Source: Cenarchaeum sp. (GTDB lineage: Archaea; Thermoproteota; Nitrososphaeria; Nitrososphaerales; Nitrosopumilaceae). Taken from it: DNA of 64,000 bases. Each line of letters begins with the position of its first letter. Position 1 is the first letter of the stretch. The DNA is taken from the NCBI GenBank assembly GCA_965206845.1, contig OZ242221.1, forward strand, positions 448,001 to 512,000, written 5' to 3'. The position numbers were made by a program, and so were the translations under genes. Under the pieces are notes generated by a model, which had not been told where the DNA came from, ran no database searches, and saw only the letters and a program-made list of their open reading frames with translations. Below are positions 1 to 64,000 of this stretch, one piece after another.

Positions 1-767
1 AAACTGGCCGGCAGGCTTGCCGGCAAGAACATGCTCACCCTCAGAAAGCTTCGGAACTGGATACGCGGGAAACTGAACGCCAGGTACAGCCTGTGCAGCG
101 TGCGCAGGATCCTGCGCTTCCTCGGATTCTCGTCCAAGAGGTCTACCACGGGGTACGCCTCGGCAGCCGACTCCGATGCGGTAAGGCAGTGGCAGGCAGG
201 CGCCGCAGGCACGATATCTGGGGCAAAAAGGCGCAGATTTACGATCGTGGTGCAGGACGAGTCCATATTTCTCAGAACGGGGACGAACGGAAGGAAGCTG
301 TGGTCGCGCGTCGGGGATCCAGTGACTGTCAGCAGGCATGGCAGGAGGGACAGAACCATCGTGTTCGGCGCGCTTGCCGAGGACGGGACCAGGCTGATGC
401 GGCAGTATGGAAAGTTTGACGGCCCGACGTTTGTACGATACCTCAAGGAGGTGCGCCGCAAGTGGGGCAAGGTTCTCCTCGTAACGGACAACGCAAGCCA
501 GCACAAGCACAGGGATGTGCTGAAGTATCTGGAGGAGCACGACGGATTGGAGATCCTGTACCTGCCTACCGCGACACCGAAGCTCAGCGCAGTCGAGTCC
601 GTATGGAAGGATGCAAAATACAGGCTTGTCACCTCCGAACACTACGAGACGCTGGAGGACCTGACGCATGCGGTGTCAGAGTATTTCAGGACTTGTTCGA
701 TCAGGCTCGACATCTACAAATCCCTGTACCGTTGCGTGTGATGCGAAATTTTCAATGAGCGTCACTC
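1..767 (+). mobile_element. IS630-family element, 5'-truncated by the window edge; transposase ORF 31-741
   Basis: Winged-HTH segment (YSLCSVRRILRFLGFS) and DDE motifs VQDES, VTDNASQH, KLSAVESVW. A probable right end ...GAGCGTCACTC is followed by TA. Confidence 0.85.
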
Positions 768-1067
768 TAGGTCCTCCGCGGATCGCAACGAACGGGCATT
801 TTAACGAAAACAACAAGGCAGTCGGGCGGAACTCAGTAATCATATCTTCAAGTTTGCGTCAAATCGGGTTGTCTGTTCACGAAGTTATTTCCGGCAGTAT
901 AAATAAATTATACACAAATATTTGGAAAATGTGGAAGAATTGACACACGGTGGAACTTGCGTCAGATTAGCACACTTTGTGCATCTGCAGGGTGCCGCTA
1001 TGGCGCCAAGTTGCCTGAAAAGCAAGATCAAGAATGCACAAACTCGGCAGCATGGAGGCAGGTTGCA

Positions 1068-1898
1068 TTGAGGTGGAACGCCTTCATGACAGCTCGCAAC
1101 GAGGAAGATATGATAGTAGAAACAATATCTTGCATACGGAATCAGACCATTAAGCCTGACAGCATACACATACTAGACGACGGCTCCACAGACTCTACAG
1201 GCGCGTTACTTGACAGCATGGGAGATGTGATGGTAACTCACATGTTACCACATCCGCCACAGCTCGCCTCGCGCGACATCATGGAAAACCGGGATCGTCT
1301 CATGCGCATCGCGTCGACAAATGCAGACTACGTGCTGTGTATTGATGCAGACTTGCACATACCGCCGAACTACATGGAGCTCATAACAAGCAAGATGGAA
1401 TCAGACTGTGTGATGGTTGCGTGTGGTGTGGACAAGAACGAGCCACGAATAATGCCGCCGGAACCAGGTCTTGTGGTGGATGCGAGATGGCTCCATTCGC
1501 ATGATGTGCTACCTACATTCCCGGCATGTGACTTGGCGGTGCAGTCGTTAATTGACGGATACCCGTCCGCAATGTATAAGGACATATCACGCCGCAACAG
1601 GAGAAAAGTTGGCACCAATTATAACGGGGCTGTGTGGAGACGAAAGGGAGAAGTAATGCGCAGATACGGGGTGTTGCTTCCCGTTATATTATACAACTCT
1701 GCAAGATGGAGATCTTTGGATCTTCTACGGGGCTATATTTCATACAAGAAGGAGAGATCATCTGCGTCCTTCCAAAGATGGTTCAAAGATTACCACATAG
1801 AGCGTCTCAAGACAAAACTTGGATTACACTCGTGGATGTTCCGGGAAACAAATACGGCGTTGTTCCTACTACCTAAAAAGGACATACTCTCAAATTAA
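1068..1898 (+). CDS. Glycosyltransferase family 2 (paralog 1)
   Basis: ARNEE, DDGSTD and IDAD (DxD) motifs. Start set at TTG 1068 by alignment with the other two paralogs (M-x-W-x-A-F). Confidence 0.85.
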   Translation: MRWNAFMTARNEEDMIVETISCIRNQTIKPDSIHILDDGSTDSTGALLDSMGDVMVTHMLPHPPQLASRDIMENRDRLMRIASTNADYVLCIDADLHIPPNYMELITSKMESDCVMVACGVDKNEPRIMPPEPGLVVDARWLHSHDVLPTFPACDLAVQSLIDGYPSAMYKDISRRNRRKVGTNYNGAVWRRKGEVMRRYGVLLPVILYNSARWRSLDLLRGYISYKKERSSASFQRWFKDYHIERLKTKLGLHSWMFRETNTALFLLPKKDILSN

Positions 1899-2015
1899 AA
1901 TTCGTTGTGACAACTTGTAACCTAACAATCAGCTAACTCAAATGTAGGTTCACACACAGCCTGACGCTTTCCATACCGGCGACTGTCTTCTTCGCAAACG
2001 TTGTTACAGTATTGA

Positions 2016-2302
2016 TTATGACGTATTCTTGTAACTGAGCACTCTTTTAGCAAGCTCTAATTGTATATCTATACTCACACAGGCAATATCAAACAATTTG
2101 CATTGTTTTTCCAATTTCTCATCATTGGTAACAATAACTAAGTTGTGTTCTTTTGCAAACCTGACAACTTGGGGATCCGGAGATTCTTTGGATGGACAGC
2201 CTTCATCTCCAATTTTTTTGAATTTTACATTGCCATCCAGATATCGATCAAGGTCCAAGACATTTTCATGCCATGAATTTTTACAAGCAGAAACTCAATC
2301 AT
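2016..2302 (-). pseudogene. DUF5615/Mut7-C-like PIN-domain protein disrupted by a 14-bp insertion
   Basis: Removing 2270-2283 restores MIEFLLDENVLDLDRYL...DPQVVRFAKEHNLVIVTND, which matches the F-L-L-D-E-N ... V-T-x-D pattern. Confidence 0.6.
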
Positions 2303-2347
2303 CACCAGCATCCAATACATTTTATATTAAAAGGGATCGTTTGAGGG

Positions 2348-3549
2348 GGCGTTGTCCACTTCTCGCAAATCTCATTTCATTTGATACAGCTTTGAGAATG
2401 TCATATCGCTTCTGATCTTTCTCATTTGGGCGATTCATGGTGCAATCGGCCCCGCAGCGGCCCCAACGGGGACTGGTTTGGATAGTGCGACATAGCGTGT
2501 GCTGAGGCAGGTGCATGCGTCCGGCGCATGCAATTCAGCTACGACAGCAGATTGTAGCAGACACTCCTCAAGATCAGCCGGAGCCTCTGGAGCGGGAACG
2601 TTTTTGCCGCCACTATGGTGCCAAATCTGACCTTGAATGACGAGAACACAGACTCCACCAAGCTGCGCCGGTGGTACGTCCTCTCAAACTCTTCTGGGTT
2701 CTCCTTCCTCCACCTGAGCATCTCTGCCCTCGGGTTGTAGCCCTTGAGGGTATGATCCTTGCGCGGGTCGATCACGGGCCTCCTGCCGCTGTAACGGATC
2801 ATCCTGTAGTTCTCGTAGGCGTCGTATGCCGCGTCAAGCATCACGCACCCCGCGCCGCCAGGCACTCTCGCGAAGATCCGCCTGAACCAAGGCGAGTCGT
2901 GGGCCGTTCCCTTGGTAACCTCGCAGGACACGATCTTCTTGCCGCGCGCGTCTGCCAACACGTGCAGCTTGACGAACCTGCGTCTAGATATGATCCCCCT
3001 CTTGGCGTCTTGCCAGTCCTCGTACCGCATTATGGAGAACCCGCTGGAATCCCCCAGCAGGGATCCGCGCGCCGCGTCCCCCGCAAGCATGCCTACCACC
3101 CCCTGTATCTTGGCGCATTCTGCGAGCACTACGGCCGCATGGTGTAGGCACGACTTTGAGGGAACTCTTTTTAGGCCACACATGTGCAGTAAACCCTGGT
3201 GTGACTCTATGTACGAGACGTGCGAGCGGTACGAGTGGCCGCGGAACTCCTTGTCCACGAGGCATGCCAGGTACGAGATCATGCGTTTCTCGGTCGCAGA
3301 CCGGGGCTCGTAGATGTCGTTGAGTAGGGCGAGGAGGGCTTTGGCTCTGATCTGAATCCGTTTGCCTTCTCCCCTCCTTTCTCTTTCATACCTGCAATAG
3401 TATCCCTTGGGCCTAATCCACTTCGTGTTCTTGCTGCGCCTCTGATCCTTGCTGTTGTTCTTGCTGTGTTTCTTGTTCATTGGAGCTGACGCAAGATCCG
3501 TGATCTTTAAGCTTTTTGGCGTTTTTCTGTTATGGGTTTGGACAACGCC
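2348..3549 (-). mobile_element. IS5-family element; transposase ORF 2539-3480 (313 aa)
   Basis: DDE motifs GDSSG, KLHVL, LDAAYD, RRSLVESVFS. Inverted ends GGCGTTGTCCA (2348-2358) and TGGACAACGCC (3539-3549). No matching TSD. Confidence 0.85.
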
Positions 3550-4032
3550 CTTCCGGGCCGTCTCGACGAAATTCTTCTCTCTTTTGAGGGGCCTTGTGAC
3601 GGTCTCGTACCTGGTGGTCTACACGCCGCTGCTGTCAGCCCCCAGCGGGCCGGTTGCGCTGCCCGCCTCGTCCATGCACAGAGTGGCGGTCTTGGTCAGG
3701 ATCATGTCCAGCCAGTCCTGCGGAATGGTCTGGAGATGCCTGGCCAAGGTGGTGTGGTCGGAGATGGGCTCGCCGGCCCACGGCATCTTTATCACGGACA
3801 GGTCGCTCTCCATATCGCGGGAGGTCTTGTGCCATGCGACCATCAGGATGCAGATGAAGTCCAGTTTGGCTCTGGAGTGTACGGGGGGTCGGCCCCTGTT
3901 ACTCTTCTCTCGACGCGGGCATGGATTCTCCCGCACAAGATTCATTATCGTGTCAATCAGGAATGCGGTTTCGGTGCAGTGTCCCAAGTGGTAACACATC
4001 CAATAGTCCGGTCGTCGCTTGTGTTTGATCAT
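3550..4032 (-). pseudogene. Truncated IS5-family transposase
   Basis: RGRPP, DHTTLARH and GADSSGV followed by an in-frame TAG. The frame continues (TTRYETV...) until it meets the end of the neighbouring IS at 3549. Confidence 0.75.
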
Positions 4033-4174
4033 TGCCGCGTACGCGAGATCGCGATCAAAAAACGTATCAGATTAGGTGCAGCGTGGTTAGGGGGGAGTTA
4101 CGTAACAACCTCGCAACAAACAAAGGACAAATATTATGCAAAGCAGAAATATCCGGGTGGGTGTGAAAGACGGC

Positions 4175-5002
4175 ATGAAATGGGCTGCATTCCTGACACT
4201 GCGCAACGAGGAACACAACATAGATGGTGTGATGGCATCCATAATGGATCAAAGTGCCAAGCCGTCGCGCATATTGGTGTTTGATGACGGCTCGACTGAC
4301 CGCACCGGAGAGATGCTTGACGGCATGACGGGCGTGACTGTCTCGCATGGCCCGCCCCACCCGCCGCAGCACTCGCATCCCGATTTCGTTGCGAGGCGGT
4401 TCGAGCTTATGAAAGCCGCCCTGCCTGGTATGGATTACGTGGTGAGTGTGGACGCGGACGTGCGGCTTGAACCTAGATACGTAGAACGCGTTACACACAG
4501 GATGGAACTAGACGGCGCAGCAATAGCAAGCGGCGCGGATCCGAGCCACTACACGATGAGGCCCATAGAACAGGGTATGGTGATAGATGCCAAGTGGGTC
4601 AGGGGGCGGCACATGCTGCACCAGTACGCGCTCAACTTTTTGTGCGCCGAGGCTGCAGACGACGGCCGCTCGTGTGCGGTGTACCGGGACATCGCGTTTA
4701 GTACGTCTAGGACGTTTGGGGTGAATTACGGCACCAACATAAAGTGGCTGCGCGGCGCCAACCAGAGGCAGCGCGGTATGGCGTGGTACTGGGCGCTGTA
4801 TATGTTGGTGCGCGGCCGTAAATGGTCATGGTGGCGCGGTTATGTTTCCTACAGGGGGCATAAGTTGCCTGCATACCACGGAAAGTGGTGCAACGACTTC
4901 CTCATGGCACAGCAGAAGAGGAAACTAGGCCTGAAACAGGACATGATCATAGACAAGAACTCAGCTACGTACATAGTCCCAAGGAGCCAGCATGGGCGTT
5001 AA
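4175..5002 (+). CDS. Glycosyltransferase family 2 (paralog 2)
   Basis: MKWAAFLTLRNEE, DDGSTD and VDAD motifs. Confidence 0.85.
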   Translation: MKWAAFLTLRNEEHNIDGVMASIMDQSAKPSRILVFDDGSTDRTGEMLDGMTGVTVSHGPPHPPQHSHPDFVARRFELMKAALPGMDYVVSVDADVRLEPRYVERVTHRMELDGAAIASGADPSHYTMRPIEQGMVIDAKWVRGRHMLHQYALNFLCAEAADDGRSCAVYRDIAFSTSRTFGVNYGTNIKWLRGANQRQRGMAWYWALYMLVRGRKWSWWRGYVSYRGHKLPAYHGKWCNDFLMAQQKRKLGLKQDMIIDKNSATYIVPRSQHGR

Positions 5003-5870
5003 AGGATGGAACCTGCGCGACTGGGTGTATGATCACCCGAGAGTACAGGGAGCATACAGAGGACGCGGTCGGTGGCTCACCGGCCCGTTCCGGATGCTGC
5101 CAGACTTTGTGATTATCGGCGCCCAAAAGTGTGGCACTACATCCATGTATGATTTTATCACGCGCCACCAGGACGTCGCCCCGGCGCGCGTCAAAGAGGT
5201 ACACCATTTCACCTTCCACAACCGGCTAGATCGCATCAGATGGGATGGACCTGCACCAGACCAAGAAAAATTCGGCACCAACTGGTATCGCTCCAACTTC
5301 CCTACGAAGCTTTTGGGGAGCCTGCATTCCCTCCGGCACGACCGAAGGCTGATCACCGGCGAGGCGACCACGGCTTACCTTCCGTACCCGGGCGTACCCG
5401 AAAGGATGGCGCGCCTCCTGCCGGATGCCAAACTCATCGTCACGTTACGCAACCCCGTGGATCGTGCCTACTCGGCATATAACTTCCACAAATGGTACTA
5501 CGGCGATCTCAGAACGTTTGAAGACGCCATAATGCAAGACATGAACGGGACCGAGACGCGTTATACCCGAACGTATCTAGTGCACGGGCACTACGCCGAT
5601 CATCTGGAGCGATGGTTCCGACACTACCCCCGAGAGCGTTTTTTGATACTAGCCGATACGGAGATGCGCGCCGATCTTCAGGGCACGATGGACCGTGTTT
5701 GGGAGTTTTTGAAACTGCGACCGCACTCGTTCGGGCACGACACCCCGCCGGATCTCAACGTCGGCAAATACAAGCCCATGTCTGCCGACATGCGCTCGCT
5801 GCTGGAATCGTACTACGCGCCCCACGACGCGAAGCTGGTCGACCTATTGGGCGGGCACCGGTTTTGGTAG
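4992..5870 (+). CDS. PAPS-dependent sulfotransferase (Sulfotransfer_1, similar to heparan-sulfate sulfotransferase domains)
   Basis: 5'-PSB loop IIGAQKCGTTS, KEVHHF, GEATTAY and 3'-PB motif LRNPVDRAYS. Confidence 0.9.
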   Translation: MGVKGWNLRDWVYDHPRVQGAYRGRGRWLTGPFRMLPDFVIIGAQKCGTTSMYDFITRHQDVAPARVKEVHHFTFHNRLDRIRWDGPAPDQEKFGTNWYRSNFPTKLLGSLHSLRHDRRLITGEATTAYLPYPGVPERMARLLPDAKLIVTLRNPVDRAYSAYNFHKWYYGDLRTFEDAIMQDMNGTETRYTRTYLVHGHYADHLERWFRHYPRERFLILADTEMRADLQGTMDRVWEFLKLRPHSFGHDTPPDLNVGKYKPMSADMRSLLESYYAPHDAKLVDLLGGHRFW

Positions 5871-6683
5871 GATGAACATCCCCCTCCCGTCAGGGTCAGC
5901 CCTGAACATCCACGATTCTAGGCCGAGCTTAGTCCTAAGACGCTGCTTCTGGTAGAGTTTCATCCACTCGCACAGCGCCGGATCCTTTGGCGGACCCCGG
6001 TACGACAGGTATCCCCAAAGCGACATCGCGTCACGATTCCGTGCGGCTTTGAGCAACGCCCACGGAAAATATGTGCTGTACGCGCGCATCTGTCCGCCCG
6101 CCCGCACCCGATCGGCGCGCGTATAATTGGTCTTCATGGGACGCACGTGTGTTAGGGCGACGTCCAAGTATTTTATCGTGGGGTGGCCGTCCAGCACCGA
6201 ATACATGGATATCTCGTAGTCAAACGGCAACCTAGGAGTATGCTGGCGCATCCAAACCGCGTCGATCACCATGCCGGGTTCGACCGGCAGTATGCCGCCG
6301 TGGCCGTTGGTGTCAGTCCCCCCAGATACCGCTACGTTGTCGGCGGTCATGTTGGCCATGATGCGCTCCATGTAGTCAGGTGGGATCCGCGTGTCCGCAT
6401 CCACGTTGAGCACGTAGTCCACACCAGGGTGGAGAGCCGTAGCATGCATGAGATCCGTGCGCTTTTCCACGTACAATCTCGTGTGGTGTCCGGACTCGCA
6501 CGACGAGCCGTGCGAGGCGATCACGTCCGTCATGCCGTCGAGCATCTCTCCGGTGCGGTCAGTCGAGCCATCATCGTGCACGAGGAATACTTCGGGCGGG
6601 ATCGTCTGGGCCAAGATGCAGCGCACGGCATCGGTTATGTAGCGCTCTTCATTGCGCGCCATACAAAAAGCCGCCCAGCGCAT
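5844..6683 (-). CDS. Glycosyltransferase family 2 (paralog 3)
   Basis: MRWAAFCMARNEE, DDGSTD and VDAD motifs. TGATG overlap with the upstream epimerase. Confidence 0.85.
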   Translation of the reverse strand: MRWAAFCMARNEERYITDAVRCILAQTIPPEVFLVHDDGSTDRTGEMLDGMTDVIASHGSSCESGHHTRLYVEKRTDLMHATALHPGVDYVLNVDADTRIPPDYMERIMANMTADNVAVSGGTDTNGHGGILPVEPGMVIDAVWMRQHTPRLPFDYEISMYSVLDGHPTIKYLDVALTHVRPMKTNYTRADRVRAGGQMRAYSTYFPWALLKAARNRDAMSLWGYLSYRGPPKDPALCEWMKLYQKQRLRTKLGLESWMFRADPDGRGMFILPKPVPAQ

Positions 6684-7642
6684 CAGATCTCTTTCTCCTT
6701 TCCCGAACACATCTGCTGTGCTCCGGAGAATGAAAAAGTAGCAAGTATCTTTTGCACGCATTCCTCCAACGTGACCCTCGGCACCCAGTCCAAGTAGAGG
6801 CGGGTCTTTTTTACTGATGCGACATTCGCGCCGCCACCGCCGGGTTGGGGGGTGTCGTGCACGGGCTCCATGCCGGCACCGGCAATCTTAACCACTAAGC
6901 GTGCGAGATTCCCAATCGAGACCCCAGCACCGCTTCCTATATTGAAGAACCCGTACGGTATGTCAGACTTCATCGCGGCCACGTTGGCCCGGACCACGTC
7001 ATCCACGTGCACAAAATCTCGGATCTGGTTGCCGTCGCCGAATATCTTAGGCGGGGAACCACTGGCAACGGAGTGCGCCATCTTGGAGATCGCTCCGGCA
7101 TACTTGAGATCACGGCCCGATCCGGCCACATTGAAGTAGCGGAGTAAGACTATGCGGGCGCCGGCCTTGCAGTACCTTGCGGCCATCATCTCCCCCCGGT
7201 ATTTGGTCCAAGCGTACGGACTCGCCGGGTCTCGCGGGTAGGTCTCGCGGATTGGCCTCGTTGAGGTGGTGTCTCCATACACGCTGCCGCTGCTGGCAAA
7301 CACCACCCTCGTCCGCGTCTTGAGGGCGATCTTGAACACGTTATCCGTACCGGCCACATTGACCCGGTGGTAGTCGAATGCCCGTTCGAACGACTCCGGG
7401 ACGTACGCTAGCGCGGCCTGGTGGAATATGCCGTCGGATCCCCCACCCAAGTGCTTACAGATTGCGTCATAATCGGTAATGTCGGCATTTACGAATTCTA
7501 TCTTGTCGCGCACATTGTCCAAGTTCGACATCTTTCCTCTGGACAGGTCGTCTACCACTGTCACGGTGTGACTCGCTCCGCACAGGTGCTTTGCTATATG
7601 GCTCCCAATCATCCCGGCTCCGCCGGTCACCACGTAGTGCAT
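6683..7642 (-). CDS. NAD-dependent nucleotide-sugar epimerase/dehydratase (GalE-like extended SDR)
   Basis: TGGAGMIGS, ASSGSVYG, YAWTK (YxxxK), LRYFNV, RDFVHV. Confidence 0.9.
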   Translation of the reverse strand: MHYVVTGGAGMIGSHIAKHLCGASHTVTVVDDLSRGKMSNLDNVRDKIEFVNADITDYDAICKHLGGGSDGIFHQAALAYVPESFERAFDYHRVNVAGTDNVFKIALKTRTRVVFASSGSVYGDTTSTRPIRETYPRDPASPYAWTKYRGEMMAARYCKAGARIVLLRYFNVAGSGRDLKYAGAISKMAHSVASGSPPKIFGDGNQIRDFVHVDDVVRANVAAMKSDIPYGFFNIGSGAGVSIGNLARLVVKIAGAGMEPVHDTPQPGGGGANVASVKKTRLYLDWVPRVTLEECVQKILATFSFSGAQQMCSGKEKEI

Positions 7643-7732
7643 TATCTAGATTACAGTGTCCTGAAATTGATTTGCTTTCTCTGCATTGGATTAGTCTCTT
7701 GTCTGCTGGTTAATAATCATTGGTAACCATTA

Positions 7733-8866
7733 GTGTGTTGCATAATTCCCCCTGCTCGCTTAGAACATGCACGGGCCTTGCATATTTTGGACTACACCTC
7801 ACCTGCCCCCATGTCTACCAGCCTGTTGTACGTGGCCACCTTGATCCTGACTTCCTGCACCATGTTCTTCCACTTTAGCGAGTACAGGTGCTCGCCGAAC
7901 ATCCGCTTGAAGGCAGAGAACACGATCTCCACCAGCCACCTCTTGCCGTACTCGACCTTCTTTTTCCATTCCTCCCGGAAGCGCCTTTTCTCGTAGTCTG
8001 ACATTCTCCACACGTGGCTGTCAGCAGATCCGCCAAGCTGCTTCCTGACTGCGATCCCCATGCGTCGCCGATCCCTTTCCCGCGCGCCATCGAGTTTACC
8101 CTGAGCTTGATGCGTGAATCCACGCCACGATCCCCGCATGCAGTCACGCTGCTTCTGGAAGCGTAAGCAGCATCTCCGTACAGGCAGCATCCTGCGTCTG
8201 CCGGCCCGGCGGCGGAATCCTGCGTCTGACCTGTCCGCGTCGCAACCTCCAAAGCCTCGTCAAGCAGCGGAATGGGCATCGGCGAGTCTCCGGTTCTGTC
8301 GTCGGTGACCTAGACTGCCAGTATCTTCTTCGTGTCCACGTCCACCATCACGTGGAGCTTGACGAATCCTCTCCGGATCTTCCATTTGTGTCTGATCCAC
8401 TCTCTCCTGTTGTGCTGCTTTAGGCCGGTGGAGTCGACTGCGAGGCGGACCGGCACTGTCCCGCCGCCCGTGACGGTAAACACGCTGCCATTCCTTTTGA
8501 CCTCCAATGCTTGGAACCTTCTGTATATTGTGGTGTAGCAGGGCGTGTCCCAGTCACCGAGCGTCTCAATCAGCATTCCCTGCAGGTGCCCGTACGGCAG
8601 TCCTGTCATCGATTTTACCGCCGCCAGGGCCGCAAACAGTGACTCGGCGTACTGGAACGGCGCGCCCATCTTGTTCCTGTTAGCGGCCATCGCCTCCTCG
8701 CGCCTTTGCGGATCGTTCCGGATGATCAGCGCTTGGCCGCGCTTGACGTATTTCTCGTTGTCAGTCGTCACCAGTCTGCATCTGATCCACTGATCCTTAG
8801 CTTTTTCGGTCTCGGATGGAGTGTGGATATTCACGGTAATGTACTAGGAGGAATTATGCAACACAC
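7733..8866 (-). mobile_element. IS5-family element with IS903-like transposase, inactivated copy
   Basis: Perfect TIR GTGTGTTGCATAATTCC and flanking TA duplication. Near-identical to 58440-59574 but has a premature TAG at 8310-8312 and a frameshift (1134 vs 1135 bp). Confidence 0.92.
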
Positions 8867-9017
8867 TAGATAGTATGTTAACACCCACCACGTTTGGTGA
8901 GTAGACAGGGGTTAACACACTATCATAGAATCTAATTATAGAAATTGGAGAAACAGAGTCAATTTTTGGTTACGCTTACAAACGATTAATGCATGTTCGT
9001 AAAAATCTCACGCATGG

Positions 9018-10352
9018 TCAGCTGCCAAGGCCTATGGCTCTAAAGTTCATCTCCTGAAACTCTTTTGCATTCAAAACCCTTCTGGCATCTATGACGTTGC
9101 TGGTCTTCATCCGCCTTTGAAAATCCCGCGGTCTTAGGTCTTTGTACGCGTCCCAATCCGTCAAGACTATGCAGCAGTCAGAGCCCTCGAGGCACTTACC
9201 GACGGATGCGGAGTACGAGATCCTCGTGTCAAAGACTCGTTTAAAATTCTTCAACGCCATCGGGTCATGAACCCTGACCCTCAGTCCGTATTCAAGCAGC
9301 TTCTCCACCACTCTCACCGACACGGCCTCTCTTATGTCGTCGGTGTTCCTCTTGAATGCCACGCCTAGAACCGCGACTGTGTTGCCCTCTGCCAGGATAC
9401 CCTGATCCTCCATCATCTTTATTATATTCATGAACTGCCTGTCGTTTACATCCTTTACTGCCCTAAAGAGGTCAGGCGTCTTTCCAACCTCACGCGAGAG
9501 GTTTATCAGGCCCGTCAGATCCTTTGGCAGGCAGCTGCCCCCGAAACCCGGTCCTGCCTGCAGAAACAACGGACCTATGCGGGGATCCTTCCCGATCGCG
9601 CGCGCCACGGTGTCTACATCGGAGCCTGGAATTTCCTGGCAGAGCGCGGCCATTGAGTTGATAAAGCTGATCTTTGTCGCAAGAAACGCATTGTTTGCAT
9701 ACTTGATCAGTTCCGCAGTGGCAATACTGGTGTGCATGATCTCCGGCAGTGTCTCATAAAAATCCCTATAGTACCTCTCCAGGATCCGCGAACTCTGTCT
9801 TCTGTTGGAGCCTATCACGATCAAGTGCGGTTTTAGGAGGTCGGCTATAGCGAATCCCTCCCTCAAGAATTCGGGATTCACGACCACGTCCATCCTCCCC
9901 GCCCCAATCAGGTCTTTGAAGATTGGCAGGATGAGGTTTTCCGTGGTCATCGGGGGCAGGGTACTTTTTACTACCAGCAGGTGGAACGTCTCCTTGCCCT
10001 TCAAAGACAGGCAGATCCGTTCTGCGGCGTCTTTGACATGTGACAGATCTACCTCGTCACTGTTGTCCTTCTTCAGCGGCGTTCCGACGGCAAGAAATGT
10101 AATCTCCGAGTTTTGCAGGGCGTAGTCAAGATCGGCTGTAAAGCGGATCTTTTTTCTTCTCATCGAGTCCCTTAGCATCACGTTCATGTCTGGGTCAAAA
10201 AAATCCGGCCTGCACACTTTCAGGTTGTCTATCTTCTTACTGTCAATGTCGACACCGATCGTGTCAAACCCCGTTCTCGCGTTGACCGTGGCCAGCGACA
10301 GGCCCACAAAGCCCAACCCAATCACGGAGATCCTGGCCTTGCCCCTGTCCAT
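9018..10352 (-). CDS. ugd: UDP-glucose/GDP-mannose 6-dehydrogenase
   Basis: VIGLGFVG, KSTLPP, NPEFLREG, KYANNAFLA, GFGGSCLPKD. Confidence 0.93.
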   Translation of the reverse strand: MDRGKARISVIGLGFVGLSLATVNARTGFDTIGVDIDSKKIDNLKVCRPDFFDPDMNVMLRDSMRRKKIRFTADLDYALQNSEITFLAVGTPLKKDNSDEVDLSHVKDAAERICLSLKGKETFHLLVVKSTLPPMTTENLILPIFKDLIGAGRMDVVVNPEFLREGFAIADLLKPHLIVIGSNRRQSSRILERYYRDFYETLPEIMHTSIATAELIKYANNAFLATKISFINSMAALCQEIPGSDVDTVARAIGKDPRIGPLFLQAGPGFGGSCLPKDLTGLINLSREVGKTPDLFRAVKDVNDRQFMNIIKMMEDQGILAEGNTVAVLGVAFKRNTDDIREAVSVRVVEKLLEYGLRVRVHDPMALKNFKRVFDTRISYSASVGKCLEGSDCCIVLTDWDAYKDLRPRDFQRRMKTSNVIDARRVLNAKEFQEMNFRAIGLGS

Positions 10353-10728
10353 GGCTATCCTCCTCCCGTACGCCACGATCCCGCAAGAACGGGCCGGCCT
10401 TGCACGAAAAACCAGCGCAAGGACTCGTAGCCTGCCACGCGTTCTGTCGCGTGTATGATCCACCCAGCCGCGGTGCGGCCTGGCGCGGCGTAGCTGCATG
10501 CCATACAGTTGCATGCTTGCATGCATGCAGTTCCTGCGCTGCGTCTTTCTTGCAAGCCTTTGGCGTGTGGGTTTTCATGACGGCGCATTACGCCTGCCTC
10601 CGGGCATGCATGCCGTCTGCGATCCTGATCTGCCATCATCGCATCTGGTTCCTGCCTGCGCGGCAGAACCGACCCGGCAGCGCGTCTTACGTTCAGAAGA
10701 GCGGTCGTTGTCTTCCTCCTCCCCATCA

Positions 10729-11589
10729 TCATGCGCGTACATCACCGTCTGTGTTGCTCCTTGAGATATCAAACGAATCCCTGATGCATGCCACATAGCT
10801 CTCAGGCGTCCCCACGTCTATCCGTTTCTCTGTCGCCCCCAACTCCACCGCAACGCATTTGCCGTTTGCAGCCAACGACTCTATCGCGTCGGTGAGCTGG
10901 ATCTCCCCGTTCCTGCCGGGCTCGACCCTTTCCAATTCGCAAAAGATCGAGGGCTTGAAGATGTATGTTGCAATGACTGCCAGATTCGTCTTGGGCCGCC
11001 TTGGTTTCTCCTCCAAGTGTTCCACCCTGAAGAGCCCGTCACCGATGCTCCTCCCCTCGATGACCCCGTACTGTTCTGGTCTCTCCACCCTGTCGACCAA
11101 AAGCGCGATATCCGCCCCGTTTGAGAAGAACGCAGCTTCTAGCCTTTGGATGTGGCCGTTGTCCGGCGACAGGATTACGTCGTCTCCTGCGTGAAGCAGA
11201 AAACTGTCCTTTCCTGCAAAGATCTTTGCCTTCAGGACCGCGTCGCCAAAGCCACGCGGCGATGACTGCTGAACGTACATGATGTGGCTGGAGCGTATCT
11301 TTTTGTAAAAGTCCTGCAAGTCGCTGTTTGTCGAGTACTTGGCAGAATCGTCTATCAGGAAATAATCCTCGATGGATCTCTTGCCACGGCCCACGACGAA
11401 GCAGAATTTGCGATAACCGTGGTCGTGCAGGGACTCGTATACCACCTCAAGAATTGGCTTGAGGATGAGACGGCCGTCCTTGGCCCTTGCGCAGTACGGG
11501 AGCATCTCTTTTGGTGTTTCTTTACTAAACGGCAGGAGCCTGCTTCCACTTCCCGCCGCGGTAATTACCGCCTTTCTTATTTTTGGCAT
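10729..11589 (-). CDS. galU: UTP-glucose-1-phosphate uridylyltransferase
   Basis: KAVITAAGSGSRLLP, PKEMLP, EEKP, GEIQLTDA, DVGT. Confidence 0.88.
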   Translation of the reverse strand: MPKIRKAVITAAGSGSRLLPFSKETPKEMLPYCARAKDGRLILKPILEVVYESLHDHGYRKFCFVVGRGKRSIEDYFLIDDSAKYSTNSDLQDFYKKIRSSHIMYVQQSSPRGFGDAVLKAKIFAGKDSFLLHAGDDVILSPDNGHIQRLEAAFFSNGADIALLVDRVERPEQYGVIEGRSIGDGLFRVEHLEEKPRRPKTNLAVIATYIFKPSIFCELERVEPGRNGEIQLTDAIESLAANGKCVAVELGATEKRIDVGTPESYVACIRDSFDISRSNTDGDVRA

Positions 11590-11682
11590 AATTCTGGGTC
11601 TGCAGACCCCTTTAACATATTTTGTCTTTTGGAGCCTCTGCCCGGCAGGACAGCGCTTGGGGCACGGTGGGTGGCATGTGGA

Positions 11683-13185
11683 TCAACTCCCGGCATTCTT
11701 GCGGCGCGAGGCAATCTCCAATAGAACCATGCGGAACAGCTTCCTCGTCTTGCGGTCGATTGCATAGGTGATGCCAAGGTACGTAGCGCAGCAGATGGTC
11801 AGCTCTAACAGCAGGCCCGGCAGATATGAGTATATGCTGACATCGAAGATCACAACATGCTCGTTTGTGAGCATGAAGACCACTGCCATGCCGGCCCCTC
11901 CGGCTACGTGCCTCAGAACGTTCCCGTACGGCACCCGGAAGGGGACATGTTTCCTGGCAAGCACGATATGGTAAAACAAGAACGGCGCAGAGATTGCCAG
12001 CATTACTGACGACCATACCACGACCAGCTCTGGCTCCGGCAGATCCCTGAATGTGTACAGGGATGCGGCCAGCACCCCCAGGTAGACTGCATAGTACGCG
12101 TTCTCGACTGTCCCCACCAGGAAGAGCCTGCTCCTTAACAAAGCAGCCGCAGAAGGCTCCTCCACATCCACGTCGTCAGTGCCCGTCAGCACATGCTGTA
12201 AAAATTTCATGATTACTCGCAAGAACATGCCAAACGCCAACAGCACCCCCGCCATCCACGCCTCGGCATACTCTGGGTTGAGAAGAAACATCGCATGTCT
12301 GGAAAAGAGCGCTGCCAGTATCACAAGTGGGATGGCAAAGTACATCATCCACGTAAGGTTCTCCGTGATGTGGTCCCTGCCTCCCTCTGCCAGCAGCTTG
12401 GGGTACAGTGCCTGCGAGATCTGCCCGACGCGGCCCACCCTCTTGGCAACTACCAGTGCAGCGGCATAGTACGCGACCCCTACCACCGAGCCTGTAATCA
12501 CAGCATATATGATGATATCCAGCGCGCTCAGCACGCGTGGTACCCTCCCGTAGAGCGGCATCCAAGCCTGCTTTATCCATCCTTTCAGGTAGGCAAAGTC
12601 CGTCGGAACCGCCAAACGGGGACGTGCGTAACGCAGCTGGACTGCGATGTCGGCTAGATGGGCTGCAAAGACAGCAAGTATGGCACCGTCCAGCCCCAGC
12701 CCCAAGAAGAACACCAGCGCAAGCCCGGCAGGTATTTTGAGAAACTGAAAGGCGGCCATGCCTATGCTCACTGCATGCGGCTTGGATCCCAAGTTTATCG
12801 CGGAGAGGGTGCCTTGGACGAACAACACCGGGATCAGGATCGCTCCCAGGAGCATCGAGTCTAGGAACGCAGACTCGATGTTGGAAAACAGGTACACGGA
12901 CAGCACGTATATCGGAACGGAGCCACCGGCAAAGAACGAAGTGGATACCATGGACGTCTTTCCGACCGGCCTTCCCCTCGCAACTTGGCGCGTGGTCCAG
13001 TAGGATATTATGGGCCCGGTGGCAACAGAGTACGAGGTCATGCTACCTATGATTGCCCACATGCCGAACTCCTCTGGTTCCAGCTGCCTGGTTATTATGA
13101 TAATAAAGGCCAATCCTGCAAGCATGCCACCCAGGGACACGGCAAATCCAAGCAGTCCCGAGTAGGTAACCCGTATGTCGTCCAA
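11683..13185 (-). CDS. Polysaccharide flippase-like (Wzx/MOP) multi-pass membrane protein
   Basis: About 12-14 hydrophobic segments, N-terminal ITRQLEPEEFGMW motif, located in the glycan locus. Confidence 0.75.
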   Translation of the reverse strand: MDDIRVTYSGLLGFAVSLGGMLAGLAFIIIITRQLEPEEFGMWAIIGSMTSYSVATGPIISYWTTRQVARGRPVGKTSMVSTSFFAGGSVPIYVLSVYLFSNIESAFLDSMLLGAILIPVLFVQGTLSAINLGSKPHAVSIGMAAFQFLKIPAGLALVFFLGLGLDGAILAVFAAHLADIAVQLRYARPRLAVPTDFAYLKGWIKQAWMPLYGRVPRVLSALDIIIYAVITGSVVGVAYYAAALVVAKRVGRVGQISQALYPKLLAEGGRDHITENLTWMMYFAIPLVILAALFSRHAMFLLNPEYAEAWMAGVLLAFGMFLRVIMKFLQHVLTGTDDVDVEEPSAAALLRSRLFLVGTVENAYYAVYLGVLAASLYTFRDLPEPELVVVWSSVMLAISAPFLFYHIVLARKHVPFRVPYGNVLRHVAGGAGMAVVFMLTNEHVVIFDVSIYSYLPGLLLELTICCATYLGITYAIDRKTRKLFRMVLLEIASRRKNAGS

Positions 13186-13259
13186 TTTTTTTCTATCGGT
13201 ACCGCGCCATTAATAGAACTTGTGCATAATCCCCCACAATATTTGAGATTTGAGCCAGC

Positions 13260-14160
13260 ATGCGAGATGCACAGGCCAGAGACGACCATCCACGGCTGGC
13301 CGGCACGTGCGATGGAGCGCGGCCCCGGCGTCCTGCCCGGCAGGAAGGCCCCGGGCCGCCGAACCCTGCTGGACGAGCCGTCCCGGTGGTGGCTCTCGGA
13401 GCTGCCGGGCCGCGGTCCCCGGGAGTGCGGATTCCGGGCAGGATCCTGGCAGTCAGGGACCACTCTGGAGCTGATCCGCAGGAAGTTTGGGATATCATGC
13501 GGCCCGCGCACGCTGCGGGGGATGCTGCACAAGGTCAGGTTCCCGTACAGGAAGCCCGAACCCGTCCCGTACAACTCCGCCCCGGGGGTCGAGCAGGTGG
13601 AGTCCAAGAGGCGCACATCTGTCGAAGCGGGCAGGCTGGCAGGGCACGGATATGCCGTGTTCAGCGGGAATGAGGCGCTCCGGCGGCTGTCCGCGGCGGC
13701 CAGCTACGGGTGGTTTCCCACCAGCGGAAACGAGACAGTCCCGACGGGATTCTCAACTCGGTGCGTCAGGATGTTCGGGATCCTAGGAAAGGACGGGCAC
13801 CACGTGCGGACAGCCGAGGCCACGAATTCGCGCACGTCCGTGAACTTTCTAAAGTGGATGCGCCTGAAATACCCGAAATCCGCGCTCGTCCTGGACAACG
13901 CCTCGTGCCACAAGTCGGGAACGGTCATGGACTATCCGGCGCATGTCAACGGGGGCATCCGCCTGGCATTCCTGCCCCCCGCACGTGCCGCAGCCCAACC
14001 CAACCGAGATGCTCTGGGGGGATCAAGCGGCCGCTGTCCTGCCGGTGCTTTGAGTCGGAGGAGGAACTGGAGGGGCCATAACGGAGACAGTCGGTGGCGG
14101 CGGGCTGAAGGCCGCCAAAACGACGGATTGCTTGGTTGCCCGAGATACTGCCTGCGGTAG
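13260..14160 (+). pseudogene. Degenerate IS630-family transposase
   Basis: PGRRT, W...LIRRKFGI...LHKVRF (HTH_33-like) and LVLDNASCHKS. The first catalytic D is replaced (GNEA) and the frame shifts near the LNPIE motif. Confidence 0.75.
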
Positions 14161-14508
14161 GCTGCCAGGATGTTTCCGGGGGATATCCGCGCCGCAGTAC
14201 GATGCCGGCTTGCAATCCTTCAACCGCTGTCGCCTTGTCTTCATCCGAAACAAGTCGCCGCGACGCCGGACTTCTTTGGCAATGCCAGATAGCTGCCGCA
14301 CTTTGCCAGGATGTCAGATCTTTATGGCCTTCGCTGCGCTCTCTTCCCTGATCTTTGTCCTTCGGTTACACAGAGCCCGGCATTACGTCCATCGGCTGGT
14401 AGGCCAGGTACGAGTTAGGTGGAGCGCGAACGCTTACGAAACGTGGATGCGTGTACGAATCAGATGTCTATTCAGTTTAAATTATACCACGCCAAAGTCC
14501 ATCACGAT

Positions 14509-15555
14509 ATGAGAATAGGAATCGTCGGGGCGTCAGGATATGTGGGCGGAGAGGTGCTGCGCCTGCTGGTAAACCACCCCGAGATCGAGATCACCATGGT
14601 CACCTCCAGGGTACATGTGGGGGAGTACCTTCACAGGGTCCAGCCCAGCCTGAAGGGGTTCACGAACATGGTCTTCTCAGAGCCCAACTACGACAAGATG
14701 GCAGAGGAGTGCGACCTTGTATTTACCGCGGTGCCGCACGGGACCGCCACCGAGATCGTCAAGGCGCTGTACGACCGGGAGGTCAAGGTCATAGACCTGA
14801 GCGCGGACTATAGGCTGCACAACCCCGGGGACTATGACAAGTGGTACGGGTGGCGGCACCCGCATGCGGACTATCTTCCCAAGTCCGTCTTTGGCATTCC
14901 GGAGCTGCACCGCGAGGAGATCAAGGACGCCCGCCTCGTCTCGTGCCCCGGATGCATGGCAGTCACCTCCATTCTCGCGCTCGCCCCGCTGATCCGGCAC
15001 GACCTGATCGACACCGAGCACATCGTGGTGGACTCAAAAATCGGCTCGTCCGGAGCAGGCGGCGGCCAAGGCACCGCGCATGCAATGAGGGCCGGCGTGA
15101 TCAGGCCCTACAAGCCGGCAGGGCACAGGCACACCGGCGAGATCGAGCAGGAGCTCAGCGAGATAGCAAAAAAGAAGATCAGCGTCTCCATGAGCCCGCA
15201 CGCAGTGGATGTAGTCCGCGGCATACTGTGCACGAACCACACGTTCATGAAGGAGGCGGTCAGCGAGAGGGACCTCTGGAAGATCTACCGCCAGGCGTAC
15301 GGCCAGGAGAAGTTTGTCAGGCTGATCCGCGACAAGAAGGGGCTCTACAAGTACCCCGACCCCAAGTTCCTTGTGGGATCCAACTTTTGCGACATCGGCT
15401 TTGAGCTGGACGAGGACAACAACAGGCTGATCGCCATGTCGGCCTCGGACAACCTCATGAAGGGCGCCGCGGGATCCGCCGTCCACAACATGAACATAAT
15501 GTGCGGCTTTGACGAGACGGCCGGACTGATGTACACCCCGCTTACCCCGGTATAG
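14509..15555 (+). CDS. lysY: [LysW]-aminoadipyl/glutamyl-phosphate reductase (ArgC family)
   Basis: IVGASGYVG, IDLSADYRL, CPGC, DNLMKGAAG. TATA-like TTTAAATTATA upstream. Confidence 0.93.
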   Translation: MRIGIVGASGYVGGEVLRLLVNHPEIEITMVTSRVHVGEYLHRVQPSLKGFTNMVFSEPNYDKMAEECDLVFTAVPHGTATEIVKALYDREVKVIDLSADYRLHNPGDYDKWYGWRHPHADYLPKSVFGIPELHREEIKDARLVSCPGCMAVTSILALAPLIRHDLIDTEHIVVDSKIGSSGAGGGQGTAHAMRAGVIRPYKPAGHRHTGEIEQELSEIAKKKISVSMSPHAVDVVRGILCTNHTFMKEAVSERDLWKIYRQAYGQEKFVRLIRDKKGLYKYPDPKFLVGSNFCDIGFELDEDNNRLIAMSASDNLMKGAAGSAVHNMNIMCGFDETAGLMYTPLTPV

Positions 15556-15601
15556 GCATGGTTGCAATGCGCATACACAAGACTCCCGGGGAAGTGCACG
15601 C

Positions 15602-16408
15602 ATGGACATGATCACAATCAAGATCGGCGGCAGCGTGGTGGACAACCTGCACCCGTCGTTCATGTCTGACCTCAAAAAGATATCAGGCGACGGGCTGATA
15701 CTTGTCCACGGCGGCGGCAAGGAGGTCACCCGGGTCTCGTCACAGCTGGGACGAGAGCCCAAGTTCGTCACGTCGCCCAGCGGAATCAGGAGCCGGTACA
15801 CCGACCTGGAGACCGCGGAGATATTTACCATGGTGATGTCGGGGCGCATCAACAAGGGCATAGTCCGCATGCTGCAGGAGAACGGGATCAACGCGGTGGG
15901 ACTGTCGGGGGTGGACGCCAAGACAATCCAGGCGCAGAGAAAGAAGAGGCTCCTGATCGTCAACGAGCGGGGGCGCAAGCAGGCCATCGACGGGGGCTAC
16001 ACCGGCAAGATCACGCAGGTAAACGCAGAGTTCATCCGGTCCCTGCTGGGGATGGGCCTGACCCCGGTGATATCGCCCATTGCAATATCCGAGGAGTCGG
16101 AGTTTCTCAACGTGGACGGCGACAGGGCCGCAGCATACGTGGCAGGCAGCGTAAAGGCCGACAGGGTGCTCTTCATCACAGATGTGGACGGCCTCATGAT
16201 GGACGACCGGCTGGTCACGGATCTCTCCCTGGCACGGGCAAAGGAGATCAGGCCCAAGATCGGCCCCGGCATGGAGAAGAAGGTTCTTGCGGCAACAGAG
16301 GCCCTGGACATGGGGGTCACAGAGGCGATAATAGCAAACGGCCAGAGGGCAAACCCCATATCGTCTGCCATTGCGCACGACACATGCACGGTGATCAAGA
16401 ATGAGTGA
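15602..16408 (+). CDS. lysZ: [LysW]-aminoadipate/glutamate kinase (ArgB family)
   Basis: KIGGS, VHGGG, GGYTGKI, NVDGDRAA, GMEKK. Confidence 0.93.
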   Translation: MDMITIKIGGSVVDNLHPSFMSDLKKISGDGLILVHGGGKEVTRVSSQLGREPKFVTSPSGIRSRYTDLETAEIFTMVMSGRINKGIVRMLQENGINAVGLSGVDAKTIQAQRKKRLLIVNERGRKQAIDGGYTGKITQVNAEFIRSLLGMGLTPVISPIAISEESEFLNVDGDRAAAYVAGSVKADRVLFITDVDGLMMDDRLVTDLSLARAKEIRPKIGPGMEKKVLAATEALDMGVTEAIIANGQRANPISSAIAHDTCTVIKNE

Positions 16409-17588
16409 AGACCGGATCATGGGAAGGCTCTACCAGAGGTTTCCGGTGACGATCCAGAGGGGATCGGGGGCGCGCGTCTGGGACACCGACGGGCGCGAGT
16501 ACATCGACTGCATGGGCGGCTACGGCGTCGCCCTGGTGGGGCATGCAAACCCCCGGGTGGTCAGGGCCATAAAGGAGCAGGCAGAGCAGATCATCACGGT
16601 CCACAGCTCCCTCTACAGCAAGACCCGTGAGAGGTTCCTGGAGACGCTGGCGGGACTCGCGCCTGACGGGCTCTCGCAGATACACATGTCCAACAGCGGC
16701 GCCGAGGCCATTGAGGCTGCCATCAAGTTTGCAAGAAAGTTTACCGGGAAGAAGGGCATGATCGCCATGCGGGGCTCGTATCACGGCAAGTCCATGGGGG
16801 CGCTGTCGCTCACGTTCAACCCAAGGTACCGAAAGGCGTTTCAGCCCCTGGTGGACAGGGTGGACTTTACGCCATTTGGGGACGCCGGCGCCCTGAGGGA
16901 TACCATAACTGAGGAGACCGGCTTTGTGATTGTGGAGCCCATACAGGGTGAGAGCGGCATACACGTTGCGCCCCCGGGATTTTTACGGGAGGTCAGGGAG
17001 ATCTGCGACGAGCGCGGCATACTGCTGGTGTCAGACGAGATCCAGTCCGGCTTGGGAAGAACGGGGCGCATGTGGGCAGCAGACAACTGGGACGTGACGC
17101 CGGACATAATGTGCCTGGCAAAGGGGATCGCCGGCGGCGTTCCCATGGGAGCCACGCTGGCAAGGCCCGAGATACTGGACAGCATGGGCAGGGGGGAGCA
17201 CTCGTCCACGTTTGGCGGAAACCCGCTGTCGTGCGCAGCAGGCACCGCGGCGCTGCAGTGCCTGGTGCAGGACGGCCTTGTGCAGAACGCCCGCACCGTG
17301 GGCGAGGTGTTCATCCGCGGGCTGAACCGGCTAAAGGAGAGGCACCCCATAGTGCGGGAGGTGCGCGGCATGGGGCTCATGATCGGGATGGAGCTGAGGT
17401 TTGAGGTCCGGGACATAATCATGGAGGGGATAAAAAAGAACATCCTGCTGCTGTACTCGGGCAGGAACATACTGAGGTTCCTCCCCCCGCTGGTCATAAC
17501 GGAGCAGGAAATAACAAAGGTTTTAGGCATACTGGACGTACTGCTTTCCGAGGAGGAGGAGAGAAGGGGTGCCAACAGACGGAACTGA
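16401..17588 (+). CDS. lysJ: [LysW]-aminoadipate semialdehyde transaminase (ArgD family)
   Basis: Class-III PLP aminotransferase motifs EPIQGESG, DEIQSGLGRTG, AKGIAGG, STFGGNP. Confidence 0.93.
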   Translation: MSEDRIMGRLYQRFPVTIQRGSGARVWDTDGREYIDCMGGYGVALVGHANPRVVRAIKEQAEQIITVHSSLYSKTRERFLETLAGLAPDGLSQIHMSNSGAEAIEAAIKFARKFTGKKGMIAMRGSYHGKSMGALSLTFNPRYRKAFQPLVDRVDFTPFGDAGALRDTITEETGFVIVEPIQGESGIHVAPPGFLREVREICDERGILLVSDEIQSGLGRTGRMWAADNWDVTPDIMCLAKGIAGGVPMGATLARPEILDSMGRGEHSSTFGGNPLSCAAGTAALQCLVQDGLVQNARTVGEVFIRGLNRLKERHPIVREVRGMGLMIGMELRFEVRDIIMEGIKKNILLLYSGRNILRFLPPLVITEQEITKVLGILDVLLSEEEERRGANRRN

Positions 17589-18054
17589 CGGGGCCGGCAG
17601 CCTTGGGCGCCTTAGGGAGGCAGTCAACTCCTACGGGTCGCCAGACAAGACCGACGAGAAGATCCTGAGGATACTCAGGGACAACGCGCGGGAGTCGTTT
17701 GTGGACATTGCCAAGAGTATAGGCCTCAAGGAGGCATCTGTCAGGCGGCGCGTGCGGAACATGAAGAGGAACGGAATCATAAGAAGATTCACGGTGGAGA
17801 TGGGCGAGGGCAACGTCACCCAGGCGATAGTCCTGATATCGATCGAGTCGGCCATGGAGACCTCCGGGGTGTCTGGCAACCTGATCGCGGTGCCGGGAGT
17901 CAGGATAGTCTACGAGATCACCGGACAGTACGACATCACAACCGTGATCAGCGGCCGCAACATAGCGGAGATAAACAGCACCATAGACGCCGTAAGAAAG
18001 ATTCCCGGGGTGACTGACACCAACTCGGTGATCATCCTGCGCACGTACTCGTAG
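17569..18054 (+). CDS. Lrp/AsnC-family regulator (LysM-like)
   Basis: DKTDEKILRIL HTH followed by a RAM domain (YEITGQYD); position in the lys cluster. Confidence 0.88.
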   Translation: MPTDGTDGAGSLGRLREAVNSYGSPDKTDEKILRILRDNARESFVDIAKSIGLKEASVRRRVRNMKRNGIIRRFTVEMGEGNVTQAIVLISIESAMETSGVSGNLIAVPGVRIVYEITGQYDITTVISGRNIAEINSTIDAVRKIPGVTDTNSVIILRTYS

Positions 18055-18420
18055 CGGTTCGTTCCCGGAGTCCGGCATCAGCTCGCCAGTCACACCACAT
18101 AGCGCAAGTTTCGGATCAGTGTATCGGTTGAAGGGTTATTTTACGTTATGAGACCTGACTGGAGCTATCGGCTCCGTCTGCGAACCTTCCTGCATGAGCA
18201 GTCTCTACCCCTTATTTGAGAGCGAGTCTGCGCCGAATGTGGGGTATTGCTCTAGGTGCGATGCCCAAGTATGCGAGAAGGTGATTTTTGAGCGCGTCAA
18301 AGTCTTACGGTCTGCTTACATCCTGCACGAATTTTCGCGTGTTGTTATAGTCTCCTGAATAATTACACGTGTCAAGATCTGCAACAAGTGCGGCAGTCAT
18401 CGCTATCGGAAATCTGGCGT

Positions 18421-19446
18421 TCACCTTCTCTTTTTGTAAGCGACAAATACTAGGGCAACTCCTCCAGCAATTACAAGCGGAACAATCACGTATAACATTC
18501 CCTGTGGTTCGGGGAAAGTTGCAGGGTCGGCGATGCCTGCTGTTTGTCTGGGTTTGCATAGATCGGGCAATACCGCAGTTGCGTTTTCTGCACTGCACAT
18601 TATTTCCAAGCTGTCTCTGTGCACATCAAGCTCCCCTGTCGTTTTGTCGACTAACCGCTGGTCATATACAAAAAAACAGTTCCCAAAGTGCGGGCTGTTT
18701 AGTATGCTGATTACGGCCTTGTGTTGCTGACTTTCAACTACTACCGTGCCGGTTTGGGGATTCGTTGACAGCGTTACGCCTGTGGTAATCGTGTAATCTG
18801 AGCTGTTCTGCCTTAGCTTGTTAAATACATAGACATCGTCTGCAAATAATTTTTCAGCCTGCCTTACATCGGCCTCAAAATCACACGAGTAGATGTAGTC
18901 ATCTTTTTCGTTTATCAGGCTGTTTAGAAAATTGTTTCCGCGGTTGATTTTAGTGTATAGGTCCATCTTAGATGCCAATTCTTCCATCTCAAAGTCTGAA
19001 GCTACGTCATAGAGCCAAGATACGTGATAGCCTGTCGCCTTGCCTTCGCCATAGTCGTCTAGGAACTTTACAATCCCTTTTGTTGCGATATAGTCGCCGA
19101 CGCAGAGCTCTCTGTAGTAGTGATCATATCTCCTGTCCGCAAACAAGACGTATTCTTCACCTTCCAGATAGTAGTCATCCCAGTACAGGTCGGCCTTTAC
19201 GGTAAACTCGTCATGATGTTCTCCCTTGTAGACTTTGATTGTCTCAAAGACCAGGGTGGTCGTCTTTGCGGCTAATGGAGGGGCGCTTTTATCAATCAAT
19301 TTTCCATGCAACAGAAGATCATGTCTTTCGTACGCCTCTTCAAATGGCGGAATACCGCAAGACAGGGCAAAGGTTGGGTCTGGCGTAACCAGGGCAATGC
19401 TGGCAACTAAAAAAATCACAAAACACCCCATAATACGATTAAGCAT
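18421..19446 (-). CDS. Exported, membrane-anchored protein with an N-terminal TIMP/NTR-like domain
   Basis: Signal peptide ending TFA, then LSCGIPPFEEAYERHDLLLHGK...EGEEYVLFA...ELC. C-terminal TM helix followed by KKRR. Confidence 0.6.
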   Translation of the reverse strand: MLNRIMGCFVIFLVASIALVTPDPTFALSCGIPPFEEAYERHDLLLHGKLIDKSAPPLAAKTTTLVFETIKVYKGEHHDEFTVKADLYWDDYYLEGEEYVLFADRRYDHYYRELCVGDYIATKGIVKFLDDYGEGKATGYHVSWLYDVASDFEMEELASKMDLYTKINRGNNFLNSLINEKDDYIYSCDFEADVRQAEKLFADDVYVFNKLRQNSSDYTITTGVTLSTNPQTGTVVVESQQHKAVISILNSPHFGNCFFVYDQRLVDKTTGELDVHRDSLEIMCSAENATAVLPDLCKPRQTAGIADPATFPEPQGMLYVIVPLVIAGGVALVFVAYKKRR

Positions 19447-19519
19447 CTTTTGGACTCTTCCTCATGCGTGAGTCTAGTGCCGCCCTCCGTTTTTAACTGT
19501 TGAGGGAATTTTTTATACA

Positions 19520-19955
19520 CTGTTCAATCTTCGGTGGTTTCCGCAGTTTTCATTCCTGAAAAAACCCAAAAGTCTCGCAGATTGAACAGTGTAAAGGTTT
19601 TGGGACAGATCCTGACAACCAGACAAAACCAAGAAATAGGCAAGGTATGGCCAGGTCTGCGGCCCGGAATCCCAACCGTCTTTCCTTCGACCTATTCTGA
19701 CGGTTTGATCCCCTTTGCAGAACGCGCCTTCTTTTGCTGCGCAGGCACGCTGCCGTGAGCTGGCGGAGAATTGGCATTATCATAGATCATCAGGCGTCTT
19801 CTGAGCAAGTCATTTTCCATGATCAACTCTGTTGCTGTCTTTTTCCCTTTTTCTACTACGCGTGCCAGTTTCTCGATCACTGAACTTCTTTTCTTGATAT
19901 CTGCCATCATCTTGGCCAGTTCGCCCTGCAGTATCTTGACCTCTGAATCTGACAA
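19520..19955 (-). pseudogene. IS66-like transposase N-terminal remnant
   Basis: Coiled coil then LRRRLMIYDNANSPP (NxxxPPS-like), stop/frameshift, and a G-rich linker with a downstream CxxC-like remnant. Confidence 0.55.
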
Positions 19956-20066
19956 TGAAACGATTTGGATGCAATAGGATTTAGCTTAATGGGGTAGAGG
20001 AAAGTTGACCCTGTGCTTAATCTAACCGATTAGTAATTATAAATATCTACCAAGTGAAATCTCCCA

Positions 20067-23000
20067 TTGCATCTTAATCTTAACTACGACATCATTTTTA
20101 GGCAATTTTCAAGAGGATCGTCCGGCGGCACATTTTGGTGCCTCCCTCCGAGGACGGCCCATCTAGCATTCGTACTGGCAGCCATGCTGGCCATGACGCT
20201 TGTAGTAGCATACTTGGGGGTAATACTGCACGCAGGCGAGCCCTGGCAGGTCACCGTGCTGAACCCCGATCCGTACCAGCCAGCCGCCATTACCTGGCCG
20301 ATTTTGGATCTGGCTACATCTGCGCTGCTGCCAGGATACGCGTTTGCGCAGGTTCAAGGTAGTATGCCTCCGACCTTTGATTCATCCGAACTTAACATCC
20401 TGACAGGAGTGCTAGCAATTACTTTTTCAGAAACAATAGACGTAACACCTGCAACAAACGTTGTTCCGACCAAGATACACATAAGAGAGTCAGGCAGTTA
20501 CACAGGTGGTATAACCTTGAGTGCCGGTGAGCTTGGTACTACTATTGCTGCTGTTGTTGCTGATGGCACTACAATCTCATTTACCCTGACTGCATCACAC
20601 CTTGCAACAGTTGCAGGACTGACTACGCCGGAGCTGACAATCGAGCCTGGAGCGGTACGGGACACATCTGGCAACACTATTGAGGGCACGTTTGATATCT
20701 CCACTGCCGTTTTTGTTAATGCCACTTCAATCAGATCACAGGAATCTTCTCCATCGGGCATGGCATTCTCAAATGACGGCCTCAAGATGTTTGTAATAGG
20801 TACTAGTGGAGATGACATAAACGAATACACACTGTCTACTGCCTTTGATGTTTCCGCTCTCAGCTTTGTCAATTCCACCTCCATTTCAACCCAGACCTCT
20901 TCTCCAACAGGTATGGCATTCTCAAATGATGGCCTCAAGATGTTTGTAGTGGGGTTTCAGGAACAAAACATAAACGAATACACACTGTCTACCGCCTTTG
21001 ATGTCTCCACCCGCGAATTTACCCATGACACATCAGTTCGATTACAAGAAGAGAAGCCAACAGGCATAACATTCTCAAATGACGGCCTCAAGATGTTTGT
21101 AGTGGGGTTTCGGGAAAAAAACATAAACGAATACACACTGTCCACCGCCTTTGATGTCTTCGGACGCGACTACTTTATCGATGCCTTCTCTGTCGCAACA
21201 CAGGAAAACGATCCACGAGACGTGGCATTCTCAAATGACGGCCTCAAGATGTTTGTAGTAGGTAGGAGTGAATCCGCAGTAATACACGAATACACACTGT
21301 CCACCGCCTTTGATGTCTCCACTGCCGCCTATGCTGATTCCTTACCCATCTCATCACGGGAAACTTCTCCAACAGATATGGAATTCTCAAATGACGGTGC
21401 CAAGATGTTTGTAGTAGGTATTAGCGGAGATGACATAAACGAATACACGCTAAACTCCGTCTATCCCATTACGGTGACAGCCATACCTCCAGACACCACC
21501 GCCCCCACACTTGCATCAATTGAGAGGTACAGCCCGGCAGCAGAAAACACCGGCAGCCAGACACTGGTATACAAGGTGACCTTCAGCGAGAATGTTACGG
21601 GGGTGGACACATCTGACTTTACCCTGTCTTCTGGCAGTACCGGGGGAGCAGGTGGCGGTACCAGCCCTGTTACCGGTATCTCAGGTTCAGGTGATGTGTA
21701 CTATGTGACAGTCTCTGCATTACAGGAAGGAACATACAACCTTGATCTTGTTTCATCAGGTCACGGCATCACCGATGCCGCAGTCAACCCGTTGACAAAC
21801 ACTACCCCCACCACCGGAACTGACCACACATACACAGTCGACACCACCGCCCCCACACTTGCATCAATTGAGAGGTACGGCCCGGCAGCAGAAAACACCG
21901 GCAGCCAGACACTGGTATACAAGGTGACCTTCAGCGAGAATGTTACGGGGGTGGACACATCTGACTTTACGTTATCTCTAGGCAGTCCCGGTTCCGGACA
22001 GTTCACGCAGACAAGAACGCCTGCCATTACCATACCCTACGATCAGATCGTGACGGACACCATCCTAGTTACCGGCTTCGGCACTGCCACATCCGTCTCT
22101 GTTGCAGTGGACATCACCCACCAATACATAGTCGATCTCAAGGTAGACCTCATCGCCCCTGACGGCACGGTTCAGACGTTGCACGGCAACTCAAGCGGTC
22201 CGGCCAACATAGACAAGACCTACACGCCTGACTTTGGCAGCGCCTCCATCGCAGGAAAGTGGATCCTGCAGATATACGACAACTACAGTGAAGACGACGG
22301 CATTTTGAACAGCTGGACGCTCGCAGTCAATTATGAGCCTGACACTGTCACCCATGCTACCTCGATATCAGGCTCCGGCGATGTGTACTATGCAACGCTC
22401 TCTGCCGCGCAGGAAGGGGCATACAACCTTGATCTTGTGTCATCAGGCCACGGCATCACCGATGCCGCAGCCAACCTGTTGACAAACACTACCCCCATCT
22501 CCGGAGCTGACCACACATACACAGTCAACACCGTACCTGCAGACGCCACCGCCCCCACACTTGCATCAATTGAGAGGTACAGCCCGGCAGCAGAAAACAC
22601 CGGCAGCCAGACACTGGTATACAAGGTGACCTTCAGCGAGAATGTTACGGGGGTGGACACATCTGACTTTACCCTGTCTTCTGGCAGTACCGGGGGAGCA
22701 GGCGGCGGTACCAGCCCTGTTACCGGCATCTCAGGTTCAGGTGATGTGTACTATGTGACAGTCTCTGCATCTACTGACGGGACATACAACCTTGATCTTG
22801 TGTCACCAGGCCACGGCATCACCGATGCCGCAGCCAACCTGTTGACAAACACTACCCCCACCTCCGGAACTGACCACACATACACAGTCAACACCGTACC
22901 TGCAGACGCCACCGCCCCCACACTTGCATCAATTGAGAGGTACGACCCGGCAGCAGAAAACACCGGCAGCCAGACACTGGTATACAAGGTGACCTTCAGC

Positions 23001-26000
23001 GAGAATGTTACGGGGGTGGACACATCTGACTTTACATTATCTCCCGGCAGCACTGGTAACCGTACCAGTTCCGGACAGTTCACGCAGACAAGAACGCCTG
23101 CCATTACCATACCATACGATCGGATCGTGACGGACACCATCCTAGTTACCGGCTCCAACGCTGCCACATCCGTCTCTGCTGCAGTGGACATCGTCCACCC
23201 ATACATAGACGATCTCAAGATAGACCTCATCGCCCCTGACGGCACGGTTCAGACGCTGCACGACCACTCAATCGGTCCGGCCAACATAACCCAGACCTAC
23301 GCACCTGACTTTGGCAGCGCCTCCATCGCAGGAAATTGGACCCTGCAGATATACGACAGATACAGTGCAGACGACGGCATTTTGAACAACTGGACGCTCA
23401 CAGTCAATCATGACTCTGACACTGCCACCCATGTTACCTCGATATCAGGCTCCGGTGATGTGTACTATGCAACGCTCTCTGCCGCGCAGGAAGGGACATA
23501 CAACCTTGATCTTGTGTCATCAGGCCACGGCATCACCGATGCCGCAGCCAACCTGTTGACAAACACTACCCCCATCTCCGGAACTGACCACACATACACA
23601 GTCAACACCGTACCTGCAGACGCCACCGCCCCCACACTTGCATCAATTGAGAGGTACAGCCCGGCAGCAGAAAACACCGGCAGCCAGACACTGGTATACA
23701 AGGTGACCTTCAGCGAGAATGTTACGGGGGTGGACACATCTGACTTTACCCTGTCTTCTGGCAGTACCGGGGGAGCAGGCGGCGGTACCAGCCCTGTTAC
23801 CGGCATCTCAGGTTCAGGTGATGTGTACTATGTGACAGTCTCTGCATCTACTGACGGGACATACAACCTTGATCTTGTGTCACCAGGCCACGGCATCACC
23901 GATGCCGCAGCCAACCTGTTGACAAACACTACCCCCACCTCCGGAACTGACCACACATACACAGTCAACACCGTACCTGCAGACGCCACCGCCCCCACAC
24001 TTGCATCAATTGAGAGGTACGACCCGGCAGCAGAAAACACCGGCAGCCAGACACTGGTATACAAGGTGACCTTCAGCGAGAATGTTACGGGGGTGGACAC
24101 ATCTGACTTTACCCTGTCTTCTGGCAGTACCGGGGGAGCAGGCGGCGGTACCAGCCCTGTTACCGGCATCTCAGGTTCAGGTGATGTGTACTATGTGACA
24201 GTCTCTGCATCTACTGACGGGACATACAACCTTGATCTTGTGTCACCAGGCCACGGCATCACCGATGCCGCAGCCAACCTGTTGACAAACACTACCCCCA
24301 CCTCCGGAACTGACCACACATACACAGTCAACACCGTACCTGCAGACGCCACCGCCCCCACACTTGCATCAATTGAGAGGTACGACCCGGCAGCAGAAAA
24401 CACCGGCAGCCAGACACTGGTATACAAGGTGACCTTCAGCGAGAATGTTACGGGGGTGGACACATCTGACTTTACCCTGTCTTCTGGCAGTACCGGGGGA
24501 GCAGGCGGCGGTACCAGCCCTGTTACCGGCATCTCAGGTTCAGGTGATGTGTACTATGTGACAGTCTCTGCATCTACTGACGGGACATACAACCTTGATC
24601 TTGTGTCACCAGGCCACGGCATCACCGATGCCGCAGCCAACCTGTTGACAAACACTACCCCCACCTCCGGAACTGACCACACATACACAGTCAACACCGT
24701 ACCTGCAGACGCCACCGCCCCCACACTTGCATCAATTGAGAGGTACAGCCCGGCAGCAGAAAACACCGGCAGCCAGACACTGGTATACAAGGTGACCTTC
24801 AGCGAGAATGTTACGGGGGTGGACACATCTGACTTTACCCTGTCTTCTGGCAGTACCGGGGGAGCAGGCGGCGGTACCAGCCCTGTTACCGGCATCTCAG
24901 GTTCAGGTGATGTGTACTATGTGACAGTCTCTGCATCTACTGACGGGACATACAACCTTGATCTTGTGTCACCAGGCCACGGCATCACCGATGCCGCAGC
25001 CAACCTGTTGACAAACACTACCCCCACCTCCGGAACTGACCACACATACACAGTCAACACCGTACCTGCAGACGCCACCGCCCCCACACTTGCATCAATT
25101 GAGAGGTACGACCCGGCAGCAGAAAACACCGGCAGCCAGACACTGGTATACAAGGTGACCTTCAGCGAGAATGTTACGGGGGTGGACACATCTGACTTTA
25201 CCCTGTCTTCTGGCAGTACCGGGGGAGCAGGCGGCGGTACCAGCCCTGTTACCGGCATCTCAGGTTCAGGTGATGTGTACTATGTGACAGTCTCTGCATC
25301 TACTGACGGGACATACAACCTTGATCTTGTGTCACCAGGCCACGGCATCACCGATGCCGCAGCCAACCTGTTGACAAACACTACCCCCACCTCCGGAACT
25401 GACCACACATACACAGTCAACACCGTACCTGCAGACGCCACCGCCCCCACACTTGCATCAATTGAGAGGTACGACCCGGCAGCAGAAAACACCGGCAGCC
25501 AGACACTGGTATACAAGGTGACCTTCAGCGAGAATGTTACGGGGGTGGACACATCTGACTTTACCCTGTCTTCTGGCAGTACCGGGGGAGCAGGCGGCGG
25601 TACCAGCCCTGTTACCGGCATCTCAGGTTCAGGTGATGTGTACTATGTGACAGTCTCTGCATCTACTGACGGGACATACAACCTTGATCTTGTGTCACCA
25701 GGCCACGGCATCACCGATGCCGCAGCCAACCTGTTGACAAACACTACCCCCACCTCCGGAACTGACCACACATACACAGTCAACACCGTACCTGCAGACG
25801 CCACCGCCCCCACACTTGCATCAATTGAGAGGTACAGCCCGGCAGCAGAAAACACCGGCAGCCAGACACTGGTATACAAGGTGACCTTCAGCGAGAATGT
25901 TACGGGGGTGGACACATCTGACTTTACCCTGTCTTCTGGCAGTACCGGGGGAGCAGGCGGCGGTACCAGCCCTGTTACCGGCATCTCAGGTTCAGGTGAT

Positions 26001-27956
26001 GTGTACTATGTGACAGTCTCTGCATCTACTGACGGGACATACAACCTTGATCTTGTGTCACCAGGCCACGGCATCACCGATGCCGCAGCCAACCTGTTGA
26101 CAAACACTACCCCCACCTCCGGAACTGACCACACATACACAGTCAACACCGTACCTGCAGACGCCACCGCCCCCACACTTGCATCAATTGAGAGGTACGA
26201 CCCGGCAGCAGAAAACACCGGCAGCCAGACACTGGTATACAAGGTGACCTTCAGCGAGAATGTTACGGGGGTGGACACATCTGACTTTACCCTGTCTTCT
26301 GGCAGTACCGGGGGAGCAGGCGGCGGTACCAGCCCTGTTACCGGCATCTCAGGTTCAGGTGATGTGTACTATGTGACAGTCTCTGCATCTACTGACGGGA
26401 CATACAACCTTGATCTTGTGTCACCAGGCCACGGCATCACCGATGCCGCAGCCAACCTGTTGACAAACACTACCCCCACCTCCGGAACTGACCACACATA
26501 CACAGTCAACACCGTACCTGCAGACGCCACCGCCCCCACACTTGCATCAATTGAGAGGTACGACCCGGCAGCAGAAAACACCGGCAGCCAGACACTGGTA
26601 TACAAGGTGACCTTCAGCGAGAATGTTACGGGGGTGGACACATCTGACTTTACATTATCTCCCGGCAGCACTGGTAACCGTACCAGTTCCGGACAGTTCA
26701 CGCAGACAAGAACGCCTGCCATTACCATACCATACGATCGGATCGTGACGGACACCATCCTAGTTACCGGCTCCAACGCTGCCACATCCGTCTCTGCTGC
26801 AGTGGACATCGTCCACCCATACATAGACGATCTCAAGATAGACCTCATCGCCCCTGACGGCACGGTTCAGACGCTGCACGACCACTCAATCGGTCCGGCC
26901 AACATAACCCAGACCTACGCACCTGACTTTGGCAGCGCCTCCATCGCAGGAAATTGGACCCTGCAGATATACGACAGATACAGTGCAGACGACGGCATTT
27001 TGAACAACTGGACGCTCACAGTCAATCATGACTCTGACACTGCCACCCATGTTACCTCGATATCAGGCTCCGGTGATGTGTACTATGCAACGCTCTCTGC
27101 CGCGCAGGAAGGGACATACAACCTTGATCTTGTGTCATCAGGCCACGGCATCACCGATGCCGCAGCCAACCTGTTGACAAACACTACCCCCATCTCCGGA
27201 GCTGACCACACATACACAGTCAACACCGTACCTGCAGACGCCACCGCCCCCACACTTGCATCAATTGAGAGGTACAGCCCGGCAACAGAAAACACCGGCA
27301 GCCAGACACTGGTATACAAGGTGACCTTCAGCGAGAATGTTACGGGGGTGGACACATCTGACTTTACATTATCTCCTGACAGTACGGGAGGGAGTGTCAA
27401 CAACACTTCCGGACAGTTCACGCAGACGCAGTCACCGTCGCTTGCCATACCTGACATGACCACAGTCTCTGACACCATCGCGGTACCTGACTCCGGGACT
27501 GCCACATCCGTCTCCATCTCAGTAGACATCACGCATACCTGGATAGGTGATCTTCTTGTGGAACTCATTGCCCCTGATGGCACGACCAAAACGTTGCACA
27601 ACCGTGAAGGTGGAGGTGCAGACGACATAGACCAGACATACACGCCGGACTTTGGCGGTGTCTCAATTGCAGGCACCTGGACCCTGCGGATATATGACGG
27701 TTTTAATGCCGATCCCGGCGTCCTGAACAGCTGGACGCTTACGGTCAATTATGACTCCGACACTGCCACCCATGTTACCTCGATCTCAGGTTCAGGTGAT
27801 GTGTATTATGTAACGATCTCTGCTGCGCAGGAAGGGACATACAACCTTGATCTTGTTTCGCCAGATCACGGCATTACCGATGCTGCAAGCAACCTGCTGA
27901 CTGACACCATCCCCACTGAAACTGACCACACATACACCGTCAGCACTGCTATCTGA
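20067..27956 (+). CDS. Giant repetitive surface protein (2629 aa): beta-propeller repeats, 14 Ig-like modules and 4 proprotein-convertase P-type domains
   Basis: N-terminal hydrophobic segment, 5x FSNDGxKMFVxG...INEYTL repeats, 14x TAPTLASIERY...YKVTFSENVTGVD modules, and 4 inserts with VDIxH.YI.DL..DLIAPDG...GxWxLxIYD motifs. Confidence 0.88.
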   Translation: MHLNLNYDIIFRQFSRGSSGGTFWCLPPRTAHLAFVLAAMLAMTLVVAYLGVILHAGEPWQVTVLNPDPYQPAAITWPILDLATSALLPGYAFAQVQGSMPPTFDSSELNILTGVLAITFSETIDVTPATNVVPTKIHIRESGSYTGGITLSAGELGTTIAAVVADGTTISFTLTASHLATVAGLTTPELTIEPGAVRDTSGNTIEGTFDISTAVFVNATSIRSQESSPSGMAFSNDGLKMFVIGTSGDDINEYTLSTAFDVSALSFVNSTSISTQTSSPTGMAFSNDGLKMFVVGFQEQNINEYTLSTAFDVSTREFTHDTSVRLQEEKPTGITFSNDGLKMFVVGFREKNINEYTLSTAFDVFGRDYFIDAFSVATQENDPRDVAFSNDGLKMFVVGRSESAVIHEYTLSTAFDVSTAAYADSLPISSRETSPTDMEFSNDGAKMFVVGISGDDINEYTLNSVYPITVTAIPPDTTAPTLASIERYSPAAENTGSQTLVYKVTFSENVTGVDTSDFTLSSGSTGGAGGGTSPVTGISGSGDVYYVTVSALQEGTYNLDLVSSGHGITDAAVNPLTNTTPTTGTDHTYTVDTTAPTLASIERYGPAAENTGSQTLVYKVTFSENVTGVDTSDFTLSLGSPGSGQFTQTRTPAITIPYDQIVTDTILVTGFGTATSVSVAVDITHQYIVDLKVDLIAPDGTVQTLHGNSSGPANIDKTYTPDFGSASIAGKWILQIYDNYSEDDGILNSWTLAVNYEPDTVTHATSISGSGDVYYATLSAAQEGAYNLDLVSSGHGITDAAANLLTNTTPISGADHTYTVNTVPADATAPTLASIERYSPAAENTGSQTLVYKVTFSENVTGVDTSDFTLSSGSTGGAGGGTSPVTGISGSGDVYYVTVSASTDGTYNLDLVSPGHGITDAAANLLTNTTPTSGTDHTYTVNTVPADATAPTLASIERYDPAAENTGSQTLVYKVTFSENVTGVDTSDFTLSPGSTGNRTSSGQFTQTRTPAITIPYDRIVTDTILVTGSNAATSVSAAVDIVHPYIDDLKIDLIAPDGTVQTLHDHSIGPANITQTYAPDFGSASIAGNWTLQIYDRYSADDGILNNWTLTVNHDSDTATHVTSISGSGDVYYATLSAAQEGTYNLDLVSSGHGITDAAANLLTNTTPISGTDHTYTVNTVPADATAPTLASIERYSPAAENTGSQTLVYKVTFSENVTGVDTSDFTLSSGSTGGAGGGTSPVTGISGSGDVYYVTVSASTDGTYNLDLVSPGHGITDAAANLLTNTTPTSGTDHTYTVNTVPADATAPTLASIERYDPAAENTGSQTLVYKVTFSENVTGVDTSDFTLSSGSTGGAGGGTSPVTGISGSGDVYYVTVSASTDGTYNLDLVSPGHGITDAAANLLTNTTPTSGTDHTYTVNTVPADATAPTLASIERYDPAAENTGSQTLVYKVTFSENVTGVDTSDFTLSSGSTGGAGGGTSPVTGISGSGDVYYVTVSASTDGTYNLDLVSPGHGITDAAANLLTNTTPTSGTDHTYTVNTVPADATAPTLASIERYSPAAENTGSQTLVYKVTFSENVTGVDTSDFTLSSGSTGGAGGGTSPVTGISGSGDVYYVTVSASTDGTYNLDLVSPGHGITDAAANLLTNTTPTSGTDHTYTVNTVPADATAPTLASIERYDPAAENTGSQTLVYKVTFSENVTGVDTSDFTLSSGSTGGAGGGTSPVTGISGSGDVYYVTVSASTDGTYNLDLVSPGHGITDAAANLLTNTTPTSGTDHTYTVNTVPADATAPTLASIERYDPAAENTGSQTLVYKVTFSENVTGVDTSDFTLSSGSTGGAGGGTSPVTGISGSGDVYYVTVSASTDGTYNLDLVSPGHGITDAAANLLTNTTPTSGTDHTYTVNTVPADATAPTLASIERYSPAAENTGSQTLVYKVTFSENVTGVDTSDFTLSSGSTGGAGGGTSPVTGISGSGDVYYVTVSASTDGTYNLDLVSPGHGITDAAANLLTNTTPTSGTDHTYTVNTVPADATAPTLASIERYDPAAENTGSQTLVYKVTFSENVTGVDTSDFTLSSGSTGGAGGGTSPVTGISGSGDVYYVTVSASTDGTYNLDLVSPGHGITDAAANLLTNTTPTSGTDHTYTVNTVPADATAPTLASIERYDPAAENTGSQTLVYKVTFSENVTGVDTSDFTLSPGSTGNRTSSGQFTQTRTPAITIPYDRIVTDTILVTGSNAATSVSAAVDIVHPYIDDLKIDLIAPDGTVQTLHDHSIGPANITQTYAPDFGSASIAGNWTLQIYDRYSADDGILNNWTLTVNHDSDTATHVTSISGSGDVYYATLSAAQEGTYNLDLVSSGHGITDAAANLLTNTTPISGADHTYTVNTVPADATAPTLASIERYSPATENTGSQTLVYKVTFSENVTGVDTSDFTLSPDSTGGSVNNTSGQFTQTQSPSLAIPDMTTVSDTIAVPDSGTATSVSISVDITHTWIGDLLVELIAPDGTTKTLHNREGGGADDIDQTYTPDFGGVSIAGTWTLRIYDGFNADPGVLNSWTLTVNYDSDTATHVTSISGSGDVYYVTISAAQEGTYNLDLVSPDHGITDAASNLLTDTIPTETDHTYTVSTAI
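20690..21470 (+). repeat. Five ~52-aa beta-propeller blade repeats
   Basis: The GMAFSNDGLKMFVVG / INEYTLSTAFDVS pattern occurs five times. Confidence 0.85.
23620..26650 (+). repeat. Near-identical 363-bp tandem repeat (8 full units plus the start of a ninth)
   Basis: Antisense ORF ends recur every 363 bp (23465, 23828 ... 26369), and the units are nearly identical at the nucleotide level. Confidence 0.95.
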
Positions 27957-28218
27957 GATAAATTAGATGTTCTGCATACTGCTTACATGCATGGCCACTT
28001 GGAGAGAGCGGGAGCTGGATCCCACAGAACAGCTGTTGAAGGCCCCGGGGGGTCGACCTAACCCCTTACGCCAGCCCCCGCAGAAGGCGGCTGCAACACA
28101 TCTTGGAGTGTCTCCGATGGATAGACATTCCGCTTTGGCGGAGCCCGTGGTTAGTCGCAGGGCGGACAGCCACTCCCCAAAGATAAAGCATCAAATATGG
28201 AAACACACTACTCGTAGT

Positions 28219-28653
28219 ATGAAGATAAATCACAAGCTGTTCAGGATGAACCGGAACCTGATCATCTGCCTGCTCGTGTCGACCGCAGTCTCGACCGTGG
28301 CGGCTCAGGCGATGGCAGGATACGCAAGCTACATCAACACGACAGTTGCCGTGGCCCTAGGCTACACGGCCTTCTTCGGAACGCTTCCCGTCCTGTTCTG
28401 GCGGGACAACAGGAGCCGCTACTCGCAGATGGACCGCAAATCCGTAAGGCATGAGCTTGCAAAGGTGATGTCGTCCATCGGCATCGGCGAGATCGTCTAC
28501 TTTGCGGTAATATGGCTCACGCTGTACTACCTCCTTGAGATCGGGATTGAGCCGTATCAGGCGGCCCTGATAGCCAAGGTGGCCGCGTCTGCCGTCTACC
28601 TTTCCGTGGTCTCGGTGATCCTCAAGGCCTCCAAGACCTTCCAGCCCGCATAG
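28219..28653 (+). CDS. Hypothetical 4-TM membrane protein
   Basis: MKINHKLFRMNRN... followed by four hydrophobic segments. Confidence 0.65.
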   Translation: MKINHKLFRMNRNLIICLLVSTAVSTVAAQAMAGYASYINTTVAVALGYTAFFGTLPVLFWRDNRSRYSQMDRKSVRHELAKVMSSIGIGEIVYFAVIWLTLYYLLEIGIEPYQAALIAKVAASAVYLSVVSVILKASKTFQPA

Positions 28654-28699
28654 GACCGGCGGCACCGGGAGCCGGTGCGGTTCCCCTCGCTCGCCGGCA

Positions 28700-29090
28700 C
28701 CGCTGCGGCCGTTCCCCGCAGACTGCCTTCGCGCCACCTCGAAGAGTCCTCTCTTCAGGGACTCCGCATCCCCTCGATGCCGAGGTACTTCTGGAACCTC
28801 TCCGTCGTCGGGAACGCCTCGGGCCTGCTGGCATTCTCGTGCCTGACAAAGCCGAGCTGCCCGAGTTCCATAAAATGCGGGCGCGCCGTGCGGTATGGCC
28901 GAGTTGGCAGCCTCCGCTGTCGCGTTTCGTAGCCACCTGGATCCCTGCTTTGTTATCCTGCACGTCTTGATGGTCTCCCCGCTGCCTCCCTGCGACGGCG
29001 CAATGCCCGCGTATGACACGAGCTTCTCCGGACTGCCGAACCTGTCGATATCAACCACCCCGGCGATGACCGTGAGTGTGGTCACGTGGT
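28700..29090 (-). pseudogene. IS110-family transposase remnant
   Basis: Transposase_20-type motif DIDRFGSPEKLVSYAGIAPSQGGSG...RITKQGSRWLR; fragment only. Confidence 0.8.
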
Positions 29091-29378
29091 TTTTCTGCAT
29101 CCGACGCACCGCAGGAGAATCTTTGCCCCATACAACCAGACATGAAAGACAGGCAGGCCTCGATAACACAAAGGGATTCAAACGATGCCGGGGAACTCTG
29201 TCCTTTGCGGCCGATGGGACGACTCCGTCAGAACTTGCGCCGGATGGAGTGCATCCGTGCTACCGAATAACCAAGATGCCTCATCCACGTTACGACGAAA
29301 TTCGTACATTTAGACCACAATCACAACGATATTCGTAAAGTATGTTTATATTCCGATGGCCAACCACCGAATTCTGCA

Positions 29379-30560
29379 TTGGAACCGAACCATTACGCCG
29401 ACATGTACAACGCGGCCGGCGCGGCGCCCAAGAAGATACGCATCCTGGACAGCACCCTGCGGGAGGGGGAGCAGCACCCTGGAATCACGTTCACCAACAA
29501 GCAGAGGATACAGATCGCGTGGATGCTGGACTACTTTGGCGTGGACCAGATAGAGATCTCGCCGGTGATATCGCCTGACCACCGGGAGGCCACAAGGACC
29601 ATCATAAAGCAGGGGCTTGCCGCAGACATCGTCTCCCACGGCAGGGCCCTCAGAGAGGACATCGACGTGTCAATCGACTGCGGCGCCCGGTGGGTTGCCG
29701 CATACCTCGGGATCTCAGACATACACTTGGCAGACAAGCTGAGGATAACCAGGGAGGAGGCGCTAGAAAGGGCAGTAGACACAGTCGAGTACGCCAAGTC
29801 GCACGGCCTACACATACGCTTTACCGTAGAGGACGGGAGCCGGGCCGACCCCGGGTTCCTGTTGGAGGTGTGCAGGGCCATAGAGGAGGCCGGCGTGGAC
29901 CGGATCAGCCTCCCGGACACCGTGGGGATAATGCGTCCTGCCGGCATGTACCGCTTTGTGGAGGGCGTGCGCAGGCAGGTAAAGGTACCGCTTGACGCGC
30001 ACGTGCACAACGACATCGGCCTTGCGCTGGCAAACGCGCTCGCCGCCTGCGACGCGGGGGCAGACCAGATACACACCACGATCGACGGCATAGGCGAGCG
30101 GACCGGCATACCGTCCCTGGCAGAGGTCGCAGTGGCCCTGACGTACCTGTACAGGTCTCCCAACGACCTTCGCCTGGACATGCTGCAGGATCTGTCGCGG
30201 CTCATCCAGGAGTACACGTCGGTTCCGCCGTACGACTCCAAGCCCATAGTGGGCGAGTGCGCCTACAAGCACAAGGCCGGAACGCACCTTGCCGCAATCC
30301 TGAGGAATCCCGCCGCCTACGAGCCAATCCCGCCCAGAATAGTGGGGAACCAGAGGAGGATCGTCTTTGGCGAGCTGGCAGGAAAGACGGGCGCCGCCTA
30401 CCTCATGGCGCTCCTGGGCCTAGAGAAGAGCGAGAGCGGCGCCAGGGAGGTGGCGGCAGGCCTCAAGGACCTCCGGATGGGCGACATGATAGACATACCC
30501 CTGGAGGACAGGCTGGAAAAAAAGATAATTAACGCCCATAATGGACAGGAGAAGGAGTGA
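29379..30560 (+). CDS. Homocitrate synthase (LeuA/DRE-TIM family)
   Basis: LDSTLREGEQ, PDTVG, HVHNDIGLA, GIGERTG, HKAGTH. No LeuA regulatory domain; lies directly upstream of lysW. Confidence 0.85.
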   Translation: MEPNHYADMYNAAGAAPKKIRILDSTLREGEQHPGITFTNKQRIQIAWMLDYFGVDQIEISPVISPDHREATRTIIKQGLAADIVSHGRALREDIDVSIDCGARWVAAYLGISDIHLADKLRITREEALERAVDTVEYAKSHGLHIRFTVEDGSRADPGFLLEVCRAIEEAGVDRISLPDTVGIMRPAGMYRFVEGVRRQVKVPLDAHVHNDIGLALANALAACDAGADQIHTTIDGIGERTGIPSLAEVAVALTYLYRSPNDLRLDMLQDLSRLIQEYTSVPPYDSKPIVGECAYKHKAGTHLAAILRNPAAYEPIPPRIVGNQRRIVFGELAGKTGAAYLMALLGLEKSESGAREVAAGLKDLRMGDMIDIPLEDRLEKKIINAHNGQEKE

Positions 30561-30564
30561 TAAA

Positions 30565-30732
30565 ATGACCAAATGTGAAGAGTGCGATGCCGACATCACG
30601 GTTCCCACAGACGCCTTGGAGGGGGAGATCATAACCTGCGCGGAGTGCGGTGCAAGCTTTGAGCTTGTCGGCACAGGCAGCGGATTTGACCTAAAGCCAG
30701 CCCAGACCGTAGGCGAGGACTGGGGACAGTGA
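30565..30732 (+). CDS. lysW: Amino-group carrier protein LysW
   Basis: CEEC...CAEC zinc ribbon and acidic composition; ends in EDWGQ. Confidence 0.93.
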   Translation: MTKCEECDADITVPTDALEGEIITCAECGASFELVGTGSGFDLKPAQTVGEDWGQ

Positions 30733-31571
30733 CGCCGGACGTCACCGTCCTTTACGATTCCATCCGGTGGGAAGAAAAGTCCCTGCTGGAGGCAGGAAAG
30801 AGAAAGGGATTAAACATACAGATGATCGACTGCAGGAAGCTGGCCCTGCGGCTGGAGGACGATGTCCCCGGATACGGCACCGTCCTGCAGAGGTGCGTAA
30901 GCTACTACAGGAACGTGCACTCGACTGCGGCGCTGGAGGGCATGGGGGCCAGGGTGGTCAACTCCCTGGAGACGGGCATACTTGCGGGAAACAAGCTCTA
31001 CACGCATATGCTCCTGCAGAGGCACGGCGTGCCGACGCCGCATGCCACCATCGCGTTCTCAAAGGAGGCCGCCCTGGAGGCCATGGACCGCCGGGGCTAC
31101 CCCGCGATAATCAAGCCCACGGTCGGCAGCTGGGGCCGCATGATATCCAAGCTAAACGACAGGGACGCTGCCGACGGGATACTGGAGTACCGCGAGGCCA
31201 TGTACCCGATATACCAGGTCCATTATCTCGAGGAGTTCATCAAGAGGCCGCCCCGGGACATCAGGGCGATCGTGGTGGGGGACAGGGTGGTCGCCGCCAT
31301 ATACAGGGCATCAGGCAACTGGAAGACCAACATGGCGCTGGGCGGAACCGCCAGCCCGTGCCCCGTCACCGGGGAGATGGAGGACATGTGCATCAACGCA
31401 AGAAAGGCAGTCAGGGGCCAGATAGTCGGAGTCGACCTCATGGAGAGCGACGAGCGGGGGCTTGTGGTCCACGAGGTGAACAACACCACCGAGTTCAAGA
31501 ACACCGTGCGGGTGTGCGGGGTGGACGTCCCGTCCCTGATGCTGGACTACCTGCTGGGGGAGGCGGCATAG
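30729..31571 (+). CDS. lysX: Aminoadipate-LysW ligase (RimK/ATP-grasp)
   Basis: [44 protein letters not shown]. Confidence 0.93.
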
Positions 31572-31574
31572 GGG

Positions 31575-32702
31575 ATGGACGGCTTTGCCACCACGCCCCG
31601 GTTTGCGATAAAGATGCTTGAGAAGGCGCTCAGGCTGTACACGCCTTCCATGGAGGAGAAGGCCATGGCCGAGTTCCTGGCGGACCGGTGCGACGACCTG
31701 GGGTTTGCCAACATCCGCATAGACGAGGTCGGAAACCTGGTTGCCGTGAAGGGATCCGGATCGCCCAGGACACTCCTGTGCGGCCACATGGACACGGTGC
31801 CCGGCAAGATCAGGGTCCGGAGGGATGGCGACATGCTGTACGGCCGCGGCGCCTCTGATGCCAAGGCCCCGCTGATGGCGATGCTATTTGCGGCAGCGGC
31901 CATCCCGGAGAACAGCGGCACGGTGACGTTTGTGGGAGCGGTGGACGAGGAGGGAAACGCCACCGGCATCAAGAACCTGGTCAACGAGGGCCTGGACATA
32001 GACTATGCCGTGTTCGGGGAGCCCAGCGGTCTGGACAAGGTCACGGTGGCATACAAGGGAAGGCTGGCCATCAACCTGCGGGTCAACGTGGGCGACAGCG
32101 CGCATGCCAGCGCGCCATGGCTTGCCAAGAACGCCATCGAGGAGGCCGTCACGTTCACCTCAAGGCTGAAGGAGAGGATGTGCGCCGGGCAGGAGGGCAA
32201 GAGGCGCACTATGATGCTGACGTCTGCGCTGACCGAGATCAAGGGCGGCTCAAGCCACAACGTCACCCCCCGGGAGTGCGAGGCCACCATGGACATACGG
32301 ATACCCGTGGGCGCCAGCTGCAACGCCGTGGAGGAGATGGTTGCAGACACGGTGCGCACGGTGGCCTCAGAGAGGCAGGTGGAGGTCTTTCACTCCATCA
32401 TAGACGAGACGGAGCCCTTTGAGGCGCCCCTCAGCTCGCCGCTGGTTCGGGCCCTGGGGCTGGGCATCAGGGACGTGGAGAGCAAGCCCCCCACGCTGAT
32501 CCGCAAGACCGGTACCGGGGACATGAATGTGATCGGCAACCAGATGAACGTGCCCGTGGTGACCTACGGCCCGGGGGACCCCCACATGGCGCACACCATA
32601 GACGAGAGGGTGTCCGTAAACGAGTACCTCCGGGGAATCGAGGTCCTCAAGAGGATGATGCACCATCTGAAGCGCCTCCACCACAGGAGGGCGCGCTCCT
32701 AG
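31575..32702 (+). CDS. lysK: [LysW]-lysine/ornithine hydrolase (M20)
   Basis: [40 protein letters not shown]. Confidence 0.92.
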
Positions 32703-33739
32703 TGCTCTGGTTTGTCGGGCTGGGAGTCTCCGGCCGCATATCGACAGATGTTGCAGACGTCCTTGGATCATCAGACCACGTCTACCTGGAGCAGTTCACA
32801 AGCCCCGTGGGAGAGCACACGGTATCGGCCATACAGGAGATCACAAAGGGGAGACTCTCTGTGGCAAAGAGGTGGCAGGTGGAGGACGGTTCCGAGATAC
32901 TAAAGAACGCAAAAGACGGCAGGGTGGCCCTGGTCTCGTACGGGGATCCGATGATCGCCACCACGCACGCGGAGCTGATGACCCGGGCGGTATCTGAGGG
33001 CATAAGAACGCACATGATCCACGGGGCATCGGCCGTGACCGCCACGGTCGGCGAGTGCGGCATGCACTACTACAAGGTGGGACGGGTCGCCACAATAATG
33101 AACGACGCCAAGTCCGTGGGCACCCCCTACTACGTGATACACAGGAACCTGGTCGAGGGCAACCACACCGTGCTGCTCCTGGAGTACAACCACGAGGAGG
33201 GCTTCTTCCTGGGCCCCGGCGACGCGCTGGCGCTCCTTGTCGGGGAGGAAGCGGAGCAGAGGAGAAACGTCATCAGGCCCGACACGTTTGCGGTGGTGGC
33301 CTCCAGGGTGGGCACGCCGGAGGCGGCCATAACCGGGGGGCAGATCTCGCACCTTGCGGAAAGGGACTTTGGTGGGCCGCCCCACAGCATCATAATCCCC
33401 GGCAGGATGCACTTTACGGAGTCTGACGCGCTCCGGGCGGTGGCGGACTGCATCGACGAGCCCCTGGACAACTCCAGGAGTGCAGAGAAGGTATCCGTCC
33501 AGATGATCAAAAAGTACGCCCCCATGATAAGAAAGGCCATCTCAGACGCAGAGCCGTACCGCGCCTCTGCCGGGGCCGCACTCGTGCTGGAGAACGCAGA
33601 GTGCTACATGCAGGACGCCATGCGGTTTTTGGAGCAGGGCAAGGACGACCTGGCGGTCCTGAGCATCGGGTACGCCGACGGGCTGCTGGACGCCCTGCGG
33701 ATGGTCCGGGACGCAGAATCGGAGGGCGGCGCCGCATGA
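32702..33739 (+). CDS. dph5: Diphthine synthase with a C-terminal DUF357-like domain
   Basis: MLWFVGLG, YLEQFTS, GDPMIATTH, HTVLLL. C-terminal ENAECY..DA.RFL..G..LA..SIGYADGLLDALR. Confidence 0.88.
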   Translation: MLWFVGLGVSGRISTDVADVLGSSDHVYLEQFTSPVGEHTVSAIQEITKGRLSVAKRWQVEDGSEILKNAKDGRVALVSYGDPMIATTHAELMTRAVSEGIRTHMIHGASAVTATVGECGMHYYKVGRVATIMNDAKSVGTPYYVIHRNLVEGNHTVLLLEYNHEEGFFLGPGDALALLVGEEAEQRRNVIRPDTFAVVASRVGTPEAAITGGQISHLAERDFGGPPHSIIIPGRMHFTESDALRAVADCIDEPLDNSRSAEKVSVQMIKKYAPMIRKAISDAEPYRASAGAALVLENAECYMQDAMRFLEQGKDDLAVLSIGYADGLLDALRMVRDAESEGGAA

Positions 33740-33755
33740 CGGGCGGGGTGGGGCG

Positions 33756-34370
33756 TTGAACGTCATAGACAATGCCGTCCTGACTGCCATGTTCGTCTCG
33801 CAGTTTGACGGCAGCGATCCGGTGGCTGCGGTAAGGGCCCGGTGCCGCCTGGACGAGGAGTACGTCAGGGACCGCATAGGCGGCCTCATCTCCAACGGGC
33901 TGGCGGACTCTGACACTGCGCTCAGCGAGCTCGGAAGGAGCTCGCTGCGGGTGGTCCTCGCAGGCGGCGTGTTTGACATAATCCACCCGGGGCACATACA
34001 CACATTGAGGGCGGCAAGAAACCTCGGCGACGTGCTCGTGGTGGTGGTGGCCACATCAGGCACCGCCAAGAAGATGAAGAAGCGGATGCCCCTGCACAGC
34101 CAGGACCAGAGAAGGGACCTGGTGGGGGCGCTCTCGACTGTGGACCTGTGCCTGGTGGGAGAGGAGGGCGACATCTTTCGGACGGTGGAACGCGTAAGGC
34201 CCGAGGTCATCGCCCTGGGGTATGACCAGATCCACCAGGAAAAGTTCATCACCGACGGGTGCCGGAGGATCGGCCTTGACGTCAAGGTCGCAAGGCTGCA
34301 GTCGCCGGTGCCGGAGATCTCAAGCTCCAGGATAGAGCAGGAGTACGGCGACTCGATACACGGCATCTGA
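33756..34370 (+). CDS. ribL: Archaeal FAD synthase (cytidylyltransferase family)
   Basis: GGVFDIIHPGH, ALGYDQ, SSSRI; adjacent to ribK. Confidence 0.8.
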   Translation: MNVIDNAVLTAMFVSQFDGSDPVAAVRARCRLDEEYVRDRIGGLISNGLADSDTALSELGRSSLRVVLAGGVFDIIHPGHIHTLRAARNLGDVLVVVVATSGTAKKMKKRMPLHSQDQRRDLVGALSTVDLCLVGEEGDIFRTVERVRPEVIALGYDQIHQEKFITDGCRRIGLDVKVARLQSPVPEISSSRIEQEYGDSIHGI

Positions 34371-34381
34371 CGGCCACGCTA

Positions 34382-35062
34382 TCAGCCTACCTGCACGGAG
34401 ATGGTGACCTCGGAGCCGTCCTTGAGTCCTGTTGCCTCCCGGATGCTCTCCCTTGCGATGATCTCGACGATGGACGGCTCGTGGTGCGTCCTCTCCAGGC
34501 GGATGAGGTGGCACGGTATCGTGCCGTTGACGGTTCCCGGAAAGCACTTTACCCACCCGTAGGCCCTCACCCCGTCATGGAACCCGTCGATCATGATGCC
34601 GTCCAGGGCGTCAAACTGCCGGCTTGACTCGACAAACTCCCTCTCCTCCAGCCTCACGTTGAGCGTTCCCGGAAACGGGACGTAGCCGATCCTCTTTACG
34701 AACTGCCTGGAGTACCCCTTGAGCGACATATAGTAGGCTCCCTCGCTCATGCCTGAGACCAGCAGGCCCTGGAGCTCGATCCTGGAGGGCGAGGCCGCCA
34801 GACTCGCCTGCAGCGTGCCCGATATCTTGAGCAGCTGCGAGTACCCCTCGGGCGTGATCCTGACCGAGATGCCCCTGCCGCTCTTTATGCGCTGGATAAA
34901 GCCGTATTTCTCAAGATCCACTAGGTGCTTTGATGCGGACTGCTGGGACCTGCCGACGTTCCTTCCGAGGGACGAGGTGGTGACCGGAACAAAGTTGTGC
35001 TCTGCCCCTTGGGAAAGAAGAAAAGAAAGGGTTAGGAGGTGTTGGATCTTTAAGCTTGTCAA
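34382..35062 (-). CDS. ribK: CTP-dependent riboflavin kinase with N-terminal winged HTH
   Basis: SQQSASKHL HTH, SGMSEGAYY, PFPGTLN, ERTHH..IVEII. Confidence 0.9.
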   Translation of the reverse strand: MTSLKIQHLLTLSFLLSQGAEHNFVPVTTSSLGRNVGRSQQSASKHLVDLEKYGFIQRIKSGRGISVRITPEGYSQLLKISGTLQASLAASPSRIELQGLLVSGMSEGAYYMSLKGYSRQFVKRIGYVPFPGTLNVRLEEREFVESSRQFDALDGIMIDGFHDGVRAYGWVKCFPGTVNGTIPCHLIRLERTHHEPSIVEIIARESIREATGLKDGSEVTISVQVG

Positions 35063-35068
35063 GATACA

Positions 35069-36211
35069 CTATACAATACCGAGATCCGCGAATGTCTTCA
35101 GGTTGATGCCGCCCTTGTTTGAGAGCCTTGAGAGCCGGTGTCCCACCAGGTACTCGACCCCGGTCTTCTTGGCGCTCTCCAGGAGTCTTGGCGTTATGAT
35201 GCCGTCCAGTACCAGGTACTTGATGCCCGACTGTCCGGCCATCTTGTTCACAAGCTCGCTGATCGGCACCCTGAAGATCTCGGCCTGCTTGTCGTCTAGC
35301 GCGACTGCTTCCAGGGTCTCGTTGAGGTCAGGATATATCTTCCCGATTGCGTCTGCAAGCGGCTTGTCCTTCTTGTTCTTCAACGACGGGGGCTTGCTGC
35401 CTTCCTTGATCTCCTTTGCCACCGGTTCCAGAATCTCTGAGATTCTCTGCGGTGTGAGCTCCTCGACCTCGATTCCCGGATCCGCCCGCAGCTCATAGTC
35501 TATGGGCACCATGGATTTCAGCTCCCGAAGGATGAACCCGCCGGACCTGTCGCCGTCTAGAAACGCAACCACGGTCGCCTTGGCCGAGCATATCTCCTTT
35601 ATGGACTCGTCGATTCGCGCCCCCTCGATTGCAAGCGTGTTGTCGTAGCCTGCCCGAAGGAGGTTGATCACGTCGGCCCTTCCCTCGACCAGAATTATCC
35701 AGTCCGAGGTCTTGATGCCGGATCCGCAGGACAGCTTTGATGGCCCGTACGAGTCGATCTTGCCCGTGCGTCCCTCGTGGACATCCTTGAGTACCGTGTC
35801 GCCTTCGCTGACTGCCCGGGTCTTCCACTGCTGCTTGATCTCCTTTGCTCGCTTTGCGATCTCGTCCTTCTTCTTTGCCCTTATGTCATCGATGGTCTCC
35901 ATCTTGAACTTGCAGTTAAAGGGCCCGACCTTGTCGATGCTCTCTATGGACGCCGCTATCAGCGAACAGGTGTCGATGTTGGTACTCATGGGAATGAGTA
36001 TGTCGCCTGAGGTGGTGCTCGCCGTGGTAGAGAGGATGACCTCTATTCTGCCAACTTTGGAGACGCGCTGCAGCTCGTTTAGGTCATTCTCCGGCCCGAA
36101 GAGTCCCTCGGTCTGGCCGAATATGGCACCTATCATGTCGTTCCGTTCTACTAGACCATCGACTTCAAAGGATAGCTTAACGTGATACTTGACAATTCCC
36201 GATTGAGGCAT
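35069..36211 (-). CDS. dnaG: Archaeal DnaG (TOPRIM; exosome-associated)
   Basis: GAIFGQTEGL, VGRIEV, VEGRADVINLL, FLDGDRSG, DGIITPRL. Confidence 0.95.
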   Translation of the reverse strand: MPQSGIVKYHVKLSFEVDGLVERNDMIGAIFGQTEGLFGPENDLNELQRVSKVGRIEVILSTTASTTSGDILIPMSTNIDTCSLIAASIESIDKVGPFNCKFKMETIDDIRAKKKDEIAKRAKEIKQQWKTRAVSEGDTVLKDVHEGRTGKIDSYGPSKLSCGSGIKTSDWIILVEGRADVINLLRAGYDNTLAIEGARIDESIKEICSAKATVVAFLDGDRSGGFILRELKSMVPIDYELRADPGIEVEELTPQRISEILEPVAKEIKEGSKPPSLKNKKDKPLADAIGKIYPDLNETLEAVALDDKQAEIFRVPISELVNKMAGQSGIKYLVLDGIITPRLLESAKKTGVEYLVGHRLSRLSNKGGINLKTFADLGIV

Positions 36212-36796
36212 AATTTATTCATCTCTATTAACGGCAAGAATCTCCCCTATAAATTACATGAGATGTGTAGAATGCGCTCCTTTGGTAAGCGCTCACGTCC
36301 ATTCTCGATCTGTGCCCATAGGCATGTATGGGCGGGTGACAGCTGGGCGTGGATTAAGGGTGGACGTAAATGCTCGTCACGAGTAAATGCCGCTCCGAAC
36401 CGAGGTTGCCCATGATTTCCATAAACCAATTGCATAACTGCCAAAAAAACTGCTGGTCGGTTCTTCTTTAAACTGCTTTTAGCGGTGATGTTGTCCCTCC
36501 GGAACGTGGATCTTCACGGTTGTGCCCAAAACGAGGCGGGTCTGTACGGATCTGAATGTTTATGCGCAGATCCCCCTGCGCTCCTTCGGGAAAGAAGGCA
36601 GACGCCTGTTGCGCCTCCATGTGGCGGAGTAGCGGGCCGTGGCCGGTTCCTTGGCTTCTTACCGACGGCGTTGCAGCAGGGCCTGCAGGTCAGGCTCTTC
36701 GTCAGGGGAGAGCGATCGCCATGGACCGGCGGGTTTGTAGTCGACACAGAACGGCAACTAACGCCCCATCGCCCGCACCTTACGAGGAATCCGACA

Positions 36797-37864
36797 TCAT
36801 GGCTTTTTTTCATCATCGACAGGCCGGCCACCGTGTTGCTCTTCATCGCGTAGTCTGGAGAGAATCTCGCGCATTTTCTCCTCCAAGACACCCACCCTTC
36901 GACGCATCTCCGCCTCCTCTCTCTCAATACAGCGTCGTGCATCCCTATCCCCCTTCTCTAACCTACGTATATTCTCCATGTTCCTTGCGCGGTCGTTCAC
37001 CAGCAGGGACGGCTCGAACTTCAAGTATTCATCCAGCTTCTCCTCATCTGTCAGCCTGTCGTATTGCAGGGGATACCCCTTCTGCCCGGCAAAGTATTTT
37101 GCCAAATTGGGGTCGTGTCCGGATACCTGCGTTATGAAGAACGCCCGAAACGAGCGTGTGGTGACCACATTGCGCCCGTTTGTTCCGTACTTGTCATTAA
37201 TCCCCATCTTTTTTAGCAGCCTCCTGAGATATGCCGCCTCCCCAGCAGCCCCTATTCGGGCGTCCTGGTGGGTGCCAAAAACTAGGTCGGAGCCACCTAT
37301 CTCCTTCAACCTAGGCACGATCAGTCCGGCGGCCTCTGTGCTAAAGAACGTGGTCCTGACCTGTTTCTTTTTCGTGAACGCCGCAGGAATCCTTACCATC
37401 AGTCTTTCCATACCAGTGTGGATGTCCTTCTTCTTGAGCCGTATTATCTCGCCTATCCTCATCCCGCTTGAAGACTGCGCCAGGTACAGCATCCTTCTTT
37501 TGTAGCTACACCATTCCAATATCTGCTGGAATGTGGCGATCTCCAGCGGGTGCAGCTCCTCTTCGCGCTTTGTTGGAAAGTCCAGGTTGCGCTTAGTGTC
37601 CAGCGGGTGCATCTCCACCCCGCGGTAGCGCATGTATTTCCGTATCATGATAAAATATGTCTTTATGGTGGATGGGTCTTTTTTGTCCTCTTTCATGCGG
37701 TTTATCCACTGTTGTAGGTAGTCGTAGACTTGATCCTTGCCCGGCCTGCCATCTATGAATTTCTCAAGATCTGTAAAGCTCCTGTAGGCAATCATAAACA
37801 CAGTCTGGGTCGATGAGGAATTGACTTTGATGCGCTTGCGGTATGTCGACAGGCTTCTTTCCAT
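36797..37864 (-). CDS. Tyrosine recombinase/integrase
   Basis: SSGMRIGE (catalytic R), TKKK, TTRSFRAFF (HxxR position), GQKGY.LQYDR (catalytic Y). Start placed at ATG 37864. Confidence 0.85.
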   Translation of the reverse strand: MERSLSTYRKRIKVNSSSTQTVFMIAYRSFTDLEKFIDGRPGKDQVYDYLQQWINRMKEDKKDPSTIKTYFIMIRKYMRYRGVEMHPLDTKRNLDFPTKREEELHPLEIATFQQILEWCSYKRRMLYLAQSSSGMRIGEIIRLKKKDIHTGMERLMVRIPAAFTKKKQVRTTFFSTEAAGLIVPRLKEIGGSDLVFGTHQDARIGAAGEAAYLRRLLKKMGINDKYGTNGRNVVTTRSFRAFFITQVSGHDPNLAKYFAGQKGYPLQYDRLTDEEKLDEYLKFEPSLLVNDRARNMENIRRLEKGDRDARRCIEREEAEMRRRVGVLEEKMREILSRLRDEEQHGGRPVDDEKKP

Positions 37865-38470
37865 GCATTTAATGTGCGGCAGTAGTATATTACGACCGTG
37901 ATTTTGTTCTCTTAAAACACATAAACTTGTCTGATCGTCAATCCGGCCTGGCCCGTCAGATCCCCGTGGCACTGCCGTGCCTGGCAGAACGGGCGCACCG
38001 CAAGCAGGACTGTGCCTGTGGGCCTCTGGCATCCGTGCCACTTCGGCGCTGAGATGTGATTCGTAATTAGCACGCAGGCACATCAGCGCACGATCTTTGG
38101 CATAATCATACGAAAGTTGCATGCTTTGGAGCGCACATCTGTAAGATTATGGGCATCGAAGGCCCGATTCTTAATTGCGGATCATGTCTCTGCTCGAGTC
38201 GCCCATGCCTGGTTTGCAGGCAGCACGCGCCTCTTGGATCGCGTGATCCGGGAGGTTTCAGATGGAATGGTGCCCGACTCCCCGCCCTGGCAGGCCGGCA
38301 CGCCGGGGTTTGAGAGGGTATGCCGTTGCATGGCATCCGGGGCCGCGTCATTTTCACCCGGGCAGGAGGATTCACGCCAGGGATATCTCACGCCCGGTCC
38401 GATGTGGCGAGCGAGATGGTGCCGCATGACTGTTAAAAAATCAGAGTGAAAAAGGAGAGATGAGGTTGGA

Positions 38471-38821
38471 CTATTCGGTACTAAACGAGTGGCCGCACGA
38501 GCATGACTTTGTCACGTTCGGGTTGTTTATCTTGAATCCGGAGCCCATCAGGCTCTCAATGTAGTCGACGTTTGCGCCCCCAAGTGAGTCCTTGCTGTAG
38601 CTGTCCACCAGCAGTTTGATGCCTTCTTGCTCAATGACTATGTCGTCCTCGTCTGGCTGCTTCTCAAATCCCATCCCGTAGGAGAGACCGGAACAACCGC
38701 CGCCCTGAACATAGACCCGCAGATACTGCGATTTTTCGGCTTCTTCTGCCATAAACTCCCTGATCTTTTCTGCCGCCTTTGGGGTTACAGTGATCAGTCT
38801 CTGAGTTTGTTCTGTTGCCAT
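38471..38821 (-). CDS. erpA: A-type Fe-S cluster carrier (HesB/IscA/ErpA)
   Basis: GGGCSGLSY and NPNVTKSCSCGHSF. Confidence 0.92.
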   Translation of the reverse strand: MATEQTQRLITVTPKAAEKIREFMAEEAEKSQYLRVYVQGGGCSGLSYGMGFEKQPDEDDIVIEQEGIKLLVDSYSKDSLGGANVDYIESLMGSGFKINNPNVTKSCSCGHSFSTE

Positions 38822-38866
38822 GTGTGGAGATCCAGGTGCAAATTATAATAATCTTTGCTCTGGTGG

Positions 38867-40095
38867 GGCTGTGTCCTAGAGACATAACCCCACAATCATC
38901 CGCCGTCGTCGCGTCGGTACGGGTATTCTTCGAATTCTTGGGATTGCGGTATTTTTCCCACATCTCCGGCTTCAAACGCTGTCCGAAACCGTAAAATCCC
39001 ATCCGATCCAAGGGATGGTGCGCAGGCTCCCCTACGGGCGGCGCGGGTGTCTCCGCGCCGGTTATGCAGCCATTGCAGTGAGCGACTCGTGCGTGAGCCT
39101 GCCGCTTTTTACGTGCGATCGCGCGACTACCTCTATGTTGTAACAAATGATCCGGATTGCAACCTCTCGGTTCTGCCGGACGAGCCTCCTGCCCCGGAGG
39201 TGGTTCCCGTACATCTTCTTGATTGCCCCAAAGACGGCTTCGATTATGCTGCGCTGGTGGTACTCTGCCATGAACCTGTCAAGGTCGTCCCTGTGGGTCC
39301 GGGTCATCTCGCCCCAGGCCTGGCTGCCGCCGTTCTTGCAGGTAGTGTTGGATTTGGGCAGGATGCGGGGCGTCATGCCCATGCCGGCTATCGCGTCGCA
39401 TATCAGTCTGGCCAGGTAGGCCGAGTCCAGGCAAAAGTTGCCGTTCCCGTCCGCAAGCCGGTCCAACATGGGCCACATGCCGGTGATGTCGGAGGTGTAT
39501 CCGTCGGTGACGTGATAGTCCAGGATGGCTCTGGTCGCGATATCGATGATGCTGTGAAGCTTGATCCACCCGCGCTTGGTCTTGGCCTGGCTGTGGCGGA
39601 TGCTGAACCAGCGGACGAACCGGTTGCCTGAGTAGCCGGTGCTGTCCCCGGCCAGCGAACCGGCCACGATGTCGCCTGTGATCCTCAGGTGAACCTCGCG
39701 CAGGTACGACTCGGGGATCAGGCCGTAGGCGCGCCATATGGTGCTCTTGGAGGGTATCCCGGACAGTCCGATCCTGCTGACAAGATCCGGGTGCATTCTG
39801 AGGCAGCCCACCGTCTTCCTGTAGGTCTTCATCTCTGCCTCCATCATGATGCAGACAACGGCCATGGCCTTTGGCGGATAGGCGGTCATGCCGCCCAGTC
39901 CAGGTCTGGCTTGGTAGGGGTCACCCATCTCCTTGACGGTGTTCAATATGGTGCTCAGTATCAGGCCCGGCAGGTACTGCTGGACAATATTGAATGGTCG
40001 CTGATCGCGTCTTCCATCTGTCATTGGCGGGGCCGCGATCCGCCGATCAATATACCCTGCTATTTAGAGATGATCTATATCTGTAGGACACAGCC
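38867..40095 (-). mobile_element. Complete IS5-family element; transposase ORF 39062-40024 (320 aa)
   Basis: TIR GGCTGTGTCCTA(G/C)AGA and a perfect 9-bp TSD CTCTGGTGG (38858-38866 and 40096-40104). DDE motifs GDSTG, KLHSII, LDSAY, RSIIEAVF. Confidence 0.95.
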
Positions 40096-40188
40096 CTCTG
40101 GTGGGATCCGATCCGGCAGGACTCTGCACCGCGCAGAATGGCTGCCTTTGGACGCATCTTAAATTGCCGGCATGCGTAATGCCGGCAG

Positions 40189-40371
40189 TTGGACCGGAGA
40201 CTGATGATCGGGCTGGGCATACTGGCGCTGGGGGTCGCCTGGACCGTGTACGGGGCTGTGCAGTTCGATAGGACAAGCGGCATCTTTACGGACAACACCG
40301 TCGGGCTTGGCATAGTGACCATTGTGATGGCTGCCTTCATTCTGGGCAAGGCAGCTCTCAAGAAAAAATAG
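40189..40371 (+). CDS. Small 2-TM membrane protein
   Basis: Two hydrophobic helices and a basic C-terminus; TTAAAT ~28 bp upstream. Confidence 0.6.
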   Translation: MDRRLMIGLGILALGVAWTVYGAVQFDRTSGIFTDNTVGLGIVTIVMAAFILGKAALKKK

Positions 40372-40544
40372 CAGGCCTACCGGCGCCACACAGATATCCC
40401 GGGTCAGGGGCGGACACATCAGAACCGTCTTCGGGTGCAAGGATTTCCCCGGTCGGCGTCAGATCCTGTGGCTTTCTGAAGGCATACGCCATGGCGCAGC
40501 GCATCAAGATACGTGCAGGGAAAATAAAGAAGAGTGGCAACAGG

Positions 40545-41303
40545 CTACTTTGACCTGTTTACAAAGGCCTTCATGCGCTGTTCCCGATCGGGATGGGTGA
40601 AGCAGTTTCTCCAGGACAGGAGCTCTATTGACAGGCCCGTCTCCAGGTCTGCGTTTCTGCCGTGGTTGATTGCCAGCTTTGACATCTGTACCCCCATGGA
40701 CGAGTTGCGCGCGATGCTGTGGGCCATCTTCAGTGCCGTCTCCTGCAGGGACGCTAGGGGCACCACGTGGTTGACGAGTCCGATCTCCCGGGCCTCGTCT
40801 GCTGCGATCTTTTTGCCCGTGTACACCAGCTCCTTTGCCTTTGCTATACCCACGATCCTCATCAGCCTCTGCGTTCCGCCCCATCCGGGCGGGATGCCGA
40901 TGGTGACCTCGGGCTGGCCCAGCTTTGCCGTGTCTGCCGCTATTCTGATGTCGCAGGACATTGCGACCTCGCAGCCGCCGCCCAGTGCAAACCCGTTCAC
41001 GGCGGCAATCGTCGGCTGCCTTACGGACTCGATTGCGGCGGTAACCCGCTGGCCAAGCCTTGCGTACTCGACTGACTCGTCGGCGGTAATCTCGGACATG
41101 TACGCGATGTCTGCGCCGGCAGAGAACGCCCTTTCGCCTGCGCCTGTCAGTATGATGACCTTGATGTTGTCGTCCCGGCCAATCCTCTCAAAGGTGTCTA
41201 TCAGCTCTAGGGCCACCTCGGTGTTCATTGCGTTGAGCTTGTCCGGACGGTTTATCGTGACTGTGCAGATGCCGTCGGCCTCCGATGTTGTGACTACTGT
41301 CAT
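40545..41303 (-). CDS. Crotonase: 3-hydroxypropionyl-CoA dehydratase/crotonyl-CoA hydratase of the 3HP/4HB cycle
   Basis: [35 protein letters not shown]. Neighbours the ADP-forming CoA ligase, like Nmar_1308/1309 in Nitrosopumilus maritimus. Confidence 0.85.
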
Positions 41304-41356
41304 GAACTAGCCGGAATGTGGCCGACTTAAAGGTGTAACGAAGGGAAATTATATAG

Positions 41357-41818
41357 TTAAGTGAACTGCCGCCGCGGGGCCGGTAAGTTCCGGTGACCTG
41401 CCCAGGGTGGCGGAGTAACCTGGGAATGGATAAGAGAGGAGATCAGGCGGAGCCTTGGCCGCCTTAATGAGGGTCTTCCACTGTTGGCGTCCTCGGCCTC
41501 GATACCGGCGACCTGGGCCAAGGTGGTGTTGTCAGGCAGCCCAAGGTGTGGCCTGACAAAGTTGTGGTAGAGACGTAGCCTGGAGAGGATCGCCGAGTCG
41601 TCTTTCTTGAGGCTGCAGGTGACCTTCTCGCGCTGCCGCAGTGTGTTGCCGTTGAAGGACTCCATCTGGTTGTTGTTCATGGCGCCCGCCGTGTGGATGT
41701 GCCGCTCATACGTAGACTACTTGTGAAGGAAATTCGTGGCCTTGTGCTGCTTGTGGGCGCGCCTGAAGTTGAGTGTCCCATTTGATACCAGCGTCTCCAA
41801 CATGATCTAGGTCACGTC
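41357..41818 (-). pseudogene. IS6/IS240-like DDE transposase, C-terminal remnant
   Basis: TLVSNG (for xxSDG), in-frame stops, HIH.AG.MNNNQMESFNGNTLRQREK, YHNFVRPHLGL..T.AQ.AGI. Confidence 0.75.
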
Positions 41819-42270
41819 AACTTACCAGCCCCGCCGCCGCATGTCCATGGCCTCCCGTTCAGGCAGATCATGCGGTCCGGCAGACCGGTCTTCCCGGTTC
41901 CGGACTGGCCGGCGACTGCCCCGGGTTTTCCGACGCCGGCCGGCATCCCGGGGCAGGCAGGAGCCCGGGAAGGCGGCTGCCAGGCCGCGCCTCTCACGCG
42001 GGCAAACGCCGGATCCGCATGGGGTGCCGTCCCAAACGGTTCCGGCATGCGCAAGGCGGCAGCCGCATGCGAAAGCGGACAAAACCCGTCCTTTTCGGGC
42101 CTTCCGCCATGAGGGCCGTTCCCGCGCGGCGCCGGCTCGGCCCCAGTGGCGGCCGGAAACGCGCGGGCAGGCGCGGCGGAAATGATGGATGTGACAGTGC
42201 GGACGGTCCGCACGGCCGGAGCGGCACCGCCATGTTTCCTTTTATACTCGGCTGGCATTTGCATGCGGTA

Positions 42271-44007
42271 ATGAGACCCGTCATGGCAGAGGCAGAGGCA
42301 GAGGCAGAGACAGCAGCAGCAACGGAGCAGGCGGATGCAACCCCAACAGCGGCATCCGCGGCGCCTCCGGAGCAAAAAAAGAAGTCAGGGCGCGCGAGGG
42401 AAGGCACCACGGTGCGCACCATAAAGGTGAACTTTGACCAGTCGGCCGAGCTGTCGGATCTCATATCCCGCCACATGGACCAGCAGAGGTGGGCATACAA
42501 CATGGCGGTGCGGGAGAAGCTGAAAGACCCGAGGACAACCAAGTTCGACCTCAACAACATGCTCACCAAATGGAGGGACGAGAGGGCGTGGCTCGTCCAT
42601 GACAAGGAGGCGCTGGCCGCGGGACGCAAGGAGGCCTGTGATACCAGGGTGCAGCGGGCCGGCCTCAGGCAGGGCCTCGACGCCGTGGATAAGTTCATGG
42701 CATCCAACGGGAAAAAGCGCCGCAACAAGTCCCTGTGGAAACACCTGGCCAGGCTCTATCGGGAAAGGGAGGGCATTGAGGATATCGACACCGCTCCCAA
42801 CCTGCCGTCCAACAAGTGGAGCATCAAGAGGAACAAATGGACCCGCAGGGACTCCCTGTTCAGCAGAAAGGGCGAGATGAAGTCCCTGACGGTCTTTGAG
42901 AAGCCCGTCTACAAGGGCAACAACATGGTGATGCTCCCCGGCATAGGTACCGTAAAAGTCCACGGCGACGTTGAGGATCTTGATATGCGCTCCTTCCAGC
43001 TCGTCGAGACGACAAAGAGGACCACAAAGCGCACCGAGGACCGCAACAGGACGTACCGGCTCCACATCCAGATCAGGATAAAGGCCCCAGAGCCGCCGGA
43101 ATCCGCGGTTATCAGGGGCGTCGACATGGGCATAGTGCACGGCGCCGCCACGGTGGATCTGGACACGGGCAGCCACGCGTTCCATGACCTCCCAAAGGAC
43201 TGCAGGAGGGCAAAGGATGATGACATATCGAAGATGTACTCCGAGCTCTCACAGAAACGCGGCGGGAGGGGCAACCGCAGGATCAGGCAGGACGCCAATG
43301 AAGGCGCGGATGGCGGAAACAGCGGTAGCGGCAGCAGCAACAACACGAGCGGCCACAACAGGAACAAAACAAGGAAGCCCAAGTCCAGAAGCTACAAGGA
43401 GCTCCAGAGGAAGATCAAGAATAAGCGCGAGAGGCTCGCCAACCGCCAGACCAACTGGGAGCGCCACGCCTCCAAGAGTATAGCGGACGGCGCCGGCACG
43501 GTGGCAATGGAGGACTTGGACCTCGTGAACATGACTGCAAGGGCCAAGGGCAAGGGAAGCTCGGCCAAGACGGGGCTCAACCGCGAGATGGCGTACTCAA
43601 GGCCCGGGACGTTCCAGAGGCTGATCAGGGGCGCCTGCGAGAACGCCGGAGTGGCCGTAATAATGGTGGACCCCAAGGGCACCAGCATCACATGCCACCA
43701 GTGCGGCCACAGGGACGAGAACTCCCGCGCGTCGCAGGCAAGGTTCCGGTGCACCAATGACAGATGTGAGAATGACGTCAACGCGGACATCAATGCCGCG
43801 TATAATATTGCCTCCAAGGCGGAAGCCGTGGCAGCAGGGCGGCCGGGAAGGTCGTCTGAAGGCGCGAGACACCAGCGCGGGATTGCTCCCGCGCGTTCCC
43901 CAGACAGGGCGCGAGAGCCAAGCGCCGGGGGGTTGCAAGAGCGCCAGCAAAAGGCATGGGTGCTGTACACTCATGTATATAATTCCCTAACGAAGGAACT
44001 ACTTTGA
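42271..44007 (+). CDS. tnpB: TnpB-family RNA-guided nuclease (~578 aa)
   Basis: QRWAYN, RuvC-I IRGVDMG, Ruv[25 protein letters not shown]...CTNDRC zinc finger, Ruv[18 protein letters not shown] box TTTTATA ~30 bp upstream of ATG 42271. Confidence 0.92.
43840..43987 (+). ncRNA. Putative TnpB omega-RNA scaffold overlapping the tnpB 3' end
   Basis: Hairpins GCGCGGGA-ttgc-TCCCGCGC (43875-43894), GGCGC..GCGCC and CATGGGTG-ctgta-CACTCATG (43955-43975), located between RuvC-III and the element end. Confidence 0.55.
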
Positions 44008-46110
44008 GAACTTGCCCCACTGGGCAAGTGCTGATGCCGCGGCGGCCCAGTCCCTCAGGTCGTCATACACCGGAACCCCCCTCTCCTCGATCATCTTGGA
44101 GACCTTGTTGGTGTATGGGCCCCCGTTTGCGCCCACCAGGAGCGGCTTCTTCCTGTTGGAGAACTCTGCCAAATAGTCTATGATGACCTCCCCGAGCGGA
44201 TCGTCCTGGAACACGAACCAGGGCATCACGACGTCAACGCCGGAGTCGCCCATGAACGTCTCGATCACAAACCTGTAGTCGTCTGCACTGGCGCCGCCGG
44301 TGACGTCAGCGGGGTTTCCGTTGCCTAGGACATAGGTGGGCGGAAAGTGATCCTTCATGCGCTTGAGGGACTTTGCGCTCACGCGGGCAAGCTTCAGGTT
44401 CAGCCTGTCAAAGTGATCCATGGCGCCGATCATGGGGCCTGCGCCGTTGCTGGTCATGGACACCCTGCTGCCCCTTGCCGGCGGCTGCCATGCCAAGGCT
44501 TTTGCGACTGCGGCCAGTTCCTGGTAGCTGTCAACGGAGATGATTCCCGCCTGCTTGAATGCGCCCATGATTATCGCGTTTGAGCCGCCCAGGGAGCCCG
44601 TATGGGATGCCGCCTGCTTTGCGCCCAGCGCCGTCCTCCCGCTCTTCCATATGACCACGGGCTTGTTCTTCTCCCGCATCACCCTCTTTGCCGTATTGAT
44701 GAACTTGCGGCCGTCGCCGAACCCCTCCACGTACAGGACGATCACCTCGGTCTGCGGATCGCTTGCCAGGTACCAGATCATGTCGGCCTCGTCGACGTCA
44801 GACCGGTTGCCGTAGCTGACCATCTTGGACAGGCCAAACGAGTCTGCGGTCTCGAGGAAGCTGATTCCCATCGTGCCGCTCTGGGAGAGCAGGGCCACAG
44901 GGCCCAGCCTGGAGCGGATCATTCTCTCCTGGCCCTGGAACGCGCAGTCAAGGCGGTTTGCCGCATTGAACATGCCGATGCAGTTTGGGCCGATTATCCG
45001 GATATTGTGCTTCTCTGAGAGGCGCTTTACCTGTGCCTCATAGTCAGCCCTCTTGCCGCCGAGCTCCTTGCCGCCGCCGGACACCACCACCACGTTGTGA
45101 ACCCCCTTCTTTGCACAGTCCTCAAGGACGGGCGGGGTCACTGAGAGGTCGACTGACACCACGACCAGATCCACAGGATCCGGTATGGCGGTAACCGAGG
45201 AATAGCACTTTAGATCGAATATCTTGTCGGCCTTTGGGTTGATCGGGTACACCTTTCCCTTGTAGTCGTAGTTTGCCAGGCTGTCCAGTATCGAGTTTCC
45301 GATCTTTCCCTTGGTGGTAGACGCGCCGACTAGCGCCACCGAGCTTGGCGTGAAGAACTTTTCCATGTGGTCTGCGTTGGGTTTTGCCCGGGAGACGGAG
45401 TTCTTCTTTATCTCCGGGTTCAGTATGATCTTGGCATCAACCACAAAGTGGGATCCCGGATAGACCACCACCGGGTTAAAGTCCACGCTGTTGATATAAT
45501 CTGCATTCTGCATGCCCATCTTTCCTATCCGGACCAGCATCTTTGCTGCCATGTCAAGGTCGATGGGCTCGCTTCCCCGGAATCCCTTGAGAAGTACCGA
45601 GCCCTTCAGCTCGTTTAGCATCGATTTGGCGTCAGAGGCGGTGATCGGAAGCATCCGAAACGCCACGTCCTTCATCACTTCGGTCATGATCCCGCCCATG
45701 CCCACCATGATTACGGGGCCGAACTGGGGATCGTTTTGCAGTCCGACGATGAGCTCGACGCCCTTGGGAACCATCTTCTCCAAAAGGATTCCCTTGACGT
45801 CAACGCCCTTTTGTTTTGAGAGCCTGCCGTACATGTCGTTGAAGGTCTTCTTCACGTCCTGTATCTTGCCTATGCCGACCTTGACTCCGCCGACCTCGGT
45901 CTTGTGCAGGATCTGCGGGGAGACCACCTTCATCACCAGGGGAAAGCCGATCTCCTTGGCCGCCCTTGCGGCCTCTGCCGCAGAGGTAACAAGGGCATAG
46001 GGCGGGACGCTCACGCCGTACTCGCGCAGGATTGACTTTGACAGCTCCTCTGTGATCACCTTGTGATCCGTGTTGATTACATCCTCAAAAATTTCTTTTA
46101 CCTTCGACAT
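43999..46110 (-). CDS. ADP-forming acyl-CoA synthetase, probably 3-hydroxypropionyl-CoA synthetase
   Basis: N-terminal ATP-grasp (HKTEVGGV), CoA-binding domain (VGAS, YPINP, GPNCIG, SQSG) and the phospho-His motif ASHTGSL. Synteny with the crotonase supports the call. Confidence 0.85.
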
Positions 46111-46280
46111 CAGTCAACCGTTCAAAAAAATCAGTCTGTATATTAAACTTGGGGATAGGCGGTTGCGGCGGCGGGCGCGGGTGCCAGGTGCAGGAGGGAC
46201 CGCCGCGGCGCCAGAAAGGGGATCGGGTCCTGTTGCCCGGGCATTGTGGCTCCCGGCGTGGCAGGCGGCCCCGCGCTGGT

Positions 46281-46601
46281 CTAGGAGGGATCCGGATTCA
46301 GCAGGGGGAACTTTTTTGCCGCGGCCCTCTGGTATACCGAGAACGTGTCTGGCATCTCGGAGCACTTTCTGCATATGCAGATATCAGACACCGACTCGAT
46401 GTCGCAGTCGTCCCGGAACTCGCACATGCCGCAGCCCGCAGGCCCGCCGCACACGATGCACGCAAGCGCCTTAGCCTGCACGCACCCCTCGTGCCGGACG
46501 CCCACGCCACGCGCCCACATTCCCGTCTCGTTTGCGTTGACCTTCTCGCCGCACACCACGCAGTCGCCGGGAAACCTGATGGTCATCCTAACCCAGCTCA
46601 C
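46281..46601 (-). CDS. Cys-rich zinc-binding hypothetical protein
   Basis: CVVC, HEGC, CIVC, CGMC, CICRKC; GTG start overlaps the rfcL stop. Confidence 0.7.
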   Translation of the reverse strand: MSWVRMTIRFPGDCVVCGEKVNANETGMWARGVGVRHEGCVQAKALACIVCGGPAGCGMCEFRDDCDIESVSDICICRKCSEMPDTFSVYQRAAAKKFPLLNPDPS

Positions 46602-47755
46602 GCCCTTGCCATCTCCTTTCTTAGCGCGGACTCGTGGGACTCGTCCAGCCCAAGATCCAGGTGCCCGCCCTTCATCATGTGCAGCATGTATGGCAGGCAG
46701 AGAGTGGCGATGGTGCTGCGGGACGTGTGCATCGCCTCTGCCAGGATGCCGGAGACCGACCTTAGCTTCTTGCCGTCCCATATGATCCGGTTCAGGACGG
46801 GCCAGGAGAGGTTGTACTTTGCGTACCCTATGTTTGTGCCGGGCAGGTACACCCTGAGCAGTATCTCGTTGAGGTACCGCAGCAGGCGCCACTGCTGCGT
46901 TCGGATTATCCTGCCATACAGCATGTCGGCCTCGGAGATCGCCTGCAGCATCGTGCTCCGGGCCTCGGGCCCGATGCCTGCCATCACGATGCTGGAGTAG
47001 AAGGCGTTTATCTTCTCCCGCGGGTCAGAGCCTATCGAGTACAGGATGCGCCGCGCCTCCTCGACGGACTCGGCCTTGAAGAAGGCGGCAACTCCCGCCT
47101 CTACGTTTAGTGTTCCGTGCGACTTGCCGGTATCGGGGGTGAATCCCGTCTCCAGGGACTGGGCCAGGTTCATCATGGAGCGTATGTCGCCTCCGGACCT
47201 GTTGATTACCTGTATGATCGAGCCCGGGCCGAGCTCTGCATTCTCTTTCTTCAGTATGCCCCGCAGGTAGACGCGGAGCAGTCGCGGCGACAGCTTCTTG
47301 AAGTAGACCGTGGTTACGGCCTTTTTGATGCCCCTCATCTTGTTTGAGGCGTCCGAGTTTGCCGCCAGTATGATCGGCACCACCGGGTTCTTTAGTATCT
47401 TGATCAGCGCCTCGGCGCCGCCAAAGTCTGACCGGCCATGGATTCCGTCGACCTCGTCGATGAATATCAGCGGGGATCCGAGGATGCCGACGTTTCCCAG
47501 CACCGGTTCGAGGATCTCGCTGATCTTTGACTTGCTCCTGACGTCGCTTGCATTGAGGCCGATCATGTCATACCCAAACTGCGGCGCGACCAAGTTTGCA
47601 ACGGTGGTCTTGCCCGTTCCAGGCGGCCCCACAAGAAGAATGGGCCTTGTTCCCTTCTTCCATTTTGCAAGCCATCCGACCAGAGTGGCCCGGGCCTCCT
47701 CGTTTCCGACCATGCCAGAGACAGAGCCCGGCCGGTGCTTCTCAGACCACATCAC
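46598..47755 (-). CDS. rfcL: Replication factor C large subunit
   Basis: WSEKHRP, GPPGTGKTT, LNASDVR, IDEVDG, GDIRS. Confidence 0.92.
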   Translation of the reverse strand: MMWSEKHRPGSVSGMVGNEEARATLVGWLAKWKKGTRPILLVGPPGTGKTTVANLVAPQFGYDMIGLNASDVRSKSKISEILEPVLGNVGILGSPLIFIDEVDGIHGRSDFGGAEALIKILKNPVVPIILAANSDASNKMRGIKKAVTTVYFKKLSPRLLRVYLRGILKKENAELGPGSIIQVINRSGGDIRSMMNLAQSLETGFTPDTGKSHGTLNVEAGVAAFFKAESVEEARRILYSIGSDPREKINAFYSSIVMAGIGPEARSTMLQAISEADMLYGRIIRTQQWRLLRYLNEILLRVYLPGTNIGYAKYNLSWPVLNRIIWDGKKLRSVSGILAEAMHTSRSTIATLCLPYMLHMMKGGHLDLGLDESHESALRKEMARA

Positions 47756-47761
47756 GGCACA

Positions 47762-48877
47762 TCACCGCGGGAGGCCGGACTCGAACCTGGACCAGAGGTT
47801 GGCCTTTGCGAGTTTTTTGTGCCAGAACCGGTTGTAGTGGTCCACGGTAAGAAACAGAAACTCCAGAAACTCCCGGTGGGAGAACCCGTCCGGCAGAAGA
47901 TCCAGCGCCAGCCTGGCGTCCTGCAGGTACAGCTCGCTCTTTTGCAGGGTGGTGTCAAACCCCTTCCTCACGTCGCCGGCAAGGAGCGAGTAGTAGAGCG
48001 GCCAGGACGGAACCTTGACCATGCCGTTCTTTATCGAGTCCTCGATCTCGTTTCCGCAGCCCACGCCCTCGGCCGCACGGGCCATTCCGAGGTAGAATAT
48101 CTCCCCCAGGGGCCTCTCCGCCAGGGCCATGTTGCGGCCGGCAGTCCCCATGACGGCGCGGTACTTTTTGTAGCAATAGTCCATCTCCTCCTCGGTGATC
48201 GAGGTGGGCCGTGACTTGAGCAGGGCATCCATGCGCTGGCCGTCCAGGGCGTCCCTGAACCCCTCCTCAAACGCCTTTAGCACCTGCGGGCCGCCCCGGG
48301 ATATCCTGTCCCTGGCCAGCACCAGTATGTATGGAACCATGAGCTTGTAGTCGTCGAGGTACTCCAGATCCTCGTCCCGGTCCACTATACGATCCATGGG
48401 CTCGCTCAGGTCTATCGCCATTATGTGGCCGTCCACCATGTCCTGCCTCATCTGGGCATCCTGCTCGCCTGCGTGCCCGGCGGCCGCGTCATACAGCGCG
48501 TTGAATACGGGAAACGTCATCTTGACAAAGTTGGAGTTTAGTATCCGCATTACGCGATCCTGCATCACGTCCGCGCTCTCCAGCTTTGATCTTATCGATG
48601 CGGCCTCTGATGCCGGCAGCGCCATCTCAGAGGAGCCGATCTCGTCTGCAAAGACCTGCTGCGTGTGGCCCGGGTTGGGGTCTGCCTTGATCGCCTTTAG
48701 CAGGTCTGACGCAAACCGCCTGGCAAACTCTGGAAACTCGCGCTCTGCCTCCTCCTTGTATCTGGTAAACAGCTTGAAGCCCTTTGACTTGAAGAGCCCC
48801 TGCCGCAGGATCTGCTTTCCCGGCTTTGTGCTTGCCAGGGCCTCACGACTGACCACAGACGGATCTTTTCCGCTCAC
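47762..48877 (-). CDS. Conserved hypothetical protein
   Basis: 371-aa ORF co-oriented with and abutting rfcL; no motif recognised. Confidence 0.75.
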   Translation of the reverse strand: MSGKDPSVVSREALASTKPGKQILRQGLFKSKGFKLFTRYKEEAEREFPEFARRFASDLLKAIKADPNPGHTQQVFADEIGSSEMALPASEAASIRSKLESADVMQDRVMRILNSNFVKMTFPVFNALYDAAAGHAGEQDAQMRQDMVDGHIMAIDLSEPMDRIVDRDEDLEYLDDYKLMVPYILVLARDRISRGGPQVLKAFEEGFRDALDGQRMDALLKSRPTSITEEEMDYCYKKYRAVMGTAGRNMALAERPLGEIFYLGMARAAEGVGCGNEIEDSIKNGMVKVPSWPLYYSLLAGDVRKGFDTTLQKSELYLQDARLALDLLPDGFSHREFLEFLFLTVDHYNRFWHKKLAKANLWSRFESGLPR

Positions 48878-48947
48878 ACAGCCTCAGATGCCAGCTTGTT
48901 ATTTATGCGTTCGATGTTCCTTGACTTAAATAACAAGGGACGGGAAA

Positions 48948-49757
48948 TTGTCCGTGGAGACTGTGGAGATCCTGCGGGAGGCGGCCGCAAGGGTGTATGA
49001 GAATGTCCGGGGCATGGCCGGCACCGCGGATGCCGCAGGCGATTTTGGAGTGGGTGCCGGGGGGGACATCTCCCGGAGAATAGACATAGTTGCAGAGAAG
49101 ACCGTACTGGACTGCCTCAGGGAGAGGAATCTTGACTGCACGGTCCTGGGCGAGGAGTGCGGGCGCGTCAGGCTGTCAGAGAGTCCCAATGGTTTTGTGA
49201 TCATGGACGCGATAGACGGCTCGGCCAACGCCGTAAGGGGCGTGCCGTTCTTCTGCTGCTCCCTTGCCTTTGCCACACACGACAGGCTCAGCTCCATAAC
49301 GGATGCGGTCGTGGCAGACCTGACAAACGGCGACCAGTACTGGGCATCGGAGGGGAAGGGCGCGTATCTCAACGAGGAGCGAATCCGGACTCACGGCGCC
49401 GATCCGATCTACAGGATTGTGGGCATAAGCACGTCGGGCCTCATGCCGGGCACGATGGAGAGGCTGCAGCCCGTCTTTGAGCAGTGCAACCACACCCGGC
49501 ACTTTGGGGCAAACGCCCTAGAGATGTCCATGGTGGCATCGGGCCTGATGGACATCCTCATAGATCTGAGGTGCAAGATAAGGGTGCTGGATCTGGCTGC
49601 AGGGTACCTCATAGTAAGGGAAGCCGGCGGGCTTGTGCTGGACGGGAACCTGGATCCCCTGGACTCGGATCTCGAGTACACCACCAAGCTGTCCTTCTTT
49701 GCTACGGCAAACCGGAAGATCCTGGACGACATCATGGCGCAGATAAACCGGCAGTAG
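48948..49757 (+). CDS. Inositol monophosphatase/fructose-1,6-bisphosphatase (FIG family)
   Basis: GEE, DAIDGSAN, RHFGANAL, DLAAGYLIVREAGG. Confidence 0.9.
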   Translation: MSVETVEILREAAARVYENVRGMAGTADAAGDFGVGAGGDISRRIDIVAEKTVLDCLRERNLDCTVLGEECGRVRLSESPNGFVIMDAIDGSANAVRGVPFFCCSLAFATHDRLSSITDAVVADLTNGDQYWASEGKGAYLNEERIRTHGADPIYRIVGISTSGLMPGTMERLQPVFEQCNHTRHFGANALEMSMVASGLMDILIDLRCKIRVLDLAAGYLIVREAGGLVLDGNLDPLDSDLEYTTKLSFFATANRKILDDIMAQINRQ

Positions 49758-49765
49758 AGTAATTG

Positions 49766-49843
49766 TGGCGCCCTTGGCGGGATTTGAACTCGCGTCTCAG
49801 CCGTGACAGGGCCGAATTCTGGACCTGGCTATACTACAAGGGC
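49766..49843 (-). tRNA. tRNA-Asp (GTC), CCA encoded
   Basis: GCCCTTG acceptor stem, anticodon loop CT-GTC-AC, T-loop TTCAAAT, 3' GCCA. Confidence 0.93.
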
Positions 49844-50118
49844 TCAAAATATCCCCGTAACGATTCAAGTTTAAAGTTTTCCCAACATGCCCGCCCTAGG
49901 CTTGGGATTTGCCGGTGCGCACCAGCATCCAAGCAGAGACTGAGCCGACCTTGTGTGAAGGACTGTGCCATCAGATTCGTGCCCGCGGGATCCGGACACG
50001 GTGCCACGCCTTCAGGAATGCATCCGCAAATGTGTCACGACAGGCTCGGACACTGGCAGGCAAGATGCGCGCCAGGCCGGGTAAGAGATCCAGACAGCAT
50101 AAAAGGTCATGGGCCGCC

Positions 50119-50280
50119 CTACAGATCAAATATCTGATTGCACGCGGCACACTTTGCCTTCTCTTGTCCGGTCTGCCCTATGACGAATATGCGGCCGATT
50201 GTGTTGCACATTGGGCACATTCCCGTAGTCACGTTCTTTGGCCCTGTTCTGATAATCTTCTGGGTCTTTCGTCGTCCCAT
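50119..50280 (-). CDS. Elf1-like zinc-ribbon protein (53 aa; absent from the ORF track)
   Basis: MGRRKTQKIIRTGPKNVTTGMCPMCNTIGRIFVIGQTGQEKAKCAACNQIFDL. TATA-like TTAATATAA upstream. Confidence 0.7.
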   Translation of the reverse strand: MGRRKTQKIIRTGPKNVTTGMCPMCNTIGRIFVIGQTGQEKAKCAACNQIFDL

Positions 50281-50336
50281 GGACACCATGGCACATCTAG
50301 ATTATATTAACTCTAAGCTGAAGCGGGGAACAGATA

Positions 50337-50423
50337 TGGCGCGGGGAGGGGGATTCGAACCCCCGTGTCCTTGCGAACATGGGATTAGCAATCCCACGCC
50401 CTACCAGGCTAGGCGATCCCCGC
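50337..50423 (-). tRNA. tRNA-Ser (GCT), CCA encoded
   Basis: GCGGGGA acceptor stem, anticodon loop TT-GCT-AA, long variable arm, GGTTCGAATCC. Confidence 0.95.
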
Positions 50424-50456
50424 ACACAACTGCCTGAATTGCATCTGTAAATAAAT

Positions 50457-51203
50457 TCACTCTTCGCCAAAGCGGGTATAGTTTCGGACGATGTCCTCGA
50501 TGGGCATCCGCTCACCGCCCACAATCTTCAGGTCCACCTGGATCTTCCTGTCCTCGACGGTCACTATGTTGTAGGTGTTAGCAAAGAGGCCGCGGACGCG
50601 CTTGGACGTGGCGGTTCCGGCGTTGACGATCTCCAGGCTGCCAAAGTTCCATATCCAGGGCCGGTGCTTGTGGCCGCAGAGGACCAGGTCCACGTCGGTG
50701 GCAAGTATGGTCCGGAGCACGTCGCCGGCATCGATCACCGTCACCATGTTCGAGCCCGTGTCTGGTATCTCGATCAGGTGGTGGTGCATCGCCACTATCT
50801 TGACGCGATCAGAATGTTCCCTCATGGTCCGCTCAAGCCAGAGGTTCTGCCTGTACCCCACCTCGCCCTGGTTGCGGTCTGGCCTGGCGGTCCCCAGCGT
50901 CACCAGCACCACGCCGCCGCCCAGATTGTTTACGCTGTTGAACGGAAAGTACTTTTTGAAGACCAGGTAGCCGGTGTTCCTGTAGTCGTGGTTTCCGCTC
51001 ATCGGTATGATCTTCTTTGCGTTAAACCTGGACACGAGATCCCGCGCCATCTCGTACTCCTCGATGAGCCCCTCGTTTGTGAGGTCGCCGGTAATCACTA
51101 TTGCGTCCGGCTCAAGCCCGTTCACCTCGTCCACAACCCTGTCAAAGACATGCGGCTGGAACTGGGATCCCACATGGATGTCGGACAGCTGCACCAGCAT
51201 CAT
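50457..51203 (-). CDS. Calcineurin-like metallophosphoesterase
   Basis: SDIH, TGDLT, GNHD, MHHH, CGHKH. Confidence 0.9.
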   Translation of the reverse strand: MMLVQLSDIHVGSQFQPHVFDRVVDEVNGLEPDAIVITGDLTNEGLIEEYEMARDLVSRFNAKKIIPMSGNHDYRNTGYLVFKKYFPFNSVNNLGGGVVLVTLGTARPDRNQGEVGYRQNLWLERTMREHSDRVKIVAMHHHLIEIPDTGSNMVTVIDAGDVLRTILATDVDLVLCGHKHRPWIWNFGSLEIVNAGTATSKRVRGLFANTYNIVTVEDRKIQVDLKIVGGERMPIEDIVRNYTRFGEE

Positions 51204-51818
51204 TACAGCACGATCGTCCACAGCGTTAATAAGTTCAGTCTAAATGGAGGCTGTGTCCTATGAATAAAAGCCACCACTCCCTGCATGGTGACTGAGGCAC
51301 CGGGCCCAAGCCTCCCGGCCCCGCGCAGAATCAAGCGGTCATCGCCGTCTGACCGTGCAATGTAACGACATTGCAAGCCCTCCATGGCATGCGTAACCGG
51401 GGCACCTAAAACACACGACATGCGCGGTGCGTAAAATTCCTCACCGCCGGCACAAAAAATTACCCTCGACATGGCGTGGCACGTTATTTAGCTTCATGAA
51501 ACCGATCAGTTACATAAGGTTCCTTTTTTTTTATCCCGCTGTCCGTGATGCCATAACAGGCCGCCCGTGTCTGGGAGCATCGTTTGAGCCAAACCTGTAG
51601 ATTCTGCACAGGTCGATCTATTTTTGCCGTCCGACGGCGCATCTGCCGGACTGGTCTCATGTTGACGCGGCAATGGCCGTCAAGAGTGCAGGATATCCCC
51701 GCCATCATGCAGTCCCGGCTTGCCGCCACTGGGGGCCGGGCACTGGTGCAGGTATTCCGGACTTGAGGACACGCAGTCTAGGTAGGTATAATAGTGCCTG
51801 CTGGTCTTTTAAAGTTAA

Positions 51819-52676
51819 TTGTCCAGATACGAGTCTCCAAGAGTCAATGCCGGTGCGGCAAAGGTGGTCTTAATAGTGCTCATCGTACTGGTTGTGGTGG
51901 GCTTGGTGGCTGCTTCTTCGGTAAAGATTGTGGATGCCGGAACAAGGGGCGTCCTGCTTCACTGGAGTGCGGTAGATCTGACACAGCCGCCACTTGAGGA
52001 GGGCTTGCATTTTGTGACACCATTTGCCGATGATGTCATCAACATAGAGGTTAGGACACTCAAGTATGAGAAATCTACAACGGCTGCCTCCAAAGACCTG
52101 CAGACTGTCAGAACCACAGTGACCGTAAACTATCACCCTGAGAAGGAGATGATCCACTACCTCTACAAGGATCTGGGACTTGACTATGAGAACAGGGTCA
52201 TCCAGCCGGCAATCGAGGAGACAGTCAAGCAGGTAACTGCCAACTATAACGCAGAGGAGCTCATCACAAAGAGGCCGCAAGTAAAGGCAGACATCCAGGA
52301 CGAGATCACCGACAGGCTCAACGCGTTTAACCTGGCAACAGAGGTAATCTCGATTACGGACTTTGAATTTTCACTCCTATTCTCCCAGGCAATAGAGTCA
52401 AAGGTGGAGGCAGAGCAAAAGGCATTCAGGGCGGAGAACGACCTGTTAAGAATCCAGGTTGAGGCGCAGCAGCAAGAGGCCCAGGCCTTCGGCATCGCAA
52501 ACGCCAACATTGCGGAGGCAGAGGGAGAGGCAAAGGCGATCAGGATCATCAACCAGGCCCTAGCAGAGAACCCGAACTACCTGGAGTGGTTCAAGACACG
52601 GGCATGGGATGGAAAGCTGCCGCTGGTGGTCGGCAGTGGCGGAACCCCGTTCATTCAGATACCTGTTACCCCGTAA
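51819..52676 (+). CDS. Prohibitin/SPFH (band 7) protein
   Basis: N-terminal TM, EGLHF, SKDLQTV, AIESKVEAEQ, WDGKLP. Confidence 0.9.
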   Translation: MSRYESPRVNAGAAKVVLIVLIVLVVVGLVAASSVKIVDAGTRGVLLHWSAVDLTQPPLEEGLHFVTPFADDVINIEVRTLKYEKSTTAASKDLQTVRTTVTVNYHPEKEMIHYLYKDLGLDYENRVIQPAIEETVKQVTANYNAEELITKRPQVKADIQDEITDRLNAFNLATEVISITDFEFSLLFSQAIESKVEAEQKAFRAENDLLRIQVEAQQQEAQAFGIANANIAEAEGEAKAIRIINQALAENPNYLEWFKTRAWDGKLPLVVGSGGTPFIQIPVTP

Positions 52677-52896
52677 CGCTGGGGAATTGCATGCCATGAA
52701 CGATACAAATAGTAACAGTTCGGTCTCATGAAGCAAAATCGCGCAACTTGAACAAGAATTATTCTGCGATACATGTGCCTTGTTCGAAACATATTTAGCT
52801 GAGAGTATTTTCTGACAAGGCGTGAACCTCGGACTTGATCCGACTCGAGTAGATTGGAACGATCCCAGCGTAGAATACTTGCTGAAGTACTTTAAG

Positions 52897-53580
52897 ATGA
52901 CAACGACTGATCGTGATGACAAGCTTGAGTCACTGATGAGATCAAACAACCAGATGGCATCTGAAAAAGAACAGATGGCATCCAAGAACAAGGAACTGGA
53001 AGAAGGGTGCTCGCACCTTGAGGCAAAATGCGGCAGACTCATCGAAATGTACAACAGATTGCTTGACGGTGCCAGCAACGGCGTCGCCTCTGGCAATCCC
53101 CCGGAAGATCCTGACGCAGGATCCAAGACGACGCCCAAGCAGCGCCCCGAAGGTGGCAGGAAGAGCAGCTACAACGTGAGGGAGCTTGCCGGATATCCCC
53201 GGCCCAAGCCTCCTGCAAGAAGCGAGAATGGTCATCTACGGAGAGACCACGTGGTGCACGAGACGATGACTGCAGACGAGCTTGCATGCCGCAAGTGCAG
53301 ATTCACGCCATCCCGGCCCACGGCCACGTACACAAAGACCACCGAGTATCTGGTGGATCGCCAATGGCAAGAGGCAGCCCGGGTGATCACGCGGAGGTAC
53401 TGCAAAAAGTGCCGCAGGCAGCAAGCGGCCCGGACCGGGGGCGTCCTGCCAAACGAGCACTACGGGATAAACGTCATGGCCCAGACAGTGACACTGCGGT
53501 GCATGATCGACTCGTTTGAAAGGATCCGCAAGATATTCCACATGTTTCACGGGGTGCTCATCCCAAGGTACCTGGTAGAG
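52897..53580 (+). pseudogene. Truncated IS66-like transposase
   Basis: Coiled coil, CRKC...RRYCKKC zinc finger and YGINV; the catalytic region is missing. Confidence 0.6.
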
Positions 53581-53603
53581 TTAAATTATGACCCAGGATA
53601 CCC

Positions 53604-54647
53604 GTGGTAAAATTGTCAAAAAAGGCCGTGGTGATGCGGGGCGACGGAATTGGCCCCGAGATCGTCGATGTGATGCTCAGGATACTTCGGGACTGCAACC
53701 TGCAGTCGGAGATCATCATGTGCGAGGCGGGATCAGAGCAGTGGGACAGAAACGGCAGAAGGGACGAGTCGTACATCCCAGACGGGACCATGGACATGCT
53801 AAGGGAAGTCGACGCCTGCTTCAAGGGGCCCACCACGACCATTCCGGTTCCCGGAGCCCCCAGGAGCGTGGCAGTCACGCTGCGGCAGAAGTTTGATCTG
53901 TACGCAAACATACGGCCCACAAGAACCTACGACAGGCTGACCCCCAACACAAGGCTGGACTGCGTCTGCTTCAGGGAGGCCACGGAAGGCCTGTACGCTG
54001 GCGTGGAGGCCAGGATCACAGATGATGCGGCAATCGCCATAAGAAAGATCACAAGGAATGGCTGCAGGAGGCTGATGGCCGCCGCAGCAGACTGGGCCAG
54101 GCAGCGCCACATGACAAAGTTTGTAGCGATCACAAAGAGGAACATCCTCAAGCAGACCGACGGCATATTCTGGGAAGAGGCACAGCGCGGCGTAAAGGAC
54201 GTGCCCGGCGCCCGGATTTCAGAGATATACATAGACAACATGGCGCAGCAGATGGTCGTGGCGCCAGAACAGTTTAACGGCGCGGTGCTGGTCAGCACAA
54301 ACCTGTTCATGGACATAATCTCGGAGCTTGCGTCTGGGCTGGTGGGCTCCATCGGGCTCATCTACTCGGCAAACATCGGCGACTCGTACGCCATGTTTGA
54401 GGCGGCCCACGGCAGCGCGCCCTCCTTTGCGGGGCAGAACCGGGTCAATCCCACGGCCGCCATACTCTCCGGGGCGTGGATGGCCGAGTACCTGGGCGAG
54501 GCGCCGGTGCGAGACGCCATATTTGAGGCGACAGAGCGCGTCATCAACGAGGGAAGGTATGTCACGTTTGACATAGGCGGAAGCGCCGGAACCGACCGGA
54601 TGGCAAGCGAGATATCCGCAGTAGCGCAAAAGCTGCTAAGAAGATAG
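53604..54647 (+). CDS. Isocitrate/isopropylmalate/homoisocitrate dehydrogenase family enzyme
   Basis: GDGIGPEI, LRQKFDLYANIRP, REATEGLY, NLFMDIISE, EAAHGSAP. Substrate cannot be resolved by eye. Confidence 0.88.
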   Translation: MVKLSKKAVVMRGDGIGPEIVDVMLRILRDCNLQSEIIMCEAGSEQWDRNGRRDESYIPDGTMDMLREVDACFKGPTTTIPVPGAPRSVAVTLRQKFDLYANIRPTRTYDRLTPNTRLDCVCFREATEGLYAGVEARITDDAAIAIRKITRNGCRRLMAAAADWARQRHMTKFVAITKRNILKQTDGIFWEEAQRGVKDVPGARISEIYIDNMAQQMVVAPEQFNGAVLVSTNLFMDIISELASGLVGSIGLIYSANIGDSYAMFEAAHGSAPSFAGQNRVNPTAAILSGAWMAEYLGEAPVRDAIFEATERVINEGRYVTFDIGGSAGTDRMASEISAVAQKLLRR

Positions 54648-55169
54648 CCGGGCCTCCACCAGGATCAGCTCCTCAAAGAAGAGCCTCTTTTTTGCAAGTA
54701 TGCGGGTCCGCATCCCCAGCCCCTCGGTCTGCCGGATCAGCCCGGGATAGTCTGACAGGGACGAGGTGACGAAGAGGAGCCTGCCGCCGGGCTTGAGGCG
54801 CGGGACCGCAGACCTGATCATCCGCAGCGGCGCCGGAATCCCGCCGGACCCGCCGTCGGTCGCAACGTCTAGTATCACATCCGTGGCAAGGTACGGCGGG
54901 TTGCACACTATGAGGTCAAACCGGCAGGAGAGTGCATCGGCGCCGCTGCAGCACACCAAGTTCTCCGTCCTGTATGACTGGTTTTGGAGGGCGTCAAGGT
55001 TGATGTCCGTCCCGACCACCAGGTCAAAGGATCTTGCAAGCGTTCGCGTGAGGTATCCCGAGCCGCTGCCCATGTCTAGCGCGCGCTCCCCTTGCAGGCC
55101 CAAGATATGATCCTCCAGAAAGAAGGTGTCCTCTGCGGGAAGGTATGCGTCACCTGATCGTCTCTGCAA
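54636..55169 (-). CDS. HemK2/Mtq2-family methyltransferase
   Basis: YLPAEDTF, LDMGSGSG, NPPY, DGG. Confidence 0.85.
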   Translation of the reverse strand: MQRRSGDAYLPAEDTFFLEDHILGLQGERALDMGSGSGYLTRTLARSFDLVVGTDINLDALQNQSYRTENLVCCSGADALSCRFDLIVCNPPYLATDVILDVATDGGSGGIPAPLRMIRSAVPRLKPGGRLLFVTSSLSDYPGLIRQTEGLGMRTRILAKKRLFFEELILVEARLSS

Positions 55170-55842
55170 TCCTGACTATCTCCTCGTCGGTAAGCTCGTC
55201 AAGCCTCTGGCTGCCCTCATACTCGACGCCAAACTCCTTCAGGATGTTCCGCACCGTCTTTCTCCTGTGCGAGAACAGTCGGTTGATGGCAGATACCATG
55301 TCCCGGGTGGCGCGGTTCCTCTGCGTGACCCTGAGTACCACAGAGTCCACCTCCGGCGGCGGTTCGAACCCGTCCCCGGGGACGCTGTGCAGGGCCTCCA
55401 TGTCAAAGGCCCAAGAGGCCAGAACTGAGATGGCCCGGCGGTCCCGGTCCTTGGCGGTCAGCTTGTCGGCAAACTCTTGCTGAACCATGATGATGGCCTT
55501 GGAGAACTCCTGTCGGGAGAGCCACTCCACAGCCCTGCGGCTCTGTGAGTAGGGCAGGGCCGAGACGAGTATGTCAAATGATGCATCATCAGAGAACCCG
55601 TCCCCGCAGACAAGGTCCAGGTTGCCGGGGTTTGGCTTGCTCTTCAGGCACATGTACAGGTAGCGATCCAGCTCCACTGCGGTCACCTTTTTTGCGCGCC
55701 TGCAGATGTGGCCTGTGAGCTCCCCCCTGCCGGGCCCTATCTCCAGCACCGTGTCCTGGTCCGTTATGCCTGCGGCATCGACTATGCGCCTGGCGGCATC
55801 GTCGGATTTTAAAAAGTGCTGGCCCAGTCTTCTCCTCTTCAT
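55150..55842 (-). CDS. rsmA: 16S rRNA m6,2A dimethyltransferase
   Basis: LGQHFL, LEIGPGRG, LPY, MVQQEFA, PPPEVDS, RRKT. Confidence 0.9.
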   Translation of the reverse strand: MKRRRLGQHFLKSDDAARRIVDAAGITDQDTVLEIGPGRGELTGHICRRAKKVTAVELDRYLYMCLKSKPNPGNLDLVCGDGFSDDASFDILVSALPYSQSRRAVEWLSRQEFSKAIIMVQQEFADKLTAKDRDRRAISVLASWAFDMEALHSVPGDGFEPPPEVDSVVLRVTQRNRATRDMVSAINRLFSHRRKTVRNILKEFGVEYEGSQRLDELTDEEIVRIAETIR

Positions 55843-56411
55843 CTCTTGACGAAGAGGTTTATTCTTGTCTCGCCGCTGATCTCTTCCATGATTCTCTGCG
55901 AGATGTGCTTTATGGGCTCCTTGAACCCCACCCTCTCGTACAGCTCGTCAAAGCTCTCGAACTTTTTCTTCTCCCGCTCCTCCAGCATGGTCTGCATGTA
56001 TGTCTTGCCGATTCCCGGAATGAGATCCAGAGCGTGGATTCTCGGGGTCAGCGGCTGGGCCGTATTGAGGTATTCGATGAACCGCCCCTCATTCTCGGTC
56101 ACTATCGTCTCCACTACGGATGGAAGCTCGCCCTGCGCCGCGTGGGATATTCTCGAGTACTCGATCTTGCCCAGCACCGACTGGACCTTCTTTCGCCCCT
56201 CCTTGCCTATGTAGATCTTCTCGCCCATCGTAAACGTCGAGTTTTCGGCTCCCAGGATCTCCAGCAGCGTAAACCTGTCCTCCCCGATGGCGGTGACGAT
56301 GATCCCCTCTCGCCCCCGCACGGTAACCGATTTGGCCCTGGGGTTGAAATCCAGCACATAAGCCCGCTCCTCATACCTCCTAGGTGGCATGTGTACTCTC
56401 TGCAAGCCCAC
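55839..56411 (-). CDS. DUF655 family putative RNA-binding protein
   Basis: EERAYVLDF, FTLLE, RIHALDLIPGIGK; conserved rpl21e-rpo4-DUF655-rsmA gene order. Confidence 0.88.
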   Translation of the reverse strand: MGLQRVHMPPRRYEERAYVLDFNPRAKSVTVRGREGIIVTAIGEDRFTLLEILGAENSTFTMGEKIYIGKEGRKKVQSVLGKIEYSRISHAAQGELPSVVETIVTENEGRFIEYLNTAQPLTPRIHALDLIPGIGKTYMQTMLEEREKKKFESFDELYERVGFKEPIKHISQRIMEEISGETRINLFVKR

Positions 56412-56420
56412 ATCCGCCGC

Positions 56421-56747
56421 CTAAGAGTTCTCCTTGAGGATCTTTAGTATCTTTTCAAGCGTCTCTGCAAGGATTAGCTTCTTCCAGCCAAAGGTAAACG
56501 AGCGCAGCTCAGTCATCGTGGTGGGCAGTATGTTCACTATCTCCACTGCCTCTTCCTCGGTCAGGTCGCACTCACCCACCAACCGCTGCATCATTACTTT
56601 TGCGCTGTCGTGATCCACCTTGCCAAACTTGGAGACGTAATCAAACGTCCAGCGCTGTATCTGATCCATGGAGTCAGGCTCGTTCCTGCCCAGTATCTCC
56701 TTTACCACCGATACGGGCACCGGTTGCTTCTTTTTTACTTCTTCCAT
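56421..56747 (-). CDS. rpo4: RNA polymerase subunit Rpo4 (RpoF)
   Basis: IQRWTFDYVSKF, AVEIVNILP...ELRS; synteny. Confidence 0.88.
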   Translation of the reverse strand: MEEVKKKQPVPVSVVKEILGRNEPDSMDQIQRWTFDYVSKFGKVDHDSAKVMMQRLVGECDLTEEEAVEIVNILPTTMTELRSFTFGWKKLILAETLEKILKILKENS

Positions 56748-56750
56748 CTC

Positions 56751-57050
56751 TCATACACCAAACGGTTTGATATGGTCAAGCCTAGTGATTAAGGTTTTCG
56801 GCTTGGATCCCAGCTTTACGTTCAGGGTTACGGCCCTGCGGCCGACTGCCATGACTATTCCCACCTTGCCGTGGTACCGCCTGTGCGGAAGGCCCTTATG
56901 CTGACGCGGGTCGATGATCACAAGTGCCCGATCCCCCAGGTGGTACTCCTGCATCAGGAACGACACCCCGCGAGGATGCTTTTTGGTCATCAGCGATCTG
57001 GACTTGTGCCTGAAGCCGTGGGATCTGCCCGAGGGCTTTTTTGTGGTCAT
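56751..57050 (-). CDS. rpl21e: 50S ribosomal protein L21e
   Basis: SHGFRHKSR, HKGLPHRRYHGKVG, DHIKP. Confidence 0.93.
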   Translation of the reverse strand: MTTKKPSGRSHGFRHKSRSLMTKKHPRGVSFLMQEYHLGDRALVIIDPRQHKGLPHRRYHGKVGIVMAVGRRAVTLNVKLGSKPKTLITRLDHIKPFGV

Positions 57051-57305
57051 ACCTGTGTTGGGCGCCCCGAACCCTATTTTAAGACTTTGTGGCCTTTCAG
57101 TCAGACAAATGTCTGGCTGCGCCCGCAGTGATGCGCCAAGCCGAATCAGTGGCACCCGGGGACAGGCATAGCCCGCACACTTCGGCTCGCGCCTGCGCGC
57201 AAACAAAGGCAGGGCAGCCGTCCGGGATGGGCGCCTCCCAGAATTTTGGTGGTTGCTTTGAAAAAAAAATGGGACAAGTGTCCCATGGGTGGTTATGATC
57301 GGCAT

Positions 57306-58394
57306 CTACTCGAGGTCGTCCGTGTCTGGAATGTCGTCGGGTGCGTCATTTGATTTTGCACCCTTGGGTGCCTTTTTGGCAGTCTCCTCTGCTTTGATGG
57401 CTTCCTTCTCGAGTTTCTTCAGGTGATCCTCTGTGTCTTGCACGCCTTTCGCGCCAAGCTCAAAGACCTCTTCAGATGCTGGGTGGTGCGGGCTGTCAAC
57501 AATCTTGGCAACTCGCTTGTTCTTTCCGCCTTTTCTAAAGTAGATCCTGTACGTGCTTGCGTGCCCCACGATGTTGCCACCTACGGGCTTTGTGGGATCC
57601 CCAAAGAACGTGTCTGGACTGGTCGAGACCTGATTTGTTGCCACAACGGCACAGTTGTACATCTCTGCAATCCTTGCCAGCAGTCGTATGTACCTTCCAA
57701 GCTTCTGCTGCCTGTTTGCCAGTGTTCCACGCCCCAGATACTCTGCTCTGAACAGTCCGGTTGTGGAATCAGACACGATCAGCTTGATGTTCTCTTCTCG
57801 GATTATCTTGCCTGCCTCTTCCAGTATGAGGACCTGGTGCGCGCTGTTGTATGCCCGTGCAACAATTATGTTGTCCAGGGCCTTGGAGGGATCCATGTTG
57901 TGCACCTTTGCGATCTCTATGATCCTCTCGGGACGGAACGTGCCTTCGGTATCGATGTACAGCACGCCTCCTGCCAGTCCTCCCTCTTCCAAGGATTTCT
58001 GGACCGTTACACAGAGGGCGTGACAGAACTGTGTCTTTCCACAGCCAAACTCGCCGTACACCTCGGTTATTGCCTGGGTCTCTATGCCGCCCAAAAGAAG
58101 GCTGTCAAGGGAATCGGTTCCGGTGGTTATTCGTCCGATGGACTGCCGCTTTTTGTAGATCTCAGACGCGGACGCAAAGTCCTTTGTGATTGCGCCGGTA
58201 TCTACAAGATGCCTTCTTGCCAGGGCGACTATCTTGCCGCATGTCTCCGTGGTCATGTTTGAGATCTCCTCAAGCTCTACTGGTCCTCTGACGACTATAT
58301 CCATCAGGTTATGAACCCCTGCGTCCTCTAGTCTCTTTTTGGTTACTGGTCCTACCCCGTCAAGGTCGGACAAGTCGAAGTTATCAACACTCAT
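57306..58394 (-). CDS. radA: DNA repair and recombination protein RadA
   Basis: HhH N-domain, GEFGCGKTQ, YIDTEGTFRPER, RAEYLGRG, TNQV, GGNIVGH. Confidence 0.96.
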   Translation of the reverse strand: MSVDNFDLSDLDGVGPVTKKRLEDAGVHNLMDIVVRGPVELEEISNMTTETCGKIVALARRHLVDTGAITKDFASASEIYKKRQSIGRITTGTDSLDSLLLGGIETQAITEVYGEFGCGKTQFCHALCVTVQKSLEEGGLAGGVLYIDTEGTFRPERIIEIAKVHNMDPSKALDNIIVARAYNSAHQVLILEEAGKIIREENIKLIVSDSTTGLFRAEYLGRGTLANRQQKLGRYIRLLARIAEMYNCAVVATNQVSTSPDTFFGDPTKPVGGNIVGHASTYRIYFRKGGKNKRVAKIVDSPHHPASEEVFELGAKGVQDTEDHLKKLEKEAIKAEETAKKAPKGAKSNDAPDDIPDTDDLE

Positions 58395-58439
58395 ACAGTA
58401 TGGTACGGTACTGCACATATAAACATAACGAAAGAGTTA

Positions 58440-59574
58440 GTGTGTTGCATAATTCCCCCTGCTCGCTTAGAACATGCACGGGCCTTGCATATTTTGGACT
58501 ACACCGCACCTGCCCCCATGTCTACCAGCCTATTGTACGTGGCCACCTTGATCCTGACTTCCTGCACCACGTTCTTCCACTTTAGCGAGTACAGGTGCTC
58601 GCCGAACATCCGCTTGAATGCAGAGAACACGATCTCCGCCAGCCATCTCTTGCCGTACTCGACCTTCTTTTTCCATTCCTCCCGGAAGCGCCTTTTCTCG
58701 CCGTCTGACACCTTCCACACGTGGTTGTCAGCGGATCCGCCAAGCTGCTTCCTGACTGCGATCCCCCATGCGTCGCCGGTCCCTTTCCCGCGCGCCATCG
58801 AGTTTACCCTGAGCTTGATGCGCGAACCCACGCCGCGATCCCCGCATGCAGTCACGTTGCTTCTGGAAGCGTAAGCGGCATCCCCGTGCAGGCAGCATCC
58901 TGCGTCTGCCGGCCCGGCGGCGGAATCCTGCGCCTGGCCTGTCCGCATCGCAACCTCCAAGGCCTCGTCAAGCAGCGGAATGAGCATCGGCGAGTCTCCG
59001 GTTCTGTCGTCGGTGACCTGGACTGCCAGTATCTTCTTCGTGTCCACGTCCACCATCACGTGGAGCTTGACGAATCCTCTCCGGACCTTCCATTTGTGTC
59101 TGATCCACTCCCCCCTGTTGTGCTGCTTTAGGCCGGTGGAGTCGACTGCGAGGCGGACCGGCACTGTCCCGCCGCCCGTGACGGTAAACACGCTGCCATT
59201 CCTTTTGACCTCCAATGCCTGGAACCTCCTGCATATGGTCGTGTAGCAGGGCGTGTCCCAGTCACCTAGCGTCTCAATCAGCATTCCCTGCAGGTGCCTG
59301 TACGGCAATCCTGTCATCGATTTTACCGCCGCCAGGGCCGCAAACAGTGACTCGGCGTACTGGAACGGCGCGCCCACCTTGTTCCTGTTGGCGACCATCA
59401 CCTCCTCGTGCCTTTGCGGATCGTCCCGGATGATCAGCGCTTGGCCGCGCTTGACGTATTTCTCGTTGTCAGTCATCAGCAATCTGTGTCTGATCCACTG
59501 ATCCTTAGCTTTTTCGGTCTCGGACGGAGTGGGGATATTCACGGTAATGTGCTAGGAGGAATTATGCAACACAC
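58440..59574 (-). mobile_element. IS5-family element with IS903-like transposase, intact copy; ORF 58499-59542 (347 aa)
   Basis: Perfect TIR GTGTGTTGCATAATTCC and TA duplication. Motifs VDSTGLK, GEW, KLH, GDAAY, YGKRWLAEIVFS. Confidence 0.95.
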
Positions 59575-59739
59575 TAGATCTTAAAGACAGCCCCCGCAGT
59601 CCGAAAAGTAGCACATTTCCCGTGTGGGACACCGTTACCGGAGAGCGCCGTGTCGTGGAAGACGCCTGTCAGGGTGCGGCACCTAGCGTAAGGATCCAAT
59701 TCCCCTAAGGTTAATTTAAGACAAGATCAGAGGGATCCC

Positions 59740-60492
59740 ATGAGACTGCAAGACAAGGTTGCAATCGTTACCGGCGCGTCAAGCGACATCGGTGTCAGCA
59801 TAACAGAGCGGTTTGTCCAGGAGGGAGCCAGTGTGGTGCTTCTCGGACGGGATCTTGGGCGCCTGAAGCGCGCCGCAGGAGGCAGCAAGAATGCGGTACC
59901 GATGACATGCGACGTCACCAGCGAGGCGCAGGTAATACAGGCAATAGACCAGATAATGGACAAGTACGGCAAGATCGACATACTGGTAAACGGGGCAGGA
60001 GCCATCAACGATCCTGTGCACCTGCACAAGATGCCCGATGCCGAGATAGATCGTCTGCTGGACGTGAACCTCTACGGCGTCCTCAGGCCGACCAAGGCCG
60101 TGCTGGCCAAGATGAGCGAGGCGCGCAGCGGATCCATAGTCAACATCGGATCCATCAGCAGCGAGCGCGCCATTCCACGGGTGCACTTGGCGGTGTACTC
60201 TGCAGCAAAGGCGGCAGTGAGCATGTTTACAAAGGCAGTAGCAGTGGAGTATGCCAGGCGCAACATCAGGTGCAACTGCGTGAACCCGGGCATCATCAAC
60301 TCGGGAATGATCAAGCCGTATCTGGAGGATCCCAATGCCCGGAGGGTGTTGGAGGACAGGCTCCCGCTGAACAGGGTGGGAGAACCGGAAGACGTCGCAA
60401 ACGCCGTGCTCTTTCTGGCGTCAGACGAGGCAAGCTGGATTACAGGGGTCGTGCTGAACGTGGACGGCGGCAAGACGGCATCCGAGGGCTAG
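59740..60492 (+). CDS. Short-chain dehydrogenase/reductase (FabG-like)
   Basis: TGASSDIG, VNGAG, YSAAK, NPG, VDGG. Confidence 0.9.
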   Translation: MRLQDKVAIVTGASSDIGVSITERFVQEGASVVLLGRDLGRLKRAAGGSKNAVPMTCDVTSEAQVIQAIDQIMDKYGKIDILVNGAGAINDPVHLHKMPDAEIDRLLDVNLYGVLRPTKAVLAKMSEARSGSIVNIGSISSERAIPRVHLAVYSAAKAAVSMFTKAVAVEYARRNIRCNCVNPGIINSGMIKPYLEDPNARRVLEDRLPLNRVGEPEDVANAVLFLASDEASWITGVVLNVDGGKTASEG

Positions 60493-61040
60493 CCGGAAGC
60501 GGTTCTGGCAAGCAGCTGCGCAACGCGGAGCGGCTCTGGCCGGGAGCCCTGCAGTGTAAGCCCGCAGAGAAGCTGCTGCGCGTCCTCTGCCGTGCATCCC
60601 TCGCACCTAACAAAGACATCGGATGCGCCAAGCGAGATCTGCTGGCGCCTTGCAAGGCTTTTGTATTGCACCATTTTTTTTGCACCAAACCTGCCCTCTA
60701 CGTCCCGTATGCCGCCTGAGTCACTGTAGGTGACGCCGATTACCGGGATCCCAAGGCTCCGGTGGATCCTCCCAATGTCGACTATGTTGTACCGCGAGAT
60801 GATCAGCCCCGAGAGCAACACATAGCTGATGTCCGGCCTGCCAAGCCTGCCATACATGTCCAGTACGGTGTCTGTGGCGTCGTCGCCTGAGAGCGTCGCA
60901 TGCCCCAGGACAAAGCCGTCGATCACAAGGTCCCTCCTCATGACGACGCCTGCCAGCACCGATCTGCGTGATCCGGGGGCAAAGCTCTCCGCGATGGCCA
61001 GTCCCCTCAGGCCCCTCTTCTCAAGGTGCAGGTGTCTCAT
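60489..61040 (-). CDS. DUF99 family protein (endonuclease V-like fold)
   Basis: AIAESF, GVVMRRDLVIDG, GDDAT, PEPLRVA. Confidence 0.8.
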   Translation of the reverse strand: MRHLHLEKRGLRGLAIAESFAPGSRRSVLAGVVMRRDLVIDGFVLGHATLSGDDATDTVLDMYGRLGRPDISYVLLSGLIISRYNIVDIGRIHRSLGIPVIGVTYSDSGGIRDVEGRFGAKKMVQYKSLARRQQISLGASDVFVRCEGCTAEDAQQLLCGLTLQGSRPEPLRVAQLLARTASG

Positions 61041-61140
61041 GTCTCCTCCTGTAGGCCCTGTATGCCACAGCCGAGGCGGTGATCAGAATGCCTGAAACCA
61101 CGGACCACACAAAAAACGGGACAGCCTCTGACTCTACCAT
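61021..61140 (-). CDS. Possible 39-aa single-TM microprotein
   Basis: MVESEAVPFFVWSVVSGILITASAVAYRAYRRRHETPAP; overlaps the DUF99 start. Confidence 0.35.
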   Translation of the reverse strand: MVESEAVPFFVWSVVSGILITASAVAYRAYRRRHETPAP

Positions 61141-61192
61141 ACCATACCAGAAGCTAATAACATCTAAATACATTTGACAATCACGCCAGACT

Positions 61193-61402
61193 ATGCCTGA
61201 AATCATATGCGGCGTATGCGGGGTGCGAATGTTCCACGAGAACGAGACCACCCTCAAGGTGGAGAATGCCATTCACAAAAAATTCTGCAGGAAGAAGCCC
61301 GGTGAGACCCACAGCTACATGCACCGGGATGTGGAGCACCAGGGCCCCTTTGACGCAGAGCGGGAGAGCGACGCCCAGGGCAACCCGGTTCTAAAAAAAT
61401 AG
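61193..61402 (+). CDS. Small hypothetical protein with a possible CxxC...HxxxC metal site
   Basis: ICGVC...IHKKFC in a 69-aa ORF. Confidence 0.55.
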   Translation: MPEIICGVCGVRMFHENETTLKVENAIHKKFCRKKPGETHSYMHRDVEHQGPFDAERESDAQGNPVLKK

Positions 61403-61518
61403 GCGCACGACAGATGGCGCCTGATCCTTCAAAGGCGGGCACTGCCGATCCGGTTGCGCCTGATCCCGCAAGATCCCCAGGGGCCTGCAGGCATCAGCAG
61501 AACTGAATTATATCCGGC

Positions 61519-62781
61519 ATGGTTCAGGGTGTGGCATTGGATACTTTTGATCTGGTGGTGGTAGGCGGAGGGCCCGCGGGATCCTCTGCGGCATATGCGG
61601 CCGCCCGGGCAGGCCTCGATGTTGCCCTGATAGAGAGAGAGGAGTCCATCGCGCACTCGGTCAGGACAAGCGGCGTAACATGGATGGAGTCAGTCAGGGA
61701 GTTTGGCATACCGGCTGACTGCTACAACCCGATAAGGAACTATGCCTTCTGCTCCCCGGGCAACAGGGTGGAGATATCAGACGATACTCCCAGGGCGGCA
61801 GTGCTGGACGTCCGAGGGACGTACAGGTTTCTAGCAAAGCAGGCGCAGGGGCATGGCGCCAAGATCTTTCTCAGCACCAGGGTGACCGGTGTGCGTAGGG
61901 ACGACGGCGGGAGAATCTGCGGGGTGACCGCAACGTCCCCGGACGAGGAGGTCGAGTTTCGCTCCAGAATGGTGATTGACGCCAGCGGCTTTGCATCCGT
62001 AGTTGCCAGGTCCATGTCGCTGGTGAACCGGTGGAGGAGGTTCGGCGTCGGCGCCGAGTGGGAGGTGAGGGTGGAGAGCCTGCGCCCGGACACCTGGTGG
62101 CTCATGGTCGGGGAGCAGTACTCCCCTGCGGGGTACGCCTGGATATTTCCGGTGGGCCGCAACACGGCCCGAATCGGCGTGGGCGTGGGAAGGCCGGAGT
62201 CAGAGGCCGACCCAGTCGAGAAGCTCCGGGACATAATGGAGAGGGGGGTGGGACCCATAGGGGAGCTTGGCAGGATCGAGCCCATCGAGTTCCACTACGG
62301 CCTGATCCCCAACGAGGGGCTGATAAGAAAGACAGTGTACGACAACCTGATTCTGGTGGGCGACTCGGCGGGGCAGGCAAACCCGCTGGTGCTTGAGGGA
62401 ATAAGATATGCGGTGCGGTATGGCAGGGTTGCCGGGCAGGTGGCAGCCGACGCGATACGCCGCAATGACACCTCGGAAGGGTCGCTTGAACCATACGAGA
62501 AACGATGGCGCCGCGACATCCAGTCCAAGGTAAACTCTGCGGGAAGGGTGCAGAGCAGGTGGATCGGCCTGACTGACCGGCAGTGGGACCGGGAGCTTGA
62601 CATAATCCGGGAGCTGTCCGCAGACGAGTTCCTGGACTTTATCAGGGCCGACTTTGGCCTGTCAGATGCGGTAAGGCTGGCAGCGCGCCACCCGCGGCTG
62701 GCAGTCCGGCAGCTCTTTGGCATGGCAAGGCAGCGGAGCCATGCGGCAGCCGGCGACGCACATCCGGCAGACTCCCAGTGA
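61519..62781 (+). CDS. Geranylgeranyl-reductase-family FAD oxidoreductase
   Basis: VVGGGPAG, IDASG, PAGYAWIFP, VGDSAG..NP...EGI. Confidence 0.85.
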   Translation: MVQGVALDTFDLVVVGGGPAGSSAAYAAARAGLDVALIEREESIAHSVRTSGVTWMESVREFGIPADCYNPIRNYAFCSPGNRVEISDDTPRAAVLDVRGTYRFLAKQAQGHGAKIFLSTRVTGVRRDDGGRICGVTATSPDEEVEFRSRMVIDASGFASVVARSMSLVNRWRRFGVGAEWEVRVESLRPDTWWLMVGEQYSPAGYAWIFPVGRNTARIGVGVGRPESEADPVEKLRDIMERGVGPIGELGRIEPIEFHYGLIPNEGLIRKTVYDNLILVGDSAGQANPLVLEGIRYAVRYGRVAGQVAADAIRRNDTSEGSLEPYEKRWRRDIQSKVNSAGRVQSRWIGLTDRQWDRELDIIRELSADEFLDFIRADFGLSDAVRLAARHPRLAVRQLFGMARQRSHAAAGDAHPADSQ

Positions 62782-62842
62782 CAGGTGACTTTCGCTACCC
62801 GACAACAATTTAATTGACACAAGCCAGGAGTCAGGCAGTCAC

Positions 62843-63508
62843 ATGCCCGGCACTCCCACCACACCCGATCCTGCACCCGCGACAGACGGAGTAAGCCGGC
62901 TGTTTGATCAATGGGCCGAGAGCGGACGCTCAGAGCACCTGGAAAGAGAGCACTCCAAGACCGTCCTGAAGTTTCTGGATGGGATCCGCTTCAGGGACTC
63001 GTTCTCATTTCTGGACGTGGGCTGCGGAAACGGGTGGGTGGTAAGGCGGGTGGCCCAGATGGGTTCCTGCAGGCGCGCCGTAGGAATAGACAAGAGCCCG
63101 GGCATGATCAAAAAGGCGGTATCAAGACGGCAGAGTGGCAAGGAGAGCTACCGCGCAACGGATGTCGAGTCCGTAAGATCTGGCAGGTTCGACTATGTCT
63201 TCTCCATGGAGACCATATACTATGCGGCGTCGGTCGAGGCGGCGGTCAGGAAGATATACCGGTTGCTAAAACCCGGCGGGGTGTTCTTCTGCGGCACGGA
63301 CTTTTACAGTGACAACCGGGCCACAAACAGGTGGGCAGGCACATGCCCTGTCAAGGTGCATCTGCTGTCGCGCAGCGAGTGGAGGAGTCTCTTTGAGGAT
63401 GCCGGCTTTGAGACAAGAACCATGCAGGTAAAAGACGAGGATGAACGCCGCAGATGGAAGAGGGAGCAGGGAACACTGTTCATTGTCGGGACGAGGCCCG
63501 GCCCCTGA
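62843..63508 (+). CDS. Class I SAM-dependent methyltransferase
   Basis: LDVGCGNG, GIDKS, FDYVFSME, LKPGG. Confidence 0.88.
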   Translation: MPGTPTTPDPAPATDGVSRLFDQWAESGRSEHLEREHSKTVLKFLDGIRFRDSFSFLDVGCGNGWVVRRVAQMGSCRRAVGIDKSPGMIKKAVSRRQSGKESYRATDVESVRSGRFDYVFSMETIYYAASVEAAVRKIYRLLKPGGVFFCGTDFYSDNRATNRWAGTCPVKVHLLSRSEWRSLFEDAGFETRTMQVKDEDERRRWKREQGTLFIVGTRPGP

Positions 63509-64000
63509 CCTTTACCAGGTATACGGCGATGGCAGCGGCCACCGCTGCCGCCACTCCCACAAGCGCATACACATACTCCTGGCCGCCTGCATCTGATGCG
63601 CCCGTATCCTCTGCCTTCACATCCAAGATTCCGCGATCCACTTCCAGCGCCAGGAAGCTGATGGTGTAGATGTCAGGCCGGAGCACCTCGTCAGATATCA
63701 CGAACAGCTTCAGCTCGTTCGAGCCCGGCCGCAGCATGGAGGATGTGTCCCCATCCAGCACCAGCGTGAACTCATCGTCCAGAATGCTGTCGGTGCCTGT
63801 CAGTATCTGCTCCCCCAAGGCGTTTGTCACAAAGTAGTGAATCGTGGTGGCATCCTTGGTTGTAACAGGGATCTGGGCCTCATTGCCGATCTGGATCACG
63901 TCCGGAAGCTGCACCGAGAGTATCTCGGGAAATTTGCCCTCCTCAAAGGCTGCCCAGTGGCCCGCCTCAATGGGATATGACGGGTCGTCAAAGGCACGGA
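63480..64000 (-). CDS. C-terminus of a membrane-anchored exported protein (probably an ABC peptide-binding protein); continues beyond the window
   Basis: The frame is open to the window edge, with an Ig-like C-terminal region, a TM helix and a basic tail. Confidence 0.6.
   Translation of the reverse strand, partial: RAFDDPSYPIEAGHWAAFEEGKFPEILSVQLPDVIQIGNEAQIPVTTKDATTIHYFVTNALGEQILTGTDSILDDEFTLVLDGDTSSMLRPGSNELKLFVISDEVLRPDIYTISFLALEVDRGILDVKAEDTGASDAGGQEYVYALVGVAAAVAAAIAVYLVKVRGRASSRQ

Follow-up and report, generated by a model that had tools for sequence, protein, structure and literature searches.

A tnpB-only transposon with IS1595-type ends in an archaeal genome, and a predicted omega-RNA that runs to its last base

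Results

The tnpB gene and the element around it

Positions 41344-43987 of the window, by which we mean the whole 64,000-nucleotide stretch of DNA analysed here, which comes from a sponge-associated archaeon, hold a transposon whose only gene is tnpB and whose ends are imperfect 26-nt inverted repeats. The features of the element and its surroundings are the following:

41336..41343: left 8-bp target-site duplication, TAACGAAG
41344..41369, plus strand: left terminal inverted repeat (TIR), GGAAATTATATAGTTAAGTGAACTGC; its first 12 nt are the counterpart of GGGAATTATATA, which is near-invariant in the family
41376..41832: remnant of a second transposon, 457 bp, nested in the element and with inverted ends of its own, GGGGCCGGTAAGTT... 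(inverted-repeat search)
41833..42239, plus strand: GC-rich non-coding 5' region, in one element subfamily only
42240..42246, plus strand: TATA-like box TTTTATA, 24 nt upstream of the start codon ATG
42271..44007, plus strand: tnpB open reading frame, 578 aa, with an intact RuvC triad (D-E-D) and zinc finger (CxxC..CxxC)
43962..43987, plus strand: right TIR, comprising the 3' arm of helix 6 (see below) and the invariant TATATAATTCCC
43988..43995: right 8-bp target-site duplication, TAACGAAG
43999-46110, minus strand: acyl-CoA synthetase gene, convergent to tnpB

The encoded protein matches PF07282 with 58.1 bits (cut-off 26.3) and, in phmmer, Cas12f/TnpB structures at E-values of 1.6e-12 to 3.4e-9; many among the 120 relatives listed are annotated with PF01385 and PF07282. 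The RuvC-III motif lies at about 43780-43815, and residues D285, E414 and D506, together with C475, C478, C494 and C499, are invariant in all 14 aligned proteins and align to Cas12f, with E414 standing 61 residues before C475. Comparison of 10 intact copies (45 pairs) gives a pS of 0.44 and a pN of 0.13 for the body of tnpB, and 0.12-0.13 and 0.14, respectively, for the overlapped tail; the gene is under purifying selection. The window copy itself may be impaired, since it has both a frameshifted C-terminal tail and the nested insertion. Namely, a 1-nt deletion near 43926-43930 shifts its last ~19 codons (an RNA-library contig has an extra G behind 43926 relative to the window), so that the stop codon, at 44005-44007, falls outside the element. 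Other tnpB copies terminate inside the right end, at a TAA that lies at 43980-43982 in the window and is the stop codon in most copies.

The nested relic does not belong to the tnpB element itself. In other copies 41344-41375 is joined directly to about 41832, and an RNA-library contig jumps over 41373-41831. The relic is flanked by an apparent 8-bp repeat, GCCGCCGC, at 41368-41375 and 41833-41840, and encodes, on the minus strand at 41357-41680, a C-terminal piece of a DDE transposase, with which tblastn found weak matches only; no second DNA copy of the relic was found in the genome. The 5' region that follows aligns in the window element, E375, E972 and E1075 and partly in E514, and in the whole-element search only three other copies match from query position 532-533. 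In the alignment, TTTTATA is kept in the window element, E375, E1075 and E1053 and is shifted in E972; we take it to be a putative promoter of a leaderless tnpB mRNA.

Ends and target-site duplication

The inverted-repeat search pairs 41344-41369 with 43962-43987 (26 nt, 77%), the left end beginning at 41344 with GGAAATT, which reads GGGAATT in other copies. A genome-wide end-pair search recovered the same layout in 12 elements of the 1.65-Mb genome, all 12 of them tnpB elements, and each of these inverted-end pairs is flanked by an 8-bp repeat with at most one mismatch (perfect in 10 of the 12). Three of the genome's 15 tnpB elements have a poor duplication, with 2, 3 and 7 mismatches. At the right boundary, all 22 right-end BLAST matches end at 43987, and 20 of the 31 non-self whole-element matches end within window 43987-43994, the remaining 11 being internal pieces; the flank past 43987 is unrelated among copies, homology reaching to the final base of the inverted end and no further.

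An earlier note on this DNA had counted a 9-nt match at the left junction. An exact 9-mer, TAACGAAGG, does stand on both flanks (41336-41344 and 43988-43996), but the 12-element family comparison gives a duplication of 8 bp, and the ninth shared G is a coincidence or a G>A change at the left end. Taken alone, the 9-mer pair is not above chance (6 matches with at most one mismatch vs 7.8 expected); the evidence for the duplication is its place relative to the inverted ends, along with the family comparison, and not the 9-mer match.

Seven elements have part of the right end repeated at the left one, in two of them over 161-163 nt. No transposase open reading frame is present in any of the genome's 15 tnpB elements, which are for this reason non-autonomous; the window element is a non-autonomous IS1595-type DNA transposon.

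A candidate IS1595-type partner

IS1595 members usually make 8-bp duplications and have ends starting with GG, according to the account in PMC8101967, and the window element has both traits. The genome carries one intact IS1595 transposase gene (genome 27527-28465; PF12762 at E 1e-34, NF033547 at 160 bits), and an end 41 nt upstream of it matches the element end at 20 of 26 positions. Genome-wide, 36 sites reach 18 of 26, and 33 of them are tnpB-element ends or fragments of such ends, the other three being the intact IS1595 gene's end, a decayed IS1595 copy and one orphan end. The intact gene has a single recognisable end, which is diverged, and in the closed genome no autonomous element was found that has a matching end at both of its termini. 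The exact GGGAATTATATAC is present in an end that has a decayed IS1595 fragment 63 nt further in. In a related genome, G018, IS1595 copies begin with the same 13-mer, the end lying about 60 nt before the gene in L085 and L087, and contig C69 has, in order, an end, IS1595 transposase pieces, a tnpB half and an end (composite in L091). Sequence comparison identifies the element's ends as belonging to a DDE transposon of the IS1595 family, an assignment newly made here, and mobilisation would come from an IS1595 transposase encoded elsewhere in the genome.

Two families were considered for the element and rejected. For IS200/IS605, including the tnpB-only IS1341 group, near-invariant 12-nt inverted ends and 8-bp duplications are present here, and the Y1 HUH TnpA profile PF01797, which as a control has matches in 6 of 14 genomes, has none in this 99.99%-complete single-contig genome. 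For IS607, the serine recombinase profile PF00239 has no match in the genome, and both TIR and duplication are present. Profile searches of the genome also returned no IS6, IS256, ISL3 or Cas1.

A structured module in the last 150 nucleotides

The earlier note had seen several hairpins after RuvC-III, the last of them formed by CATGGGTG and CACTCATG, with its 3' arm inside the right TIR. Folding bears this out: six helices are found in 43836-43987, RNAfold recovers the last hairpin as listed below, and its 3' arm does lie within the right arm of the inverted repeat.

43836..43987, plus strand: predicted omega-RNA scaffold, six helices (last ~150 nt, from fold and covariation)
43837-43844 / 43850-43857, plus strand: helix 1, loop GGGAA at 43845-43849
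43861-43865 / 43941-43945, plus strand: helix 2
43875-43882 / 43887-43894, plus strand: helix 3
43898-43901 / 43927-43930, plus strand: helix 4
43908-43912 / 43922-43926, plus strand: helix 5
43954-43962 / 43968-43976, plus strand: helix 6
43977-43987, plus strand: single-stranded tail, AUAUAAUUCCC

The single sequence folds at -67 kcal/mol, with z-scores of -2.11 on the plus strand and -1.9 on the minus strand. Applied to 17 copies, RNAalifold predicts 37 base pairs, which make up the six helices, and 97.4% of 625 alignment cells pair, compared with 36-51% when the partners are slid. Two-sided changes occur in 12 pairs and 48 cells, a level reached by 0 of 500 shuffles. In particular, helices 1, 3 and 5, which stand 60-150 nt away from the end and, in most copies, beyond the inverted repeat, show compensatory changes, and the invariant G-U pairs of helices 1 and 6 speak for an RNA of the sense strand. 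The covariance model finds 30 genomic sites, and in its 17 training copies the module extends as far as the element's last base, with unrelated flanks, just as the earlier note had anticipated for a scaffold conserved up to 43987 and variable afterwards. In G018, which belongs to another genus, the model finds 9 sites, at least 6 of them on contigs with tnpB matches, and the module is kept beside tnpB there; copies L032, L039 and L091 retain the GGGAA loop and the terminal TTCCC and differ in the middle. The GGGA of the helix 1 loop and the terminal TCCC are invariant in all 17 copies and mutually complementary; a pseudoknot between the terminal UCCC and this loop is possible, as judged from invariant bases and not from covariation. 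RNA-library contigs from two studies, which as contigs give no RNA ends, strand or level, cover 43771-43987, and one of 166 nt consists of 43841-43987 plus 18 unlike letters (run X1, only guessed to be RNA).

As read from the alignments, the last ~150 nt are a structured, covarying RNA-like module that overlaps the 3' end of tnpB, and, running to the element's last base, this module takes in the right inverted end. The transposase may be another reason for the conservation of helix 6 and its neighbours, since they are repeated as inverted-repeat DNA in seven elements. The idea that the TIR serves both as transposase site and as RNA scaffold, also put forward in the earlier note, fits the fact that the terminal 12 nt are common to IS1595 transposase-bearing copies.

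The base before the duplication and a candidate guide

Two further features follow from comparing the flanks and from the scaffold boundary:

41335..41335, plus strand: G just 5' of the left duplication, candidate minimal TAM
43988..44007, plus strand: predicted guide, the 8-nt duplication and about 12 nt of flank (length assumed)

All 15 tnpB elements have G at -1 (genome G frequency 0.285, P about 7e-9), as does one further copy, in an RNA-library contig. Nothing is conserved at the mirror position, right +1 (five G, five C, three A and two T in the 15 elements), and at -2 no element has A; the suggestion of AGGTG as a five-base TAM falls, the left-flank comparison of the 15 elements showing conservation of G(-1) only, with A absent from -2. 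The duplications are AT-rich and differ at every site, and only their first position is conserved, as a pyrimidine in 15 of 15 (T in 12, C in 3). An invariant, asymmetric G(-1) fits a guide that would start with the duplication and a minimal TAM before it. The position of this guide is predicted from the scaffold boundary, with the 18 unlike letters of the 166-nt contig as a hint; starting TAACGAAGGAACTAC..., it would overlap the 3' end of the acyl-CoA synthetase gene. TAMs listed for IS200/IS605 in a review have 4-5 nt, and one of a single base would be much shorter.

Discussion

From these observations we infer guide use of the duplication, a TAM, cleavage, homing, the acting transposase and the RNA ends, and we think it reasonably probable that the locus is, as a whole, a tnpB element mobilised by IS1595, with an omega-RNA embedded in its end, a guide starting with the duplication, a G(-1) TAM, and homing. 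Namely, an IS1595-family DDE transposase from elsewhere, for which the gene at genome 27527-28465 is the candidate, would mobilise the element. Transcription of tnpB would start from the TATA box at 42240 and cross the right end, and the last ~150 nt of the transcript up to 43987 would form the six-helix scaffold, whose final 12 nt, UAUAUAAUUCCC, would be transposase recognition sequence and tnpB stop codon in one and probably also one pseudoknot strand, UCCC pairing with the GGGA loop of helix 1. The sequence after 43987, that is, duplication and flank (TAACGAAG GAACTAC...), would be the guide; it would match the unoccupied or precisely excised allele, in which the G 5' of the duplication would be the minimal TAM. 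Since the occupied right junction has C at the place of the TAM, and the occupied left junction matches the guide for 8 nt only, the element would spare itself. Cleavage of the empty allele and repair from the occupied copy would then keep the element in place. It is a more tentative suggestion, about which we have some doubt, that this archaeal TnpB has become fitted to an IS1595 transposon in all these respects, with the terminal 12 nt as RNA tail and pseudoknot strand, the variable 8-nt duplication as seed and a single-G TAM, and with the G filtering which insertions persist.

Could the G belong to the transposase and not to the nuclease? The omega-RNA in the inverted end would then be real, and G(-1) would be an IS1595 target preference, or chance together with shared site ancestry. 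The AT-rich duplications, with a pyrimidine start at every site, are a clear preference on the transposase side, and G(-1) may be another, since it is also found at IS1595-only ends of this genome: the decayed end at genome 1467226 has it, and so does the intact gene's end if aligned as GGGG, which is ambiguous. That said, a DDE transposase working on two like ends would be expected to leave symmetry, and C stands at right +1 in only 5 of 15 elements; the asymmetry stays even in the seven elements whose ends are alike over at least 45 nt. What is more, none of the six left ends of IS1595-only copies in G018 and G016 carries G at -1 (the bases are A, C, T, T, T and A), although base composition bears on this comparison, the G018 contigs examined having 46-48% G+C vs 57% in this genome. 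We consider this explanation unlikely, if still deserving of serious weight. A Fanzor-like arrangement, in which the 3' duplication would lie in the scaffold, the 5' duplication would be the TAM and the guide would start from about 43996, has its precedent in Fanzor1 and Fanzor2*, for which it is described, with RNAs reaching ~15 nt past the duplication, in PMC10711439 and PMC13565253. Here it is improbable: a duplication that varies at every site can be neither a TAM read by the protein nor a fixed piece of scaffold, and the conserved base is outside it, at -1.

It is quite improbable, in our view, that the hairpins are features of the DNA or mRNA, be it transposase binding sites or a 3' stabiliser or terminator. 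Parts of the module are indeed inverted at the left end of seven elements, and the single-sequence fold is modest against shuffles on either strand. However, compensatory changes in helices 1, 3 and 5 go beyond most copies' inverted repeat, the invariant G-U pairs are strand-specific, the module is kept beside tnpB in another genus, and the layout, overlapping the tnpB 3' end and ending at the transposon boundary, is the one reported for TnpB RNAs. Finally, the scaffold might end before the terminal 12 nt, so that the fixed UAUAUAAUUCCC would start the guide and TnpB would cut the ends and aid excision, a role to which the lack, in the closed genome, of an autonomous element with two matching ends, and the mostly G base before TATATAATTCCC in right ends, would lend themselves. 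At each copy, though, such a guide would find a match in the very DNA it is transcribed from; the G in question pairs with an invariant C in helix 6, UCCC complements the invariant GGGA loop as a scaffold would, and mobility is explained by IS1595 copies with the same end. We hold this to be highly improbable.

If homing with a guide that starts in the duplication is indeed what happens here, the element would show an RNA-guided homing nuclease serving a DDE transposon with long, variable target duplications, a combination that a 2026 review considers uncommon and ill suited in prokaryotes. IS1595 would join the transposases with which TnpB travels, and one 12-nt sequence would be transposase site, stop codon and RNA scaffold at once. 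The solution would differ from that of the Fanzors and involve a nuclease with an unusually relaxed TAM, and a one-base-TAM TnpB would be of interest to genome editing. The 15 natural copies, which have diverged, and the DNA around them are a ready test set.

Comparison with known systems

The protein resembles the TnpB of IS200/IS605 (e.g. ISDra2) in its PF01385/PF07282 domains, D-E-D RuvC triad and zinc finger, and the predicted RNA does so in overlapping the tnpB 3' end, in a scaffold that stops at the boundary and in a guide taken from the flank, as reported for that family; the logic by which cutting of the empty site retains the element would likewise be common to both. Unlike in IS200/IS605, the genome is without Y1 TnpA, the protein is longer (578 aa), there are inverted ends and an 8-bp duplication, both of which that family lacks according to a review, and the candidate TAM is a single base, separated from the element by a variable, duplicated 8-mer that would belong to the guide. 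Closer in architecture are the DDE-associated TnpB branches of Altae-Tran et al. 2023 (PMC10691335), which are described as prokaryotic TnpBs flanked by inverted terminal repeats, the 3' end of tnpB lying within 250 bp of the transposon end, and with solo TnpBs between the ends of transposase-bearing relatives. The main text of that paper and the 2026 review name IS630, ISL2 and IS1031, and not IS1595 (six DDE branches are listed in the supplements, and the element may belong to one of them), and RNA structure, duplication as guide and TAM analysis are not described for these branches in the passages considered here.

With the TIR/TSD transposons of Fanzor1 and Fanzor2* the element shares a guide-RNA scaffold, predicted here, that includes the TIR and the existence of non-autonomous, nuclease-only elements, as presented in PMC10711439 and PMC10530073, and the candidate pseudoknot would parallel that reported for Fanzor2 and TnpB, between pre-guide bases and a distant part of the scaffold. 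In contrast to Fanzor, the host is archaeal rather than eukaryotic or viral, the Glu is canonical (E414) instead of lying 6 residues before the zinc finger, as a review gives it, and the duplication is a variable one of 8 bp, not a short fixed one described as being read as TAM and scaffold. With IS1595 elements, as described in the literature cited above, it has in common the 8-bp duplication, the GG ends and an identical terminal 13-mer beside IS1595 transposase genes; it differs from them in travelling without a transposase, its passengers being tnpB and the RNA module.

Element ends and target-site duplication

The genome around the window is closed and archaeal (1.65 Mb, 57% G+C), and RNA libraries in public archives that overlap the window in part are labelled as sponge metagenomes. 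The gene and the ends of the element are the following:

41344-41369 / 43962-43987: inverted arms of the element, 26 nt, 77%, from a repeat search
42271-44007, + strand: tnpB ORF, 578 aa; Cas12f1-like TNB domain, 58.1 bits against a cut-off of 26.3

The RuvC and zinc-ribbon half of the ORF aligns to Cas12f and TnpB structures with E values from 1.6e-12 to 3.4e-9, many of the 120 relatives listed carry PF01385 and PF07282, and the D285, E414 and D506 triad is invariant, together with four zinc-finger cysteines, in 14/14 aligned family members. Judged by its sequence, the ORF encodes a TnpB whose active site is intact, and its body, with pS of 0.44 and pN of 0.13 over 45 pairs of 10 copies, shows purifying selection. 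The frame terminates in most copies at the TAA within TATATAATTCCC; that of the window copy extends 20 nt into the flank because of a 1-nt deletion near 43926-43930, visible in the right-end alignment and also from RNA-library contigs.

The flanking duplication proposed in the earlier note is present, but its length is 8 bp and not 9. Namely, TAACGAAGG is found at both 41336-41344 and 43988-43996, a 9-mer pair that by itself is not beyond chance (6 near-matches against 7.8 expected), and it is comparison across the family that makes the case for the predicted duplication. Apart from the window copy, 31 stretches of the genome match the element at 70-94% DNA identity, and of these 20 end at window 43987-43994, the other 11 being internal fragments; when the last 188 nt serve as BLAST query, 22/22 matches end at 43987. 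The terminal GGGAATTATATA is near-invariant at left and right ends. What is more, a genome-wide search for inverted 12-mers with at most 3 mismatches, 150-6000 bp apart and flanked by an 8-bp repeat with at most 1 mismatch, returned 12 pairs, all 12 of them tnpB elements and 10 with perfect repeats, so that the duplication is 8 bp long. The left end of the window copy therefore starts at 41344 and carries a G>A change. Although the copies are 18-26% apart in DNA, 10/12 duplications are perfect, from which we infer that each element lineage probably moved more recently than the lineages split. One full element (G000:C1:1075256-1077418, on the contig that holds the window) has no duplication, mismatching at 7/8 positions, which recombination between copies would explain, and an orphan end, GGGAATTATATATTTAAGTTCAC, lies at G000:C1:976525 with neither tnpB nor a transposase inward of it.

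In 400 other genomes of the same family, no close relative was found at E up to 1e-40, and all 28 loci from a metagenome scan were distant (25-50% identity); the set of insertion sites is therefore confined to this genome. A protein scan of genome contigs gave no match, and the tnpB elements of a related genome, G018, are mostly cut off at contig ends and yielded no further clean left flanks. A distant 388-aa tnpB from another genus (L040:1376-2623, on contig C49 of genome G008) lies between different 26-nt inverted ends (81%), and its ORF likewise terminates inside the inverted end.

Upstream region and nested relic

Between the left end and the gene lie two further features:

41376-41832: nested relic, 457 bp, bounded by inverted ends of its own; an 8-bp repeat, GCCGCCGC, is apparent but uncertain given its GCC-repeat context
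41833-42239: region of 400 nt, rich in GC, that precedes the tnpB promoter in one subfamily only, with visible conserved stems

Since other copies, and likewise one RNA-library contig, join 41344-41375 straight to about 41832, the intervening segment is a nested relic of another transposon. It holds a C-terminal fragment of a DDE transposase, a protein with weak relatives only; the genome contains no other DNA copy of it and no match to PF13610. The GC-rich region is covered over 41838-42088 by contigs of 207-252 nt with 1-3 differences, from three RNA libraries of one study, and could be a second RNA. As a guide RNA it was rejected, being confined to one subfamily.

A probable partner transposase of the IS1595 type

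The genome contains no Y1 TnpA or serine recombinase, and no IS6, IS256, ISL3 or Cas1 genes. It is very repeat-rich, with 138 repeated intervals of at least 300 bp in 1.65 Mb, including IS630, IS110, rve and several DDE_Tnp_1/4 families; one DDE_Tnp_1 insertion sequence lies in the window itself at 38866-40096 (320-aa transposase, ends GGCTGTGTCC..., about 13 genome copies, 9-bp duplications). The two abundant DDE_Tnp_1 families are rejected as partner, as they make 9-bp duplications and have different ends. The 348-aa DDE_Tnp_1 ORF of another tnpB element, E870, is ruled out as an autonomous partner as well: it belongs to an IS of 1.2 kb nested in the element, of which 6 further copies (95-98% identity) are present. 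The candidate partner is

genome 27527-28465: the sole intact IS1595-family transposase in the genome, PF12762 E 1e-34, NF033547 160 bits

At 41 nt upstream of this gene, 20/26 positions match the tnpB-element end. Genome sites reaching 18/26 of that end number 36; 33 are tnpB-element ends or fragments of them, and the other three are the end at the intact IS1595 gene, a decayed IS1595 copy and one orphan end. The decayed fragment spans residues 5-139 at 62% identity, has two stops and is truncated by another IS; it sits 63 nt inside an orphan end with an exact GGGAATTATATAC. The IS1595 copies of G018 (59% identity) open with this 13-mer too, some 60 nt ahead of the gene. On contig C69 of that genome, GGGAATTAT... 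is followed by pieces of an IS1595 transposase, then by the C-terminal half of a tnpB and by the RNA module, and ...GTATAATTCCC closes the series. Exact 9-mer matches in two loci, L043 and L061, look like chance. Members of IS1595 are usually flanked by 8-bp duplications (PMC8101967). Taken together, the ends common to the IS1595 copies, the composite on C69 and the 8-bp duplications identify the tnpB elements as non-autonomous IS1595-type transposons. No second end was recognised around the intact IS1595 gene, which may be one-ended or domesticated; the stretch downstream of it (G000:C1:27100-27527) has the motif CACTTTTGAAC three times and no second inverted end.

The predicted omega-RNA

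RNAfold gives -67 kcal/mol for 43836-43987 (z -2.11), with a last helix at 43954-43962 / 43968-43976. The inner part of the right inverted end (43962-43987) thus does supply the 3' arm of that hairpin, as claimed, and the expectation that the scaffold be conserved to 43987 and variable afterwards is borne out as well. Namely, in an alignment of 17 right ends, columns are conserved through the final CCC and unrelated beyond it, and a covariance model built on this alignment agrees: it returns 30 genome sites, and each of the 17 training copies ends exactly at the end of its element. It also finds 9 sites in G018, at least 6 of them on contigs with tnpB matches, and none in the related genomes G001, G008 and G016. 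Two copies were found by the covariance model only:

G000:C1:1583621-1583778: decayed solo RNA-module copy without tnpB
G000:C1:1577663-1577825: decayed solo RNA-module copy without tnpB

On the 17 right ends, RNAalifold predicts six helices with 37 pairs. Standard pairs occupy 97.4% of 625 cells, against 36-51% with partners slid by 1-3 columns; changes on both sides occur in 12 pairs (48 cells); and the observed pairing, double-change and covariation values were reached by 0/500 shuffles. The compensatory changes fall in helices 1, 3, 5 and 6 and are therefore not limited to the inverted repeat. G-U pairs, possible on the sense strand only, are invariant or frequent in helices 1 and 6. In addition, pS falls to 0.12-0.13 in the tnpB tail that overlaps the module, with pN still at 0.14, a pattern characteristic of a second constraint, one not on the protein.

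The helix-1 loop GGGA and the terminal UCCC are invariant in 17/17 copies, a GGGAA loop and terminal TTCCC being kept in three G018 copies with a differing middle (L032, L039, L091). The two could form a pseudoknot, for which covariation is uninformative, the bases being invariant. In a characterised TnpB RNA, a pseudoknot links the bases directly before the guide to a site some 130 nt upstream (PMC10711439). A search of 41300-44100 against Rfam 15, with E up to 5, gave chance-level matches alone and none at gathering score.

Logan contigs of sponge metatranscriptomes (runs X5 and X7), and of run X1, which is RNA only by guess, cover 43771-43987; one contig of 166 nt equals 43841-43987 followed by 18 unlike letters, and two high-depth contigs depart at 43924 and 43960 into unlike sequence. 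In run X2, 43724-44026 is without cover. This coverage is a hint of expression and no more, as contigs cannot show RNA ends or levels, and the word depth, though higher for 3' contigs of X5, X7 and X1, is unusable as an expression measure.

Predicted guide and candidate TAM

Because the scaffold ends at the last base of the element, the right-hand duplication would form the start of the guide, and in the empty allele the left flank would precede the target of this duplication-derived guide. The AGGTG suggested as TAM is not conserved as a motif: the base directly 5' of the left duplication is G in 15/15 elements (genome G frequency 0.285), but position -2 is A in 0/15. A further copy in an RNA contig has ...TG before its 8-mer. 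At the mirror position, right +1, the counts are G5 C5 A3 T2, and the asymmetry persists in seven elements with ends alike for at least 45 nt. In two elements, the left end bears the RNA module a second time, nearly complete and inverted:

G000:C1:1188043-1189924: tnpB element, inverted module copy of 163 nt, 136 bits
G000:C1:1049606-1051551: tnpB element, inverted module copy of 161 nt, 88 bits

Right +1 is C in both, which would be the G of a second guide read outward from the inverted module copy; with two cases, this is only a hint.

We give about an even chance to the view that the G at -1 is a minimal TAM or filters which insertions survive. The main rival is that it reflects a preference of the transposase. 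At position -1, six left ends of IS1595-only copies from G018 and G016 read A, C, T, T, T and A, the G018 contigs compared having 46-48% G+C. In the present genome, with its 57% G+C, the decayed IS1595 end has G at -1. Of the interpretation in the earlier note, the RNA module is well supported, and so is its merging with the inverted end; use of the duplication as guide and the TAM are inferred.

Comparison with known systems

The literature searched contained no TnpB with an IS1595 partner, papers naming both being unrelated to such a link by title and abstract, although the supplements of PMC10691335, outside the search, may already list the clade. It likewise held no TnpB tied to Thaumarchaeota of sponges, no archaeal family of DDE-associated TnpB of this kind, no variable 8-nt duplication as guide seed and no one-base TAM. 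That TnpB RNAs may end at the transposon boundary is already established. Also established are TnpBs of prokaryotes that lie next to DDE transposases between inverted repeats (PMC10691335) and Fanzor RNAs that incorporate the inverted repeat (PMC10530073, PMC10711439). In Fanzor systems, however, TAM and scaffold both make use of the duplication, whereas in the present family it is variable at every site except for the first base, a pyrimidine, and the Fanzor solution is excluded here for this reason.
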